From an uncultured virus (IMG/VR IMGVR_UViG_3300031669_000004) (Duplodnaviria; Heunggongvirae; Uroviricota; Caudoviricetes), in the IMG/VR virus record IMGVR_UViG_3300031669_000004: a stretch of 64,000 nt of DNA. One strand, written 5' to 3'. The notes below the pieces were generated by a model. That model did no database searches, was not told the DNA's origin, and saw only the letters and a program-made list of their open reading frames with translations. Shown here one piece after another: positions 1 through 64,000 of the stretch. How positions within the stretch are numbered: the stretch's first letter is position 1; every line of letters starts with the position of its first letter. A program made the position numbers and the translations under genes.

Positions 1-74
1 TTACGATAGGTAGTGAAGTAGGTTATGTAGGATACAATGCGTCTATAGGTATTGGTGTTAAACTACCACTATAG
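1..74 (+). CDS. 3' end of a small membrane-type protein gene, cut by the window edge; paralog of 104..427
   Basis: Frame from nt 3 reads TIGSEVGYVGYNASIGIGVKLPL* and aligns by eye with TIAIEVGYVAHNFSLGVQAKF* of the next ORF. Confidence 0.65.
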   Translation, partial: TIGSEVGYVGYNASIGIGVKLPL

Positions 75-80
75 TGTAGG

Positions 81-110
81 AACAACCATGGGAACATCTA
101 TGGTTGTTTT
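81..110 (+). terminator. Intrinsic terminator
   Basis: AACAACCAT...ATGGTTGTT inverted repeat running into a T tract just after the stop at 74. Confidence 0.6.
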
Positions 111-427
111 ATACCAATATATTTTTTAGCTATACCATTAAAAATGATACACCAACATTTCTAATTGTAATGATGCTGATTGATGCCTTGCAAACACACA
201 CCATTGCAGAGAATCCTGACCAATGGCACGAAGAAAATTCCTATCTTGGACTTCACCCAACCATCGGCGCAGTCAATCGTTACTTTCTGGTCGGCTCTAT
301 CCTGCATTTCGGCGTATCCAAACTGCTCAGTGAAAAATATCGCAAGCCGTTTCAGTACGGCACGATTGCGATTGAAGTTGGTTACGTGGCTCATAATTTT
401 TCTCTTGGGGTTCAGGCTAAGTTTTAA
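104..427 (+). CDS. Small hydrophobic protein, possibly a 5'-truncated paralog remnant
   Basis: Open frame ending GVQAKF; TTG start lies inside the upstream terminator with no clear RBS; similar to the gene end at 1..74. Confidence 0.45.
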   Translation: MFYTNIFFSYTIKNDTPTFLIVMMLIDALQTHTIAENPDQWHEENSYLGLHPTIGAVNRYFLVGSILHFGVSKLLSEKYRKPFQYGTIAIEVGYVAHNFSLGVQAKF

Positions 428-430
428 GAG

Positions 431-1876
431 TTATCCTGCATACTCTGGTGTTGTCATCACGCGATTGCCGGTACCGCTATCTGCTACTGCCGCAAATACC
501 GTTCCGTTCCATGCAATTGCGAGCCATTGATTGTCTGCTGCACTGGTCCTAATTGTCCAAGTGATTCCGTCAGGACTGGTCATCACGCGATTGCCGGTAC
601 CGCTATATGCTACTGCGGCAAATACCGTTCCATTCCATGCAATTCCATACCAGTTGTTATCTGCTGCACTGGTCCTAATTGTCCAAGTGATTCCATCTGG
701 TGAAGTCATCACCCGATTGCCGGTACCGGTATTTGCTACTGCCGCAAATACCGTTCCATTCCATGCAATTGCGAGCCATTGATTGTCTGCTGCACTGGTC
801 CTAATTGTCCAAGTGATTCCATCTGGTGAAGTCATCACCCGATTGCCGGTACCGCTATATGCTACTGCCGCAAATACCGTTCCATTCCATGCAATACCAT
901 TCCATTGATTGTCTGCTGCACTGGTCCTAATTGTCCAAGTGATTCCGTCAGGACTGGTCATCACCCGATTGCCCGTACCGCTATTTGCTACTGCCGCAAA
1001 TACCGTTCCATTCCATGCAATTCCATACCAGTTGTTATCTGCTGCACTGGTCCTAATTGTCCAAGTGATTCCATCTGGTGAAGTCATCACCCGATTGCCC
1101 GTTCCGCTGCTTGCTACTGCCGCAAATACCGTTCCATTCCATGCAATTCCATACCAGTTGTTATCTGCTGCACTGGTCCTAATTGTCCAAGTGATTCCAT
1201 CTGGTGAAGTCATCACCCGATTGCCGGTACCGCTATCTGCTACTGCCGCAAATACCGTTCCATTCCATGCAATTGCGGCCCAGTTATTATCTGCTGCACT
1301 GGTCCTACCTATCCACTTGTTGCCTTGGAGCATTCCGTTGGCTGTAGTGGCTGTAGTGGCTGTAGCCGCATTTCCTGTAGTACTAATTGCCCACGTTCCA
1401 GTCAAAGTACTAAAATACGACAGTAACGCGGCCTTCAAGCTAGCCCAAGTGAATTTTTTTAGCCCAAATGCGGCAGCACTATCAGAATACCCAAACTCAT
1501 CGGCATCGGCGGGACCAACCTTAACACCAGCATTATGTATAGTCGTAGCTATATCCCCCGCTACAATGGTATTGCTTTGAATTAGTCCTAGACTACCCGC
1601 AGTTATTCTACCCTGTACGTTAGCCCCAAGTGGGAAGGTTTGGGCTGCTGTACCTTCTTGAGCTCTAGCACCTACAATAAGATTATTACCAGTTTTACCA
1701 GGGGCAACTATCTGGACTATCTCTATAGAGGTCTGATACTGCAAGGTTACCAATGCAAAATCCGCACCAGTTAAGGTAGGAAAGGAGGTTGCATCAGCCA
1801 CAGGTATAGTGGTACTAGCTGTACCTATGGAGGCTGATAATACGGATTTAGCATTATTTGCGAAGATTTGAGCCAT
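431..1876 (-). CDS. Tail fibre / receptor-binding protein with a C-terminal repeat (beta-propeller-like) domain
   Basis: N-terminal ~100 aa similar to the adjacent fibre; seven 42-aa repeats with an Asp-box-like SPDGITW motif; distal end of the tail cluster. Confidence 0.75.
   Translation of the reverse strand: MAQIFANNAKSVLSASIGTASTTIPVADATSFPTLTGADFALVTLQYQTSIEIVQIVAPGKTGNNLIVGARAQEGTAAQTFPLGANVQGRITAGSLGLIQSNTIVAGDIATTIHNAGVKVGPADADEFGYSDSAAAFGLKKFTWASLKAALLSYFSTLTGTWAISTTGNAATATTATTANGMLQGNKWIGRTSAADNNWAAIAWNGTVFAAVADSGTGNRVMTSPDGITWTIRTSAADNNWYGIAWNGTVFAAVASSGTGNRVMTSPDGITWTIRTSAADNNWYGIAWNGTVFAAVANSGTGNRVMTSPDGITWTIRTSAADNQWNGIAWNGTVFAAVAYSGTGNRVMTSPDGITWTIRTSAADNQWLAIAWNGTVFAAVANTGTGNRVMTSPDGITWTIRTSAADNNWYGIAWNGTVFAAVAYSGTGNRVMTSPDGITWTIRTSAADNQWLAIAWNGTVFAAVADSGTGNRVMTTPEYAG
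452..1306 (-). repeat. Seven tandem 126-bp coding repeats (last one partial)
   Basis: TT(A/G)TCTGCTGCACTGGTCC recurs at 531, 657, 783, 909, 1035, 1161 and 1287 (period 126). Confidence 0.97.
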
Positions 1877-1894
1877 GGTTATTTATTCTTTCTT

Positions 1895-2884
1895 TTATAT
1901 TTTGACACATTTAATTAAGTACATACCAGCAGCTAGGTTGGCTGGGCCGCCGGTAAGTGGATTGGTTGTCTGAGCAGTAGTATTGGAGGTAAAACATTGC
2001 GTGCTACTTCCAGTTTGGGGAGCCGTATTAGTAGCTTCTTGGTATTGGTGAACGTGGTTCATAACTTGGCCTGGAGTCTCGGTGCCAGAGTTAGCCCCAC
2101 CATTACCTTGGACAGCGGCATACCCCATAGGGAACCAAGGTATAGTAAAATTACCTCCAGTAGCAGGACCCCACTTAGTACCAACTGTAGCATATAAAGC
2201 TGGATAAGTCGCCTGACTATATCCCTCAGCCGCAAGTTGCGTAGTAGGGCAAAGTAAATACCCTGTTGGCGCAGCACTACCAGCATGATCTATGACCGTA
2301 CCTGGCGGTACACCGTTAGCCGCCAATGCTACCGTAATGGTATTCTGAATCCAAGTAGCAAGGGCTGAGAAAGTAAGAGAATTAAGTAATCCAGAAACGC
2401 TGTCCCATATACCTATTTTGTCCAAACTGGCAGGGGTGGGTTTAGGAGTAGCTACACTTATCTTATACGCCACGTTACCTGCTACTATTTCTGCTGCCTC
2501 GGCCCTAGTAGTTTCAGCGTTCTCGGCACCTTCTGCCCTATTGGTCTCAGCTAAGGTCGCAGCTGCGGCGTTGTTTATTATACTATTTATAGTACCGGCG
2601 GTAAATCTAACCTCTACTCTGGAACCAGCTATAAAGGAGGTATTTGCGGTACCCTCTTGCCCTCTACCAGCAGGGTCAACAGTTAGGTTTCCACTACCAT
2701 CCTTACCTGGGGCTATAACTTTTACTATCTCAATGGTGTTCTGATATTGTAAAGTTACTAAATAATAGTCAGTCCCTGTAAGGTATGGAAATGAAGTTGG
2801 ATCTAGAACCGGTATTAAAGTGGCAGTAGAGGATATACCAGCCGATAGAGTGGACTGCGAATTATTTGTAAAAATTTGGCTCAT
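1895..2884 (-). CDS. Tail fibre protein with tail-collar domain
   Basis: PPGTVIDHAGSAAPTGYLLC...YPALYATVG collar-like motif and an HxH tip motif (NHVH). Confidence 0.8.
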   Translation of the reverse strand: MSQIFTNNSQSTLSAGISSTATLIPVLDPTSFPYLTGTDYYLVTLQYQNTIEIVKVIAPGKDGSGNLTVDPAGRGQEGTANTSFIAGSRVEVRFTAGTINSIINNAAAATLAETNRAEGAENAETTRAEAAEIVAGNVAYKISVATPKPTPASLDKIGIWDSVSGLLNSLTFSALATWIQNTITVALAANGVPPGTVIDHAGSAAPTGYLLCPTTQLAAEGYSQATYPALYATVGTKWGPATGGNFTIPWFPMGYAAVQGNGGANSGTETPGQVMNHVHQYQEATNTAPQTGSSTQCFTSNTTAQTTNPLTGGPANLAAGMYLIKCVKI

Positions 2885-3240
2885 AATATAGTGAAGACCT
2901 GTATTGAGTTGGCTTTAGCTTTATAAGCCGTACTTAGTAAATTTACCGAGTTTACTATAGCTGTAGTTATTGTTGAAGTTATAGTATCTAATGTAGCTAT
3001 TATAGTTACGCTTGAGGTTCTAACATACTTATTACCAAAGATCGGTATAGGGGTCCCGGAAAATACTTGCAGTCTGGATATTTCATCAAGATCACAAACC
3101 CCAACATACTGACCTAGGGTATTCGTAGCCGTATTTAAACTCACAAAGATTTCAGCAGGTAATGTCCCAGCTTGCATTGTGGCAGTTATCTCCCAATGGT
3201 CGTTTACCAGGGCTGTATTTATGGTTAGTGTGTTAGACAT
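2881..3240 (-). CDS. Hypothetical virion protein
   Basis: 119-aa ORF overlapping the fibre start; preceded by TTAAAATA. Confidence 0.6.
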   Translation of the reverse strand: MSNTLTINTALVNDHWEITATMQAGTLPAEIFVSLNTATNTLGQYVGVCDLDEISRLQVFSGTPIPIFGNKYVRTSSVTIIATLDTITSTITTAIVNSVNLLSTAYKAKANSIQVFTIL

Positions 3241-3261
3241 TATCTTCTATATTTTAAGGTA

Positions 3262-4998
3262 TTATACTACAGTTCCAGCCAAAGTTACATTATTGACAGC
3301 GGTTAGTTGGACCGTGATACCGGCAGTGTCAGGTACATATGAAAATATTGGGAATGTATTTTTTGGCTTAAGTTCTAGTAATAGCTGAGTTATATCTTCG
3401 AATTGTTGAGCAGCAATAAATTGGCTAATAGTTACGTTGACTTTCACCAAGAAAGTATTATACCTCAAATAGTTGATCATTATCCAGTCAGCATAATCAT
3501 CTATAGTGTATGGAGTTAATCCCTCCTCACCATTGATCTCATTCTCATCTATACCATTACCAATACCTTCTAGTGTTGCACCAGAGGTTACTGATAGTAA
3601 CCCCCCAACTGATCTAGAAAACCCAGTAGGAACTATAGGCATCAATTCAGCAGGTATACTAACTGGGAAATCCCTCCACCACGCTCCGTAACTATAGTAG
3701 TCGGCTAGCTCAACCCATTTAGCCAGCTCATCTCCAACTTTTATAACCTGCCCTACGGCAACAGAAGGAGATAAGCCAGAAGGTATCACGTATGAATTTA
3801 AATCAGTGATAACTATAAATTGATCCAATCCGAGGTATGGACGTATGACCAGCACGGTCTCATCGTTCCTGGCTAGTGGTACACCTAGGCATAAATTAAT
3901 ACCTTTTTCTATTATAGATAATGTAGGACCACTGGTGTACATGTAGTACAACCCATATAAAAAGTTTCTATATGACTCATTCGATATAGCTGGTTTAGTT
4001 AATCCTAATAGTAAAGGGTATTGGCTATAAATTAGATCTTCATCGTAGGTAACATCTACGAACCAAAGAGGGTATTCAATACTATGAGTAACAGCGGTTG
4101 TGGAAGTAACCTCATTCATCTCCGCAGTAGCTATAGCCGTAGTAGTACCTACTTCTCCATCACCTTCACCATCACCTATACTATAAGTAGTAGTATTTAT
4201 TATAGGACCTACTCTACTTGGAAATCCATACGAGCTTAAAGGTTGAGCAAAGGATATACGTGCTGAATCAGGGTTTATAAAGTAGTCGACATTTTCCTCT
4301 AAGACTATAGTGGGCAAAAACGCACGATTGGCTATGAATCTAGTAGTGTTAATATTATCTGGCAGTTGATACGTTTCCACTCCGATATTAACGACGCTTA
4401 CAGACCCCCCACCTACATACTGTTGGGTGGCGGAAGGTTGATAATAAGTTATGTGCCCATCAGCAGTTATGTTGGTTATAGTGAAAGTTCCATTCCAGGA
4501 TACCCCACCTGCCTGATAAGCATTACCACCGGCATCTATAGGATATTCATCTATACCATATCCTAGATCATAGTAGGTAGTACTTATAACGTTATTTATA
4601 GAAATAGTGTCGCCTACAGAAAATCCTTCTGGACGGTCAACTTTTATGGTTGAGAACCCTCCTACTCCTCCGGCCCCACTAGTCCAGGTAGCCGATACTA
4701 TTGGGATATTAGTAGGTAGATTTAAGGCAGAACTTATTATCTCCAACTTCAATTGGTTTTTAGCGGAGGGATCTATATCAGCTATAGATATACCGGTACA
4801 CAACTGCAGGAAATTACTGTATATATCTGAAGCTTGTACTGACGTAGCTTCTAAAAGTAGATTAGTAGTGGAAGTATCTTGAAACATATACTGCCAAAAA
4901 TCAGATAACCCATATAAATAAGTAAAGGATTGATTGGCATTACCTAGGTTCAATCCTTTAGAATATGTGAAATCAGATATATTTAGATTGTCAGACAT
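3262..4998 (-). CDS. Baseplate wedge-type protein
   Basis: Follows the baseplate J-like gene; YRNFLYGLYYMYTSGPT and ELKPKNT segments fit wedge subunits (inference). Confidence 0.55.
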   Translation of the reverse strand: MSDNLNISDFTYSKGLNLGNANQSFTYLYGLSDFWQYMFQDTSTTNLLLEATSVQASDIYSNFLQLCTGISIADIDPSAKNQLKLEIISSALNLPTNIPIVSATWTSGAGGVGGFSTIKVDRPEGFSVGDTISINNVISTTYYDLGYGIDEYPIDAGGNAYQAGGVSWNGTFTITNITADGHITYYQPSATQQYVGGGSVSVVNIGVETYQLPDNINTTRFIANRAFLPTIVLEENVDYFINPDSARISFAQPLSSYGFPSRVGPIINTTTYSIGDGEGDGEVGTTTAIATAEMNEVTSTTAVTHSIEYPLWFVDVTYDEDLIYSQYPLLLGLTKPAISNESYRNFLYGLYYMYTSGPTLSIIEKGINLCLGVPLARNDETVLVIRPYLGLDQFIVITDLNSYVIPSGLSPSVAVGQVIKVGDELAKWVELADYYSYGAWWRDFPVSIPAELMPIVPTGFSRSVGGLLSVTSGATLEGIGNGIDENEINGEEGLTPYTIDDYADWIMINYLRYNTFLVKVNVTISQFIAAQQFEDITQLLLELKPKNTFPIFSYVPDTAGITVQLTAVNNVTLAGTVV

Positions 4999-4999
4999 A

Positions 5000-6970
5000 T
5001 TATATTGCGCTCACAGAAGTGACCAGTGAATTTAATTTGAATATGGCGGTACTATCGTTAGGTACTAATACATCGGTTATACTACCAGTAGTAGGACTAA
5101 ATAAATCCTTCCAGTATTTGGTGTACCCTATTTGTAGAGGTGTTTGTATAGTAGTAATCCCCGCAGCGTATAGCTCCGATAAAAGATCGGCCATGATAAA
5201 AGCTTGCCCTGGGGCTAACGAGGCCAAATAGGTTTGTACTACAGTAGACGCCGTCTGTTGACTAGGGGCCGTTATACCGTACCCTACAATTGACACATCT
5301 AGCATTATCAAATTAAATCCTCTGGCCAACGGGTCAGCACATAACACCTTATTGGCTGGATCTACTAGATAGGTTTGTATCCCATCTAGTCCTTGTATGT
5401 AAGAAATATTTAAACTCACGCTTTGACTAGCCCACATAGCCTGGGCAGTAGCAGTAGTGTACGTTATAGTTCCTGGTGAGGAAGTGCTATTAAAAGTATA
5501 CTGGAAGGTATTCGTCGTCACGCTACTAATTGGATAATTACCGTTGCCGGCCGATAATCCAGTTATAGTTATTATATTACCTAATGAATACCCGTGACCC
5601 GGCACCGTCACAGTGACCACTGTGGTATACGTACCTGTAGTAACTGAGGATACAGCTGTGACGGATTTTACTGGCCCGGCAAAATTCAGATCTAATATTT
5701 GTCTAGGGGAAAATCCAACTTCATTTGGTCTGCTAACTCTTTGTAGATTAAATATACCAGTAGCCGGGGTTACAGGTGTCCCAGCAACAACATAAGTAAA
5801 TGAGGAGTCACTTAATACTGAGGCTACTTGGAAGGTGCCATTATAAGCCGATTGATCAGCCCCAGACATTATAAATCTCTCACCCACGCTTAGCCCATGT
5901 TGGGCGTAGGTTACTGTAGCCACTCCAGCGGAACTAGTCAAAGCAGTTGGTAACACTGAATCTAGATAGTTATTCGTGGAAGTGTACGGTGTCCCAACCA
6001 GTATAGTATCTGCGTTAGGGCCACCAGCTGTACCCGATATAGCTGTTTTATAGATCGGCCCTGTAAGTTGCAGCTTACCCGTAGTGTCAGTGGTAAATTG
6101 TACTAGTGAGGAAGTTAACGGGGTGTTGCAGTATATGTCCATAGCCGATCCTATATGTATCCATATAGGGTATGGCACAATACTTGGTGCAACCTCAACA
6201 GCGTCTCTTATCATACTTGTATCCCCCATACCAATAGAGGTTATTTGGGAAATTATAGGAAATGCAGACGTAAGGTTACTGGTTATAGAGGGTGTATTTA
6301 TAAGGTTTCTAGTAGATATACTGGTACTAGCCCTGGATATAAACTGTGTATTGGTCTCTACGTTATTAGCCGTAGAACTAAGATAGTTTATTTCCGCATG
6401 TAAAAAATAAGGATTAAAGTTTGAGAAATATATTAAGGAGCCGCTTGATAGATTATATGATGTACCTGCTGCTGCTGCCACTAGGTTTACCGACAGGTAG
6501 TATTGACCAGATGATGGATCAAATACTAGCTGGCTAGCAGGATAAGTGGCAGATGTAATAGGATAGTACATTAAAACGTTATCTGGGGAAAAGTACAAAT
6601 CAGTAGAAAGAGTAACACTCAATGCCTTGGCAAAGTATAATCTGACGTTAATCACGGCATTAGCCCCAGCGTACCTGGTCATAAAGAAGTTAGATAACAT
6701 CTTATCCACGAATACTGTAGGGGTAGAATCGGTTACATTGGTCAAGGAATTCTGTGTCCAGTAATAAACTAAAGCCTTGTTTATAGTAGCCAGCAGAGTG
6801 GCGTTGGGACGCACAGCTAGATCACGTATGGCTGTTCCAGTACGTAAGTCTAAGGTTGGGTCTTGGGCAGCTAATACTTGGGTTAGAAGTAGTTCCGCTT
6901 GGAGAATATCCGATGAGGTTACTTGTATCCCACTTATTACTGATAATAGGTCGATGCTTGAGGTTGCCAT
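5000..6970 (-). CDS. Baseplate wedge subunit (baseplate J / T4 gp6-like)
   Basis: DLRTGTAIRDLAVRP N-terminus, AAAAGTSYNL and ETNTQFISRA segments typical of baseplate J; next to a gp25-like gene. Confidence 0.75.
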   Translation of the reverse strand: MATSSIDLLSVISGIQVTSSDILQAELLLTQVLAAQDPTLDLRTGTAIRDLAVRPNATLLATINKALVYYWTQNSLTNVTDSTPTVFVDKMLSNFFMTRYAGANAVINVRLYFAKALSVTLSTDLYFSPDNVLMYYPITSATYPASQLVFDPSSGQYYLSVNLVAAAAGTSYNLSSGSLIYFSNFNPYFLHAEINYLSSTANNVETNTQFISRASTSISTRNLINTPSITSNLTSAFPIISQITSIGMGDTSMIRDAVEVAPSIVPYPIWIHIGSAMDIYCNTPLTSSLVQFTTDTTGKLQLTGPIYKTAISGTAGGPNADTILVGTPYTSTNNYLDSVLPTALTSSAGVATVTYAQHGLSVGERFIMSGADQSAYNGTFQVASVLSDSSFTYVVAGTPVTPATGIFNLQRVSRPNEVGFSPRQILDLNFAGPVKSVTAVSSVTTGTYTTVVTVTVPGHGYSLGNIITITGLSAGNGNYPISSVTTNTFQYTFNSTSSPGTITYTTATAQAMWASQSVSLNISYIQGLDGIQTYLVDPANKVLCADPLARGFNLIMLDVSIVGYGITAPSQQTASTVVQTYLASLAPGQAFIMADLLSELYAAGITTIQTPLQIGYTKYWKDLFSPTTGSITDVLVPNDSTAIFKLNSLVTSVSAI

Positions 6971-6973
6971 AAA

Positions 6974-7489
6974 TTACCCTTGATATACCGGCATCGATAA
7001 CAACGGAGCCGGTAGAGATATACTTCCAGTCTCGCCTGCCATTGTGACCAAGCTTAATCCTAGGGAAAAACTATCGTCAGTTGGTGAAGAGATGCTGGTT
7101 ATTGTAACAGAACTTAGCTTGCTGGCCAAGTCATTAGTGGAATCGTTTAGTAGAACTTTACACTGTGTAGCAGCACTATTAACCGCAGTAGTTACCTGTG
7201 ATATTAATTCCTGAGAATTTAATGTACTATTAGATCCTACTATTAAGTTAGGTAAGCTGGTGCCAAAGGCTGGATTAATAACATCAGAGCCTTGAGTAGT
7301 GAATAACACTTTCAAAAAATATTGGGCACATTTCTGTATACCTGTTATTTTAGTCGGAGTAGGTTTGGAAAATTCAAATGTTAGCCCCCCTACTGGAAAT
7401 TCCGGAGTGTTAACTAGAAGCACGTCGTAAGTAGCCCCAGTAGGTAGGTTAACTGATATACCTAATCGCGTTACATTAAAAGTGCTCAT
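6974..7489 (-). CDS. Baseplate gp25/W-like sheath initiator
   Basis: ITGIQKCAQYFLKVLFTTQGSDVINPAFGTSL resembles the gp25 family core; size and position fit. Confidence 0.7.
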   Translation of the reverse strand: MSTFNVTRLGISVNLPTGATYDVLLVNTPEFPVGGLTFEFSKPTPTKITGIQKCAQYFLKVLFTTQGSDVINPAFGTSLPNLIVGSNSTLNSQELISQVTTAVNSAATQCKVLLNDSTNDLASKLSSVTITSISSPTDDSFSLGLSLVTMAGETGSISLPAPLLSMPVYQG

Positions 7490-7890
7490 TATATTGTTAT
7501 CCCTTGATCAGGGCTAGAACCTGTTATATAAGAAATAGCCTTAGCCGATTCCCCGGCATTGAATGCTTGATCTAGTACTTTCTGTCCATCATCCATTACG
7601 TAGTAAGTTGCTTTATTATAGGAAAGTATTTCTGCATTTCTTTGTATTGCGTTTACTTCGTAAACAAAATCTGTTAATGCCCCAAAGGCACTACCGTGCC
7701 CAGACCAACTTGCATCTAATGCCAAGGAGGCGGCGGCGTCATTGCTTAGTGTGGATATAACATCTGATATGTGCAGGCAGGTAGGGGATAAATTGCTTAA
7801 GTAGTTAGATACGCTTGTATCGTAAGTAGTCAAGAATGTGGCTAATGCGTTAATCTCTGATTTCAAGGCCGCTAATCTAGTGGCATCCAT
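7489..7890 (-). CDS. Hypothetical protein
   Basis: 133-aa ORF tightly packed in the operon. Confidence 0.6.
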   Translation of the reverse strand: MDATRLAALKSEINALATFLTTYDTSVSNYLSNLSPTCLHISDVISTLSNDAAASLALDASWSGHGSAFGALTDFVYEVNAIQRNAEILSYNKATYYVMDDGQKVLDQAFNAGESAKAISYITGSSPDQGITI

Positions 7891-8143
7891 TTGATTTATC
7901 CTTGGCTTTTAATTCTTGTTCTTGTTGTGCAGCTACAGCCTGTATTATGTAGGTAAGGGAATTCTCTGTTTGAGATGCATCCTGCTTTATTTTTTCCTGT
8001 GCAGCAACCGCAGCGGTATGAGTTTGATACCAAGTAGGTAAGGCTCCGATGCCTATCATAACGACACGCATGACCCATTTAGCCACCATTCCTGAGGCTA
8101 GATCTTCTACACTGGAAAAGATACGTTTGAAAAAGTCTTTCAT
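7877..8143 (-). CDS. Small membrane protein with a coiled-coil tail (possible lysis accessory)
   Basis: One hydrophobic segment (WVMRVVMIGIGALP) followed by a Q/E/K-rich helix. Confidence 0.5.
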   Translation of the reverse strand: MKDFFKRIFSSVEDLASGMVAKWVMRVVMIGIGALPTWYQTHTAAVAAQEKIKQDASQTENSLTYIIQAVAAQQEQELKAKDKSNGCH

Positions 8144-8145
8144 AA

Positions 8146-8877
8146 TTAGTACATACTTATCTCTGTTTTCATTGCCTGTATCTTATCTTTCAACTTACTC
8201 TTCATATAATTCCATCTACTTAGATTAACTCCTAGATGATCCGCAGCGGCTTGAGCAGACATATTAGGAGAATCAAGGAGTATAAATTTCTCCTGCTCAT
8301 TTAAGTTATTAAGTATATGATCTAGCAAGAATTTGTTTTCATTAAACTGGGTTACTTCACTTGGCCTTTGGCTCACCGATTCAACTAGGTCGTCATATAG
8401 CGAACCTTTGAATCTTACTACTAACGGCTTACTCCAACCTAACTGCTTAGCTATTTCATCATCAGTTGGTTCCCGCCCTAGAACTTCTTGTAAATGTGAT
8501 ACGGCACTTTGAAAGTTGGAATACTGAAGCTGCAGGTTCTCTGGCAGCCTGGCACTGTTCTGAAATTTGTAATTAAGTCGTCTTATTTTGGGCAGGTAAT
8601 TAAGTACGTGAGTGGATAAACTAGCACCCTTAGTTGGATCGTAGCTTTCAATAGCTTTGTAGGTCCATTTTTTAGCCTCGGCCGATAACGCAGACTTTGG
8701 CAACGTACCGGAGACACGTTCCACCTGTGAGTAGATAACAGGGTGTAACTGTTTCATTAGTAAACCTAATGATTGGGAATCACCGTTCTGCTTCCAATTA
8801 TTGAATGCTTCAATATCCTTTTGTTTGGCTTCAGAGATATTGAATACAGGTTTTGGGGGAGTTATAGGATTAGCCAT
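8146..8877 (-). CDS. Sigma-70 family RNA polymerase sigma factor (group 3 / FliA-like size)
   Basis: Region 2 AIESYDPTKGASLSTHV, region 3 LGREPTDDEIAKQLG, region 4 LNEQEKFIL...AADHLGVN. Confidence 0.85.
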   Translation of the reverse strand: MANPITPPKPVFNISEAKQKDIEAFNNWKQNGDSQSLGLLMKQLHPVIYSQVERVSGTLPKSALSAEAKKWTYKAIESYDPTKGASLSTHVLNYLPKIRRLNYKFQNSARLPENLQLQYSNFQSAVSHLQEVLGREPTDDEIAKQLGWSKPLVVRFKGSLYDDLVESVSQRPSEVTQFNENKFLLDHILNNLNEQEKFILLDSPNMSAQAAADHLGVNLSRWNYMKSKLKDKIQAMKTEISMY

Positions 8878-9103
8878 ATAGTGGGTAGTAGCTAGATATA
8901 GAGGCTACGTAGTTTATCATGTAAATTTGTAATTTCTGGGAGAAGCGATGGTTGGCAAAACACTTTATAGCCTCGGAGTTATCTGATAATAAACCCTGTC
9001 TTATAATGCTTTCGGGCACCATTAGACCTAGCACGTTGGCTGAAGGCACCGTTTGAAAGGTAAAATTATTTTGGATATTTGGAAGGGTTAGAGGGTTTGT
9101 CAT
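8870..9103 (-). CDS. Hypothetical protein
   Basis: 77-aa ORF filling the gap between two operon genes. Confidence 0.55.
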   Translation of the reverse strand: MTNPLTLPNIQNNFTFQTVPSANVLGLMVPESIIRQGLLSDNSEAIKCFANHRFSQKLQIYMINYVASISSYYPLYG

Positions 9104-9111
9104 TATATGCC

Positions 9112-11412
9112 TTATTTAACTGGGCTGGTAATTCCGTTTATGCTATAGTATATTTCCTCACTATAATCAAGGAATTGACTTTCACCTATTTCAAATTTGC
9201 TTACATTAGTACCGCTTAGTTTTGGATCTTGGTATTTGACACCGGTGGCGGAATAGTTCTGCGGGATCATATCTATAAAAGATACGTTTGATCTTGTGGC
9301 GTAGTCGTCTTTGCTTTCTATAGGTCTCTTACATATGGTTAGTAAATCATCCTCGAAGGAATGTTCTGCTAAGTTTCCACTTGAAATAACTATCTGGCCG
9401 TTACCATCTATTTTAACCGAATTGGCTATACCAGTTTTGTAATCAAATAATGTCTCAGGTCTAACAGCTTTAACGCCTATGGTGGGGTTGTAAAAGTCAT
9501 TTGCGTATCCAAGCGCAGCACCGCTATCTGTATTAACCAGAGTAGGATTTGCAGCTAAACCTAGTTGTACCTCAAGGTACGGATTAATGAATGGCACGTA
9601 GTAATTGGCCAGCTCTGTATAAGTCATGGCTGCGGCAAAACTAACTTGTGTAGAAACCATATTAGCACTAATATTATGAGAGACAGCTACACACAGACCA
9701 TGAAAGCTTGGTAGGTTGGGGGAAGCCTCCATAACATCCATAGGATAACCTGGTATTATATACGGATTAAACAGGCAGTTAATATTCCCAGCCTTTGTAC
9801 TAGCGAATTTCTTCGTGTAGTAGTAATCCGCTGTAAGAAACAATATTCTCTGATGGGGTAGTATATTAGATTCTGGGTCCCAAGGATTCATCTCAGGATG
9901 TTTAGGGTATCGTACCTTCCATCCAGCTCTGAGAAGTTGTATAGCCTTACCTGCAGCACTATCTGGCGGAGGAACCTCTGCTGCGTTGTTCTCTGCAGTG
10001 TTATTTTTAAATGAAGTGAAGATACTAGATAACCAGTTAGGCATGGAAGTAGCTTCGTATTTTATACCTCTTCCCATCTCGTACCTACCTATAGCTCCGA
10101 ATGAAGGACCTGTTGTTCCAGCTAAAGTAGAATTACCATTAGTATTCTTCTCAGCTATAGCAGTTCTAATACTAGCTGGGGATCTGAAGTGGGTAGAAAA
10201 TGCACCTGCAACCCCACCGTCTTCGTCATTCAAAACGTCAAGTCTAGTAGGCATACTGGACTCGTCATAATTGACGCTTATAGAGGTGTACATACTTGGG
10301 AATAAAACGTTGCAATTTGGAGAGTAATAGAATGGCATACTAGGTTTTACTATAGTATCCACAGCGTATGTAACACCACTTATATTAGGGTCTTTCGGTA
10401 CCTCAGCAGGGCAAGCCAATGTGATAATATCATATTCCATGGTCTGGTAGAAGTTTTGGAATATGCTATAGATATTAGTTGTGTCATTAGAATTCTGCAT
10501 AAATGACCGCATGTTAGTAATAGCTAGGTTGGCCTGGACAGAGGATTTAAGAAATACTTGATACGCAGGGGGCACAAGTATTGTCTTATCATTATTTGGT
10601 CCACAGCCTGTCTGCTTATCATTGTTAACAGCTTTTTCTATCAGCATGTGTCCAGATAGTCTTCTGAAGAAATTTAAACCATCTTCAATCAAAGGTTTAT
10701 AGAATACTCTAAATCCACCTTGATACATCTTAAGGTATGGGTTAAACGAGGCTCTAGCTAATTGATTCCAGTAGTTTATAAATACGCCTGGCATACCTAT
10801 AAGTCTATTAGCAAAGGGGGCTAAGTAAGAAGGAAGTACATCTGTTCTACTAGTACTTCCTACTGCAGGGTCTGGTGAGGAATAAGTAGGTCCCAGAGGT
10901 GTAGCAGTTGAATAATCATTAAGTGGATTTATTGTAGTTCCACCGACCCCAACTTTAGTCCAGCCAGATAAGGCTTCCACTATAGCCGTAGTACTGTTAA
11001 GTAAATCCGCCATACCAGCGCTGGCAGTGGTTCCACCTAAGTCAGTACCGGCATCCCTGACCGCCCCAGCGTAGTCTACCAAGCATTCCGTTATTAGGTT
11101 ATATCTATGTATACAGGTGAAGTTAACACCCATAGATCCACTATTACCTTCCTTGGATTTGTTATAGGACGAGGCTACTATAACACCAGTGAATAGAACT
11201 TTATCTATATTAGTGTCACGTTCATTAAAGAATATATCTACCTTTGGCTGGTAAAATCGTGCGATGTCCATCAGTCCCACCTGAGGTGGTATGACTATGT
11301 TGGCTTGTGGGAGGCTACCCATTGACTGGGTTATGGTTATATTGATCCATGGCGTCTGGACGCCCTCTATATATAACTTGAATTCTTGGAATATTTGGTC
11401 ACTACTGGACAT
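9112..11412 (-). CDS. Baseplate hub-like protein
   Basis: Large; KLYIEGV N-terminus and FNPYIIPGYP...VSHNIS C-terminal segment fit hub proteins; downstream of tape measure. Confidence 0.55.
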   Translation of the reverse strand: MSSSDQIFQEFKLYIEGVQTPWINITITQSMGSLPQANIVIPPQVGLMDIARFYQPKVDIFFNERDTNIDKVLFTGVIVASSYNKSKEGNSGSMGVNFTCIHRYNLITECLVDYAGAVRDAGTDLGGTTASAGMADLLNSTTAIVEALSGWTKVGVGGTTINPLNDYSTATPLGPTYSSPDPAVGSTSRTDVLPSYLAPFANRLIGMPGVFINYWNQLARASFNPYLKMYQGGFRVFYKPLIEDGLNFFRRLSGHMLIEKAVNNDKQTGCGPNNDKTILVPPAYQVFLKSSVQANLAITNMRSFMQNSNDTTNIYSIFQNFYQTMEYDIITLACPAEVPKDPNISGVTYAVDTIVKPSMPFYYSPNCNVLFPSMYTSISVNYDESSMPTRLDVLNDEDGGVAGAFSTHFRSPASIRTAIAEKNTNGNSTLAGTTGPSFGAIGRYEMGRGIKYEATSMPNWLSSIFTSFKNNTAENNAAEVPPPDSAAGKAIQLLRAGWKVRYPKHPEMNPWDPESNILPHQRILFLTADYYYTKKFASTKAGNINCLFNPYIIPGYPMDVMEASPNLPSFHGLCVAVSHNISANMVSTQVSFAAAMTYTELANYYVPFINPYLEVQLGLAANPTLVNTDSGAALGYANDFYNPTIGVKAVRPETLFDYKTGIANSVKIDGNGQIVISSGNLAEHSFEDDLLTICKRPIESKDDYATRSNVSFIDMIPQNYSATGVKYQDPKLSGTNVSKFEIGESQFLDYSEEIYYSINGITSPVK

Positions 11413-12247
11413 TGGCGTATATGGCGTAAATATATAATATGTATAATACTTTTTCTAAAGTATCCGATATCTTATCACAATACTCAAGGTATAGGGGAGG
11501 TATATTTTTAGAATACAAATCAAGTTCATTTCTGAGTAACTGAATCTGGCTGTCAGAGAACATAGATAAATATAGGGAGGGTTTTAGCTGAAGCTGATAG
11601 GAAGGCAATGGAGATAACCCAAGTAAAGATCCAGAGTATGACTTAGCTATATATTCCAATAGAGGATCAGTGCTTACTTGGTAATATTCCAATGCGAAAG
11701 TTTGAGTAGGCTGCCTTACTGAGTTGAAGGTTATAGTAGTATCTGTAAGACTTAAAACTTCTGGATAATAGGCTCCCCCAGAAACGTTAGTTTTAGTATA
11801 CTGTGAGGAACTTTGTGTCACTGGGTAAGAGGCGTTAACTCCATCTCCTACTATTAAATCTGTTTGGTATACGAATTCACTGGTCAAGGTGACGAAGTTG
11901 CCAACTGGTGTGTTAGCTATGCCGGAAGTGGCTTGATAACATACACTACATAACCCTCCCTTAGATATACACGTAGTAGTATTCCTAACTCTTATAGTCG
12001 TTACACCTTGACTCAGCAATGTCGATATTCTACTTTCAGTTAATGGGGTAGAGTTGGCTAATTCCATTTTGCCTAAGGCTGCGTAAGTTAAAGGAATAAC
12101 GCTACCTAGGTATGTACCGCAGTCATTGGCTACAATACTGACTATTGGATTTACCAGAGTATTAGCTGCCTGTAGGATTATATCCGACCCAGCTGGAAGA
12201 TTAGTTAGAACATCTTCGAATAATAGAAAGTTAGAGTATGAACGCAT
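11402..12247 (-). CDS. Protein with an N-terminal RNAP beta'-like zinc-binding domain
   Basis: DCGT...RVRNTTTC...GLCSVCY aligns with DCGT...TARNPMTC...GLCQKCF of the beta' gene at 60015..61853. Confidence 0.7.
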   Translation of the reverse strand: MRSYSNFLLFEDVLTNLPAGSDIILQAANTLVNPIVSIVANDCGTYLGSVIPLTYAALGKMELANSTPLTESRISTLLSQGVTTIRVRNTTTCISKGGLCSVCYQATSGIANTPVGNFVTLTSEFVYQTDLIVGDGVNASYPVTQSSSQYTKTNVSGGAYYPEVLSLTDTTITFNSVRQPTQTFALEYYQVSTDPLLEYIAKSYSGSLLGLSPLPSYQLQLKPSLYLSMFSDSQIQLLRNELDLYSKNIPPLYLEYCDKISDTLEKVLYILYIYAIYANVQ

Positions 12248-12251
12248 TTAG

Positions 12252-13700
12252 TTATATACTGAAAGAGTTTTGTGGAGTGTAAGGAGCACCAGAATTGAGT
12301 ACTGCAGCCTTACTGTTGGTTCCTTGATTACCTGATGATAATATAGCAGCCCCGCCATTTATTCTACCGTAGTGTACGTTCCTCTTAAATACATCAGATA
12401 CACTCTCAGGTAGACGGCTTATCATACCCGCTGTGTTCTTCAGAGAGGACAGAGTATTTCTAAGATTTATACCTGGCATTGCCAGTATGTGTCCTATGTT
12501 AGCGGCACTATTATACACCATTTCAGCTATAGCAGTACCTTGTATTGCAACGCTCATAACATCGCTTAAGACGGCGTTAAGAGGGGCAGTGAAAGCTGAT
12601 ACTATAGCAGTAAGGTCTTGAGATACGCCCTGTATAATTTTAGCAATAGATGCTATTACTGATACAACTGGGGATGAAATATTATTTCTAAACCAAGTAT
12701 AACTTGTAGCTAAACCACCTAAAGAATTGCTCAATACACCTGGGTTACTTAACCAGGAAGGCTCTGAGAATCCTCCTGTATTAGTATACTTTTGTCCATT
12801 TACTGTAATGACGTTCGGGGTTGCTACATTAGCTAAACTACCACCTTGGCTAGACCTTCCAGAGCTGGCGAATATCCCAACACTAGAACTATTAACAGAA
12901 AGGTTAGTTGGACCATATGATAACTTAGGCTGAGGTAGCATCACTATCTCTTTAGCATAAAACTGCATGCTAAAAGGTATGTCGGTGTCCCTAGCGGAGT
13001 TCTGTTGATGATTCAAACTAAGTATGCTTCCCACTACTTTCATATTGGGCAACACTAGTTCTAACATCTCAAAGTTCTTAGCTAACTGGGTGCCACGCAT
13101 GAAAGTTTGATATAGTTGGATAAAATCGGTTAACCAATTATTTTCCAACGAGTCTACAAGTAGACCTGACAGATTCATCACTACTGGATTCTTACCAAAG
13201 TAGTAAACTACCTCATTATCTCCGAAGGTGGTCATGATTTGTACCTTCTCGGAATATGCCACTTGCACATCAGTCAGCAGAAATCTATCATACCCAGTAC
13301 CACCATGAGCACCTACTAATTGTTCATACGCCCCATCTGCTGGATTAATATCGCTAGCCATGTAACGATTATAAGTATTGTTGGTACCCTCAAGAGCATT
13401 ATTAGTGTTCAGTAATTTTATAGAGGCTATTTGACCTCTATCGTAGTAACCAGCATTATTATACAGCCCAGCTGCAGATCTCGGTTGTACAGAGTACAAA
13501 CGTTCTGAGGTTTGATTATTAGAATCCTTTACAGCTGAGTCTATAGCCTGCTGTGTTATGGTATTAGCCACAGCCACAGCCTGAGTAGCAGAGGTAGTTC
13601 CTAATGCACTGGATACCAAGGGAACATATCCCTGTTTAACCTGAGAAACCGAATTACTGAGATTTACTTGACTAGTGGCTTGAGAGAGATAGTTTGCCAT
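12252..13700 (-). CDS. Tail / baseplate structural protein (tube-initiator-like)
   Basis: EKVQIMTTFGDNEVVYYFGKNP..LSGLLVD tube-like segment; directly after tape measure. Confidence 0.5.
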   Translation of the reverse strand: MANYLSQATSQVNLSNSVSQVKQGYVPLVSSALGTTSATQAVAVANTITQQAIDSAVKDSNNQTSERLYSVQPRSAAGLYNNAGYYDRGQIASIKLLNTNNALEGTNNTYNRYMASDINPADGAYEQLVGAHGGTGYDRFLLTDVQVAYSEKVQIMTTFGDNEVVYYFGKNPVVMNLSGLLVDSLENNWLTDFIQLYQTFMRGTQLAKNFEMLELVLPNMKVVGSILSLNHQQNSARDTDIPFSMQFYAKEIVMLPQPKLSYGPTNLSVNSSSVGIFASSGRSSQGGSLANVATPNVITVNGQKYTNTGGFSEPSWLSNPGVLSNSLGGLATSYTWFRNNISSPVVSVIASIAKIIQGVSQDLTAIVSAFTAPLNAVLSDVMSVAIQGTAIAEMVYNSAANIGHILAMPGINLRNTLSSLKNTAGMISRLPESVSDVFKRNVHYGRINGGAAILSSGNQGTNSKAAVLNSGAPYTPQNSFSI

Positions 13701-13702
13701 AA

Positions 13703-13906
13703 TTATTGTACCTGGAAGCCAGTCAGTTCCATGACCAGGGATTGTTGCTGTATATATATTTGACCAAATATCCCACCGAACTGAGCAGGGATATATGAGT
13801 ATCCTAACGCTACTTGACGTACTCCGTCATAGGTACTGTTGACCATTTGCTGGTACATTTCCTTTGGGGTTAGCGGGACATATTTTGGTAAGATTATGTT
13901 TGACAT
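13703..13906 (-). CDS. Hypothetical protein
   Basis: 67-aa ORF between tape measure and the next tail gene. Confidence 0.55.
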   Translation of the reverse strand: MSNIILPKYVPLTPKEMYQQMVNSTYDGVRQVALGYSYIPAQFGGIFGQIYIQQQSLVMELTGFQVQ

Positions 13907-13921
13907 GGTTAATTGTTATGT

Positions 13922-16654
13922 TTATTTATTATGGATGTCGTTCATGAGCCTAGAAAATCCCTTAGAACTAAATACGCTCTCTACAGGTGTACCATCATTG
14001 GCTATCTCGGTAGCACTGCCCTTTACATTTACGACTCTTAAAGCTTTCTGGTGAGGATCAACTGCCTGGCCTAATAATCCCATAGCTACGTTAATTCCAC
14101 TAAAGTCCATTTGTGGGCCTTTTCCACTAGCTGCTTTTGCTAAGGCATCAGCTTGTCTAGCATAGGTGTCTTTAGAGGTTAGAAGTGAGGCTGATTGAGA
14201 AAAGTTGCTTGCACTTCCCGTCTCATCCCCCCCCAATATTTTCCAGTGCTTAGTGGAGTCCTCACCGTAAGTTTCCTGTAAGTTCATTAGATCTAGTCGT
14301 TGAAGTATTTCGTTCCTACTAGTTACCCTGGTGGCAGGGGTAGCATGTATTAAGGTATTAAACTCGTTTATATCATCCTTGGTTACATCACCGCCGGCTT
14401 TAGCTATTTTTTCTACCAATAGATTCATCTTGGCAGCATCTGCCCTAGACTTAGTATGGGTAACCCTAAGTAGCGATGCCAGTTTAGCCGCAGCACTTCC
14501 TTTACCAGTCGTTACCCTACCATTTTTTAATAATAACTTAGCCAAAGAATTTAGTCTTGCCGGATCATTAAAGCTATCGCCAAGAGTACCATTAGCTACG
14601 GCCGCCGATAGTTGTTCTTTAATCCCAGCCAGATCCTGCTTATACACAGCCTCAGTTAATTTAGCGTTACCTTTTAAAGCTTTAGCAGCCCTATTATAAT
14701 CAGAAGAACCAAATCCAAAAGTTATCATACCGTTGCCCGGCAACCTTCTACCGTTAATAGCAAGTACTTGATCATCCGTGTAATTAGTATTTAATTGCTC
14801 ATCACCTGACACACTACCAAAGGGATTAGCTATTTGGGCCCCTGATCCTGCCCCCCACACATCCAATGTGTCTATGGCGCTATCTATCGGTTCCATAAAA
14901 TTTGAAACGGCCCTAGATCCTCCCGCCTGTACTCGTTGGGCCAATAAGTGTATTGGTCTAGTTATTCCCGTAGCTATACCATATCTGCCTTCTTGCTGCA
15001 TACTTTTTAATCTAGTTTCCTTCCAAGCATTGCCTATAGCACTTATAGATTGTCTTGCAACGGTAGGATCCTGAGCTGCTCTTTGTCTTTCTACAAAGGC
15101 TCTGGCCTGCTGAGGGGTTAATCCCATAACCTGTTGCAACATCATGTACGCAGCACCGGCATCAATTCTACCACCTTTCATTGCACCTGGAGTGATCTGG
15201 GCAATGCTCATTAGTTGCCCCATCTCTCTAGACATACCGCCATTCTCTAGATCCATAGAAGACATCAACGGGCGTTCGTACTCAAATGTTCCTAGAGCCG
15301 ATAATCCACCACGGGCCATGGCACCACCAAATCTAGATATATTCCCTACAGCGCCCCCGCCTGCGCCACCATTCAAATATCTGTTGTACTGCATCATACC
15401 TGCCAATGGAGTTTGAGACATGCCTAGTAATGCACCTGTAGCGGATTGTGTAGCGCCCTCGACTCCTCCCATTCTAGCCAGAAGAGCAGGGGACATTAAC
15501 CCTGTACGTTGAGCCATAGCAAAAGCACCATAAGAATTAGCCGCTGTTAGCTGACCAGCATATGGATTTAGTCCATTAGCCCCAAATAGGTATTCTCCTT
15601 GTGCACCTACTGTCGACATCATTTTTTGTAAAGAAACGCCGGCCACTGAAGCCATGCCACCTAACTTGGTTAGTACGGAGGTTACGTCCTTACTACCAAC
15701 CCCGGACATTTGCAACTTAGATAGTATTTCTATGGTATCTTTAAAGTCAGAGGTATTTCCAATTTGCATAACTAGTTTAACTTGCTTAGTTATATCCTTC
15801 ATTCTTTGGGCTATTTGGCTACCTTGTGTAGTATCCAGTAAACCAGATCTGGCGGATAGGTCAGTTAATTTGGAAACCTCCGACTGACTGAATGTATAAT
15901 CTGATGCGCCTATTTGATTTATTTGGCTTGCAAGTTCACCGGCAGAACTACGGGAAAATCCCTTACCGGTTAGCGCATTCCCCATACCGCTTCCGAAACT
16001 AACCCCAGCAAAGTCACGACGTAGATTATTAGTAGTTTGTCTCTGGGCTATGTAAGGATCAAAGAATGCTCGGTCAGCTGCTGATATACCTGCTTGAGCA
16101 AATATCATGGGGCCACCAATACTACCAGCAAATCTACCTAGACCAGCAGCCATAGATCCTAGAGTAGCAGTTGTACCGGCAGAGAAAGCGTCCCCCATTA
16201 TGCCTGTAGCCATACCACCGGCCATGCGAGAACCCATCTCACCCAAAGGCTTAGCCATGTACTTATAAGATAGCCAAGATGCAAATCCAGGAACAGCCCA
16301 CTTCTGGGCTATATTCATTCCATGATCTAATGGGTTATAACCAAGAGCATCTGCGAATGGACTTTGTTGTTGATAAGTATTACCACCATAATTAGACCCG
16401 TATCTTGCGAATGGATTAATAATCTGATTAGCTGATTGCATCCATGTTGGTTGTGGACCGCCATAGGGATTACCTTGATTACCATTGTATTGAGGACGAT
16501 ACGCTGCCGTATAAGCAGGCGTCATCATGTTCGGATCCACTTGCCACTGGCCGTTACCTTGTGTATACGCCATAGCACTAGGAGCAGTAAACGAGTTGAA
16601 TCTCGAATCCGCACTGGTCATGAATGGGCTTTGTCCTGGTCTAAATGGGTTCAT
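13922..16654 (-). CDS. Tape measure protein
   Basis: 910 aa, A/G/M/Q-rich and helical; directly after a frameshifted chaperone pair. Confidence 0.75.
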   Translation of the reverse strand: MNPFRPGQSPFMTSADSRFNSFTAPSAMAYTQGNGQWQVDPNMMTPAYTAAYRPQYNGNQGNPYGGPQPTWMQSANQIINPFARYGSNYGGNTYQQQSPFADALGYNPLDHGMNIAQKWAVPGFASWLSYKYMAKPLGEMGSRMAGGMATGIMGDAFSAGTTATLGSMAAGLGRFAGSIGGPMIFAQAGISAADRAFFDPYIAQRQTTNNLRRDFAGVSFGSGMGNALTGKGFSRSSAGELASQINQIGASDYTFSQSEVSKLTDLSARSGLLDTTQGSQIAQRMKDITKQVKLVMQIGNTSDFKDTIEILSKLQMSGVGSKDVTSVLTKLGGMASVAGVSLQKMMSTVGAQGEYLFGANGLNPYAGQLTAANSYGAFAMAQRTGLMSPALLARMGGVEGATQSATGALLGMSQTPLAGMMQYNRYLNGGAGGGAVGNISRFGGAMARGGLSALGTFEYERPLMSSMDLENGGMSREMGQLMSIAQITPGAMKGGRIDAGAAYMMLQQVMGLTPQQARAFVERQRAAQDPTVARQSISAIGNAWKETRLKSMQQEGRYGIATGITRPIHLLAQRVQAGGSRAVSNFMEPIDSAIDTLDVWGAGSGAQIANPFGSVSGDEQLNTNYTDDQVLAINGRRLPGNGMITFGFGSSDYNRAAKALKGNAKLTEAVYKQDLAGIKEQLSAAVANGTLGDSFNDPARLNSLAKLLLKNGRVTTGKGSAAAKLASLLRVTHTKSRADAAKMNLLVEKIAKAGGDVTKDDINEFNTLIHATPATRVTSRNEILQRLDLMNLQETYGEDSTKHWKILGGDETGSASNFSQSASLLTSKDTYARQADALAKAASGKGPQMDFSGINVAMGLLGQAVDPHQKALRVVNVKGSATEIANDGTPVESVFSSKGFSRLMNDIHNK

Positions 16655-17022
16655 AATACTGAGGTAGGTAATCCTGTAACTTTAATAGAGCCATCCTTTT
16701 GAATACTCATAGTAGGACGCAAGTTCTTGAACTTGTTGTACTCTTGCTGCATATTCTTCTCTAAATCCTCGTGTTCGGAATCCAGATAATACATAGCTCT
16801 TAAATACTCTTTCCAGATTGTAGAGACATTTCTTTCAGACGTCTTATCCCCACCACTATTAGTCATAGCCATCTGAGCTAATAGCTTAGCTTTGGAAACT
16901 TCTTTATTAACCTGTTTCTGCATAAAGGCCCTCAAAGTCGTATCCTGTATTGAGCCTAATTTCGGAACTTTAACTCCGGCTAGATATAACTCTAGCCTTT
17001 TGTTAGCCCAGGGCAGACTTAA
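16651..17022 (-). CDS. Tail assembly chaperone extension (lambda gpGT-like), reached by -1 frameshift
   Basis: The -1 frame from GTT TTT TAA reads LSLPWANKRLELYLAG...TLRAFMQKQ with no stop into ORF 16651..16935. Confidence 0.8.
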   Translation of the reverse strand, partial: LSLPWANKRLELYLAGVKVPKLGSIQDTTLRAFMQKQVNKEVSKAKLLAQMAMTNSGGDKTSERNVSTIWKEYLRAMYYLDSEHEDLEKNMQQEYNKFKNLRPTMSIQKDGSIKVTGLPTSVL

Positions 17023-17471
17023 AAAACATCTTGTTCTTGAAGGGCGGCTTCAGTCTTAATATCGAATTCTATAAGAGCGTTAGAGACTGCTGCTACAACA
17101 ACCGTAGGTAGCTTCTCAATAAACTCTAGCCTTTTCTCCAACGACATACCGGACAGGTCTTTATCGCTGTATCTTGTTAAGGAGTAGGCAATGCTTAATA
17201 GAGCTCTATACTGCTCCATAGAAGACATTAGGTTAAATTGTTTGCCATCCAGCTCTCTTGTAATGGCAGAGGAATCTGCACCACTCTTTGTCTTGAAGGT
17301 AACTTTGAGTTTACCTTTAATGGTAACATCCTCACGATACTCGCCTTCAAACATAATAGAGTCAAAGATAACCATTAGTTGATCTTTGGTATATTTAGGT
17401 TTTGTAGTATTTGATTCTTCTTTCTGTACTTCGTCTTGCGCTGTTTTTGTAGCTGCTTCTGTCTTAGCCAT
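17019..17471 (-). CDS. Tail assembly chaperone (lambda gpG-like)
   Basis: 150-aa ORF with GGAG RBS upstream of tape measure; ends in slippery GTTTTTTAA. Confidence 0.8.
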   Translation of the reverse strand: MAKTEAATKTAQDEVQKEESNTTKPKYTKDQLMVIFDSIMFEGEYREDVTIKGKLKVTFKTKSGADSSAITRELDGKQFNLMSSMEQYRALLSIAYSLTRYSDKDLSGMSLEKRLEFIEKLPTVVVAAVSNALIEFDIKTEAALQEQDVF

Positions 17472-17644
17472 TTTATCTCCGGATATAGGTATTTTAATGT
17501 TTCCTTAATAGGAATATGGGTATCCTAACATACTCGTAATGAATAGTCAAAATAGTGAATTGAGGGGTTTTACGGGGCTATGAAGCCTTGGTGAGGTAAG
17601 GAGTAGGTAAATCTATTTTAATCGATCCTAGACCCCTTAGAAGA

Positions 17645-19237
17645 TCAACCAGTGGTTTCTACGTAGACATACTGTCCTACCAAGACCATCCATGCTGTAT
17701 GCGCAAACACAACCGAGTGAGCCCAGTCATCGCAGGCAGTTTCATCCTTCCGGTATACGCGTCTCCCAGCCAAGGTTTCTTCTTCGTAAAGGGCTAAGGC
17801 ATCCTTCCAAAAATCTGATGTGAGATTCCAGCAGGGTGTCACAAACTTAGTTGGACCTAGTTTCATTCTCAGTATTGAGGTATCCATTATCATTGTTCTA
17901 TCGGCGCTTAGATACTTCCCACCAGTATCGTATCTCAAAGGTATTTTGGCCGCAGTATACTGCACCATACAAACCCTATCAAGTCCAAGAGATTGTTCTA
18001 GTAATTGTCCTTGAAGAACACCAACACCTCTATCAGAGTGAAGACGTTGACAACCAAATTGCATGAATAGATTTTCGACCCTTTTAACTTGGTCTAGTAT
18101 ATCCACTCCATTTAATCTCTCAGTGTACATTAGGTAACACTTACCACTATAATCATAGCCTAGTATAGAAATTACCGTATACGACTTAGTTGAAGATGTG
18201 GTACTCCAATCCACACCCATAACTACAGAAACAATATTCCTGGAATCTCTAGCCCAACCTAAGTCAAAGGAAGTCTTAGATGGATCGCAGCAAGCCATGG
18301 CTTCCATCTCAGATAGTATTCTGCCACCAACACCGGCCGCAAGACCAAAGACCTCGTTAGCCACTTTTGCTGGGGCGTAGTTCTGAATAGCTAATTGTAA
18401 GTCTTTCCATTTCTTTGGATCTATACGAGCTTCTAGAACATGTCTAGGTATATGGAAGGACAGATGGTCTTTTTCAAGGGGGCGTGCCATAGCCCACTGG
18501 CCGTTCTCTACACTGATAGGTTTGCCACAATGATAACAAATAGGTCCTGTAGGGGAATCACACATGGCCAAGCAGTTTTCGATAGTATTAGGTATATTCC
18601 ACTTACTACAGTGGCCGCACTTCATAACCCATTCACCACCAGAGCCACGATTAAATAGTATCTCTAAAGCATTATTTATATTCTTAGCTGTACCGTAGTG
18701 GCGCTTGAACGCATAGTCAGATGCTGAGAGAGTTTCATACAGAACTGGTAGTGCTTCTATGGCTACGTCTTGAACCTCGTCGTATGCTACCATATCACAA
18801 GAGGCTCCTCTTATTCTATTCATATCGTCTTCGGTTTGAGCATACGACAGGAATATTATAGATCCATTTGAAAACTCTTTCATAAAGATATTGGCGGCAT
18901 CTCCATGTTTTTTAAAGTATTTCTTTACAAGGGGAGACTCCGTGAACGGCCCAAGATAAAGTTTACTAAATCTACTAGTTTGAATAGCCAATGGTGATAC
19001 GAATATAGAGTTAAAGAAAGGTCTGGCCACCCCTTTAGAAACTAAGATAGCTCCAATAGATACCGATTTTCCTATCTGTCTGCAACACTTAACAGACATC
19101 ATAGGTGGGTCGGCATCGTAAATTGCCTCCAGGGGTTTGTAGCCTTTGAGGGAGAAATTCTTCCCCTTGAAATTTAATATTGAACGGGCGACCTCTGAGG
19201 TGGTTAGGGATACTATGCTAGGTGTAGGATCGGTCAT
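17645..19237 (-). CDS. terL: Terminase large subunit
   Basis: Walker A CRQIGKS, Walker B VAYDEVQD, Cys-rich insert, RNase H-like MGVDW and DDWAHS. Confidence 0.9.
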   Translation of the reverse strand: MTDPTPSIVSLTTSEVARSILNFKGKNFSLKGYKPLEAIYDADPPMMSVKCCRQIGKSVSIGAILVSKGVARPFFNSIFVSPLAIQTSRFSKLYLGPFTESPLVKKYFKKHGDAANIFMKEFSNGSIIFLSYAQTEDDMNRIRGASCDMVAYDEVQDVAIEALPVLYETLSASDYAFKRHYGTAKNINNALEILFNRGSGGEWVMKCGHCSKWNIPNTIENCLAMCDSPTGPICYHCGKPISVENGQWAMARPLEKDHLSFHIPRHVLEARIDPKKWKDLQLAIQNYAPAKVANEVFGLAAGVGGRILSEMEAMACCDPSKTSFDLGWARDSRNIVSVVMGVDWSTTSSTKSYTVISILGYDYSGKCYLMYTERLNGVDILDQVKRVENLFMQFGCQRLHSDRGVGVLQGQLLEQSLGLDRVCMVQYTAAKIPLRYDTGGKYLSADRTMIMDTSILRMKLGPTKFVTPCWNLTSDFWKDALALYEEETLAGRRVYRKDETACDDWAHSVVFAHTAWMVLVGQYVYVETTG

Positions 19238-19862
19238 TATTAAGTAGTCTGCAGTTTTTAAAATGGTAGCGTTTCATATTTCTATCCCCACCTAGTTTTT
19301 TACAATGTGGGCACTGTGTAAGATCCTGTTTTTTCCCCATTCTATATTCTGACATTTTCTTACGGGTTTCCTCCGATAAAACTATTCCTATCCTTGCCGC
19401 GGACATTTTTAATTTAGACTCAGCAGAATGTGGCTTACCTTTACGCGGTGAGGGTTTACCTTTCTTAGCCATAGATAACTTTACCCTATGGCTTGTAGAT
19501 AACGGCCTACCTTTACTTGTTATAGATACACCCTTCTTGGACTCTGATATTTTCCGCTTTGTTTCATCTGAATGCCGAAGTCCAGAGACCCCTTCCCCAC
19601 CGTCAGTTACGTTAACTAGATTAAACCCTTCTTTCCTAAGTTGAGAAATTTGCTGTATTTCATCCAGCAATGCCAGTTCCTCTGACTCGCATTCAAAGAT
19701 ATAAACCGATATACTGTTCTTTCCATACTTTAGTACGGTTCTCTTGTAGTGGGGGTTACGGTTACTATTAAAATCGTAGGCCCTATTGCGGTACCCCTTA
19801 CCGACGTAAAAGGGTTCCCCATTTGGTCTACAATGTATATAAGTATAAAAGGTATCAGTCAT
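19218..19862 (-). CDS. Free-standing GIY-YIG homing endonuclease with NUMOD3-like repeats
   Basis: FYTYIH...FYVGKG, NVTDGGEG, repeated HSxETKxK(I/M)S motifs; start set at the second ATG (19862). Confidence 0.85.
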   Translation of the reverse strand: MTDTFYTYIHCRPNGEPFYVGKGYRNRAYDFNSNRNPHYKRTVLKYGKNSISVYIFECESEELALLDEIQQISQLRKEGFNLVNVTDGGEGVSGLRHSDETKRKISESKKGVSITSKGRPLSTSHRVKLSMAKKGKPSPRKGKPHSAESKLKMSAARIGIVLSEETRKKMSEYRMGKKQDLTQCPHCKKLGGDRNMKRYHFKNCRLLNNDRSYT

Positions 19863-19868
19863 ATACAT

Positions 19869-19874
19869 ATTATA
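19869..19874 (-). promoter_or_regulatory. Putative late-type -10 element (TATAAT), 6 nt before ATG
   Basis: Same geometry as the sites at 31362, 35652 and 61860. Confidence 0.55.
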
Positions 19875-19907
19875 GCATAAATCGAGATTAAAGAATTATC
19901 CTTTCTT

Positions 19908-19916
19908 TGGTATAAG
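19908..19916 (+). promoter_or_regulatory. TGGTATAAG putative early promoter
   Basis: Exact 9-mer found 10 times, each time in intergenic DNA at the head of a plus-strand unit. Confidence 0.8.
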
Positions 19917-19944
19917 AAGTTTGAAGAGGAAACATTGCCTCTTT

Positions 19945-19976
19945 GAAAGCTATGGCAATCATAGCTTTCTTTTTTT
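19945..19976 (+). terminator. Terminator-like hairpin in the Ubl leader (possible attenuator)
   Basis: GAAAGCTATG-GCAAT-CATAGCTTTC followed by a T run. Confidence 0.7.
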
Positions 19977-20016
19977 CGTAAATACCAACACTAACTTTTA
20001 GCTAAAAAGGAAAAGC

Positions 20017-20211
20017 ATGAACACAATCGTAGTTATCTCCACATCCGGTCAAGAATACACACTGCCAGGTACCACTTGGACTCCTGAGCAAGTTGTTAAC
20101 ACATACGCCTCTTCTGTTCCCGGCATCGGCTCCATGACTTCAGAAGTCACAACCGACGCTAACGGCGACAAACGTATCACCTTCCGTCCTCGCACTGGCA
20201 CCAAGGGCTAA
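20017..20211 (+). CDS. Ubiquitin-like (beta-grasp) modifier, PRTRC protein C-like
   Basis: 64 aa ending FRPRTGTKG; AAGGA RBS; upstream of E2, JAB and E1 genes; codon choice resembles the capsid gene. Confidence 0.8.
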   Translation: MNTIVVISTSGQEYTLPGTTWTPEQVVNTYASSVPGIGSMTSEVTTDANGDKRITFRPRTGTKG

Positions 20212-20251
20212 AAAGAAAACGGCAGCTTATCTAGATAAGTAGTCGTTTAAA

Positions 20252-20287
20252 GAAGATAGTCGGCTTATAACCCTATCTTCTTTTTTT
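20252..20287 (+). terminator. Intrinsic terminator after the Ubl gene
   Basis: GAAGATAG...CTATCTTC followed by T7. Confidence 0.7.
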
Positions 20288-20305
20288 AGCTTTTTATAAG
20301 ATATT

Positions 20306-20314
20306 TGGTATAAG
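20306..20314 (+). promoter_or_regulatory. TGGTATAAG putative early promoter
   Basis: Exact motif upstream of 20359. Confidence 0.8.
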
Positions 20315-20358
20315 AGTTTTGAAGACCTATTTATTTAACCTAACAGGGGATAATCATT

Positions 20359-21027
20359 ATGATAAACACAACTAGTACTTTTAATGACTGGCTGACTACA
20401 CGTTCTAAAGCCCTTTCCGATTCAATATTCGTTACCAGGATGAAGGATGCTTCCTTCCTCTTTTTAACAAAATGTAAGCTAGTCACTAAGAGTTTTCAAG
20501 GTATTACTTTCTCAAGCCTTTCTCCAGGTGGCCATCTACCGTTGGAAGTCAAGAAGATACATAGGATAATACTTATTAATCTTCGTAAGAAATTCCCTAC
20601 CCTAAAGAGTGGTAACGAGGATTATGAAGCACCCTTCATCCATTACTATAATAGAGCCAACTGTATGTATATATACCTGATGTATACTCCAAGTATGGAG
20701 CGTATCATAGAAAGATACTTCAGGTATATCAAGATGAACGCATACTTAGTTGATAACCAAATACCACTGGTGTTCGATTATAGAGAGGATCTTGTCAACG
20801 CTGGACAGGGTACATGCAGGGTGTTAAGGCTAAAGTTTAACAACAGCTCTGGGCATAATGGTATACATCATTATAAGTTAGTATTTTTTATTCCCCAGAT
20901 GATAAAGGTATTATCAACCCTCCATAGAAAGGCCACTTTTAAACATGTCGAATTACCAAGCGCAACAAGTGAATCAAGCCCTGCCGGGACAACCAGTGAC
21001 GATAGAGTTGATGGGATTATCTTCTGA
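20359..21027 (+). CDS. Hypothetical protein in the Ubl cassette
   Basis: 222-aa ORF with AGGGG RBS. Confidence 0.65.
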   Translation: MINTTSTFNDWLTTRSKALSDSIFVTRMKDASFLFLTKCKLVTKSFQGITFSSLSPGGHLPLEVKKIHRIILINLRKKFPTLKSGNEDYEAPFIHYYNRANCMYIYLMYTPSMERIIERYFRYIKMNAYLVDNQIPLVFDYREDLVNAGQGTCRVLRLKFNNSSGHNGIHHYKLVFFIPQMIKVLSTLHRKATFKHVELPSATSESSPAGTTSDDRVDGIIF

Positions 21028-21310
21028 GGTAACATCTATCAGCAGTTCGGTGGCAGCTAAAGAAAATGGATTTGAGGTAGATGAGCTACTTAGGAAAGCC
21101 CCTGAAGTTGGGGATAAGTTCACCTCCTTAATAACCAGGGGGTTAACTATGCCTTTAGAAAACCTGGAAGATGTATTAGGGTTTTCTAAGGTTATGACTG
21201 AGTTAATTGAGCAAAATTATGCAACCCTACCGCATATCTGGACCATAACGGAAGATATAAAAAGAGCTAATTATTATAGTGGATTAAGTTTAGAGGACGA
21301 TTACATATGA
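20945..21310 (+). CDS. Hypothetical acidic protein in the Ubl cassette
   Basis: 121-aa ORF; ATGA overlap with the E2 gene. Confidence 0.6.
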   Translation: MSNYQAQQVNQALPGQPVTIELMGLSSEVTSISSSVAAKENGFEVDELLRKAPEVGDKFTSLITRGLTMPLENLEDVLGFSKVMTELIEQNYATLPHIWTITEDIKRANYYSGLSLEDDYI

Positions 21311-22101
21311 CAACAGAATTTGAACAACTGGGTATATTATTAGGTGGTAAAACCGACAGAATAGACGTAGAGAAAGCATTAAAGGAGTTCTATAGACAAA
21401 CCCACCCAGTGGCTTCATCTGCTAGGGTAGAAGCCCTACCAGTTATATTAAGCAAAACCCACGTTACTACTTTAGTTGACGGCGTCCCTAAAGCAATATC
21501 AATATCCGATTTCAAAGGCGTAATTAATGCTATGACATCGGAAGATGAAGAGAAGGTTCCTCCTATAAGTCTACCGTATGGCTGCTTTATGTTTAATAGA
21601 TCAGGGGAACATCTATACTTGAACTGTTACTATAGAGGTACTGTTAGCGAACTTAAGTTTAACAACAGGGATGGTAAGAAGAATAAGTATATGGTACCCC
21701 TTCCCCATGTAATTATCTCCTTCACCCTTAAAAAGGTGAACGATAGTATCTGGCAGGTAATGTTGGTTAAGTACCTCAGTACATCTAAGAGCGTGTCCCA
21801 ATTACCAGATAACATATTCTTCAACAAACCGCAAGGGGAGCATGGTATACACAAATTTCCTTTCCCAAATATGTACTCTGACGACAAGATGTGCTACGGA
21901 GGTAACACTATGCCAGTTAGATTCACCAATAACCTCAGGGGGCTGGACTACTATTACCAGATAATAACACAGGCACCTTTCAATTCCGATCTTGGGGTTA
22001 ATGGCCTAACGCAGAGTTTTACCCCAGAGCATTGGTTTACTCATCTGTCTGGTATGAAAGAATTCCCGTATGATTTGCTTAGTAACATAAACTACAATTA
22101 A
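21307..22101 (+). CDS. Prokaryotic E2-like conjugating enzyme (Prok-E2 D / PRTRC protein B-like)
   Basis: VPLPHVI and PFPNMYSDDKMCYGGN with candidate catalytic Cys; PFNSDL motif; gene context. Confidence 0.75.
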   Translation: MTTEFEQLGILLGGKTDRIDVEKALKEFYRQTHPVASSARVEALPVILSKTHVTTLVDGVPKAISISDFKGVINAMTSEDEEKVPPISLPYGCFMFNRSGEHLYLNCYYRGTVSELKFNNRDGKKNKYMVPLPHVIISFTLKKVNDSIWQVMLVKYLSTSKSVSQLPDNIFFNKPQGEHGIHKFPFPNMYSDDKMCYGGNTMPVRFTNNLRGLDYYYQIITQAPFNSDLGVNGLTQSFTPEHWFTHLSGMKEFPYDLLSNINYN

Positions 22102-22113
22102 GGAGAAACTGTA

Positions 22114-22590
22114 ATGAGAGAACTAATACCGCACGTTTGCTGCTTGTGCACACCTGAAGAGTTTGACGAAGTGGTTAAAGCTAATACACATGCTGAAGTA
22201 TATGTACAAGATGGTACTGGGTACCTTAAGCATGTCAAACTCAGCGGGGGTAGACACGTACGTATCAAGGTGGATAAGCTACCAGCAGCCGCAGCTGCGA
22301 TTATAGCGCCAACAGTAGAAGTTAAGGAAGACCTTAACTTTCTTCCGGCCGGTAAGATACCATACGAGTTCTTCGAACAAATCGTGGAATTCTTCCGTCA
22401 AGTAAGTAAGAAGATGAAGTCAGACTTCGAAGCTCATACATGGATTCTCTGGACTCCAGAACGTGGTTACTTTATCTCTGTTCCTAAGCAGAGTGTGAGT
22501 AAAGCCTCTGTGAGTTTTACGTATGATGATGAGAGCCTTCCACCAGGAAGCGTAATCGTCTGTGATATTCATTCGCATAATACCATGGGT
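22114..22590 (+). CDS. JAB/JAMM metallopeptidase, exon 1
   Basis: KIP...EAHTWI...VPKQSVSKASV...DIHSHNTMG; the JAMM motif is completed in exon 2. Confidence 0.88.
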
Positions 22591-22863
22591 AGATATTATT
22601 CTTAAAAAGAAAGTGCTCATGTAAAACCTGAAGAATTGCTGGAAACCCCACGGGGCAATCAGCAGCCGAGCCTCATAGTAGAGGAAGGTTCAGAGACTAT
22701 CGAAAAGCAATCGAAAGATTGAACTTAGTAGAGTACGCAGAAGTCTGCGGAAGCCTCAGGCATCGAAAGATGAAGATATAGTCCAATACCACGAATCGAC
22801 GTTACAGATTCAATACCGAAAGGGTGGATTTAAACCTAACGAGTTTAAACGTAATGAGTAGAG
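22591..22863 (+). mobile_element. Group I self-splicing intron (273 nt, no homing endonuclease ORF)
   Basis: P AATTGCTGGAAA 22634, Q AATCAGCAGCC 22657, R GTTCAGAGACTA 22688, S AAGATATAGTCC 22773; exon 1 ends in U and the intron in G; P1 and P10 pairings visible. Confidence 0.95.
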
Positions 22864-23628
22864 GCTTTCTACTCCGGAACAGATGACAACAACGATAAGT
22901 CTGGGATTTACTACTCAGCCGTTATCGGTAAATTAACGGAGACAACATTTGAATATGTAATACGTTTTAACTTGTATGAACAAAAGAAGAAATGTACTTT
23001 GGATGAGGTGTTCGATATACAAACAAAAAAGCCGGAAGTCCCACAGGCTTGGCTGGATCAAGTTGATAATAGACCTACCTCTTCTGTAGTTGTGTTACCC
23101 GGCCCAGGCTTTGGGAAAGGCCGTCGTCAAATGGGCCCTAGTCAGCAATCTGGATTATGGGACCAACGTGCACATGCGGATAATAACTATGGTCCATTTG
23201 GGTATCGGGAACTTGACCCTGCGTTCTTGCAGATGGCTGCAGATCAAGCTAAAGGAAGGAATGGTGGTAAAAAGAATCAAACAAAAAAAGGCATTCCCCA
23301 GGATGGACAAGAAAGTTCTGACATCTTCGTACCTGGGCCACAAGATCTTCATGTAGCTATGGCGAATGGTGAGGAACTCACTAGAAGTCAGATGCTTGCT
23401 TGTGGTTTTGACGTAGATGATACCCCAGGAGAGTTTGACGATTTGGACGACTTTGAGGGGTATGGTGAGTTATATGGTGGTGAAGCTTTAGAGGCCTTTA
23501 AGTTAATCGATGACTTCATCGTAAACTTGGAAAGCTGCGACAAGGCACTGCTCGATGTTATTCAACAAGCGTATGGTTTACTGACCTCTGAAGGACAGGC
23601 TAAGTTGGCCCAAGAAGGTCTGAGATAA
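22864..23628 (+). CDS. JAB/JAMM metallopeptidase, exon 2 (spliced product 413 aa)
   Basis: Begins AFYSGTDD, restoring HSHNTMGAFYSGTDD; in frame with the listed ORF 22972..23628. Confidence 0.88.
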   Translation, partial: AFYSGTDDNNDKSGIYYSAVIGKLTETTFEYVIRFNLYEQKKKCTLDEVFDIQTKKPEVPQAWLDQVDNRPTSSVVVLPGPGFGKGRRQMGPSQQSGLWDQRAHADNNYGPFGYRELDPAFLQMAADQAKGRNGGKKNQTKKGIPQDGQESSDIFVPGPQDLHVAMANGEELTRSQMLACGFDVDDTPGEFDDLDDFEGYGELYGGEALEAFKLIDDFIVNLESCDKALLDVIQQAYGLLTSEGQAKLAQEGLR

Positions 23629-23693
23629 TTCGTATTTTATGGTAAAAGAAAATAGAGGGAAAACACCTTCTATTTTCTAATAAAGGAGACAGT

Positions 23694-24965
23694 ATGTTAT
23701 TTAAATGGACCCCCAACTTTGTGCCAAACAAAGTGTTTATTTTTGGGTGTGGTGGGACAGGCAGTAGAGTTGTACCGTTGGTAGCACAGTTTATGAAGTC
23801 CTGTCCATGGGTTGTTAACCCAGAAATAGTACTTGTTGACTTTGATACCGTAGAAGAAAAGAATCTGCTAAGGCAGAACTTCATTCAGTCTGATGTTGGC
23901 AAAAATAAAGCGATAGTACTAGCAAGCAGGTACTCAAGGGCTTTTAATATCACTATAACTCCACTTATCACAAAGGTAACAAGGAACTGGAAGACAGATG
24001 CAGAGAGTTCCACCTTGGAGAGATTCGTGGGTATGATAGAGAGTAACGATAGACGTAATAATCTGTTTATATTATGTGTGGATTCTCCAAATGCAAGACG
24101 GGACATTGTCAATTGCATTCTAACCTACGCAGGTCAAAATCCTTATAACCTAATCATAGACGCTGGTAACGAAAACGACTTTGGACAGGTTGTCGTAAGT
24201 AGTACGCAAGGTATGGATACTGGGTCGTATGATAGAGGTATGTTGGAAAAATTAAAACAGGAAGTGCCGGTGGAATTGGGATTACCTTTTATACCTATGA
24301 ATCCAGCTTACTTCGATGAGATGCAAACCGTTTCAACTCCAAGTTGTGCAGAGTTGGATCAAACTATGGCTATCAATACACTGATGGCTGTAAATATCTT
24401 CGGCATAATCCAAAACATATATTATGTTAAACCTATGTCATTCTATAGGATTGATGTGAGTATGCAGTATGGTTCTATACCACAACAAATAACCGTGCAC
24501 TCTTTAAAGGCTTGTACTAATAAAACTAATAGGGAAGATAAGGTTGGCGGTACTCTAAGAAGGTTCCAGTTCCATGGTGATCTACAGAAACTGTATCGTA
24601 TGCAAGAGGAATTCCTTATTACGAGAGATATAGCGGAAAGGGAGGCTGCTAGAAAACGCGAGAGAGAAGCTAAAGAGGCAGCTGATAAATTGGCTAAAGA
24701 TCATGCTGCTATAATCAAAAAGGTTAAGGAGAATGACGCTGAACCTGCTTCAACTTTGGGAGAGATGCTTAAGAAGAAAATGACTAGTAAGGTGGATGAG
24801 GTGGACAACATTAGGCAGATAGACACTGTGTTGGGACGTCTCGCTGCATTAGATTCTACTGGGGTAATAAATTTGGCAGAGATGGTCAATGCTACAACAG
24901 CAACAAATGCAAGTGTAGTGGGTGGAGCAATACCTGCGGCACCAGCTGGACGAGCAAGGCGTTAA
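23694..24965 (+). CDS. ThiF/E1-like ubiquitin-activating enzyme with a C-terminal extension
   Basis: GCGGTG loop, DFDTVEEKNLLRQNF, GKNKA, CVDSPNARR, DAGN and PSCAE (candidate catalytic Cys). Confidence 0.9.
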   Translation: MLFKWTPNFVPNKVFIFGCGGTGSRVVPLVAQFMKSCPWVVNPEIVLVDFDTVEEKNLLRQNFIQSDVGKNKAIVLASRYSRAFNITITPLITKVTRNWKTDAESSTLERFVGMIESNDRRNNLFILCVDSPNARRDIVNCILTYAGQNPYNLIIDAGNENDFGQVVVSSTQGMDTGSYDRGMLEKLKQEVPVELGLPFIPMNPAYFDEMQTVSTPSCAELDQTMAINTLMAVNIFGIIQNIYYVKPMSFYRIDVSMQYGSIPQQITVHSLKACTNKTNREDKVGGTLRRFQFHGDLQKLYRMQEEFLITRDIAEREAARKREREAKEAADKLAKDHAAIIKKVKENDAEPASTLGEMLKKKMTSKVDEVDNIRQIDTVLGRLAALDSTGVINLAEMVNATTATNASVVGGAIPAAPAGRARR

Positions 24966-24967
24966 TA

Positions 24968-24999
24968 AAAAAGAAGGGGAAATTCTACCCTTCTTTTTT
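24968..24999. terminator. Bidirectional intrinsic terminator
   Basis: A tract-GAAGGG...CCCTTC-T tract between convergent genes. Confidence 0.75.
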
Positions 25000-25006
25000 A
25001 GCCGAT

Positions 25007-25408
25007 TTAGATTCTTTCCCTGGAAGCAGTAGTGAGGGTGTCGACTACGTTGAAATTAGCTAATGAAGTACCATCTTGCCTTAACAGGCTAAGCGTACCA
25101 AGGGTTTTATCCCATATCCATGAACCAAGAGATTCGTCTTCTATATTTTGTAGTATGACCGTATTGGTTCTACCTACTACTTCTATATCCGAGTATACTA
25201 ACCCGCCTACAAACATAGATAGCATACCGGTAGCCGTAGGTGTAAAATTGGCTGTATAAAGTCCGCCACCTATTTCAGTGTAGGTTATCGGAGTTATAGT
25301 AGTGGCTACACCATTCAATAGAAAGGTTGGAGTAAAGGTGGTTAATCCAGTTACTAGCCCAGTGCTAGTGAAAGGTATTCTAACTGGTAGGTTGATTATA
25401 ATTTGCAT
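25007..25408 (-). CDS. Hypothetical beta-rich virion protein
   Basis: 133 aa, T/G-rich; last gene of a minus-strand operon. Confidence 0.55.
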   Translation of the reverse strand: MQIIINLPVRIPFTSTGLVTGLTTFTPTFLLNGVATTITPITYTEIGGGLYTANFTPTATGMLSMFVGGLVYSDIEVVGRTNTVILQNIEDESLGSWIWDKTLGTLSLLRQDGTSLANFNVVDTLTTASRERI

Positions 25409-25898
25409 ATATGTAATCCTTAATGGCTTTCTCTTTATCTGCCGTATCTTGTTGCGTTTGACCTTCGGCTAGTTGACCTATACCAACTACGTCAAATGGG
25501 GGTAATACTTTGGAGTAACCCTCATTTATAAGAATATCTCTTATGTACATTACCGGCCCCTGTTCAAACACTGGAAGCATATGGATACTAACGTCAAGTG
25601 TTGCAGCCATATCCACTATGGCGAAGGCCATTTCTAAAGAGGTTATGTGTGGTAAATACTCAAAATCCGCTGAGTTGTTATTCATCACATTAGCTGCGTT
25701 AATCATAAAGATAACATCTTCGAAGAATAACTTAGGCTTATGCTCAATGACTTTCAGCACTGCTAGTTTATCAAATAGAATATCTGAATAAGGTAAGCCT
25801 ACTTCATAGAGCAGTGTCTCTGTTTCATAATCCTTCCACAGATTACCACCTAGCTTATTATCTAGAATTCTTTTCAGTATGGAAATAGGTATGTTCAT
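25380..25898 (-). CDS. Hypothetical protein
   Basis: 172-aa ORF overlapping its neighbours. Confidence 0.65.
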   Translation of the reverse strand: MNIPISILKRILDNKLGGNLWKDYETETLLYEVGLPYSDILFDKLAVLKVIEHKPKLFFEDVIFMINAANVMNNNSADFEYLPHITSLEMAFAIVDMAATLDVSIHMLPVFEQGPVMYIRDILINEGYSKVLPPFDVVGIGQLAEGQTQQDTADKEKAIKDYIYANYNQPTS

Positions 25899-26140
25899 TA
25901 TGGTTTATTCTGCCAGTTCTCGGCAAAGGATTGTCCTGTCTTACCAAGCAATACCACGAAAGTTATCTCAGCATATACTGGATCTAGATGTGGAAATGAA
26001 TGGTTTACAAATACCAAGGTTATTATGCCAGTGATAAGCATAGCCATCCATAGTACCATAATAAACCTCATAGAGCTAGTAGCCCCAGTACCATCCTGCA
26101 ACATACCTGGAGGTTTTGTTGTTGGGTCTTGGCTGCTCAT
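25898..26140 (-). CDS. Two-TM small membrane protein (holin-like candidate)
   Basis: SSMRF followed by two hydrophobic helices. Confidence 0.5.
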   Translation of the reverse strand: MSSQDPTTKPPGMLQDGTGATSSMRFIMVLWMAMLITGIITLVFVNHSFPHLDPVYAEITFVVLLGKTGQSFAENWQNKP

Positions 26141-26145
26141 TTTAT

Positions 26146-27024
26146 CTACACGTTCTTTAATATACCTAAAAGCATAACTTGTAAATCTCTTGGTAAGGCT
26201 TCAAGTACGGCCTTATCATTGCCAGGATCATTGGTCAAAGAATCGCCAACGTCCTTACCTATATAACTACCAATTCTGTCTTTACCAAGTGCCACTATCT
26301 TTGAATAAGGAACAGGTGTACCGTTTAGCTTGACGGTAAGCCCGGCAGCCATAGCGGACTGTTTGGTTATAAGCGCTTCTTTATAGAAGTTAAAGCCAAT
26401 AAGGTCTAGGCCGGCTTGTTTGTCTAGAATGGTTACAGCTTTGCAGATGTCGCCAATTGACATGAAGTCATCTTCTCTTACTGAATCATTGATGATCCTG
26501 GCTATCTTGATGAAACTAGGATTAGTTTGTTTGGTTGCGTAGTATCTATTAGCAAGTGTGGTAATAGCTGCTTGTTTATCTAAGTAGGCATGGCCTGCGT
26601 ATCTGCGGACTTCAGGAGAGGTAATCTCAGATGCATATTTCTCCATAAGATCTGATGCTTGTTCTGCAGCTTTTTCTATGTTCAGGAATCCGCATAGGTT
26701 ACCTTCAAACATGGCTTCTGCTGATTTGACAGTTACTGAGTTATCCTTTGAGGAAGCCTCTTTTGTCATTTGAGTAAATCTAGGAATGAACTTATCCATG
26801 TCCCCTTTAACCCCATATAGACTTGCGGCTTTTTCAAGCTTTTTTAATAGGTCTATATCTAATGTCTTGCCCGCTACTTTTACTAGGTAGGCGGCTGTCA
26901 AGTAAGAAGCGGCGGCTGAGTCTTTGTTATCCGTCGGAAAGTCTAATTCTAAACTAGCCTCCTTAACAAATCCTATTGCTTCTGGGACGATGGTTAATAC
27001 TTCTTTCAGATTATGAGCTAGCAT
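26146..27024 (-). CDS. Putative internal head protein rich in K-x-A sites
   Basis: VKEAS, EKAAS, TKEAS, EKAAE, EKYAS, DKQAG, TKQSA, as in the scaffold. Confidence 0.55.
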   Translation of the reverse strand: MLAHNLKEVLTIVPEAIGFVKEASLELDFPTDNKDSAAASYLTAAYLVKVAGKTLDIDLLKKLEKAASLYGVKGDMDKFIPRFTQMTKEASSKDNSVTVKSAEAMFEGNLCGFLNIEKAAEQASDLMEKYASEITSPEVRRYAGHAYLDKQAAITTLANRYYATKQTNPSFIKIARIINDSVREDDFMSIGDICKAVTILDKQAGLDLIGFNFYKEALITKQSAMAAGLTVKLNGTPVPYSKIVALGKDRIGSYIGKDVGDSLTNDPGNDKAVLEALPRDLQVMLLGILKNV

Positions 27025-27029
27025 AATGT

Positions 27030-28439
27030 TTATCCTTGGGTTCCGTATGCTGAGGTTACTATGTTAGGTACGTGAGTATCTACCATTCCCTCTAGTGTTC
27101 TTAAATATTTGTTAACCCCAAATGGGGATTTGTTTACCGGCGATGTTCCTGTTGCTGTTACTAATGCATTAACACCGCTATCAGTTGCGGCTTCACGTAT
27201 TGAGTTATCTCTCATTCTATCACGTATAGAGGATATAAGGGCACCAGTCCCTCCAATCATTGCCCCTGATATAAGTGCTCCACCAACTTCAGGTAAAGTA
27301 ATTCTCCCCCCTTTTAGTGAATGGTACAGTGTAGTAGCTATAGCACCACCTATACCACCACCTACAACTCCCGTGCCTATGTTGCCATAGTCGAAGTTAG
27401 GTTTCTGAGTGGTGATGGGGCCGTACTGCTCAATGAAGGCTACCTTCTTTTCTAATGGTAGTTGTTGAAATAAAGGGTTGTCTAATATCTTCTGCGGGCT
27501 AATACCTTTGTTCTGGTATCTGCTTACCAAGTTAGATAATAGTTGGTCTTCTAATGTAGCTGCTACTTTATCCATGCTTCCGTCCGGTTCACCATTGTAT
27601 ACTGGTGCCAATAATTTACGTCTTGAAGGATTACGGGCTTTCACCTGTATCTCCTTATTAATCCACTTATGCGGATTACTGAAAATCTCTTCTCTCAACT
27701 TCCTGCTAAAACCAGTACCTACATCAGCCACCTCACGGCCCGTTGAGTCTACTACTGTTAATGAACCAGCGGACTGTTTCGGGTTTCCAGATATATCAAA
27801 CTCTTGGTTTATTCGCTTTACCTTAAGGTTCCAGGTATTTACATGTTTTACTTTATGTCTAACATTAACGTCTTCAGGTGTTGTCAGTGAGGTTACTATG
27901 ACACCTTCTTGGCCCATCTTCTTAGTAGAGTCTATAAGGTCCTTAACGTTGTCTCTTCCTATTTTAACAGATATGGGTTTTAATATCTCTGGTTTATTAA
28001 AGGCTTGAGATACTTCTTTCATATGTTGTAGTTTATCCCCATACGTATTCATTTTAGGCGAAATAACATTTAACATTATAGCTCTTACTGGGCCTTCTTC
28101 CTGCTGGGTTTGTATAGATTTTGCCGGTAATGAATTCAGTATGCCACTTAATTTTGGGTGATCTTCCTTACCTAAAGAACTGTGGCCGGTGTGAACCAAT
28201 TCCACATTGTACACGTTTCCAGCGTATTGTGGAAGTGGGGTCTGAGTAAGTTGTGGTAGTTGGGCTGTTCTCTCTGGGAAGTTACCTTTCACTCCTTTTC
28301 TGCGGGAGAAGAAACGTAGATTACCTTGAGGACCTACTACCATAAAGAAGTTAGCCCCATCATGCTTTACAGACGCGGCTGGATCCTGTATCTTACTTAG
28401 ATCAGTATCATCTTCTTTATATTTAGCTCTATCGTACAT
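27030..28439 (-). CDS. ATP-dependent DNA ligase fused to a C-terminal Gly-rich hydrophobic domain
   Basis: Motif I VKHDG, FSR, EGVIV, KVK and OB-fold VGTGFS; DKVAA marks the junction to the extra domain. Confidence 0.85.
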   Translation of the reverse strand: MYDRAKYKEDDTDLSKIQDPAASVKHDGANFFMVVGPQGNLRFFSRRKGVKGNFPERTAQLPQLTQTPLPQYAGNVYNVELVHTGHSSLGKEDHPKLSGILNSLPAKSIQTQQEEGPVRAIMLNVISPKMNTYGDKLQHMKEVSQAFNKPEILKPISVKIGRDNVKDLIDSTKKMGQEGVIVTSLTTPEDVNVRHKVKHVNTWNLKVKRINQEFDISGNPKQSAGSLTVVDSTGREVADVGTGFSRKLREEIFSNPHKWINKEIQVKARNPSRRKLLAPVYNGEPDGSMDKVAATLEDQLLSNLVSRYQNKGISPQKILDNPLFQQLPLEKKVAFIEQYGPITTQKPNFDYGNIGTGVVGGGIGGAIATTLYHSLKGGRITLPEVGGALISGAMIGGTGALISSIRDRMRDNSIREAATDSGVNALVTATGTSPVNKSPFGVNKYLRTLEGMVDTHVPNIVTSAYGTQG

Positions 28440-28799
28440 TTAATCTTTGACCTGATCCATACAAGGACAGTGCCCATGCTGAATGATGTTAAGTATCCTA
28501 CATATCCACCTAGCTGTTCTACGCTTGTATGTATCCTCAGCATCTAACACATGTGAATCACATAGATAGGTTATAGTGTAGTCCTTAAGAGAGGGTGCCT
28601 GCCAGAAGTATAGCCACCCTATAGTGAAGCGACATAGTATATCAACTGGATAGAATGCGGCTAGTGGAGATAGTATAATCTGGGCCGCTAGTGGAAGTTG
28701 TTTCCAGATTGGCTTTAAGGCAGCATAGCAAAGAAATCCTATTATTAATAAATAGAACTCCCCAATTATAAACCAAGGTAGTTGTTGAATTATACCCAT
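28440..28799 (-). CDS. Membrane protein
   Basis: Two hydrophobic segments; Cys/His-rich C-terminus (WICRILN...GHC). Confidence 0.6.
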   Translation of the reverse strand: MGIIQQLPWFIIGEFYLLIIGFLCYAALKPIWKQLPLAAQIILSPLAAFYPVDILCRFTIGWLYFWQAPSLKDYTITYLCDSHVLDAEDTYKRRTARWICRILNIIQHGHCPCMDQVKD

Positions 28800-30460
28800 T
28801 TCTTCTTATCCTTTTTATTATCATCATCCATTAATTGATTCATTTGATCCACCAACTCACTCTTAGTTTCAGAGTTATCTGTTAGGTATTGATCGATACT
28901 TTTAGATTTGCTCTTGCCTAGAAATCCAGGAGGAAACACTGACAAGTAATGTTCTACTTCTACGTTCTGGTCTTTCTTGGGTAGGTTTATGTGAGAGTCG
29001 TACCTAGCAGCCCTACCTACTACTTGATCTATTTTACTCTTATTGAAGTGAGGCTCTAGTACTTGCACTTTTCTAGTATCTTTCAAGTCCAACCCTTCAC
29101 CACCAGATGACGATATTAAAAGCATCTTTAGCTTACCTGAGTTGTAATCCTTTACTAAAGCGTCCTTTTGAGTCTTGGTTAGTTTACCAGAATATATGGC
29201 ATTTGATATACCACGCTTATTTAACTCAGTGGAGTAATCGTCCAGCCCACTTGTGAGGTAGTTGCTGTAGGCTATACCACGGAAATTCTTGTTAGTTTTC
29301 ATAGCCTTCTGAACTGAGTCGGCTGCGGCTTTCATCTTGGGAGTAGGGTCCTGATACTTAGGCATGAAAGCCTTAGTAGAATTAGATACTTGTCTTACAC
29401 CAGAGGAGAATGCATTTAACTGAGCTGATTCCTTCTTACTCATAGGCATACCCGTCCTAACCTTTAAGCGTATAGGCCAAGGGAGTTTACCCTCCATGTA
29501 CTTGTAAAGTTGATGCTGCTGTGGAGACATATCTACGTCTACGGTTTTTACATTTTCTGTAGGGAAGTGGGACTCAGCCTCAGGGTCATCTTTTACATTG
29601 TAATAATCAACGTAGGCATTCAAACGACTTTTTAGATCATCCTTATTCTTAAGGGATTCTACTTCTTTAGATGGTGCCCCAAAGATACGCTTCATGAATG
29701 GCGCAGCTTCCTCTTTTTTACTTATGTACTTGGCATCGAAGACCTTCTTATCTTCTGGGAGTATTTGCTTGCCACCAGCGGCTATGTTGACCAGAGGGGC
29801 TATATTAGCGACGTGGTTATAACTAGGAGTAGCCGTAGCCAGTACACGGTAGTCAGCACCTTCAATTATCCCACTAAGGTTAGTATGTCTTTGTGTGTCG
29901 ACATTACGAAGCTTTTGAGCCTCGTCGGCTATAGCTAGTATATACTTGTTCTTTTGAAGTTTTTGGGAATTTCTACTAGCCTCATCATATGACATGACAT
30001 CAACACGGCTCATATCAATTTTCATATGATGCTTATTAACTTCCTTGTCTACATTAGAGGTAAGGGATGCAGGGGATATGATAAGCGACCTACCTGTTTT
30101 ACTACGTTTCTGCGCTTGCTCCACGGCTGCCAGAAAAGTCATAGTCTTACCAGTTCCAGTACCATGAGCTAAAAGAAGGCCATGTGTCTTGTCTAATTTC
30201 TTCAAAGCACGTAATTGTTGAGGACGTAGTTTATCCTCAGTAGACTGCTTCTTTGTCGTTGTTGCTACGGCAGCCGCAGCCATCTTAACCTGGGAGTCGT
30301 AAGTATCCCTAGTCCCACTTGGATTATAAATGGCGAATTGCTTCATAGACCCAAGATTTTGGTCTGGCTTATTCCGCTTACCGTATTCATAGACAGAAGG
30401 CGGATCTTGTTCCACAATTCCTTCTAGGCCTTGGGCTATCTTGGTTAGGTATTTGTTCAC
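28790..30460 (-). CDS. SNF2-family (SF2) helicase/translocase with N-terminal NKYLTKIA tag
   Basis: GTGTGKT, DEAQ, TATP, SSGGEGLDL and QVVGRAAR motifs. Confidence 0.88.
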   Translation of the reverse strand: MNKYLTKIAQGLEGIVEQDPPSVYEYGKRNKPDQNLGSMKQFAIYNPSGTRDTYDSQVKMAAAAVATTTKKQSTEDKLRPQQLRALKKLDKTHGLLLAHGTGTGKTMTFLAAVEQAQKRSKTGRSLIISPASLTSNVDKEVNKHHMKIDMSRVDVMSYDEASRNSQKLQKNKYILAIADEAQKLRNVDTQRHTNLSGIIEGADYRVLATATPSYNHVANIAPLVNIAAGGKQILPEDKKVFDAKYISKKEEAAPFMKRIFGAPSKEVESLKNKDDLKSRLNAYVDYYNVKDDPEAESHFPTENVKTVDVDMSPQQHQLYKYMEGKLPWPIRLKVRTGMPMSKKESAQLNAFSSGVRQVSNSTKAFMPKYQDPTPKMKAAADSVQKAMKTNKNFRGIAYSNYLTSGLDDYSTELNKRGISNAIYSGKLTKTQKDALVKDYNSGKLKMLLISSSGGEGLDLKDTRKVQVLEPHFNKSKIDQVVGRAARYDSHINLPKKDQNVEVEHYLSVFPPGFLGKSKSKSIDQYLTDNSETKSELVDQMNQLMDDDNKKDKKKWV

Positions 30461-30612
30461 TTCTTAGCCTTAATATACTTTGTGTGTCCCTTAACCTTGC
30501 TCCAGCCTCTGCCGGGTAAGGGCTTTCCTTCTTGGTGCCACATAGTTCTACCTGTCTCGTCGTGCTGGTATTGTTGAACCAGGAAAGAGAGTTTTGTTAA
30601 GTAGCGGTTCAT
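30457..30612 (-). CDS. 51-aa basic protein starting MNRYLTKLS (not in the ORF track)
   Basis: Own translation MNRYLTKLSFLVQQYQHDETGRTMWHQEGKPLPGRGWSKVKGHTKYIKAKK*; 4-nt start/stop overlaps with both neighbours. Confidence 0.75.
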   Translation of the reverse strand: MNRYLTKLSFLVQQYQHDETGRTMWHQEGKPLPGRGWSKVKGHTKYIKAKK

Positions 30613-31355
30613 TTAAAGGACTTCTTAAAACTACCCTTATTAGGGGAGGGTATCCCACCAGTTCCATTTCTTATTGACATTTTAGCAGAGTTCTTAAGGG
30701 CTGCTATACCTTTTGCTTGTTCTTCCTTAGGGGCATGCTCCCACATATTTTTCATTACCGGTATGGTCTTGTCCACAACATACTTAGTACCTCTGTTCAT
30801 GGCTATCTTCTCTAGATACTTGTTCTCAGCCTTCTTTTCCAACTTCTTCTCTTTGTCCTTTTTATCCAGGTGTCTACCAACATAGGCGCTAACTGTGCCG
30901 CCAACAGTTCCTGTGGCTCCGATAGTAGCTAGTTTCTTAGCTGCGTTGATTACTGCTTCATCTGTACTTTTCTTTTCCATGTCTTTCTTTCCCAAATTAC
31001 GGAATAGCCACCCCGACCCATCCTCGTAGTTAGGCATCTTCTTTAACAAGAATCTACCATCGTCTGTATTTATTACTATCTTGTCTTTTTCCATTTCGGC
31101 TGTACCCTTCTTAACCCAGTCTAGGGTAGTGGTACCAGCTCCGTACTGTCCAGCAGGGATAACCACCTTATCGGACAATGCGTAATGGGCTGTATGTACG
31201 GGTTGCTGCCATAGCATAATAGATTTGCCCGGTTCTGGAAGTTCTTTCTTAGTAGCCCATGAGTGTGCCTTATCGCCTATTACCAAACGATAATCCCAAT
31301 GCAAACCAGCTCGGTCTGCTTCATGCCTTTGTCTAGTAAAAAGAACTTTTTCCAT
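30609..31355 (-). CDS. LigD-type 3'-phosphoesterase domain protein with a C-terminal head-protein-like tail
   Basis: QRHEADRAGLHWDYRL, SWA, H...Y and IPAGQYGAG match the LigD PE domain; tail contains ENKYLEKIA. Confidence 0.82.
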   Translation of the reverse strand: MEKVLFTRQRHEADRAGLHWDYRLVIGDKAHSWATKKELPEPGKSIMLWQQPVHTAHYALSDKVVIPAGQYGAGTTTLDWVKKGTAEMEKDKIVINTDDGRFLLKKMPNYEDGSGWLFRNLGKKDMEKKSTDEAVINAAKKLATIGATGTVGGTVSAYVGRHLDKKDKEKKLEKKAENKYLEKIAMNRGTKYVVDKTIPVMKNMWEHAPKEEQAKGIAALKNSAKMSIRNGTGGIPSPNKGSFKKSFK

Positions 31356-31361
31356 TGTTCT

Positions 31362-31367
31362 ATTTTA
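31362..31367 (-). promoter_or_regulatory. Putative late promoter (TAAAAT), 6 nt before ATG
   Basis: GCTAAAATAGAACAATG on the minus strand. Confidence 0.6.
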
Positions 31368-31385
31368 GCATATGGCATCCATCTT

Positions 31386-31394
31386 TGGTATAAG
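31386..31394 (+). promoter_or_regulatory. TGGTATAAG putative early promoter
   Basis: Exact motif, back to back with the late site. Confidence 0.8.
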
Positions 31395-31449
31395 TAAAGT
31401 GTAGAAGTAATTATTAATTTCTACTTCATTAACCTCAAAGGAGCCAACC

Positions 31450-32277
31450 ATGAGTAAAATAAAACGAATACACTGGACAAGCGAAAAGCATCTGGAATTG
31501 CAAAAAGCCATAGCAGTTCACATGGCTATAAATCCCGGTTTGCCATCGATTAAGACGATCAACCGTATCATCAAGAAAACCATCAAACCCGCAAGTCAAC
31601 AACGTGTCCTTAAAGGCTATTCAGCAGTTCCTTGGCTGGCGGACTTGGCTGCTATTCATCGCAACAAAGCCATGGAAACCCGTGCAGCTATTCAGCAACC
31701 AGCCGTTATGGGAGGAAGTTTACCTTCTATAGTAGCTGAGGCGATTTGGCCAATTCTGGAAGGAAAGATACAAAACCTGATTGCCGGTGCTGTAATCAAG
31801 ATGGAAATTCCAAATGAAGATATACGTACACTTGTATCAGAGTGTGTCCATGGGGAATTCACCAAGGCCTTCAGCTTCGCTGGCGTACCTGTCACACCTT
31901 TGGCCGCATTCAAGGTAAACCCGACGAAAGTGAAGCGTGCTATCAAAGCGGTGGAACAAGCTGTACATCGTGAAGAAATATTGGCACGACAACGGGTAGT
32001 TATCACCGGTGCTACGAGCAGTAATGCATCAAAGTTGGAAGGTGAATTTGCCGACAATCCAAAAGTCGATATTCGCACATATTCCAACGAAGACAAGGCG
32101 GGAAATTCCAACCTGGCTCGTTACATGAATAACGCAAGTTATCTCATCATGACTCCAAATACCAATGAATCGGCAAAGGAAATCATACGTAACGGGTTCA
32201 ATGGGATTGTTGTTGAGTCTACCAATGGCCTCGAAGCAATACGGTCTGCAGTAAAGACGGTCGAAAGTCGTTTGTAA
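31450..32277 (+). CDS. Hypothetical early protein
   Basis: 275 aa; AAGGAG RBS; own promoter and terminator. Confidence 0.75.
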   Translation: MSKIKRIHWTSEKHLELQKAIAVHMAINPGLPSIKTINRIIKKTIKPASQQRVLKGYSAVPWLADLAAIHRNKAMETRAAIQQPAVMGGSLPSIVAEAIWPILEGKIQNLIAGAVIKMEIPNEDIRTLVSECVHGEFTKAFSFAGVPVTPLAAFKVNPTKVKRAIKAVEQAVHREEILARQRVVITGATSSNASKLEGEFADNPKVDIRTYSNEDKAGNSNLARYMNNASYLIMTPNTNESAKEIIRNGFNGIVVESTNGLEAIRSAVKTVESRL

Positions 32278-32284
32278 CCAAATA

Positions 32285-32311
32285 AACCAGGGGATAATTC
32301 TCCTGGTTTTT
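32285..32311 (+). terminator. Intrinsic terminator
   Basis: AACCAGGGG...TCCTGGTT plus T tract. Confidence 0.7.
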
Positions 32312-32328
32312 CACTAGAGGGGAATAGT

Positions 32329-32577
32329 ATGGATCAAACAGTAATTGAAGCGCCTGATATGGGTCAGTGTCAGGTATACATACCTAACGGGGTAGGATCA
32401 GGTAAGCATGGTAGCATCACAAGATGTACGAATAAACCCACGTTCCTGGCCGAGGAAAGAATTACCGGAAACAACGAACAGAAAACTATGTGTGCCGAGT
32501 GCTTCTTGCAGTTTATGGGGCAGGGTAATTCCTCTGCTAAATATAGGGTTTTCGTAATAGCGGAGCTGCCACTATGA
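32329..32577 (+). CDS. Small Cys-containing (possible zinc ribbon) protein
   Basis: GAGGGG RBS; QCQ...RCTNKP...MCAECF. Confidence 0.65.
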   Translation: MDQTVIEAPDMGQCQVYIPNGVGSGKHGSITRCTNKPTFLAEERITGNNEQKTMCAECFLQFMGQGNSSAKYRVFVIAELPL

Positions 32578-32750
32578 AATGGAGACCTACGAAGGATACG
32601 CAAGAGGTCAGTAGGGTAACATTAGGGGTTATACTTATGCTGGCTATACTCGTAGCCTTAATCGTGTATATACCAAAAGTACTATTCGCATTGTTCAGTA
32701 TTTCCCTTTTCTGGTTATTGGCCATAGCTCTGATCCCCCCAAAGGACTAA
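32574..32750 (+). CDS. 58-aa two-TM membrane protein (not in the ORF track)
   Basis: MKWRPTKDTQEVSRVTLGVILMLAILVALIVYIPKVLFALFSISLFWLLAIALIPPKD*; ATGA overlap; GGAG RBS. Confidence 0.7.
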   Translation: MKWRPTKDTQEVSRVTLGVILMLAILVALIVYIPKVLFALFSISLFWLLAIALIPPKD

Positions 32751-32801
32751 ACAAAAACAAGGCTAACCCCTTGTTTTTAGCTTCGTGGAATCCTATTCTT
32801 T

Positions 32802-32810
32802 TGGTATAAG
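32802..32810 (+). promoter_or_regulatory. TGGTATAAG putative early promoter for the RT unit
   Basis: Exact motif after a terminator at about 32753..32778. Confidence 0.8.
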
Positions 32811-32866
32811 AGAATTGTAGGGACTCCCTGTCCTTACTATAATAATAATAAAATAAGGTATAAACC

Positions 32867-32986
32867 ATGTTCTCATTTTTTAAATTTCTTAAGTTGGCAA
32901 TAACCATTATCTCTGTAGCTTTAACAGTCGTCGTTGAAATCAAGAAAGCGATGGATGTTCATTTTGCAGGAGGCCAAACAGCTTAA
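32867..32986 (+). CDS. 39-aa single-TM peptide (not in the ORF track)
   Basis: MFSFFKFLKLAITIISVALTVVVEIKKAMDVHFAGGQTA*; TAAGGT RBS; first ORF after the promoter. Confidence 0.6.
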   Translation: MFSFFKFLKLAITIISVALTVVVEIKKAMDVHFAGGQTA

Positions 32987-33010
32987 GGAGCAATTTAACG
33001 GAGGTACTTC

Positions 33011-33421
33011 GTGTCATCAGCTCTTAACCCCCCAGTTCCTGGGAAGAATAAGTATGTTGTATTTGACTCTGTCCAAGACAGATTTGTGGAGTTCCCAATT
33101 AGATTAGACGAGGTACAAGTAGGAAATTTCTTAGAGATATCAGTACTACCGCCGATAAGGCGGGAAGGTTTTTTATCTTACAAGAAGCAAACATATAAAG
33201 TAACTCTCCACGATCTTTTAAGGAATCACGTAAATGTCAATACCCCATACAGCAGACCAATCACCACAAATAGTTCCAGATCTACAAGCGATGTTGGGAC
33301 CCAACCCACTAACGTTGCAAACAAACTCAGACCTAAAGAGAGTCCTGGAGATGAACTCGATAAGGAATCTAGTTTATACTGGGAAGAACAAATTAGCACA
33401 CTACTCAATTCTGAGGATTAA
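33011..33421 (+). CDS. Hypothetical ORF overlapping the RT start by 188 nt
   Basis: GGAGGT RBS before GTG, but a long overlap and hairpin-rich sequence make coding status uncertain. Confidence 0.45.
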   Translation: MSSALNPPVPGKNKYVVFDSVQDRFVEFPIRLDEVQVGNFLEISVLPPIRREGFLSYKKQTYKVTLHDLLRNHVNVNTPYSRPITTNSSRSTSDVGTQPTNVANKLRPKESPGDELDKESSLYWEEQISTLLNSED

Positions 33422-34328
33422 AAAGAAAGACGGAACTTGGCGTAAACTGCACAATCCAGACAGCCAAATGAGAACGGTACAATATAGATTATTGACCAAG
33501 CTGCTTAATAAATTAGAATTACCTAGCTATGTATATGCATTCGAGAGGAATCGTAATATACCCACAATGGCCGCACTCCATGTTAATAAGTATTGTATTA
33601 TTAGCGTGGATATAAAGGATTTCTTCCACTCAATAAAGCAAGTAACTTTATATAATATCCTTTGTAGACTGGGGATAGGAGAAATGCCAGCACGTACCGT
33701 GTCTGAACTTTGCACGTATAAGGCATTTGTACCACAGGGGGCACTAACTTCCCCTAAGATATCTAACCTTGTTACTAGCGTAACCTTTGGCCCAGAGATA
33801 AATGACTACTGCGCCGAAAGAGGACTAACCCTTACTATATATGCCGATGATGTAACAGTCTCTACAAATAATAAGGATATAAATCCTAGACAGGTAATTC
33901 AAGATATAACCAGGATGATCCATTCTCATGGATTTAGAATTAATCGTAAGAAGACCAAAGTGATGTACCACGGCTCCAGACAATATGTGTGCGGGGCTGT
34001 GGTTAACGCCAAAGTTAACTTAATAGTTAAAGAGAGAAAGAAACTTAGGGCAATAATACACAATGTCACTAAGAACGGCATAGAAGCAGAAGCTGCAAAG
34101 ACTGGAGTTGAACCATCTAAATTCCTTAACTTCCTAAGGGGTAGAATAAATTGGTTCAGGCAGTTGAACCCTGTAATGGGTCAGGCATATTTCGACAAAC
34201 TAAAAGCGTATCTATTGCTTATTAAAGAACAGGCTGCCAAGGATGCCGAGGTGGCACTTCTTTACAAAGCTTATATGGAAGAAATAGATAGCACTATTCA
34301 TGAGGAACCAGTGAATTTACCATGGTAA
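33234..34328 (+). CDS. Retron-type reverse transcriptase
   Basis: KKDG.WR, DIKDFF, PQGALTSP, YADD and INRKKT; region X-like MAALH and region Y-like VCG; AAGGA RBS. Confidence 0.9.
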   Translation: MSIPHTADQSPQIVPDLQAMLGPNPLTLQTNSDLKRVLEMNSIRNLVYTGKNKLAHYSILRIKKKDGTWRKLHNPDSQMRTVQYRLLTKLLNKLELPSYVYAFERNRNIPTMAALHVNKYCIISVDIKDFFHSIKQVTLYNILCRLGIGEMPARTVSELCTYKAFVPQGALTSPKISNLVTSVTFGPEINDYCAERGLTLTIYADDVTVSTNNKDINPRQVIQDITRMIHSHGFRINRKKTKVMYHGSRQYVCGAVVNAKVNLIVKERKKLRAIIHNVTKNGIEAEAAKTGVEPSKFLNFLRGRINWFRQLNPVMGQAYFDKLKAYLLLIKEQAAKDAEVALLYKAYMEEIDSTIHEEPVNLPW

Positions 34329-34331
34329 AAA

Positions 34332-34340
34332 TGGTATAAG
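34332..34340 (+). promoter_or_regulatory. TGGTATAAG putative promoter directly after the RT stop
   Basis: Exact motif; no long ORF before the next terminator. Confidence 0.75.
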
Positions 34341-34345
34341 ATATG

Positions 34346-34566
34346 TGTAGGAGTATTTAGTAGTTAGCAATTAGGAGGGAAAGAATGCTCCTACGTAGTT
34401 AATACAGTGAAGGGGAACTGTAATGGGCGAGAAAAAGAATAAAGACTTAATAAAGTCCGAGTTTGTAGTAAAGCTTTTTATTACTTTATAAGAGCTAGCC
34501 GCCTTTAGGGGCGGTTAATTCTTTATCCCATAATAAGAAGAAACCTATAAGTCTTAGGTTTCTTTT
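34346..34566 (+). ncRNA. Candidate structured RNA associated with the RT
   Basis: Five by-eye hairpins, a closing pairing ATGGG/CCCAT plus AAAGAAT/ATTCTTT, then a terminator at 34536..34566. Confidence 0.5.
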
Positions 34567-35645
34567 TAGCCTAAAGCAATTCCAGTAGCTGTGACCGCAC
34601 AGGTATGCCCATTAGAGGTTAGTGTGGCCTGGGTAGCATCGAAGATGCCTTTAGATACATTATTGAAGTTTACCTCGACGTTAGAAGTACCGACTGTTAC
34701 AACAGCCCCACTAGAATTGTTTAATACTACTCCTGAAGGTGTTATTGTAACAGAAGAAGTATTTCCTCCACCTGCTACAACTGTGCTACTTGATCCATCA
34801 TTGTCAGTTTTAGTATTAGTTAGGGTTGAGCCTACGTTTTGAACTACGAAAGTAACACTACCATCTTGGTATAATGTCTCTATCATTATAGAGTTACCAG
34901 AAGCGTCATTAAGCCATTGTTTTCGAACTCTGGTGTCTACGGCAGGAAGAACTGTTCCAGGGGCAGGAGTACCCCTTAAAACCTCTCCTGCAGCCACATC
35001 TCCATATACTTCATTATACCGTTCGTTGCCAGATTGATTTTTACTAACAAGCCAATCGGCACCAAACCATTCATACAGCCTACCCTTCATATTAGTCGAT
35101 ACTCTTGAAGAGGCATCAGAGAATCTCTGGTAATTTCTAGTTACTATTCTTACAAGTCCTTCGAACTTACTAAGTATAATCTGAGATAAAGTAGACGCTT
35201 TTAGTATAGCTAACCCAGAGGATAGTACAGCTATAAGAGATCCACCTCTGGCGGTGTACATAAAGTCACCGGGAACGAAGTCACTTGGTTTACTAGGGTT
35301 AGCCGTTGCAGAGCCGGATATGGCTGAATCGCTACCAAGATCAATAGTAGAAGCAGCACCAGTAGCACTTGTTATCTCACCATTGAAAGAGCCTATACGA
35401 GGTATACACCCCATTATTAATGGGTATCCTAGTGAGGTTGATATTACTACTCTATCTTGTACGTTGGGTGATACGTGCATACCTGATTCTGTAAAACCAC
35501 CGGTGGGCATAAGCCAACGAACGTCTTGCATTATCTTCCCGTTAATAGTTCTCACGGAGCAATTAAATCTCTTAGGGTCTACACTAAGGACGAAGGCTTC
35601 TATGAAACTGGAGTCGGAACGGAATGGGGATTTTAGATTGGACAT
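34566..35645 (-). CDS. Baseplate central spike (gp5/gpV-like)
   Basis: N-terminal OB-fold-like segment (VRWL...PNVQDRVVI...IMG) and beta-helix-like C-terminus. Confidence 0.6.
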   Translation of the reverse strand: MSNLKSPFRSDSSFIEAFVLSVDPKRFNCSVRTINGKIMQDVRWLMPTGGFTESGMHVSPNVQDRVVISTSLGYPLIMGCIPRIGSFNGEITSATGAASTIDLGSDSAISGSATANPSKPSDFVPGDFMYTARGGSLIAVLSSGLAILKASTLSQIILSKFEGLVRIVTRNYQRFSDASSRVSTNMKGRLYEWFGADWLVSKNQSGNERYNEVYGDVAAGEVLRGTPAPGTVLPAVDTRVRKQWLNDASGNSIMIETLYQDGSVTFVVQNVGSTLTNTKTDNDGSSSTVVAGGGNTSSVTITPSGVVLNNSSGAVVTVGTSNVEVNFNNVSKGIFDATQATLTSNGHTCAVTATGIALG

Positions 35646-35651
35646 AAGAGT

Positions 35652-35657
35652 ATTTTA
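35652..35657 (-). promoter_or_regulatory. Putative late promoter (TAAAAT), 6 nt before ATG
   Basis: TTTAAAATACTCTTATG on the minus strand. Confidence 0.6.
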
Positions 35658-35727
35658 AATTAAACAGCAGAAATAAACAAGGCCTAGTTTCCTAGGCCCT
35701 ATTTATGTAACATCCTTGTCGGGAGTA

Positions 35728-36426
35728 TTAGTTAGTCATCGCAATGGGTACTATGCGATCAAATTCAATACTAAGCCCTTCCATGATCACTGGACTCTGG
35801 TTAGCCACTTGGAATGAATAATTTGAAAACATGCAATACTCAAGATAAATCGCAGTTAGAATCTTACCATTGCCTGGGCTTACTCCACTACCGGCTGTGC
35901 TTGAAGGACCACCACGAGTCTTGAATAGCAGCATCAGTCCAAACGGAGTTGAGAAGTATTCTGAATCTATGTTCATAGCCACGTTAATATTAGGGGTAGC
36001 AGAAGGGCCATTTTGACCACCAGTGGATTGCAATGGGCGATACGTATTAGCGGTTAGTGCCATCAAGATATTAGCTTGGTCAGCCAAAACTCTTGAGAAC
36101 GAAACGCTAGACATGGTCTTACCACGTGTGAAGAAGGCTCTATTAGAACCTATTTCATACAAGCGTTGCAGTTGTGGTGAACTCTGTAAGGCAATACCAT
36201 CGGTTAGTCCTATAGGAGTCAATTCTGCAGTATTACCAGCCAATCCCGTAAAACGAGAAGGACCAGCGAATAACATCGTTGAATCAGGTGTTGCCGAATA
36301 TTGTCCAAAACGTTCTAGCGAATCTTCTGCTAGATCAGAAACGTATTGTCCTTTGAAATCCCACGCCGTGCTAAAACCTTGCTGGCGTGTATTTCCTATT
36401 GAGTCGTCATTCTTATTTATTGCCAT
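35728..36426 (-). CDS. Tail tube protein
   Basis: Directly after sheath; LQRLYEIGS and IYLEYC...YSF segments; size fits. Confidence 0.75.
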   Translation of the reverse strand: MAINKNDDSIGNTRQQGFSTAWDFKGQYVSDLAEDSLERFGQYSATPDSTMLFAGPSRFTGLAGNTAELTPIGLTDGIALQSSPQLQRLYEIGSNRAFFTRGKTMSSVSFSRVLADQANILMALTANTYRPLQSTGGQNGPSATPNINVAMNIDSEYFSTPFGLMLLFKTRGGPSSTAGSGVSPGNGKILTAIYLEYCMFSNYSFQVANQSPVIMEGLSIEFDRIVPIAMTN

Positions 36427-36439
36427 TTGAGGCTCCTAG

Positions 36440-38884
36440 TTATACTGTTAATGCTAAATCTATATAGTTCAGTGGGGTACCAATTGCAACAGTCATTACA
36501 CAATCTACTGTATCAGTATTGATTGGGTCTTGTTGCAGAGTGGTGATATTATAACTCAACAGCACTGGGCCGACCTTTGGTAAACTTTGACTCTTGATTA
36601 GTTCCGATCCTGCCACGATTGTTTGACGAAGCGTGTTCAAAGAAGACGGAGTTATGTTCCAACTACCTATGAATGATTTTAGTTTATCATAGTAGAAATA
36701 TGAGAGGAAATCAAGCTCTTTAACTTTAAGAATTTCTCTGTAGTTAATATTGGACATGTCAGTTGTCAACTCATGGCGGCAGTAAGGAATCCCACCCTGC
36801 GTATCTTGTACAAACAAGCAAGTACCTGCTCCGGCCATAGTGTTAAGATCGGCTTTAGAGAAGAAGAAGTTAGAGTGTTGAAGATCGACCACACCAGCCA
36901 CACCAACGTTGGTGAAACCTTGTTGTACTGCAAACCCTGCACCCATTCCGGCTAAGCCAGCACATAGGTAGTAACCAGGTAAATACTTGGTAACTCCGTT
37001 AACGGAAACACCTACCATGTCAGGCTGTACGTGCCATACACGATTAACATTGAACCCAGAGCTAACAGCAGCTACTGACTCAGCTGTTTGTGTTCTGCTC
37101 ATAGAGCGTGTTACATAGTAGCTAATCGCAGTTGCAGGAGCAGTAGTGTTAAGTATAAGTTGTTGGTTGGATATTACACTAAGGACGGTATGAGCACCAA
37201 CCTGTGTTGGGGTTGCTGTAGCCGCTGTAAAGTAAACCGTATCTCCTGGTGCTACTCCATCTGCTATGAATGTGGCATTTGATGCTTCTAGTACATATGC
37301 TCCGCTTACTAAGGTTGTGACGTTTGCTCCACCGTTAGAGTTAGGAGAAGTTGCGCTGTAAATACCGATGTCTTGAATCAAAGGCATCGCGGTATTAGCT
37401 ATGGTAACTCTCCAAGCTGCATTAACAGGTGTGCTCATTTGTACACAGTGAGCTTTATACACAGCTATGATAGACTGGTCTTGGGTTAGAGGAGTCAAGA
37501 AGTATAGTCTCTCACCTTCGGCAGCTACTAGAGCAGCTTCATGCCCAGCCAGGTCATTACTAGCTATTGCAATCGCTCTGATTCTGCCAGTAGTATTGGC
37601 CAATGCTATTTCGATAGCTAAAGCCAGTGGGTTAGCATCACTAATAGTTCCTAATTGACCTTCTAGATCTAAGACGTCGTTGATGGTAAGAACTCTATTA
37701 GCCAAGTCTGTACGTAGGGCGTTGTAGGCAATGTACACACTACCTGATACAACTGGTCCATAGATCAAGGACACTCCCGACTTAACTGTTACCGTACCTG
37801 CTATACCAGTGTTAGTAGTATCTATCTGAACGGTAGACAAGAATGGATTAGTATTTGGAACTTGTTGGTCGTTGTAGGTTTTCTGTACAGCTACTAGGAC
37901 AACCTGAGTACCGCTACTTTGTACGGACGTAGGTAATGAATCCACCAAGGTGAAATTAGTAACTGTACCATTAAGGCCTAAACTGGTAACAACCGTTTGG
38001 ATACTAGAGGTAAACACCTGTGCGGTAGTATTTGAGTCCAAGTAAGTGAACACAACTTTATCACCTGGTTCTGCTCTAAGAGTATTAGTAGTAGAATTTA
38101 GGTTTGTTGGAATTATCTTAGTTATAGCTACACCAGCTGCAGTTGTAGAAATAGCCGCTGGGGATATAGTGAATGTAGTACCTACTATATTTGTTATGGT
38201 AGTAGTTAAGTCTGCTCCGGCAGTACCAGCAGTTGCTACTGTGATTGAATCACCAACCTCGAAAGCCGAGGCCCCGGTAACCGTTATACTAGTAGCGGCT
38301 GCTGATATAGTACCTGAAGAGGTAGTAGATGCAAGGGCCATTGTTACCACATTGCTTGATGCTGTTATAGTAAAACCTGAAGTAAGTGTTTCAACTAAAG
38401 AATTATCTAACCAAACGGCTAGAGTAGTAGTATCTACTACTTGACCTGGTAGTTGTCCAGGAAGGGTAAAGATATTATCAACCGTTGCATTGGTTATAAC
38501 ACCAGCTTTAGTTATTACAGCCCCTGTTACTGCTGTACCGGCTGCAGTGTCAAGGGTAACAGTATTACCGGCTATACCGGTTATCTTAGCTTGCAGATTA
38601 GCTCCAGAAGCCCCAGCTCCAACTACGATGACAGAATCACCAACGTTGAATCCTGCGGTGGAGACCACAGAGATAGTATAAGCAGCTAGCAGCATAGAAC
38701 CAGTCGTAGCTGTTGAACTATGTGCGGCTGTTTCCACCTGACTGGCGAGATTACCAGGTAAGTATTCTAGAATATTATATGCTGGTCCGACTATGCAAGC
38801 CTCTAGATCTGGAGTTGCGTTAGACACGCCGCCAGCATTAGCTAGGACTTGTGAAATTTGTACTGACGGGACTATATAAGCCAT
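36440..38884 (-). CDS. Contractile tail sheath protein with inserted surface domains
   Basis: MAYIVPSVQI start, CIVGPAY, and a sheath-type C-terminus (RHELTTD...E...PLNYI). Confidence 0.85.
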   Translation of the reverse strand: MAYIVPSVQISQVLANAGGVSNATPDLEACIVGPAYNILEYLPGNLASQVETAAHSSTATTGSMLLAAYTISVVSTAGFNVGDSVIVVGAGASGANLQAKITGIAGNTVTLDTAAGTAVTGAVITKAGVITNATVDNIFTLPGQLPGQVVDTTTLAVWLDNSLVETLTSGFTITASSNVVTMALASTTSSGTISAAATSITVTGASAFEVGDSITVATAGTAGADLTTTITNIVGTTFTISPAAISTTAAGVAITKIIPTNLNSTTNTLRAEPGDKVVFTYLDSNTTAQVFTSSIQTVVTSLGLNGTVTNFTLVDSLPTSVQSSGTQVVLVAVQKTYNDQQVPNTNPFLSTVQIDTTNTGIAGTVTVKSGVSLIYGPVVSGSVYIAYNALRTDLANRVLTINDVLDLEGQLGTISDANPLALAIEIALANTTGRIRAIAIASNDLAGHEAALVAAEGERLYFLTPLTQDQSIIAVYKAHCVQMSTPVNAAWRVTIANTAMPLIQDIGIYSATSPNSNGGANVTTLVSGAYVLEASNATFIADGVAPGDTVYFTAATATPTQVGAHTVLSVISNQQLILNTTAPATAISYYVTRSMSRTQTAESVAAVSSGFNVNRVWHVQPDMVGVSVNGVTKYLPGYYLCAGLAGMGAGFAVQQGFTNVGVAGVVDLQHSNFFFSKADLNTMAGAGTCLFVQDTQGGIPYCRHELTTDMSNINYREILKVKELDFLSYFYYDKLKSFIGSWNITPSSLNTLRQTIVAGSELIKSQSLPKVGPVLLSYNITTLQQDPINTDTVDCVMTVAIGTPLNYIDLALTV

Positions 38885-38943
38885 TTGTTTTCCTTTGGTA
38901 ACTTAGTGTTTAACCTAAGTTTGAATTTTGTTTTGCTATTTCT

Positions 38944-38949
38944 ATTTTA
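38944..38949 (-). promoter_or_regulatory. Putative late promoter (GTTAAAATA)
   Basis: The same TAAAAT core also precedes minus-strand genes at 3251, 17491, 41729, 48846, 51713 and 59089. Confidence 0.6.
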
Positions 38950-38962
38950 ACATATAGTAATG

Positions 38963-39538
38963 TCACTGCGGGGTAATAGTTAGTAGAAAGCTTTTGAAGT
39001 TCAAACCATCTTCATTTATCATATGATGGGTTTCTTTTCTCCACGGTAAACCTAGTGAACACTGAAAGATTTCCACATCATCTGTCGTAGGGGTACAGGG
39101 AGATATAGACAAAGGCAGACCGAACTGTTTAAACCCCTGCACACTAGCTATAGTAGGCGCTGACCAAGAAAGGAAATTCTCAGCTAACTCAACTATTTTT
39201 TCGCATGTACCTTCATTGGTTGCCTCTACAAGTATTTGGGCCTGTCCCTGTACCATGAGAAATCTCTTCTCCGACTTCATACCTATATCCCTAGAACTAC
39301 TGGCCTCTGCCATATTATCTGACAATCCAGTTGGTTGTATGGTGTATCCACCTCTAGATATTAGTATCCTGGGTTTAGCCTGTATAGCCTCTTTGTTGAA
39401 ATTGTTTATTGTATCTATTTCTATCATAGATAGAGTAGGATCACTATTCCACTGCAAATCACTAGTAGCATAATTTGAGAAGAAATATCGCAATGGCTGT
39501 ACGATTAGGCTAGATAAATAAGAAGGTGAGAAATACAT
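38963..39538 (-). CDS. Tail completion / terminator-like protein
   Basis: Position between neck genes and sheath; size fits. Confidence 0.5.
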   Translation of the reverse strand: MYFSPSYLSSLIVQPLRYFFSNYATSDLQWNSDPTLSMIEIDTINNFNKEAIQAKPRILISRGGYTIQPTGLSDNMAEASSSRDIGMKSEKRFLMVQGQAQILVEATNEGTCEKIVELAENFLSWSAPTIASVQGFKQFGLPLSISPCTPTTDDVEIFQCSLGLPWRKETHHMINEDGLNFKSFLLTITPQ

Positions 39539-40455
39539 TATAGAATATACCCTGCTACAGTAGTAGATGCAGAACCCAATAATTTTGGATTAACGAATGA
39601 GTTAGGGACCAGGTTATTTAACAACAGCATTTCCACTGAGTTTTTGCCTAACTCTATTAACTGCATAATCTGTCTCACCTGTACAGTTTGTAATTCTGTG
39701 GCGTTTACCGCTTGTATTCTAAATATCTTAAAGTCAGGTACACGAATAAGAAGATCTAGAGTCATAACCTCTGGGTAAGAAATAGTCCAAGCTGAGGTAT
39801 TATTGGTTTCCATTTTACCTACATAGGTAAGCTGAGTATTATTAGGCGATATTTCATAGCATACTTTACTGGCAACACCTGGGAAATACCCTCCTAAGAA
39901 ACTAGTACCTAAACAGGTAGGGCAATGATCCTGAGTAACCTTCTCAGTATCGGTATTCCAGCATTGTGGGCAACGTTGACCGAAGTACTTCCTACGGAAT
40001 ATGAGGGTATCTACCCCAGTAAACTTGTCTAGTAGTATGGACTCTCTACGGGTTATCTCAGCTGCTCTAATTTGCATAAGGTTAGATCTAACATTCTCCC
40101 AAGTAGTTATTGGGGATTTTATAAATCTACCATCTGGTGCCGGTAATTGAACTTCAACTATGTACTTAGATCTATGGAACTTAGAGAAATCCTGTGTAGT
40201 AACATCTTCTAGAAAGTTAGTCCCAACTAAGGGCGCAGGATTAACCTTATCCCACTCCCCATCATCCGTTTGAGACTTATAGACGTTGAACGAACAATTG
40301 CCCCAGGTAGAGGGTATAGACCACTCCACTATAACCTTTCGATTAAATAGAGGGTAGACTTTAACCTGGATATAAGAGGTCTCAACTGTTGTGGATAGTA
40401 CGGCAGATGAATACCTTGGTATATACCCAAATCCATAATTAAAGGATAGGGACAT
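39538..40455 (-). CDS. Neck / head-closure protein with an Fn3-like N-terminus and Zn finger
   Basis: VEW...FNVYKS segment; RCPQCW...HCPTCLGT motif; position. Confidence 0.55.
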   Translation of the reverse strand: MSLSFNYGFGYIPRYSSAVLSTTVETSYIQVKVYPLFNRKVIVEWSIPSTWGNCSFNVYKSQTDDGEWDKVNPAPLVGTNFLEDVTTQDFSKFHRSKYIVEVQLPAPDGRFIKSPITTWENVRSNLMQIRAAEITRRESILLDKFTGVDTLIFRRKYFGQRCPQCWNTDTEKVTQDHCPTCLGTSFLGGYFPGVASKVCYEISPNNTQLTYVGKMETNNTSAWTISYPEVMTLDLLIRVPDFKIFRIQAVNATELQTVQVRQIMQLIELGKNSVEMLLLNNLVPNSFVNPKLLGSASTTVAGYIL

Positions 40456-40461
40456 TGCTTA

Positions 40462-40896
40462 TTACCAAAGAGGAAAACGGGCGTAATCAGAACTCATAGA
40501 TCCCCAACCCTCTTCCATGTTAATATTTATCTTTATTTTAGTCATAGCAGAGCTGTAATCGTTTTGGAACATACCTGCTAAGGCTTGATACAGTTGGAAA
40601 CGTTCTTCCAGTGGTATGCTTAACCCACCATCCGTAAAAGCAAAAGTATTTCTAGCCACCACAGCCGATAAGCCAATGAAGCATCGGTACAGAGTACCAC
40701 TCATCAGCACATGTTTATATGGAAAGGTGGCTAAGGAATCCGCCGCTGTAGGAGGGGTGGAATTCCAATCGGCTATGGTTAACTCCATGGCTATCCCTAT
40801 CTGTGTATCAGTAAGTTCTTCGCCATTGACCAAATAGTTATTTTCTATTTTATCTAATACGAATTCTCTTACTTCCTGCGCTGTTAGGATAGCCAT
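40462..40896 (-). CDS. Head-tail adaptor (neck) protein
   Basis: 144-aa helical protein with FTDGGLSI loop; position before the closure gene. Confidence 0.55.
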   Translation of the reverse strand: MAILTAQEVREFVLDKIENNYLVNGEELTDTQIGIAMELTIADWNSTPPTAADSLATFPYKHVLMSGTLYRCFIGLSAVVARNTFAFTDGGLSIPLEERFQLYQALAGMFQNDYSSAMTKIKININMEEGWGSMSSDYARFPLW

Positions 40897-40911
40897 CTAT
40901 ATTAACCTTTA

Positions 40912-41250
40912 TTATTCTTCTTCTACTTCTTGTTTTTTTGCTTTTTTAGGTTTAGCTTCGTGTGAACCTATTTGAGTACTAGTTGCTTCCACTTTCTTTT
41001 CCACCGTAGGGATAGTTGTACTACCTTTCATTTCATCTTCAGTGAATGAAACGCCTGCATGAGCAGTAGGTACGGCACTGGCACTCTTAGATCCCTCTAT
41101 ACTGATCCAGCCCTTACGTACGGCATGTACCACGTCTGGGTGTGATGCTTCTTGGTCAGTAATATCAGATTTCCCACCAACGGATAGAAGGATCTTACCT
41201 TCGATTAGAGATACATTGGCAGTAGATTTGTTATGTGCATATTTAGACAT
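40912..41250 (-). CDS. Hypothetical protein
   Basis: 112-aa ORF with AAGGA RBS. Confidence 0.65.
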   Translation of the reverse strand: MSKYAHNKSTANVSLIEGKILLSVGGKSDITDQEASHPDVVHAVRKGWISIEGSKSASAVPTAHAGVSFTEDEMKGSTTIPTVEKKVEATSTQIGSHEAKPKKAKKQEVEEE

Positions 41251-41263
41251 TTAGTTATTCCTT

Positions 41264-41701
41264 TTAATAGTATTGTTGTGGCTCATCAGAACCGGTTATT
41301 TTATCCTTGACTTTAACAGCTCCATAAGTACCCGCAGCCCCATAGCCAATAGTCTTAACTATAGCCTTTTTTCTTTCTTTTTGCAAGTTATTTATTTCAG
41401 TCCTGCGTGCTGCTTTAGTTTCCACCGGTTGAGCAACATTAGGAAGCCTGGATGCCAATGGACTACCTTTAGGCCTAGTGGCCTTTACGAGAGATTTTGG
41501 ATCTTTAATACCTCTTAATATATATTGGCTTTTTACACCTTTAGCTACTGCAGCATCCCGGTACCCACCGCCTAAGGCTATATGAGCGCTATGTCCAACG
41601 TCCTTTGCTACGCTCTTGACAACGTCTGCAGCTGCTCCAACAACGGGGCGCACAATGTTAGACATCACTGATGATATTTTGGTTAAGTATTTATTGGACA
41701 T
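41264..41701 (-). CDS. Basic putative internal virion protein with NKYLTKIS tag
   Basis: Starts MSNKYLTKISS; late promoter at 41729. Confidence 0.65.
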   Translation of the reverse strand: MSNKYLTKISSVMSNIVRPVVGAAADVVKSVAKDVGHSAHIALGGGYRDAAVAKGVKSQYILRGIKDPKSLVKATRPKGSPLASRLPNVAQPVETKAARRTEINNLQKERKKAIVKTIGYGAAGTYGAVKVKDKITGSDEPQQYY

Positions 41702-41751
41702 GAAAATTCCTTTAATTTGTATTACCTTATTTTAACATACCTGCGATAACT

Positions 41752-41760
41752 TGGTATAAG
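41752..41760 (+). promoter_or_regulatory. TGGTATAAG putative early promoter
   Basis: Exact motif, back to back with the late site at 41729. Confidence 0.8.
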
Positions 41761-41850
41761 ATATGTGAGGAGACAAAAGCCTAAGATTACTATAGGCAGC
41801 AGTTCCTTTAAATGATATACTTGGTTTTAATTTAGAAAGCACATAATAAA

Positions 41851-42735
41851 ATGAATAAAGAAATAGTAGTTTTATATCACGCATTTTGCGATGATGGAAT
41901 GGGCTCTGCCCTTGCAGCATATATGAAATTTGGCGACTCTGCAGAATACATACCAGTAGAGTACAAAGACCCGATACCAAATGTATCTGGCAAAGAAGTA
42001 TACATCTTCGACTTCAGTTATCCTAGGGATGTGTTATTAGATCCGGCTTTAGGTGCCAAGTCTATAACCATGTTAGATCATCACGTTGGGGCACAGAGGG
42101 ATTGGAATGTGGGCATGTACGCCGACGTAGATAGAAACATCCTGGTGAGATTCGACATGGACAGGTCTGGGGCTATGTTAGCTTGGAATTATCTATTTCC
42201 AGACACTGAACCGCCTATGCTTATAAAGCATATACAAGATAGTGATCTGTGGAAGTTCAGCATGTCCGATACAAAGAATTTTATAAGTAACCTGCGTAGT
42301 CACCCTATGGATATGGAAACGTGGGTAGGGCTATTAGAGCACACAAGTAAAAAAGAAGACTACGAGCTATTCCTAAGAGATGGAGTGGCGCAGACCAGAT
42401 TCTTCAAAAATCAAATAAATTTCATATTGAATAAATCCCCTCTAGTACCTGTTACTATAGGCGGTGTTAATGGTCATGCTATAAATGCCAATGCCACTTT
42501 CTCTAGTGATATGGGTGCCGAGATATCGGCTGTGAATGGGTCATTCGGTCTTATCTATTTTATAGACGGGGATACTGTCAAATGTTCTTTGAGATCCCAA
42601 AAAGGTAGTAACTGTGATGTTAGTGAGTTGGGTAAGTTGTACGGAGGTGGTGGTCATGCCGCTGCAGCCGGTATGGTAGTTCCTTTAAAAACATTCATAA
42701 CGGAGATATTATGCAAGGAGATTTGTCGAGCCTGA
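41851..42735 (+). CDS. DHH/DHHA1 phosphoesterase (nano-RNase-like)
   Basis: YHAFCDDG, FDFS, LDHH, SLRS and GGGGHAAAAG motifs. Confidence 0.9.
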   Translation: MNKEIVVLYHAFCDDGMGSALAAYMKFGDSAEYIPVEYKDPIPNVSGKEVYIFDFSYPRDVLLDPALGAKSITMLDHHVGAQRDWNVGMYADVDRNILVRFDMDRSGAMLAWNYLFPDTEPPMLIKHIQDSDLWKFSMSDTKNFISNLRSHPMDMETWVGLLEHTSKKEDYELFLRDGVAQTRFFKNQINFILNKSPLVPVTIGGVNGHAINANATFSSDMGAEISAVNGSFGLIYFIDGDTVKCSLRSQKGSNCDVSELGKLYGGGGHAAAAGMVVPLKTFITEILCKEICRA

Positions 42736-43033
42736 TAACGCAGACTTTAAGAAGTCTACCTATCCCAGGCGCAGAAAAAGTAAGGATCTATGCGTCACAG
42801 AAGGATGTCGCAATCCACGCCATGTCACCTCTACTAATAAAGTAAGGAGTCGGCGCCGTAGTTGTATGGATAGCTTATGTAATAGACCTGGATGTAATAA
42901 TCCTCGTCTTCTATCCAAGAATAACTTATTAAGTAAATGGTGCCGTACTTGTATTGTAGAGGACGGACGGAGAATAGCCAAATTAAAAAGGAAACGAAAT
43001 GAAATTAAACCTAGTATCAGACCTACATGTTGA
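42701..43033 (+). pseudogene. Cys-rich open frame without a proper start codon
   Basis: 110 sense codons with two CxxxGCxNPR repeats; the ATG behind the GGAG RBS (42711) is out of frame. Confidence 0.4.
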
Positions 43034-43877
43034 CTTTGATTATGCACGACAACTAAATTTCAAAGGTGGTAATACCTTACTCATAGCTGGGGATTTATGT
43101 GAGGTAGGATCAATAAATCCAGCGTGGAGAATAGCGGAAACCAGATCTAAGCTTCAACCGTTCCAATACGAGGATGAACTGCAAACCTTCTTGGATAAGG
43201 CCGAGAAGGTTACTATGAAGGCGGAGGAGTTAAAGGATAGACTTAATACCCAACTTGACAAGTATGATAACAAGTTTGCGGTATTAGGTAACCATGAGTT
43301 TTATAACTCCGAGTTTGATCTAACAAAGACTCTATACAGGGAAGCCCTTCCAGGGGTAACTTTGTTAGATAATGAAAGTGTGGAGTTATCCGATAACGTC
43401 GTATTATTTGGAGGTACACTGTGGACCAATTTAGACAACCATTCTCCATTGATGGAGTCCAGGGCAGCAAGGTGGAGTGATTACTCTAGTATAGTTGTAG
43501 GGGCTACCAGAAGAAGGCTATTACCATCTGATACGTATGCTGCTTTCGATGCCACTGTCGCTGCTATATATAAGTGCGCTGTGGATAACCCAGATAAAGA
43601 GGTGGTTATCATGACTCACTTTGCTCCTAGTGAACAGTCTGTACATCCACGATTTAAGTATAGTATTGACAATGCATTCTTCTATTCATCTTTAGAAGAT
43701 GTTATCATGGATAACCATAACATCAAAGCGTGGGTGCATGGACATATGCATAACAATGTTGACTATAATATAGGTCAATGCAGAGTCATGTGTAACCCAC
43801 GTGGATATGTAAAAGGGGCACAACAAGAGAAGACTGGATTCAAACCGAATTTTAGCTTTGAAATCGGGTATAAGTAA
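42999..43877 (+). CDS. Calcineurin-like metallophosphoesterase
   Basis: SDLH, AGD, GNHE, THF and HGHMH motifs. Confidence 0.92.
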   Translation: MKLNLVSDLHVDFDYARQLNFKGGNTLLIAGDLCEVGSINPAWRIAETRSKLQPFQYEDELQTFLDKAEKVTMKAEELKDRLNTQLDKYDNKFAVLGNHEFYNSEFDLTKTLYREALPGVTLLDNESVELSDNVVLFGGTLWTNLDNHSPLMESRAARWSDYSSIVVGATRRRLLPSDTYAAFDATVAAIYKCAVDNPDKEVVIMTHFAPSEQSVHPRFKYSIDNAFFYSSLEDVIMDNHNIKAWVHGHMHNNVDYNIGQCRVMCNPRGYVKGAQQEKTGFKPNFSFEIGYK

Positions 43878-43911
43878 TATGTAGTACCCCTGTTAACTCT
43901 TGGAGCCAACC

Positions 43912-44688
43912 ATGACTGATACTTTTGAAGACTTACTTAAAGATCGTATATCCCCGTACCTGCCTGAACTACCCTCCTCGGAGGAATTACAAAGTATCCT
44001 CGATACCGATCCATTTGATTTTCGCGGAGAAGCTGACTGGAAAAAAAGCTATAAAACTGATAAGGAAACTGAACTTCTTGGATTGGGTATGCATATCACC
44101 CATGCTCAATTTCGTAAGCAAATCCTGGAATCTATCGGTGATACAACCTTCAGTAATACCTTAGAACGCTACCTCAGAATTATCGGGGGTATGGGTTTTG
44201 AGGAAGCTCTAAGGATCCCATTTATAAATAGGGATGATAATAAGGAAGAAGCCCTTTACGTCTTTGTGCATCGCTCAAAAGGTCTACTGCTTGAATTTGA
44301 TACTTATGGTGGCGACCACATTAACGGCAGTGATATGCACTTCGCATGGTGTCCAAATCCAGAAAGTAAAATCTACATAGCTTATAGCGGTGGATTGGAA
44401 TCTGAATCTGATCCTAAGTGGAGACGCAATCCACTATATGATGAGTCAGGTAGTCCTGCTGATAGTTATATTGCAGGCAGTATTGATGCCCGGGAAGCTT
44501 TGAAACATCATTTGTCACGTATAGAAGCCGCCGGTGTATTACTTAGTGTCTGGCCTAAATATGAGGATAGGAGATTGCACCTGACTCATTATATGGATAG
44601 TAAATTACCTGGGTATGACCGTAAGGCCATACTGGCTGAACGCATTGCAATGATGCCTCAGTGGGCCCGTGATGTAATCAACATGTAA
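43912..44688 (+). CDS. Hypothetical protein
   Basis: ATG at 43912 with GGAG RBS; variant promoter GGGTATAAG at 43866. Confidence 0.7.
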   Translation: MTDTFEDLLKDRISPYLPELPSSEELQSILDTDPFDFRGEADWKKSYKTDKETELLGLGMHITHAQFRKQILESIGDTTFSNTLERYLRIIGGMGFEEALRIPFINRDDNKEEALYVFVHRSKGLLLEFDTYGGDHINGSDMHFAWCPNPESKIYIAYSGGLESESDPKWRRNPLYDESGSPADSYIAGSIDAREALKHHLSRIEAAGVLLSVWPKYEDRRLHLTHYMDSKLPGYDRKAILAERIAMMPQWARDVINM

Positions 44689-44700
44689 AGGGAGAATGAC

Positions 44701-44883
44701 ATGTCACACAAAAGTGTAAAGATGCAGGTTATTGTGGACGGTATTGTGGTAAAGGAAGTCTCACATATAGTGCCAACTGATTCTGAGGGACGTGGGCAAA
44801 TTTGGGCGTTCTACAAGAGGGCAAGAGATGAACTTGGTAGTATGAACGCCGGTCATATTCTCGATCCAAAGCCTATCAGGTAA
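44701..44883 (+). CDS. Hypothetical small protein
   Basis: GGGAG RBS; followed by a terminator at 44888..44916. Confidence 0.65.
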   Translation: MSHKSVKMQVIVDGIVVKEVSHIVPTDSEGRGQIWAFYKRARDELGSMNAGHILDPKPIR

Positions 44884-44932
44884 TAACAAAAACCCAGGTT
44901 TCGGTCTGGGTTTTTTAACATTGGAGAATAAC

Positions 44933-45943
44933 ATGGGCGGTAATGCATTGGCTGAATTTGGGGCCAAGAGACTAACTAAAGCGGATTACGAAGTAAAACG
45001 GGATGAGGTACTTGCCAAACTGGATACTATAGGGAATTACTATGGATGGGTGGAAATACCAAGTTACCTTGATAAGGATAGTTTCGGGGACTTAGATATA
45101 CTCTGCACTAATATAGGGGTAATGACTTTCGACCTTATTTTGAAAGCATTTGATAATCCTCCTTGCTTTAAAAACAAAGGGGTTATGAGTTTTCTTTATA
45201 AGGACTTGCAAGTAGATATAATTTCTATGCCTCCTGAGGATTATAATACGGCGTACACCTACTACAGTTATAACGATCTAGGGAATCTAATGGGTAAGAT
45301 ATTCCATAAGTTCGGTATGAAGTATGGGCATAAGGGGTTAGTAATACCTCTTAGGGATGATGATAACTCCGCCCATAAATTTGGAGAGGTAATCATATCC
45401 AAAGACCCAACTAAGATTTTTAGTTTCTTAGGGTTAAGTTATAGAAGGTTCCTGTATGGATTCAAAAATCTAAAAGAAATATTTGATTTCGTTATATATT
45501 CACCGTACTTTGATCCACGTGTATTCTCCTTTGAAAATATGAATAACGCCGCCAGGGTCAGGGACAGAAAAAGGGCTACATATAACGCTTTCCTGCAGTA
45601 CATAGAAGGGTCGGAAAGATTTGTGTACCCAAATTGGGACTTCGATAAGATACCTGTTATTTTTAATCATTTCCCTGAAGCGTATATGGGATATTTGGCT
45701 AAGACTGTGGAGTTCGAGGACCATAAGGCCTCAAAGAAAAAATTTAACGGGAACAACATTATGGCATGGCTTAAAGAGGGGCTTGACGTTAATATTAAGG
45801 GTCCTGCGTTAGGTCACTTCATGAATTGGGTATCTGAAGAGAAGATAGGTAAAAGAGATCTCGTAATAAGTAGTGAGGAAAGGATAAAAGAGAAGGTTCT
45901 ACGTGGTTATGTTGAATGGCTTAATAAGTTCGATGTAGACTAG
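44933..45943 (+). CDS. Pol-beta / PolX-like nucleotidyltransferase
   Basis: SFGDLDIL, QVDII, GMKYGHKGL and IFSFLGLSY resemble PolX-family motifs. Confidence 0.65.
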   Translation: MGGNALAEFGAKRLTKADYEVKRDEVLAKLDTIGNYYGWVEIPSYLDKDSFGDLDILCTNIGVMTFDLILKAFDNPPCFKNKGVMSFLYKDLQVDIISMPPEDYNTAYTYYSYNDLGNLMGKIFHKFGMKYGHKGLVIPLRDDDNSAHKFGEVIISKDPTKIFSFLGLSYRRFLYGFKNLKEIFDFVIYSPYFDPRVFSFENMNNAARVRDRKRATYNAFLQYIEGSERFVYPNWDFDKIPVIFNHFPEAYMGYLAKTVEFEDHKASKKKFNGNNIMAWLKEGLDVNIKGPALGHFMNWVSEEKIGKRDLVISSEERIKEKVLRGYVEWLNKFDVD

Positions 45944-45985
45944 CATCTAAACCTCTATCTAGTTTTAGATTAGACAATCCCGATA

Positions 45986-45994
45986 TGGTATAAG
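45986..45994 (+). promoter_or_regulatory. TGGTATAAG putative early promoter
   Basis: Exact motif. Confidence 0.8.
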
Positions 45995-46036
45995 GAGTTA
46001 ATAGGTAGTATTGCCTATACTTCAAAGGAGCATAAA

Positions 46037-46357
46037 ATGAAAAAGTTATTTCTGCTTGTGGGTATATCCTTATTCATGTTTGGTTCAACCTTGGCATTGG
46101 CTGATAGTAATAGTGATGGTAGCTACCCTATCCAACATGAGTACTATTACAGCCAACATATGACCCAGCAAGAGTACCAGGAAAAGGTAGATCGTCTACG
46201 CCAACGGCAGCAGGAACGGCAATTGCAGGAGCAACAGCAACAAGAATACAACCGTCAGGTACAACAGCAACAGCAACAGCAACTCGACCAGGCCAGAAGA
46301 CAGGGTGAGGCTTACGGGAATGATGCTATACAGCGGTATAACAATCGAGGTTACTAG
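46037..46357 (+). CDS. Exported Gln-rich small protein
   Basis: Signal peptide MKKLFLLVGISLFMFGSTLALA, poly-Q helix, AAGGAG RBS. Confidence 0.8.
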   Translation: MKKLFLLVGISLFMFGSTLALADSNSDGSYPIQHEYYYSQHMTQQEYQEKVDRLRQRQQERQLQEQQQQEYNRQVQQQQQQQLDQARRQGEAYGNDAIQRYNNRGY

Positions 46358-46365
46358 CAGACAAC

Positions 46366-46395
46366 AAAAAGCCCAGATCACTCTGGGCTTTTTTT
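46366..46395 (+). terminator. Intrinsic terminator
   Basis: A5-GCCCAGA-TCAC-TCTGGGC-T7. Confidence 0.85.
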
Positions 46396-46418
46396 AGTTT
46401 AATTTATACCTTCTAATT

Positions 46419-46427
46419 TGGTATAAG
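46419..46427 (+). promoter_or_regulatory. TGGTATAAG putative early promoter
   Basis: Exact motif. Confidence 0.8.
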
Positions 46428-46465
46428 GAAGTATAGAAGTATCTTACTATTTCAAGGAGAATATC

Positions 46466-47071
46466 GTGGAAAACACTGCAAGCTGGGTGGATGAGAAATA
46501 CGCTGCACTATTATCCAAGCAACATAGGAATAATATCTCAAATTTGGTTACAGGAAGTCATATTAATTACGATACCGTATGTAAAACAATACGGGAGATA
46601 AGAAAGACTCCTAACTTTTTGTACGAGATTTCTTATAATGAGACGGGATTTGGAGTCAATAAGAAAACTATTACAGGAGTCTTCTTCCTGGCTCATAGTC
46701 ATTTAGATGATAGTATAGGAATATACTTAGTCTACTACAATTCCAAAGGTAAATTACTAACCTATAATACGGGGAGGGGACTTCGGTATCAAGGTAAAGT
46801 AGTGTCTGTTACGCGAACCATAGTATTATCCAAACACGCTCATATAAGATTATTTGAACGACTTAGGACAAATAGTAAAGAAGATGTTGTGAGGATATTA
46901 AGTGAGCTCGCCGATATAGATCCACCATATGAAAATGGTAAAATAACAAAGGAGGGTACCTTATATTTAGAAGGTGTTGGTAGGTTTGAACTTGGTTTAT
47001 ACGATGGAGCGGCTGTAGGACATAAAGGTATATGTTGGGTAGTAAAAACTTTTATTGCTGAAAAGAAATAA
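46466..47071 (+). CDS. Hypothetical protein
   Basis: AAGGAG RBS, GTG start; SKHAHIRLFER...VVKTF could be a RelE-like fold (weak). Confidence 0.7.
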   Translation: MENTASWVDEKYAALLSKQHRNNISNLVTGSHINYDTVCKTIREIRKTPNFLYEISYNETGFGVNKKTITGVFFLAHSHLDDSIGIYLVYYNSKGKLLTYNTGRGLRYQGKVVSVTRTIVLSKHAHIRLFERLRTNSKEDVVRILSELADIDPPYENGKITKEGTLYLEGVGRFELGLYDGAAVGHKGICWVVKTFIAEKK

Positions 47072-47100
47072 AAAAGCCCAGAGTGATCTGGGCTTTTTTT
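47070..47100. terminator. Bidirectional terminator downstream of the capsid gene
   Basis: A6-GCCCAGA-GTGA-TCTGGGC-T7 between convergent genes. Confidence 0.85.
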
Positions 47101-47121
47101 AGTTCAGACTAATTTCTTAGC

Positions 47122-48012
47122 TTAGAAGTTTGCAACGATCATACCGTTGATGTTACCGATACCAAGACCGATAGCTTCGTAAGTTGTGAAACTAACCATG
47201 TCAGCTTCTGTTTTCAAGAACACAGTAGCGTCTTGTAGCAGGTAAGATTGACCCAAGTATTGCTGAGCTGTGAAGATCAGTGCTTGATTATCTGGAAGGA
47301 TATCATTCTTGTTGGTTACGATGATCTTGAAACCGAAGAAGTTATCAAGAGTCTTTTCACCAGCTGTCAGTTCAGAAGCCAGAGGCGAACCGATCTGAGT
47401 CGAAGGTTGTTTCAGGTAGTCAGCATACAGACTTTGTGTCATCAGTATACAGCCAACTGGTACTTGCTTTTGAACAAGGTACTTAGTTGCTTGCATCATG
47501 TTAGGGATTGAGAAACCCCCGCTGATGTTGTACACAGCGCCGTTTGCTTGAGCTACAGCAACTACGTTGTTATAGAAGTTTTGGTCTTCTTGTTTTTGCA
47601 GATCTTTTACTGAGTTTTCTTGCAGAACAGTACGGATGTCGGTACGATATGTAGCCAACTCGAACTTGCTCTTTGTGAATTCAGCAGATTGGATCTTACC
47701 AAACGTCACTGGATAACGAACACCAGTGAAGTAACGTGGTTCTGGGCGTGACAGGAATGGCAGGTTAGCTGCAACTGAGTCAGGCTCTTTTTCCACGATT
47801 ACGGTTGGTTCTTCAGTCAACTGACGATCTAGCTCTGCAGCGGTGATCATAGTTGGAGGAAGAATTTTACGGGTAAACCCGTCCTCACGTAGTTTTTGGC
47901 GAACAAAGGCAGACATCGCTACGCTTGCTTCCTTTTCCATGCCCTGATCGAGCTTGTCCAAAAAGGACTGGTTCAGGAATTGAACGTTGATTGTTTCAGT
48001 ATTATAACTCAT
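47122..48012 (-). CDS. Major capsid protein
   Basis: 296 aa; strongly biased codons; AAGGAG RBS; LREDGFTRKIL segment; after scaffold and decoration genes. Confidence 0.8.
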   Translation of the reverse strand: MSYNTETINVQFLNQSFLDKLDQGMEKEASVAMSAFVRQKLREDGFTRKILPPTMITAAELDRQLTEEPTVIVEKEPDSVAANLPFLSRPEPRYFTGVRYPVTFGKIQSAEFTKSKFELATYRTDIRTVLQENSVKDLQKQEDQNFYNNVVAVAQANGAVYNISGGFSIPNMMQATKYLVQKQVPVGCILMTQSLYADYLKQPSTQIGSPLASELTAGEKTLDNFFGFKIIVTNKNDILPDNQALIFTAQQYLGQSYLLQDATVFLKTEADMVSFTTYEAIGLGIGNINGMIVANF

Positions 48013-48033
48013 TTTTATGTCTCTCCTTAATTC

Positions 48034-48738
48034 TTAGTAAGCAACGATTACTAGGTGTGCTGTTTGAGTAGCCGAGGCTCCTTGAACACGCAATACGAAT
48101 CCGCATTCTGGATCAGTAGTGCCAGCAAGATCAAACTTACCACTTAGACCAGTAACTGGTGAACCAGGTGCGAATGACGAACCGGTGTTGTAGTTACTTG
48201 TTGCGACGATATAATTTCCCCATAGTACAACTGCTTTACCACTTGTGTTAGATCCGGAGATCAGAACAACAGTAGTAGTACCTAGAGTAATATTGCCTGG
48301 GTCAGATGCCAGTACAACCGTAAAGTTATTTGCATCAATAACTGAGTCAACAACATACGAACCAGTGATAGCTACACTATTAGTGTTGCTACCAGAAGTA
48401 GTAATAGTAACTAGGTTACCGATTGCATATCCGTGGGCCGTAACTGTTGCAGTCAAGAAGCCACCGGCCCATGCCAAAAGCGTTACCGTCTTAGATGGTT
48501 GAGGAGTCATGTACTGACCAGTAGAATTCAAGGCAGAGGCTGAATCGCCGTTACCACGAACAACTAGACCAACTCTTCTATTTGTAGTTGCACTAACTTT
48601 GTCAACAGTTCCGTCTACTTGAACTTCGACTACGTCGCCGTTAACTAATACTGCGCCTTGCTTAACAAGTTCGGCTCTCTCGCGAGCGCCGTCTGCTGGC
48701 CATCCACGTAGTACTTGTGCTGTATATTCTAATTTCAT
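48034..48738 (-). CDS. Capsid decoration protein, paralog 1
   Basis: Directly upstream of capsid gene; MKLEYTAQVLRGWPADG shared with 48891..49550. Confidence 0.65.
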   Translation of the reverse strand: MKLEYTAQVLRGWPADGARERAELVKQGAVLVNGDVVEVQVDGTVDKVSATTNRRVGLVVRGNGDSASALNSTGQYMTPQPSKTVTLLAWAGGFLTATVTAHGYAIGNLVTITTSGSNTNSVAITGSYVVDSVIDANNFTVVLASDPGNITLGTTTVVLISGSNTSGKAVVLWGNYIVATSNYNTGSSFAPGSPVTGLSGKFDLAGTTDPECGFVLRVQGASATQTAHLVIVAY

Positions 48739-48890
48739 TTTAGTTTCCTTTAGTTTTCGGGGTCTCCGAATCTGGGTTCCCCCCAGTAGGGTTATTTTTA
48801 AATTTGGGTGTTTCGTGGAGTTGAATTAACAACTCCATTAATATTATTTTAACCTATGTTTTATATGAGATTAAAAATAATTCTTTTTAC

Positions 48891-49550
48891 TTAGTAAACA
48901 ACAATAGTTAGATGTGCTGTTTCAAAAGCAGTCGTACCTTGGTTTTGCAATACATAGCCAATCTCAGGATCAACCGCAGTAACCGCAGAACCTTGAACTG
49001 TAGCAGTAACTGGGGACCCAGTAACAGTGTAAGTAAAGGTTGTTGGTGTAGGTACTGAAAGGATAGTAAACGTACCACTATACGCCGCCGGTGTTGTACC
49101 GGTAATTGTTACTACTTGTCCTGCTAGGTAGCCATGAGCTGCAGCAGTAGTATAAGTAGCAATGTTAGCCGCCTCAGTAATACTAGTACTAGCCTGTACT
49201 GCCCCTGCTGCACCATTGGCTAATGTATAATTACCATTAGAAACAGTGATAGGAGAACCTGGTACATATGTACGAGTAGCATCAAAACTAGTCGTAGCAA
49301 CAACGTAGTTACCCCACAAGGTCAATGCCTCGTTAGCAAGTTTTGCAGAACCACTATCACCATTACCACGAATAACCAATCCGGCTTTGCGTGTATTAGT
49401 AATACTAGTTGGTGCTACCGTGCCATCGCTTTGCATTTCAACCAAGTTACCATTGATTAATGTAGCTGATGAATTAATTGTCTCTGCTCTTTCCAGTGAG
49501 CCATCTGCTGGCCATCCACGAAGGATTTGTGCTGCGTATTCCATTTTCAT
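48891..49550 (-). CDS. Capsid decoration protein, paralog 2
   Basis: MKMEYAAQILRGWPADG...TAHLTIVVY; clear paralog of 48034..48738. Confidence 0.65.
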   Translation of the reverse strand: MKMEYAAQILRGWPADGSLERAETINSSATLINGNLVEMQSDGTVAPTSITNTRKAGLVIRGNGDSGSAKLANEALTLWGNYVVATTSFDATRTYVPGSPITVSNGNYTLANGAAGAVQASTSITEAANIATYTTAAAHGYLAGQVVTITGTTPAAYSGTFTILSVPTPTTFTYTVTGSPVTATVQGSAVTAVDPEIGYVLQNQGTTAFETAHLTIVVY

Positions 49551-49560
49551 AATTTATGTC

Positions 49561-49767
49561 CTATTTTTTAAACTTCTTTAGTGTCTCGGCAAGTCTAGCT
49601 TCTTTTCCAACTTTGCCTTTTTTCTTAGCAGCTTCATCTAGCTTAGCTGCTGGGATTTTTTTACCTTCTGGAACTCCTAGAGCTTCATGTAGTTTGCCTT
49701 TGCTAGAAGGCGGTGTTGCCTTTTGGATCCAGTCTGCTGCTATTTTTTCTAAGTATTTGTTTGTCAT
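49561..49767 (-). CDS. Small basic protein with NKYLEKIA tag
   Basis: MTNKYLEKIAADWIQKA...KGKLHEALGVPEGKKIP; Lys-rich. Confidence 0.75.
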   Translation of the reverse strand: MTNKYLEKIAADWIQKATPPSSKGKLHEALGVPEGKKIPAAKLDEAAKKKGKVGKEARLAETLKKFKK

Positions 49768-49777
49768 GTTTGTACTC

Positions 49778-50938
49778 CTAGCTTACCTGCGGTAGTGGTG
49801 GCAGTTTAGTAAAACTATGGTCTAAATATTGAAGAAATCTGTTTGTATTACCTGCGACTGCTGCATCATCTTCCACACGTTTTTGCTGTTGGCTGTCACT
49901 ACCGTATAATACATGATGTAATCCTTTAGCTGCCAGTATAGCAGCACCTGCTCCAGCTACCCCTGATATTATAGGATTATGTAAATACTTGTTGGCAACA
50001 ATAGCGGCTCCTATACCAGTTCCTAATCCTGCTACTCCACTAAGTCTATTAGCAACAACTTCATTGGGTCTTAATCCACTCTTGAAATCAGAATCCAATA
50101 TATAACGAGCTGAAGCTACATCCGCCGGATTATCATTTAAACCTGGTTTATATCCTTTATCTAATAATACCTGATTAGCCTCATCTATATCATAAAGTCT
50201 CCCCTCGGTATAAGGATCAGAGTGCTCATTAGTTATATCGTGGTACACGTATTGCGTACTAACTTCGGCAATTTTCTTTAGGTATATATTCTCGGAAAGG
50301 GACGACTGCTTCTGTTGCCCAGGAGACATTGCTCTACCTGCTACAAATCCACCAGCGGCTAGTCCAGCCCCGGCTTGCATAGCTTTGTTACCAGCCAGTG
50401 CCTTCACCGTAGATATTGTTCCTGGGACAAATGCACTCTTATTTGCCTTAGCTGCGACACCAATATTATGTAATTGATCCCCTATTTTAGGGGCATCTTC
50501 AACCACGCCTTTAGCGAAGTTCTTACCTGCCTTTAAAACAGAACCCCAAACACTAGACCTTTTCTCCCTTTCAAGACTATTCTTGAGAGACTTTGTAGAG
50601 CCATGGGCAAGACCTGCCATTAATCCTATTTGTCCAAGCAGATGACCTTTACCTTTAGCGGCGGTAGTAAGTAGATCACCCACTACAGCTCCACCGATAC
50701 CCTCGGCTAAACCACGTCCAGTAGCTTTCAATCCAGTCTTAACCGCAGTGCTAGTCTCTACACCTTTTTTGTTTGCTATCTTTTCTAAATATTTATTACT
50801 CATTGCATCCGCTTTCTTAACGTGATGATGCTTATTTTTATGCTTTCGTCTAGATTTAACTTCTCTGGTATATTGTTGGTGAAGTGTTAAAGCAGAGTTA
50901 ACTAAATCCTCGCTTACCTCTGCGTTAATCCTTGGCAT
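49778..50938 (-). CDS. Putative internal head polyprotein with two NxYLxKIA tags
   Basis: MSNKYLEKIAN and ENIYLKKIAE; three Gly/Ala-rich hydrophobic units; start set at ATG 50938. Confidence 0.65.
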   Translation of the reverse strand: MPRINAEVSEDLVNSALTLHQQYTREVKSRRKHKNKHHHVKKADAMSNKYLEKIANKKGVETSTAVKTGLKATGRGLAEGIGGAVVGDLLTTAAKGKGHLLGQIGLMAGLAHGSTKSLKNSLEREKRSSVWGSVLKAGKNFAKGVVEDAPKIGDQLHNIGVAAKANKSAFVPGTISTVKALAGNKAMQAGAGLAAGGFVAGRAMSPGQQKQSSLSENIYLKKIAEVSTQYVYHDITNEHSDPYTEGRLYDIDEANQVLLDKGYKPGLNDNPADVASARYILDSDFKSGLRPNEVVANRLSGVAGLGTGIGAAIVANKYLHNPIISGVAGAGAAILAAKGLHHVLYGSDSQQQKRVEDDAAVAGNTNRFLQYLDHSFTKLPPLPQVS

Positions 50939-50943
50939 TACAA

Positions 50944-51429
50944 TTACCCAAGAAGCCACTCTAACAACGGATCAGTCTTCTCTCTTGCCACTCCAACCCC
51001 ACCCCCCATTTCCCAAGGCTTAGCACCGATACTGGCCACTTTGGTAACTAGGTTTTCTGGCAGTGAACTCATGTAAGCCAGTTCTTCTTTGGAGAAGCCT
51101 AGGCTAGCCAATTTGTTCATCGGTTGAGATTCCTCTATTTGTTTCTCTTTTTCTGCCTCTTGAGCGAACTTTTGTAAGCCTTCTAATTCTGTTTCCAGGT
51201 TAGTTATATGCTCGGCTGTCTTCTCGAATAGAGTAGAAGTGGTTTTAAGATTATTAGCTTTGCTATCCTTCTCACAGGCTTCTTTGATTATTGAGGAGGC
51301 TTTTTCCAAGCTTACTCCACCTTTAGCTAAGGCTGCAATACCTGCACTGGAGAATGATTTAACATATTCAAAATATGCTTTCTTTTCAAGTTCGGCTGCC
51401 TCCGTTAATTGTTGAACTATTGTAGTCAT
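50944..51429 (-). CDS. Putative head assembly protein with K-x-A sites
   Basis: EKKA, EKAS, EKTA, QKFA, NKLA, TKVA. Confidence 0.6.
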   Translation of the reverse strand: MTTIVQQLTEAAELEKKAYFEYVKSFSSAGIAALAKGGVSLEKASSIIKEACEKDSKANNLKTTSTLFEKTAEHITNLETELEGLQKFAQEAEKEKQIEESQPMNKLASLGFSKEELAYMSSLPENLVTKVASIGAKPWEMGGGVGVAREKTDPLLEWLLG

Positions 51430-51430
51430 G

Positions 51431-51709
51431 TTATTTTCCTATCTTTCCCTGATTTTTGAGCACCATGTAATTAGATGCCAATCCACCAACCTTACCACCG
51501 GCTAAAGCACCTACCATAGCTCCAGCTCTTTCCCCGAATTTAGGCCCCAAATGTTTACCTAAATATTTATCACCTAGGTATGTCCCTACACCAGTTGTAA
51601 CAGCTTCAACAGGCAGAGATACAGCCTCTTGTTTTAAGGCTGTTCCAAAAGGGCCAGGTGGTTTAGGTTTGGCTATTTCATCTGCGATTTTGATTAGATA
51701 TTTATTCAT
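51431..51709 (-). CDS. Small Gly-rich protein with NKYLIKIA tag
   Basis: Starts MNKYLIKIAD; glycine-zipper-like segment. Confidence 0.65.
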   Translation of the reverse strand: MNKYLIKIADEIAKPKPPGPFGTALKQEAVSLPVEAVTTGVGTYLGDKYLGKHLGPKFGERAGAMVGALAGGKVGGLASNYMVLKNQGKIGK

Positions 51710-51772
51710 AGTATTTTATATAAAAAGGCCCTAGACACAAGTGTAGATGTGTTTAAGGGCCGTTTCCTTAAA

Positions 51773-53068
51773 TTACTCTGCGCCGTAAACGTCAATTTCT
51801 GCTTGTTTAACCATAGCGGTAGCTTGGTCGAAATCAATACCTGCTTCGATCAGTGCATCAAAGGCTGCTTTCTTTTCATGGGCACGTTCTTTGAAATCTT
51901 TTTTGGTGAAAGGTTTGAAACCCTTTTTCTCTTTAACTTCTTTTTCGTCTTTCTTAGAGGCTACCTTTACTTGTTCTACGGCTTCTTCAAAAGATGCACC
52001 TTTAGCCATAAGTTCATTAACAGCAGCTACTTTGTCCATCTCAGTACCTTCATTAGCCAATTCAGCTTCTGCTTGTTTAACTAGAGCGACAGCGGTCTCA
52101 AAATCATAGCCTGCACCACACAGTTCGCTGATAGCGGCAATTTTTTCTTGCTGATCAGCTTCAACTGCTAATAGTTCTTCTGCTTGTTTGACCATAGCCA
52201 CGGCTGAATCAAAGTCACAGCCTTGACCTACCAATGCGGATACCGCAGCAGCTTTTTCTTGTTCATCAGCATCCAGAACTTCATCGTCACCAGGAGCGCT
52301 AGAAGCAGGGCTATCGCCATTAACTAGGTCATCTGATACCGCACCTTGATCTTCAGCACGGGCTACTATCGCTTCCAGGATAGTATTCATACTGCCATCA
52401 GCACCAGGCAATGGTAGTACTTTTTTGTCGTCAGCAGCGGTCATAGTTTCGTTACCTGATTGAATTAGGTTAGGGGCTGCAGCGGCAGCTGTGTTTACAG
52501 CAGCGGCTGGAGTAGTTGTTGCTTCGCCAACGATTTGGGCGATTTTTTGCATGATTTTTTTTGCCATTTCTGAATTCTCCGAATTTTCTGCTGCTTGTTT
52601 AGTTTGTTTTTTATCTTCCATTTGGTCCACGATGTCGTCTGACTGAGCGCCACGTTTAAGACCTTCTGCTACTGTTCCATCAAGGGCTCCATCCAGACCT
52701 ACTGTAGCGGTAGTACCTGTTCCAGGTGCTCCATCGTTAGGAACGATTTTCGCATTGTCGGAAGCAACAATGACTGCATCACCTTGTTGAATTAGATTGG
52801 CTTCTTTAACGCCAGATAGGGTAGCATCGCCTTTAGCCAAAGCCATAGCCTGTGAATCATCAGCCATCTTAGTTAGAAGTTCTCTAGCCAAGGCCTCTCC
52901 TGCTGCTAAAGCTGAAGCTGTAATATTCTCAGACGATTTCTTTTCCAGAATACCAGAAAGCTCTGCTGATACATTAGGCTTGGCGACTGATGCAGTTTTT
53001 TCGATTCCAGCAGTTTTTTCAAGATCAGCCAAGAGATCGTTGATGTTTAATGTTTTTACTGTTTTCAT
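51773..53068 (-). CDS. Capsid scaffold / prohead core protein
   Basis: Acidic and Ala-rich; four C-terminal repeats of K-x-AA...L...GxxFxxA...VKxA; between protease and capsid genes. Confidence 0.7.
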   Translation of the reverse strand: MKTVKTLNINDLLADLEKTAGIEKTASVAKPNVSAELSGILEKKSSENITASALAAGEALARELLTKMADDSQAMALAKGDATLSGVKEANLIQQGDAVIVASDNAKIVPNDGAPGTGTTATVGLDGALDGTVAEGLKRGAQSDDIVDQMEDKKQTKQAAENSENSEMAKKIMQKIAQIVGEATTTPAAAVNTAAAAAPNLIQSGNETMTAADDKKVLPLPGADGSMNTILEAIVARAEDQGAVSDDLVNGDSPASSAPGDDEVLDADEQEKAAAVSALVGQGCDFDSAVAMVKQAEELLAVEADQQEKIAAISELCGAGYDFETAVALVKQAEAELANEGTEMDKVAAVNELMAKGASFEEAVEQVKVASKKDEKEVKEKKGFKPFTKKDFKERAHEKKAAFDALIEAGIDFDQATAMVKQAEIDVYGAE

Positions 53069-53092
53069 TTTGTAGTTTACCTTTATTTAATT

Positions 53093-54691
53093 TTACGATA
53101 AGTTAGCTATCGCTTCATTTACATTTTGAACCAACCCAACTGCCTTTAGCATACTAGACAGCTTGCCGCCTACACCAGTCCTGGTTGACTTCAATAATTT
53201 TCTGGCCATCTTAAGACCATGCAGATCAACTTCATCATCATCCCTATCTTTTTGCAACGTGAAAGGGAGTAGAGTTGCTTTACTTAAAGAGGCGGCAACT
53301 TTGTAATCTGCTGCCTTCATTAATCCTATTTTAACATAGTTTTGAGGGACATGTGGATTACTTTCTTCTCTAAGCCTCTTATCTATTTCTTGAGATATAA
53401 AATATTTGGCTATAAGAGCTGAAACTCCCAGTCCTAACAATAACTTACCATACGATATCTGGAAGTTATTAGTTTGTGGCACTATACCAGCCGCCGAAGC
53501 TGCTACCTGTTGTTGTTCTTGATAAGTAGGTTCTATCATTGGCCCATTCTGGGAATACCCTACCCCAGATGCACGCTTCTCTATAGGTGATGATAACAAT
53601 GAAGAATTAGCAACATACGGAACCAGTAAGCTGAGAAGCATAGGGTCTATCGGCTCCATAGGGGAATCCAAATTAACCACCGGTGCCATAGTGTCTGGAG
53701 AGATGGAATGTACATACTCCTCAACTATTGGGCCAATACCATCATACCCATTACCTAAATGTATCTTAGCTATCAGCTCCGAAAGGAAACTTACAGAGGG
53801 AGATATTCCTAGTACCGCCATCGCCGTAAGAGATTGGTTCAAATCGTAGTGTGACAAAGGATCCGTTAAAGACATCGGCAAATCTTTGGTGTTTTCTAAT
53901 ATAGTAGATGCTTGATCTAGTACTTGTCCTTCCCCTGATATTTCTTTTATTATGTCTGCCCATTTTTTAATAGTAGCTTTCTTTTCAGTGAAACCTTCAA
54001 CTTCAGCTCTTTCTGCTGCACTTAAAATATGTTCATCCTCAGCTACTTTGGTAAGTATGGAACTAGTAGGATCGGCGGGGCGTATTACCCAGCTGCAATC
54101 AAACCAAGTAATATTATCTTCATTAATAGCAGAAACTCTACGTCCATCCGGATATAACCTACCCATTTCAAACATTAAGTGCTTACAATAATCCTGACGT
54201 GTTCTAGCTATGTTATTGCATATTGAACAACGGTCATATGGAAGACGACAAGCCATACTTGTCTTTGGGTATTTACCTTGAGCTATCAAGGCATCTAGCT
54301 CCTTAGACGTGGCCTCGTCAACTTCCACTATAAGTTCTATACGTTTCATCACTGGGTTAAACGTAGAAAACACACATACCCCAAAGGATGGGGAGGTGGC
54401 TTTGTTCTGGTGATGTTTGAAGAACTTTGCTGGTGTAGTCTGGAAAGTCTTATAGAACTTCTGAAGGGTAGCTGTAGAGAAGAAGTCACCATTCTTGGTT
54501 GGTCCATAAACCTCGGAGGATCCAAGCATATTAACGTGGAGGTATGATCTCCCAGGAATAGGCGTAAGAGTTCTAAGGAAATCGACTATTTCTGAATAGG
54601 CTGCAACCTTCTCTAGACCCGCCTTAGAAGACGTATCTAGAACATGGAAGTTACCATCGTCAAACTTTGTTAGATCATTTACTTTTAACAT
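53093..54691 (-). CDS. Putative prohead protease with a Zn-binding insert
   Basis: NGDFF, FKHHQNK, TSMAC...DRCSIC...YCKH, DCSWVIRPAD; directly upstream of the scaffold. Confidence 0.65.
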   Translation of the reverse strand: MLKVNDLTKFDDGNFHVLDTSSKAGLEKVAAYSEIVDFLRTLTPIPGRSYLHVNMLGSSEVYGPTKNGDFFSTATLQKFYKTFQTTPAKFFKHHQNKATSPSFGVCVFSTFNPVMKRIELIVEVDEATSKELDALIAQGKYPKTSMACRLPYDRCSICNNIARTRQDYCKHLMFEMGRLYPDGRRVSAINEDNITWFDCSWVIRPADPTSSILTKVAEDEHILSAAERAEVEGFTEKKATIKKWADIIKEISGEGQVLDQASTILENTKDLPMSLTDPLSHYDLNQSLTAMAVLGISPSVSFLSELIAKIHLGNGYDGIGPIVEEYVHSISPDTMAPVVNLDSPMEPIDPMLLSLLVPYVANSSLLSSPIEKRASGVGYSQNGPMIEPTYQEQQQVAASAAGIVPQTNNFQISYGKLLLGLGVSALIAKYFISQEIDKRLREESNPHVPQNYVKIGLMKAADYKVAASLSKATLLPFTLQKDRDDDEVDLHGLKMARKLLKSTRTGVGGKLSSMLKAVGLVQNVNEAIANLS

Positions 54692-55227
54692 TAGATTCTA
54701 AGTCCAAGAGGTGCTTGGGGTGCATTATTTTCTACGTATCTACCTTCTAGATCAGATATACTCTTCATAGTCATTGGATCTACTCCCTCTCCTAATACGG
54801 CATTGGAGAGTAAGGTGCTAAGAATATTTGGGTCACTGGCCACATGTGGTGCAAACGTAAATAACGTATTAGCGTAAGAATCCACTTTAGATGGATTAGC
54901 ATTTTTTACTATTTTATTAGTGGTTCTTACTTGTTGTAGAGCTGACTCAAATTTGCTTTTAAGGGCGTAGCTAGTAATGGCTTTATCTGTAGATGTCATA
55001 CCTTTTACTATACCCATACCTAATAGGCCGGCTCCTAACTGTAGCCCTGTTCTAAGCACATCTGGATGATTGGCCAAATTGGTAAATAAGCCTCCGCCTA
55101 CTAAGTCTTTAGTGAATAATCCTGCTATACCGGCCTGCTTCTCGAACCCATTCATAAATGCATTAAGTTCCTCCTCAACCTTATATACGGCTGAGGCTTC
55201 TTGTCTTACTAAATCTAGTATGTTCAT
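54691..55227 (-). CDS. Putative head protein
   Basis: GFEKQAG site followed by a hydrophobic segment. Confidence 0.6.
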   Translation of the reverse strand: MNILDLVRQEASAVYKVEEELNAFMNGFEKQAGIAGLFTKDLVGGGLFTNLANHPDVLRTGLQLGAGLLGMGIVKGMTSTDKAITSYALKSKFESALQQVRTTNKIVKNANPSKVDSYANTLFTFAPHVASDPNILSTLLSNAVLGEGVDPMTMKSISDLEGRYVENNAPQAPLGLRI

Positions 55228-55240
55228 TTTATATCCTTAT

Positions 55241-56263
55241 TTAATTATGAATTGATTCCCAAACTGGGTTAGCGTGTGTGGTAGACGCACCGGTTAATGC
55301 AGCGCCACCTAGGTCGGCTACACGCTCCACTCTCTTGCCAAGCGTCTTACCTGCTGATGCAGCGGCTAGTCCACTACCTACTGCTTTAACGGTTCCTACA
55401 CCGCCTCCTACAATTTTTCTGGCTGCCCATCCAAGCCCTGCGCCAATACCCTCAACGGTTGCACCTATTGGGGAGAAAGCTTTTTTTTCGATAAGAACCT
55501 CTGTAGCACGTTTAACAAAAGTTTCCATTTCTTTGTTTGTGGCTACCATATCCTTAGCCTCTTTAAACATGGAGTTTAATGACATAGCATCCTTAAGGTC
55601 TGAGGTAGTGAAGACTGATCCAGAAGACGCAGTTTTCTCAAAGCCACATAATACGGCTAAACTACCAAGGTCTTCTTCTGAGGCGACGAATGCCAGTTTT
55701 TCAAAACCTAGTGGATCCTTGTGTACAATAGAAGCTAGCTTCTCTAACTTCATAGAAACCATGTAACCTTCCTCGGCTAACTTTTGCATAGTCTGCTTTA
55801 CTCGGAATGTTTCCTTCATAAGCATAGCAACCTTTTGTTGTTCGTCATATGCATCCCCAGGTGTGCTGGCATCTATTTGGGAAACAGGGGCTTTCTCATT
55901 TAGTGGGCTAGACCTAACCCCAGCCGTCTTAGTTACCTCTGACTTTTGTGGAAGTGGTGCTACAGGAGCCGCAACAGTGATATCTACAGTGGGTGAAGTA
56001 TTTGGTAGAACCATACGACCCATAACGTCTGTATAGTCTGCTACCGGGAATTCGAATGAACGATCCGTTGCATCTTCTAATTGGCGTAGATATGCTATGG
56101 TGTTACTCGTCTCAATAACACGCTTGATTTGTTCTGGATTAAGCTCCAGTGTTTTAGCTGCATCAGCAATAGCCCCAGATAGGCATGCCTGTTTAGTCAT
56201 GTATTTAGACACAACCCTAACCGCTATTTCTTGTAGTAATTCTGGTGATAGATCTGTTGCCAT
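55241..56263 (-). CDS. Putative head protein with K-x-A sites
   Basis: TKTA, QKVA, EKLA, EKTA, EKKA; Gly-rich C-terminus. Confidence 0.6.
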   Translation of the reverse strand: MATDLSPELLQEIAVRVVSKYMTKQACLSGAIADAAKTLELNPEQIKRVIETSNTIAYLRQLEDATDRSFEFPVADYTDVMGRMVLPNTSPTVDITVAAPVAPLPQKSEVTKTAGVRSSPLNEKAPVSQIDASTPGDAYDEQQKVAMLMKETFRVKQTMQKLAEEGYMVSMKLEKLASIVHKDPLGFEKLAFVASEEDLGSLAVLCGFEKTASSGSVFTTSDLKDAMSLNSMFKEAKDMVATNKEMETFVKRATEVLIEKKAFSPIGATVEGIGAGLGWAARKIVGGGVGTVKAVGSGLAAASAGKTLGKRVERVADLGGAALTGASTTHANPVWESIHN

Positions 56264-56264
56264 A

Positions 56265-56504
56265 TTAACCTTTCCAAACTCTATTAGTACTTTGATTTCT
56301 TAATGCTTGTAGTTTAGCCGTAGATTTGTTTATAGGCTTATTTGATAAACCTAGGTTATTTAGCCGCTCCCTATTAGCTACCGCACGCTCCATCTTGTTG
56401 GTGCTGCTAACCAATTTTGGCACAGTCTTAGGTTTCATAACCCCAATAAGATCCCCGCCTATACCCCCTATGCCTGCTATTTTTTCTAAGTATTTATTTG
56501 CCAT
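56265..56504 (-). CDS. Small basic protein with NKYLEKIA tag
   Basis: Start set at ATG 56504 (MANKYLEKIAG). Confidence 0.65.
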   Translation of the reverse strand: MANKYLEKIAGIGGIGGDLIGVMKPKTVPKLVSSTNKMERAVANRERLNNLGLSNKPINKSTAKLQALRNQSTNRVWKG

Positions 56505-56505
56505 G

Positions 56506-57147
56506 TTAACCATTTTCCTGTAGTAATGCGTCAATACCTTTAAAGTTAGGTATCACTTCTTGTATAGCTATTTCCAAATCTGCCTTAGCTGCTGAGTTAT
56601 CCAGTGTCCACACCTTCAGTAATCTAGCTATATCAGTGCTCATCTTAGTCCACTTTATAGCTTCTTTCGAGCTTTCTGAACTGTTGCTACTATACACAGC
56701 CTCCTTGGCTTTATACATACAGGTACTGAACATTTCTACTAACCCGTCAATCGGTGAAAGGGTAACTTTGTCCCCCAATCTCCACTGTATAAAACTTATC
56801 TTTTGACCTAGAGCCCAGAGTTTAAGTTGCCTCTCATTATCATCTTTAACGGATTCTATATGTTCTATCTTTCCTAGTTTATCCAGATCTCTAACGTCGA
56901 AAAAGAACTCTTGGTATATCTCTAAAACTTCTTGCGGTACTTCTAGTATCTCACTTATTTTAGCTAGATCGGGCTCACATAATAGCGAAGCTTCAACATA
57001 ACTTTTGCGTAATTTAGACTGAGTGATAGCTAAGGATTTTTGATAAAGATCAGCCAGGACTGGATCATCAGACGATAATATGGAATCTACCCTGGCATCC
57101 TTTCCTGTTATTCCTTTTTTGACAAGTATGGCTTTGTCATTTAACAT
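56506..57147 (-). CDS. Hypothetical protein
   Basis: 213-aa ORF in the head operon. Confidence 0.7.
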   Translation of the reverse strand: MLNDKAILVKKGITGKDARVDSILSSDDPVLADLYQKSLAITQSKLRKSYVEASLLCEPDLAKISEILEVPQEVLEIYQEFFFDVRDLDKLGKIEHIESVKDDNERQLKLWALGQKISFIQWRLGDKVTLSPIDGLVEMFSTCMYKAKEAVYSSNSSESSKEAIKWTKMSTDIARLLKVWTLDNSAAKADLEIAIQEVIPNFKGIDALLQENG

Positions 57148-57152
57148 AGTTC

Positions 57153-59051
57153 CTACTTATTATTATCAGGTTCCGCTTCGCTATTGGATACCATATTCTC
57201 TAACTTCAAATAGGTATCCCCTAGCATACGGTAGGTATTACGTAGATTTGCAATAAATGAGAATACTTCTGAAGCTGTGTGATCTAACGCTAATTGATCC
57301 ATTTTTAAACGACATAAGAATAAAGCACGGCCTAACTTATCAATACTATTCTTGATATCGGGCAGGTATTCATTAATATACCCCTTCATATCGGTAACCT
57401 GTAATAGTTCAGATATAATAGTGGTCTCCATTGTTTCTGGGTCGTTTGTCTTAGCTGCCGTAGTAAGGCTGTTAGTGAAGTCACCATTAATACCAAAGCC
57501 GGATTGCTGGCTTGGTGGGGTTGCGCCATAACTTGGTATAATGTCCTGTTCTGCGTCTGCTTTTTTGGACATGTAAAGTTTCAGGTGCTTCTGTTCCTTA
57601 GCCTGTTTTACAAAGGATTCTGCTTGAGTAGGATCTAACCCTTCCTGTACTACTAGTACATTCATTACATTGGCTTCACTACCTACAGGTACTCTGTTGA
57701 TTATGAATTCAATACCATCATAACCAATATCAACAGCTGTTCCCAGTGTCGTCATAGTGGTTAATTCTTGGCGTGCTAACGCAGAGTTGACGTTGGTTTC
57801 AAACACATCGTCAGCCCATAGTTTATCACCCAACTTAACAATCAAGGTATTGGTAGGTATAAAGATATTAGTTTGGTCCTGGCAGTTAATAACAGTGCTA
57901 TTTTTGTAAGCATTTATAGTAACCGCCCTACTACCTCCGGTGCCTATATTTAGTGCGGAGGTAGCTGAGATAGTTACTCCAAATGCTGTTTTAGTAACAC
58001 TAGGATATTGATACAAACCAACTAGCTCCAGTTGAGGAGAAAAAATGGCAAAGCTGGAATCTTGGTTGGTAAGTTCATTTGGTGTTATTCCAGGTACTAA
58101 GCTCAGGTATCCTTTTAATGTTTGGAATCCGTCTCTACCCTCATACGTAGCTACTAAACCACTAGTAATAACAAAATCGCCATTTCTAAGTATGCCTACT
58201 ACATTATCCGGTGTGCTTTTCATAAGCGCCGGTGTCTGCGGGCGATACTTAGAATTTTTAGGAAGGAATACAGTTACTACGTTTCCTGACTTCGTGCATA
58301 CATCGAAGTCTTGGCCAGCGTCTATAGATGACAGTGTTCTAAATCTACCAATATCTTTGTAGTTATTTGCTGGTACGGCTACACGTGTTGTGGTATTTTC
58401 CCCACGCAAAGCGTATCCCTTATCCAAGATAGCTTTTATGGTTGGGTTGTCCAACCCCGTTCCTTGGGTAACAACTTCCATAGTTGGCTTAGGTACGGCA
58501 ACTACGGGATTAACAGTAGGCTTAAGTGCCGAGAACAAATTCTCAAGGCCAAATAGTCTATGTAGCGCTGCGTACACTTCTTTGTCTGAGCTGATCTCAT
58601 CCAACACAGCCTGCTTAACCATATTAGGCAATACGGTCAGGAATTCTTCTAGACGTGAGGATGAAGCGTAAACGAATTTGCCGGTACGAGGGGGTGTAAC
58701 TAATGAGTATATACTTGGGTTCTGAATAACTCCATCTGGTATCTTCGTAGGTTTGCCCATATCTGATTGAGCCGAGTTAATAAAGATATTAACAAAGCCT
58801 TTTGATAAAGGTACGAAGCATTGTTCGACAGTATCGAAGAGGGAGTCAAGAGGTTGAATAGCATCACTTTTGGCTATAACTGGCAGGTAGAAGTATCTAT
58901 TACCGGCTTCTAATATAAAGACCCCGACACTAACATCGGTTTCTTCTAAGCTAGGTACATCGTTAGTAATATCCTTAAAAGATACTATGAACGATGATAG
59001 CTCTGGGAAAAGCTGAAGTAATTTTTGTATAGCTAACTCGCTGAATTCCAT
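57153..59051 (-). CDS. Large putative head/core protein
   Basis: 632 aa; late promoter at 59089; VKQA and SKKA sites. Confidence 0.65.
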   Translation of the reverse strand: MEFSELAIQKLLQLFPELSSFIVSFKDITNDVPSLEETDVSVGVFILEAGNRYFYLPVIAKSDAIQPLDSLFDTVEQCFVPLSKGFVNIFINSAQSDMGKPTKIPDGVIQNPSIYSLVTPPRTGKFVYASSSRLEEFLTVLPNMVKQAVLDEISSDKEVYAALHRLFGLENLFSALKPTVNPVVAVPKPTMEVVTQGTGLDNPTIKAILDKGYALRGENTTTRVAVPANNYKDIGRFRTLSSIDAGQDFDVCTKSGNVVTVFLPKNSKYRPQTPALMKSTPDNVVGILRNGDFVITSGLVATYEGRDGFQTLKGYLSLVPGITPNELTNQDSSFAIFSPQLELVGLYQYPSVTKTAFGVTISATSALNIGTGGSRAVTINAYKNSTVINCQDQTNIFIPTNTLIVKLGDKLWADDVFETNVNSALARQELTTMTTLGTAVDIGYDGIEFIINRVPVGSEANVMNVLVVQEGLDPTQAESFVKQAKEQKHLKLYMSKKADAEQDIIPSYGATPPSQQSGFGINGDFTNSLTTAAKTNDPETMETTIISELLQVTDMKGYINEYLPDIKNSIDKLGRALFLCRLKMDQLALDHTASEVFSFIANLRNTYRMLGDTYLKLENMVSNSEAEPDNNK

Positions 59052-59103
59052 TTTATATTCCTATATGATAACTAAGTGTTCTTAGCTTATTTTAACACAC
59101 TTA

Positions 59104-60015
59104 TTAAGTACAACCAATTGCACTCGCCGCTGGTAAACCACTACTTGAAGGTGTACCTCCATACGAACTAACGTGTGATCGGTTCGTATTGTTAATAACA
59201 TATATGGCTCTATCTATACCGCTATCCCCGTTTATGTCAGTGCCCCAACCTAGGTAGCTACCAGATGCAAGCCAAAAAGCCTGTTGGTCAGTAGGAACCC
59301 CAGTGGTGTTAGAAGGGGGTTGCCCCATAGCGGTAAGTAAAAAAGATGGGGACTGATTGGTATAGAACTTAGAGTAATCTGCTCCTGACGCCATAGGTAC
59401 ATTCTTCCACTTATTGAAGTGATAATTTAGAACTATAAGTCCAGCAGTTATGCTTTTCTTTCTACCGGCGACGGTATCAGGGTAAAGTGTATTTATATCT
59501 GTGCCAACCTTAACTATTAACCCTGCCTTATCAGCTACTCCTCCGTCGTTAATATCCCCAAATACTTCATGACAGGCAGGAGTGTTATTTATGTGGTATG
59601 CACCCATACACGACGAAATACCAAAAGCATATAGTCCTTGTTTAACCTCCGGTGTTTGCCCATTATCACCTATATAGCCTTGTACTGCGGTGGAATTCCA
59701 ATATGAATCCCAGAAACTTTTAGCATGAGGCCAGGAGTTAACCTTGTTAGGGACGTCATTATTATTCCCAGTCCCCGTAACTATATTAGCCTGTTGGGCT
59801 CCAGCGCCAGTCCATATAAGATTGAAACTACTTTCCCTCTGCCATATATTCATACAATATCTAACTGAGTTAGTAACCGCATATAGGTTAGGAAAACTAC
59901 CTTGTAAAACACTAGTAGTAGAGTTTTGTATTTCCTGAACGCGAGAAATATCCTTACTCGCACCTGCTTGAGATTGTGTTCCACTAACTGCTGCTGTAGC
60001 TGTAGTTGTCGCCAT
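59104..60015 (-). CDS. Possible lysozyme-like / lytic transglycosylase-fold virion protein
   Basis: IWQRESSFN resembles the catalytic-Glu motif; other motifs are weak. Confidence 0.4.
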   Translation of the reverse strand: MATTTATAAVSGTQSQAGASKDISRVQEIQNSTTSVLQGSFPNLYAVTNSVRYCMNIWQRESSFNLIWTGAGAQQANIVTGTGNNNDVPNKVNSWPHAKSFWDSYWNSTAVQGYIGDNGQTPEVKQGLYAFGISSCMGAYHINNTPACHEVFGDINDGGVADKAGLIVKVGTDINTLYPDTVAGRKKSITAGLIVLNYHFNKWKNVPMASGADYSKFYTNQSPSFLLTAMGQPPSNTTGVPTDQQAFWLASGSYLGWGTDINGDSGIDRAIYVINNTNRSHVSSYGGTPSSSGLPAASAIGCT

Positions 60016-61853
60016 TAGTAAGAGGATGGTGATTTGGCTGTTCCATCACCAAATTCATTACCCATAGTGTATGAAGCTATTGGTTCAGTAGAGTGTATCT
60101 TAGAACTGGATCCAAGTGCACCAGCCTCTACTATGATGTTATGTAGTCTATTTGATGACAGTTTGGAAATCCAATTCTTGTCCAGCATCTTCAAGCTTTG
60201 AAGTCCTGGTACAAGGGGTTTAGTTCTAAGGAAGGAATCGCTTACCCTAAGATTTTTAATACCATGCTCTTTTAAATCATCAATGTGGTTCTGGGTTATA
60301 TCCGTTCCAGGCGTAAGGTCTAATGACGATTCGGCCAGAACGTGTCCGTTAGCTGAATCTATAGGTATTATCTTAGAGTGTCTCTTCAGGTAATCCCCTA
60401 GGACGCCTACCTCAATTTTATCCCCTGGTAGAAATCCACTTTCACCAGGATCAGTTACCTGCACGTGTTTAATCATGTTCTTAGCTATGATGTCGAAATG
60501 GCGTGGGTCTAGTTGAGCATGCTGGGAGTATATGTCACGTAGTGATTTAGAAATAGAAAGTCTACCGGCACCGGCTCCTTTTAAATCTACTAATTGGCGG
60601 GGGTTAATAACCCCCAATGATAATGGGTCACCTACTCTTACTTGGTCACCTTCTTTGGCCGTAATAGTTTGAGAGTTTGGTATGAAGTGTAACTTGTCCC
60701 CAACAGTAACCTCCCAGTCTTTAAGTGAGGTTTGTTTCAACTTATTAACTCTGCCATTCACCTGGGATATAGTTGCCTCATCCACAAAGTTTTCTGGGTT
60801 GGATAATACTGTGTTAGCTTGTTCGTAGGCATTTCGCTTCTGCCCTGCTACACCACCTTGGTGTTTGGTGGAAAGCATAGCTTGGGTCAAAACCTCAGAT
60901 ACCGATTGACCAGATATTACTCCAAGGTTTTGTCCTATTGGTGGCAGTTCTCCATTAGGTGCTAAACCAAAACATTTTTGGCATAACCCATCTTTGGCTG
61001 CACAAGTCATTGGATTACGGGCGGTAACGTGCTTCCTCCCGGACATTTGAAGATCTTTAAGATACTCAGAATCTATAAGTCTGTTTGTACCAGCTTCAAA
61101 CCTACCTATACAAGATAACTTATCAGTGGTAGGAATAGGAACACCATTAGTGGTCCCGCAATCTGGTATTGTAACAACTTCGTGGAATAGGTTAGGTAGA
61201 AGTTTTTTAGATAAAGCCCCTGGTTTCTCGGTAGATAACTGGGCTAGAACTGTAGCTGCACGGCCACCGTAAGAGGCGGCCAGATGTTCAGCAGGTGATA
61301 GTCCCTCTGCATACGAATGATTAATAGCCACTGGTATAGGAGTACCTTTAACATCCAAGGCCATCATAGGAGATCCAGTTCCTTGTGACAATTGCATAGG
61401 GTTACCACGGGCACCGACCTTTGCCATCTTAGCTGCAGTGGATCCTCTGGATAACATATGTATAAGATTTGACTTACTCATCTTAGATCCATACTCACTA
61501 CCTAAGATGCTCAGCGCTTTAGCCTGATCTGTCTTTGTTAGGTTCTTTTTTAGGACTTCGGCTACCTTATGTTCAAACTCGGACATGATCTGAGTGCGTT
61601 CATCAGAGTCATTTTCATAATCTGATAGCGGGGTAGTAGATCCTATCTCTGTAGCTTTATCAAAGAACATCTTTGACAGGTTATTAATATCCTCGTGGGC
61701 CTGTGAACCACCCTTGGTAATAAGCATATTAACCAACTTGGTCATATGGGATTTATCTAATGGGCTATATAAATCATAATTATCCCTAGCGTCCTTAGAG
61801 GTTAGAGAATGTTTTATGAGGATAGAACCTGGGGTTGTAACGTTATTAGTCAT
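60015..61853 (-). CDS. rpoC: RNA polymerase beta' subunit, C-terminal half (split gene)
   Basis: GARGN, bridge helix EGLSPAEH...GGR, Zn site DCGT...C...CxxC, trigger loop QSVSEVLTQAMLSTKHQGG, RHFDII; no NADFDGD. Confidence 0.9.
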   Translation of the reverse strand: MTNNVTTPGSILIKHSLTSKDARDNYDLYSPLDKSHMTKLVNMLITKGGSQAHEDINNLSKMFFDKATEIGSTTPLSDYENDSDERTQIMSEFEHKVAEVLKKNLTKTDQAKALSILGSEYGSKMSKSNLIHMLSRGSTAAKMAKVGARGNPMQLSQGTGSPMMALDVKGTPIPVAINHSYAEGLSPAEHLAASYGGRAATVLAQLSTEKPGALSKKLLPNLFHEVVTIPDCGTTNGVPIPTTDKLSCIGRFEAGTNRLIDSEYLKDLQMSGRKHVTARNPMTCAAKDGLCQKCFGLAPNGELPPIGQNLGVISGQSVSEVLTQAMLSTKHQGGVAGQKRNAYEQANTVLSNPENFVDEATISQVNGRVNKLKQTSLKDWEVTVGDKLHFIPNSQTITAKEGDQVRVGDPLSLGVINPRQLVDLKGAGAGRLSISKSLRDIYSQHAQLDPRHFDIIAKNMIKHVQVTDPGESGFLPGDKIEVGVLGDYLKRHSKIIPIDSANGHVLAESSLDLTPGTDITQNHIDDLKEHGIKNLRVSDSFLRTKPLVPGLQSLKMLDKNWISKLSSNRLHNIIVEAGALGSSSKIHSTEPIASYTMGNEFGDGTAKSPSSY

Positions 61854-61859
61854 ATGTCT

Positions 61860-61865
61860 ATTTTA
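61860..61865 (-). promoter_or_regulatory. Putative late promoter (TAAAAT), 6 nt before ATG
   Basis: GTTAAAATAGACATATG on the minus strand. Confidence 0.6.
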
Positions 61866-61897
61866 ACTCTATTATTGCGGATATAGCAAGTCATATT

Positions 61898-61906
61898 TGG
61901 TATAAG
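61898..61906 (+). promoter_or_regulatory. TGGTATAAG putative early promoter
   Basis: Exact motif. Confidence 0.8.
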
Positions 61907-61952
61907 TAATATGTAAGAAAATGTATCTAAATTCAACTTTTGGGAGCCGACA

Positions 61953-62282
61953 ATGAGACATCATCATAAAGATCCAAGTTTTAAGGAGCGTACGATGAAT
62001 GCCGTAACAAGGATGAGACTTGGGGAATCCAAGAATCATGGTAATATATCACCAACGAGGAGACCTTTTAATATCAAGGAGGCTTTAGAAGGCAGGCCTA
62101 TTCAAACCAGACAAGGGTTAGAGGCTATACTGCAAAAAGAAAGATCTATAAATCCACGTTTTCCTCTTCTAGTATTGGTAAAATTTCCACACGCTGATCT
62201 AGTATACACCTATAACACTATGGGATGGCATTCTAAGGAAAAACGGGAAAATGATCCATTGGCATTATTCATGATAACCTAG
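61953..62282 (+). CDS. Hypothetical protein
   Basis: GGGAG RBS; 109 aa. Confidence 0.7.
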   Translation: MRHHHKDPSFKERTMNAVTRMRLGESKNHGNISPTRRPFNIKEALEGRPIQTRQGLEAILQKERSINPRFPLLVLVKFPHADLVYTYNTMGWHSKEKRENDPLALFMIT

Positions 62283-62288
62283 GAGAAG

Positions 62289-62456
62289 ATGATGTTTAAT
62301 ATTAAAGCGCAATGCCCTGTATGTCATGGGGCCAATGAAGTGGTAGATAAGCGTGGGGAAAAGACTACCTGTATGACTTGTTTTGGCAGGGGGTACTTGT
62401 TGGTTCCACGTCCGGCAAATCCTAACTTTAAACAGGAACCTGGGAGAAGGGAATAA
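62289..62456 (+). CDS. 55-aa DnaJ-type zinc-finger protein (not in the ORF track)
   Basis: MMFNIKAQCPVCHG...TTCMTCFGRG...*; AGGAG RBS. Confidence 0.7.
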   Translation: MMFNIKAQCPVCHGANEVVDKRGEKTTCMTCFGRGYLLVPRPANPNFKQEPGRRE

Positions 62457-62457
62457 G

Positions 62458-63084
62458 ATGGCCACTTACATTAGATTATTGGTTATACCAGTCAAAGATG
62501 TGGTGGAGGCTATGCTTCGTGGGGATGTGTTCTTTAAAACAGAAAAGGGGCAAGTAGCCATTTCCTCTATTCGTATGAGAACATACACAAAGGGAACTGA
62601 TTGTGTTCATTGTGGTAGGCAAGGTAGTTACTTCGCCATGGAGACCTTCGCAAGAGGATTGGTTAAATCACCTCACTTAAACTTGTATTGTAAGCAAGGC
62701 CCTACGGCGACTGAGATCATGATGACTAGTGATCATATACTGGCTAAGTCAAGAGGAGGTTCTAATAATGATTTAGGTAATCGCCAACCTATGTGCTGTG
62801 TATGTAATTCTAAGAAGGGGAGTTTTGACACCGTAGAAGAAGGTTTGAGGGCAAGCAAAGATGCAAGCAAAGCAGCTAGGGTATTATCAAGGCCAAAGAG
62901 ATTAGAAAAGGCTATATCCTCGTCAACTTATTGCATAAAACAGCTAGAAGCAGGGGATACCTCAAAGGACTGGAGGAAGACCTTACAGCATAAACTATAT
63001 GATTCAATAAAATTAGAAAGGGCGTTGAATAATGAACAGGATTCGGAATCTATTTTATTCAGTAGAAAAATCTGGGGCGGGTGA
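62458..63084 (+). CDS. HNH endonuclease
   Basis: CVHCG and MTSDHILAKSRGGSN...N...CCVCNSKKG; start set at ATG 62458. Confidence 0.85.
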   Translation: MATYIRLLVIPVKDVVEAMLRGDVFFKTEKGQVAISSIRMRTYTKGTDCVHCGRQGSYFAMETFARGLVKSPHLNLYCKQGPTATEIMMTSDHILAKSRGGSNNDLGNRQPMCCVCNSKKGSFDTVEEGLRASKDASKAARVLSRPKRLEKAISSSTYCIKQLEAGDTSKDWRKTLQHKLYDSIKLERALNNEQDSESILFSRKIWGG

Positions 63085-63349
63085 TTTAGTTCCTATCACG
63101 GTTAAAGAACTTGGGGATCTGCTACTAGCTGCTGAGACCTTGCGCATGGTGGCAAGTGAGGCGGAACTACTAAAGGCCAATCTTATGGTTGATCGTGGTA
63201 GGACTATGATTCGTAAGTCGGATATAACCACCTCTAAGGAATTGGATGAGTGGATTGCTTCTTCTAAATGTGCCTTAACGCCACTTGGCGTCGGTGATCT
63301 TAATGCAGTTGATGTAGGGGACTTTGTCTCGGAAAGAATAAGAAAATAA
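63032..63349 (+). CDS. Hypothetical protein
   Basis: 105-aa ORF followed by a bidirectional terminator at about 63349..63381. Confidence 0.6.
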   Translation: MNRIRNLFYSVEKSGAGDLVPITVKELGDLLLAAETLRMVASEAELLKANLMVDRGRTMIRKSDITTSKELDEWIASSKCALTPLGVGDLNAVDVGDFVSERIRK

Positions 63350-63362
63350 AAAAAATCCCAGC

Positions 63363-63902
63363 TTAGTTCTGGGATTTTTTTAGCCTTTCTAAGGCATCTT
63401 CTGAATCTCTTATTATATCATCTAGATTTAAATCTTCCTGCATGTCTGGCCACCAATGGTTGCCTTTGCTGGAATTGGCCAAAGCTGAAAGTGGCTCCAT
63501 GTTAGATAAACAAGTAAAACCGGATACGAACTTGGAATTGAGGGGAACAATGTGATCAACATGGAATGGAAATCCATAAGCATCTCTTAGATTTTTTGCT
63601 TCTTTATATATTGCCGAAATGGCTTTTAATTCTTCTGGGTTATTCCTGGTCCAAGAAGCGATTTGCTCATCTTCCTTTGTCCTTCTACGATTAACTAGAA
63701 GTGCGTGTTTCTCAGGATTATTAATTATCCATAGGGCTTTGCGAACTGCATCCCACTCTTTATAAGATTGGGTTTGTCTCTCTGCATCTCTATTAATTTT
63801 TTTACAAGGAATACAACGACTGTCATAGCCACGCTTAGAGGCGTTGTTCTTATGGAAGTGATGATGGGGCTTTTCCTCTTTACAAACAGAGCATTGTAAC
63901 AT
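63363..63902 (-). CDS. HNH endonuclease with N-terminal Zn finger
   Basis: CSVCKEEK...CIPC and HVDHIVPL...N...N..KGN. Confidence 0.85.
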   Translation of the reverse strand: MLQCSVCKEEKPHHHFHKNNASKRGYDSRCIPCKKINRDAERQTQSYKEWDAVRKALWIINNPEKHALLVNRRRTKEDEQIASWTRNNPEELKAISAIYKEAKNLRDAYGFPFHVDHIVPLNSKFVSGFTCLSNMEPLSALANSSKGNHWWPDMQEDLNLDDIIRDSEDALERLKKSQN

Positions 63903-63970
63903 ATTGGTTAGTGGCTATACCGCTTAGGTTGGTCAACATAGGTCTATTATAACATAATGAACCGTGGTTT

Positions 63971-63979
63971 TGGTATAAG
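63971..63979 (+). promoter_or_regulatory. TGGTATAAG putative early promoter for genes beyond the window
   Basis: Exact motif followed by TTATTATGTAG. Confidence 0.75.
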
Positions 63980-64000
63980 TATTATGTAGGAGCCCACAGT

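Follow-up and report, generated by a model that had tools for sequence, protein, structure and literature searches.

A predicted self-splicing group I intron at a crowded insertion target in the JAMM codons of a phage ubiquitin-like operon

The JAB/JAMM peptidase gene of an uncultured Caudoviricetes phage (IMG/VR record IMGVR_UViG_3300031669_000004) is split within its active-site motif by a 273-nt element that we predict, from its sequence, to be a self-splicing group I intron. The window, meaning the whole stretch of DNA analyzed here, comprises 64,000 nt of a full virus record of 118,896 bases that CheckV estimates to be ~65% complete. The intron itself is of known type, and what is new is the intron hotspot at the JAMM codons, which are interrupted in other phages as well. 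Taken together, the evidence indicates that the element is probably not a control switch but a familiar selfish intron whose target is unusually crowded.

Anatomy and splice junction of the intron

The split gene and the pairings of the predicted intron are as follows.

22114..22590, plus strand: exon 1, JAB/JAMM peptidase (PRTRC protein A-like), 159 codons, with catalytic Glu106, His153, and His155
22591..22863, plus strand: predicted group I intron of 273 nt with no ORF, IA2-like but lacking P2 (RF00028 61.8 bits, helices, fold z -2.68)
22864..23628, plus strand: exon 2, 254 codons, with Ser163 and Asp166, a disordered central region, and a helical C-terminal portion
22584-22590 (CATGGGT, exon) with 22615-22621 (GCTCATG, guide), plus strand: P1, 7 pairs, U.G at the 5' splice site
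22603..22605, plus strand: TAA, first in-frame stop, in the P1 loop; the unspliced product has 163 aa and lacks Ser163 and Asp166
22608-22614 (AGAAAGT) with 22864-22870 (GCTTTCT, exon 2), plus strand: P10, 7 pairs, stacked directly on P1
22627-22633 with 22754-22760, plus strand: P3, 6 of 7 pairs, enclosing P4, P5, P6, and P6a
22637-42 with 22659-64, plus strand: P4, within P3 (Rfam, helix count)
22693-22699 with 22779-22784, plus strand: P7, with a bulged A and the G-C guanosine-binding pair
22708-22721, 22736-22749, and 22761-22772, plus strand: P7.1, P7.2, and P8 (Rfam, helix count)
22799..22852, plus strand: 3' domain, a P9.1 stem around two hairpins (P9.1a/b and P9.2), common to the gut-phage introns

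An Rfam scan of the window matched the group I model RF00028 at 22560-22803 (61.8 bits, E 3e-13, gathering threshold 50), the sole gathering-level Rfam match in the 64,000 nt, and the model matched nowhere else in the 118,896-base record. A preliminary description of this DNA, made from the letters alone, had called a group I intron spliced at 22590|22864 and had suggested a covariance scan; the above-threshold match, P1 and P10, the core helices, and the terminal G (the last intron base, G22863) all bear it out. Its coordinates proved exact throughout (CATGGGT at 22584-22590, TAA at 22603-22605, AGAAAGT, GCTCATG, G22863, and GCTTTCT at 22864-22870). Two hairpins, P7.1 and P7.2, separate P7 from the 3' strand of P3, an arrangement that we take to be the defining feature of subgroup IA2 and that therefore indicates this subgroup.

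Among 83 frame-restoring junctions with U/G ends, 22590|22864 ranked first with 14 pairs (runner-up, 11), and it was the only one of the top eight to restore HxH-x7-S-x2-D. P1 and P10 were both present in 0 of 100,000 shuffles of the intron's first 45 bases. The intron is 91 codons long and both exons share one frame, so that a frame-breaking junction, the outcome that would have told against the earlier call, was not found: joining the exons yields a 413-aa frame in which E106, H153, H155, S163, and D166 stand together, and the JAMM motif is regained across the junction. Following established group I chemistry, from which we infer the splicing steps, guanosine bound in P7 would attack the U.G pair of P1, P10 would then align exon 2 for ligation, and self-splicing would restore the peptidase reading frame. 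Ribosomes would be parked at the early stop during intron folding, which, according to the part of PMC3984707 available to us, such an in-frame stop may assist.

As anticipated in the preliminary description, the ORF list splits the gene into two false ORFs (22114-22605 and 22972-23628), and the truncated 163-aa product that ends at 22603..22605 is listed as P0121 in the protein collection. The ORF list has no ORF of at least 50 aa inside the 273-nt intron and thus no homing endonuclease ORF within it. A strong ribosome-binding site (TAAGGAG) precedes exon 1, and a promoter and terminator scan returned chance-level counts (14 versus 12.1; 6 versus 4.3). Splicing would be unneeded if the stop were read through, if the phage used an alternative code, or if two halves were translated separately, and an intron length that is a multiple of three, together with internal TTG or ATG codons that could start the downstream ORF, is compatible with such schemes. 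However, the ten in-frame stops within the intron are of all three kinds (5 TAA, 2 TAG, 3 TGA), which excludes recoding, and the first downstream start lies 36 codons beyond the junction, so that Ser163 and Asp166 would be present in neither half-product. We regard expression without splicing as extremely unlikely.

The host gene and its operon

The earlier suggestion to look for intron-less alleles was fruitful. P0117, a protein from an intron-less gene, is 84% identical to exon 1 (residues 1-159) and 62% identical to exon 2 (from residue 160), and it aligns gap-free across G159|A160. Over the initial 41 residues encoded by exon 2, the two sequences hardly differ. On the TIGR03735 profile, exon 1 covers positions 16-146 and exon 2 positions 148-188. 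The JAMM/MPN+ pattern, given as E-xn-H-S/T-H-x7-S-xx-D in the part of PMC300881 available to us, was matched in its strict form by 118 of 120 homologues. The predicted structure of P0117 (mean pLDDT 75) has a JAMM (MPN) fold, with Rpn11, AMSH, archaeal JAMM1, and a bacterial Ubl deubiquitinase as top Foldseek matches and 8tyx also among the matches. P0117 passes the Prok-JAB model (32.5 bits, cut-off 25); with the JAB protein as the query, a PDB sequence search returned nothing relevant and a PHROGs search no match.

The following genes surround the peptidase.

17645..19237, minus strand: terminase large subunit (TerL), 48% identical to that of Salmonella phage Arash
19218..19868, minus strand: free-standing GIY-YIG/NUMOD3 endonuclease adjoining terL, a candidate for moving the intron in trans
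20017..20211, plus strand: prokaryotic ubiquitin-like protein (Ubl; Prok_Ub E 0.003, below cut-off) with a free C-terminal Gly
20359-21027 and 20945-21310, plus strand: two operon genes of unknown family, without Pfam, PHROG, or NCBIfam match
21307..22101, plus strand: E2-like protein (Prok-E2_D E 0.0014, below cut-off; a relative passes at 35.2 bits)
23694..24965, plus strand: E1-like ThiF protein (PF00899 49.4 bits; TIGR03736 80.5 bits, below cut-off)

The operon thus runs Ubl, two unknown genes, E2-like, JAB, and E1-like. TerL is ~41% identical to those of three Vibrio phages of 187 kb, and its 48% identity to that of Arash places the record in the Arash clade. In nearly all of the 43 mapped loci (several of them near-copies), the E2-like and JAB genes are adjacent, and Ubl, E1, and terL mostly accompany them, and the Ubl-E2-JAB-E1 operon is syntenic across the Arash-like phages. 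As in the PRTRC and Prok-JAB operons (TIGR03735, TIGR03736, PF14464, PF14454, PF14460), Ubl, E2-like, JAB, and ThiF proteins are encoded together; unlike those, this is a syntenic phage locus beside terL, and we call it PRTRC-like because its proteins fall below the PRTRC cut-offs (TIGR03735, 77.4 versus 101.8; TIGR03736, 80.5 versus 144.75). A ParB-related gene in the cluster is, we assume, part of the definition of the PRTRC system, and none was identified among the operon ORFs scanned in a record that is only ~65% complete. Bacterial Ubl operons, including Bil, have the same Ubl, E2, JAB/JAMM, and E1 parts; they are host-encoded, Bil being anti-phage, whereas the present operon is phage-encoded and its Ubl needs no trimming.

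Since this Ubl already ends in a free Gly, the peptidase would more likely de-conjugate than mature its substrate, toward which only the gene neighborhood points, and the term deconjugase used in the preliminary description was fair. The Ubls of L009, L015, L027, L038, and L043 include some with residues past the terminal Gly motif or with long N-terminal parts; in those phages, JAB may therefore also trim the precursor.

Introns at the JAMM codons of other phages

The motif is broken in 5 of 54 IMG/VR loci. Four gut-phage contigs of 171-185 kb (L047, L048, L052, and L053) carry a group I intron of 307-309 nt at the same G|A site (70-75 bits), and a metagenome scan added five further contigs with same-site gut introns. 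These nine were the best of 100 comparators to the window intron (scores of 77-92; next, 67; median, 39), so that they make up one intron lineage tied to the G|A site; the exon-1 proteins of the four contigs named are only 35-41% identical to that of the window over residues 81-159. Between L048 and the window intron, nine two-sided pair changes fall in P1, P10, P6, P6a, P7.1, and P9.2, against three broken pairs in the same helices, while P4, P5, and P7 are invariant, P7 also being so in 5 of 5 gut homologues compared. Because P1, the P3 3' strand, and L121 came out misaligned in MAFFT, pairs were counted by script rather than through a formal covariation control. In the MAFFT register, P3, P7.2, P8, and P9.1a fail for the gut introns, and a 7-bp P3 appears in them only after the register is shifted by eye.

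These comparisons bear on whether the ribozyme is dead and JAB a pseudogene in this phage. An A.C mismatch in P3, a very short P5 and P8, and the lack of an ORF could be signs of decay. Yet P4, P7, J8/7, the U.G pair, and the terminal G are intact, the pair changes are compensatory, both exons are full length and open at 84% and 62% identity to the intact allele, and the start of exon 2 is nearly unchanged over 41 residues. Loss of splicing thus seems very unlikely. An assembly chimera, in which another organism's intron was joined into the gene, is suggested by foreign intron fragments that match 22633-22790 in the same soil DNA runs. Against it, the guide pairs with both exons over 7 bp each, homologous same-site introns occur in independent contigs, and one contig piece spans the stretch without differences in two of the three runs (X1 and X2), runs that may be the record's own source; we give a chimera almost no credence. 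The joined, intron-less form was not listed in any of the three runs, which is not proof of its absence, as contigs drop rare variants.

The same G|A position is occupied in a crAss-like MPN metalloprotease gene by a 243-nt group I intron (L121:2507-2749, 98 bits). Its nearest matches sit in other genes, so that a second intron lineage has reached this site. Within the gut-phage group, L045 and L046 are intron-less alleles; they have GGA at the insertion site instead of the GGT of intron-plus alleles, by which the U of the U.G pair is lost.

Two further positions are in use. The H|SH site, after the first His, is interrupted in L042 (29 bits, below threshold) and in Acinetobacter phage ME3 (KU935715), and a second ME3 intron lies at SV|D after a 36-nt exon (81 bits). 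The U.G pair, P10, and the terminal G are present at all three of these junctions. ME3 intron 1 (L010:5220-5887) contains tRNA-Met (5428-5505), tRNA-Leu (5524-5622), and a tRNA-like stretch at ~5326-5408, all three placed after the P3 5' strand and before P4. They are missing from the homologous intron of L042. The 3' part of ME3 intron 2 (L010:5924-7250) contains two zinc-finger ORFs of CapR-like type, which may be a single endonuclease gene with a frameshift. The ME3 GenBank record annotates the JAB gene as pieces and leaves the introns unannotated. Arash is intron-less, with the same codons at the insertion site.

A viral scan for the H|SH site gave 39 matches, of which only the contig of L042 and ME3 match the JAB profile, and both matches (2 of 2) of a viral scan for an HSH| site were chance. 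In the bacterial loci fetched, the motif was intact in 20 of 20, and a GTDB scan for the same-site intron gave 25 matches with none in a JAB gene by eye and RF00028 in 0 of 11 scanned. L047 also has a 270-nt insertion (L047:5772-6041) in the ATP-binding motif of its ThiF/E1 gene, with a 7-bp P1, a U.G pair, and a terminal G. This insertion, absent from L045, L048, and L052, was not recognized in an RF00028 scan and is perhaps of another group I subgroup.

Truncated homologues and their distribution

Among the matches listed for an exon-1 query, 34 homologues have 87-279 aa, counting the window's own product, and every one of them stops within the motif. The break follows the first His in 9, the second His in 12 (one assigned by eye), and HSHxxMx in 13. 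The motif was intact in 59 of 59 longer homologues, again among the matches listed. The 33 other truncated proteins probably reflect introns too. At least three insertion points within 36 bases are seen in DNA, and the proteins would add one more. At 65% identity or more, 16 of 26 other homologues were truncated, a share that may be too high, as the search for long homologues can be crowded out; the IMG/VR interruption rate of 5 in 54 is far below the share in the protein counts. The tail of P0151 resembles a translation of the gut-intron guide, and a search with the truncated P0126 found one weak, unrelated locus.

Break classes were then compared on a quick 89-row tree, in which 35 of the 86 inner branches stayed open and from which P0148 and P0186 (both too short) as well as P0155 and P0156 were left out. 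The three classes, of 13, 12, and 8 rows, required 12, 12, and 8 changes, respectively, which is what shuffled labels give; the intact rows clustered slightly more than expected by chance (8 of 500 shuffles). One 90% cluster even mixes break points (P0143 versus P0195). As intact and interrupted alleles scatter like shuffled labels, the pattern suggests repeated homing and loss, not a kept switch.

Spread of the introns and neighboring endonucleases

The introns of L048 and L053 are 98% alike with a distal exon 1 only 71% alike, those of L048 and L131 are 95% alike with exons 93% alike, and exon 1 of L047 is 92% like that of the intron-less L045. Intron identity therefore does not follow exon identity, which points to lateral movement without an intron ORF. 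Upstream exon identity rises toward the intron, but the same rise is seen against intron-less L045, so that it does not demonstrate upstream co-conversion. At the start of exon 2, four alleles with the intron are 100% alike over 30 bases, compared with 73% to the allele that lacks it, a pattern that is no more than suggestive.

Endonuclease genes of several families are found around the operon: GIY-YIG in the window, LAGLIDADG in L023, HNH in L043, and the CapR-like ORFs of ME3 intron B. Free-standing endonuclease or endonuclease-like genes, of differing families, lie at 19218-19868 of the window, L023:1163-1918, L043:5117-5659, L042:817-1485, and L001:9577-10212, on either side of the Ubl operon. 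The GIY-YIG gene is 2.7 kb upstream of the intron; it is not established as its partner, because endonuclease genes also flank the intron-less alleles L023 and L043. No association between flanking endonuclease genes and intron presence was seen, and none was found within 4 kb of the gut introns in the subset of ORFs scanned.

According to the available part of PMC3984707, conserved protein genes host phage group I introns as good endonuclease targets, and ORF-less introns can spread by collaborative homing. The present locus resembles the collaborative homing pairs described there in its ORF-less intron, its signs of lateral spread, and its free-standing endonuclease 2.7 kb away; it differs in that the window's nuclease is a candidate only and in that nearby nuclease genes also occur beside intron-less alleles. 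The simplest reading would be one endonuclease target, or overlapping ones, on the near-invariant JAMM codons. Any intron inside the target would protect its allele and be copied by repair, and ORF-less introns would ride on the nuclease of a neighboring intron or free-standing gene, or would be leftovers of such spread.

Does the intron gate the peptidase?

The preliminary description had also proposed that splicing could delay or gate deconjugase activity. This idea draws no support from the distribution of the introns, and a single hairpin that spans the 3' splice site is all that speaks for keeping it open.

22856..22874, plus strand: 7-bp hairpin in which the intron tail pairs with exon 2 (+5..+11), enclosing the 3' splice site and competing with P10

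The hairpin was found after the fact and its p-values are modest: at -7.3 kcal/mol, versus -5.8 for the P10 duplex, it has a p of ~0.02 by shuffling, and the gut introns form it in the same register, with one G-C/A-U compensatory swap, at a p of 0.07-0.24. L042 has a similar hairpin (p 0.007), and nothing above chance covers the 3' splice site of L121, ME3, or the ThiF insertion. Such a hairpin may be a general feature of phage introns.

A domesticated switch would use slow or conditional splicing to delay the peptidase so that Ubl conjugates accumulate first. In keeping with this, the third zinc ligand is missing from the unspliced product, production of E1 and E2, which are encoded outside the intron, would start at once, the hairpin is stronger than P10 and recurs with a swap, the listed homologues of at least 65% identity are often interrupted (16 of 26), and phage introns may not be neutral, as stated in section 7 of PMC3984707, a paper available to us in part. 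The comparisons set out above nonetheless run the other way, and gating as the intron's reason for being is not supported. The 84% identical allele is intact, as are the 59 long homologues; break points interleave on the tree and differ within one 90% cluster; an Rfam search extended to E 1 gave no riboswitch near the locus; in the gut phages, intron identity is out of step with exon identity; and L047 bears a further insertion in its E1 active site. Moreover, an extra hairpin in the P1 loop is not shared by the gut introns, and the 3' hairpin itself has the modest, post hoc p-values given above. We thus consider a domesticated switch unlikely. Splicing might still impose a passive delay.

In a combined version, the JAMM codons would be among the densest phage intron targets, with four positions in 36 bases, and would double as a conjugation timer by way of the 3' hairpin, which we rate as a long shot. 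If it were true, the hairpin would slow ligation and delay the de-tagging enzyme while E1 and E2 already tag, and several intron lineages at the hotspot, including the tRNA-bearing ME3 intron, would be tolerated or exploited by their phages.

Relation to known introns and implications

Among known systems, the element most closely resembles the phage IA2 introns (T4 td, nrdB, and nrdD, Twort, and the SPO1- and Felix-O1-type DNA polymerase introns). With these it shares the P1 U.G pair, P10, the P3-P7 core, P7.1/P7.2, the early in-frame stop, and insertion in conserved catalytic codons; it differs in lacking P2 and an endonuclease ORF, in its host, a JAMM peptidase of a Ubl operon, and in the three to four insertion points within 36 bases. 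Its best blastn matches in isolated phages cover the core only (44-48% of the query at 70-74% identity), mostly in DNA polymerase genes. IA2 introns make up over half of viral group I introns according to the available part of PMC11835236.

The preliminary description was right to call JAB an unusual host gene: the reviews, as far as their text was available to us, name genes for nucleotide synthesis, DNA metabolism, polymerases, and terminases. An intron in a phage JAB/MPN gene was not found described in the accessible, largely non-subscription literature, including the available parts of PMC12350094, PMC7886860, and PMC12880540, although the intron figure and one supplement file of PMC7886860 are pictures that could bear on this; the available parts of PMC11835236, PMC11601603, PMC11601596, and PMC300881 report none either. 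A new host gene is unsurprising alone, because the metagenome scan finds similar introns in many other host genes.

As homing introns persist in unchangeable codons, the hotspot would be indirect evidence that Ubl de-conjugation is conserved and important. This role would hold for Arash-like, crAss-like, and ME3-like phages, in which the operon is mostly annotated as hypothetical. Gene callers cut short many such genes, as seen in 34 of the 93 clusters listed with the exon-1 query and in the split ME3 record. Several sites in one short target offer a natural system for testing collaborative homing, and the cultured phages ME3, with two introns, and Arash, with none, are open to direct tests.

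Some minor observations can be added. The pattern scan of metagenomes yielded 100 loci (L109-L208), mostly apparent group I intron starts in other genes, where they follow, for example, RRxxIDxNG, DFDGxYG, and FYxKNPYNG. The terL gene is in two pieces at L015:129-1760. Beyond the window, the record carries a tmRNA and 22 tRNA genes (G000:87139-118562), with an HNH gene at ~93800.
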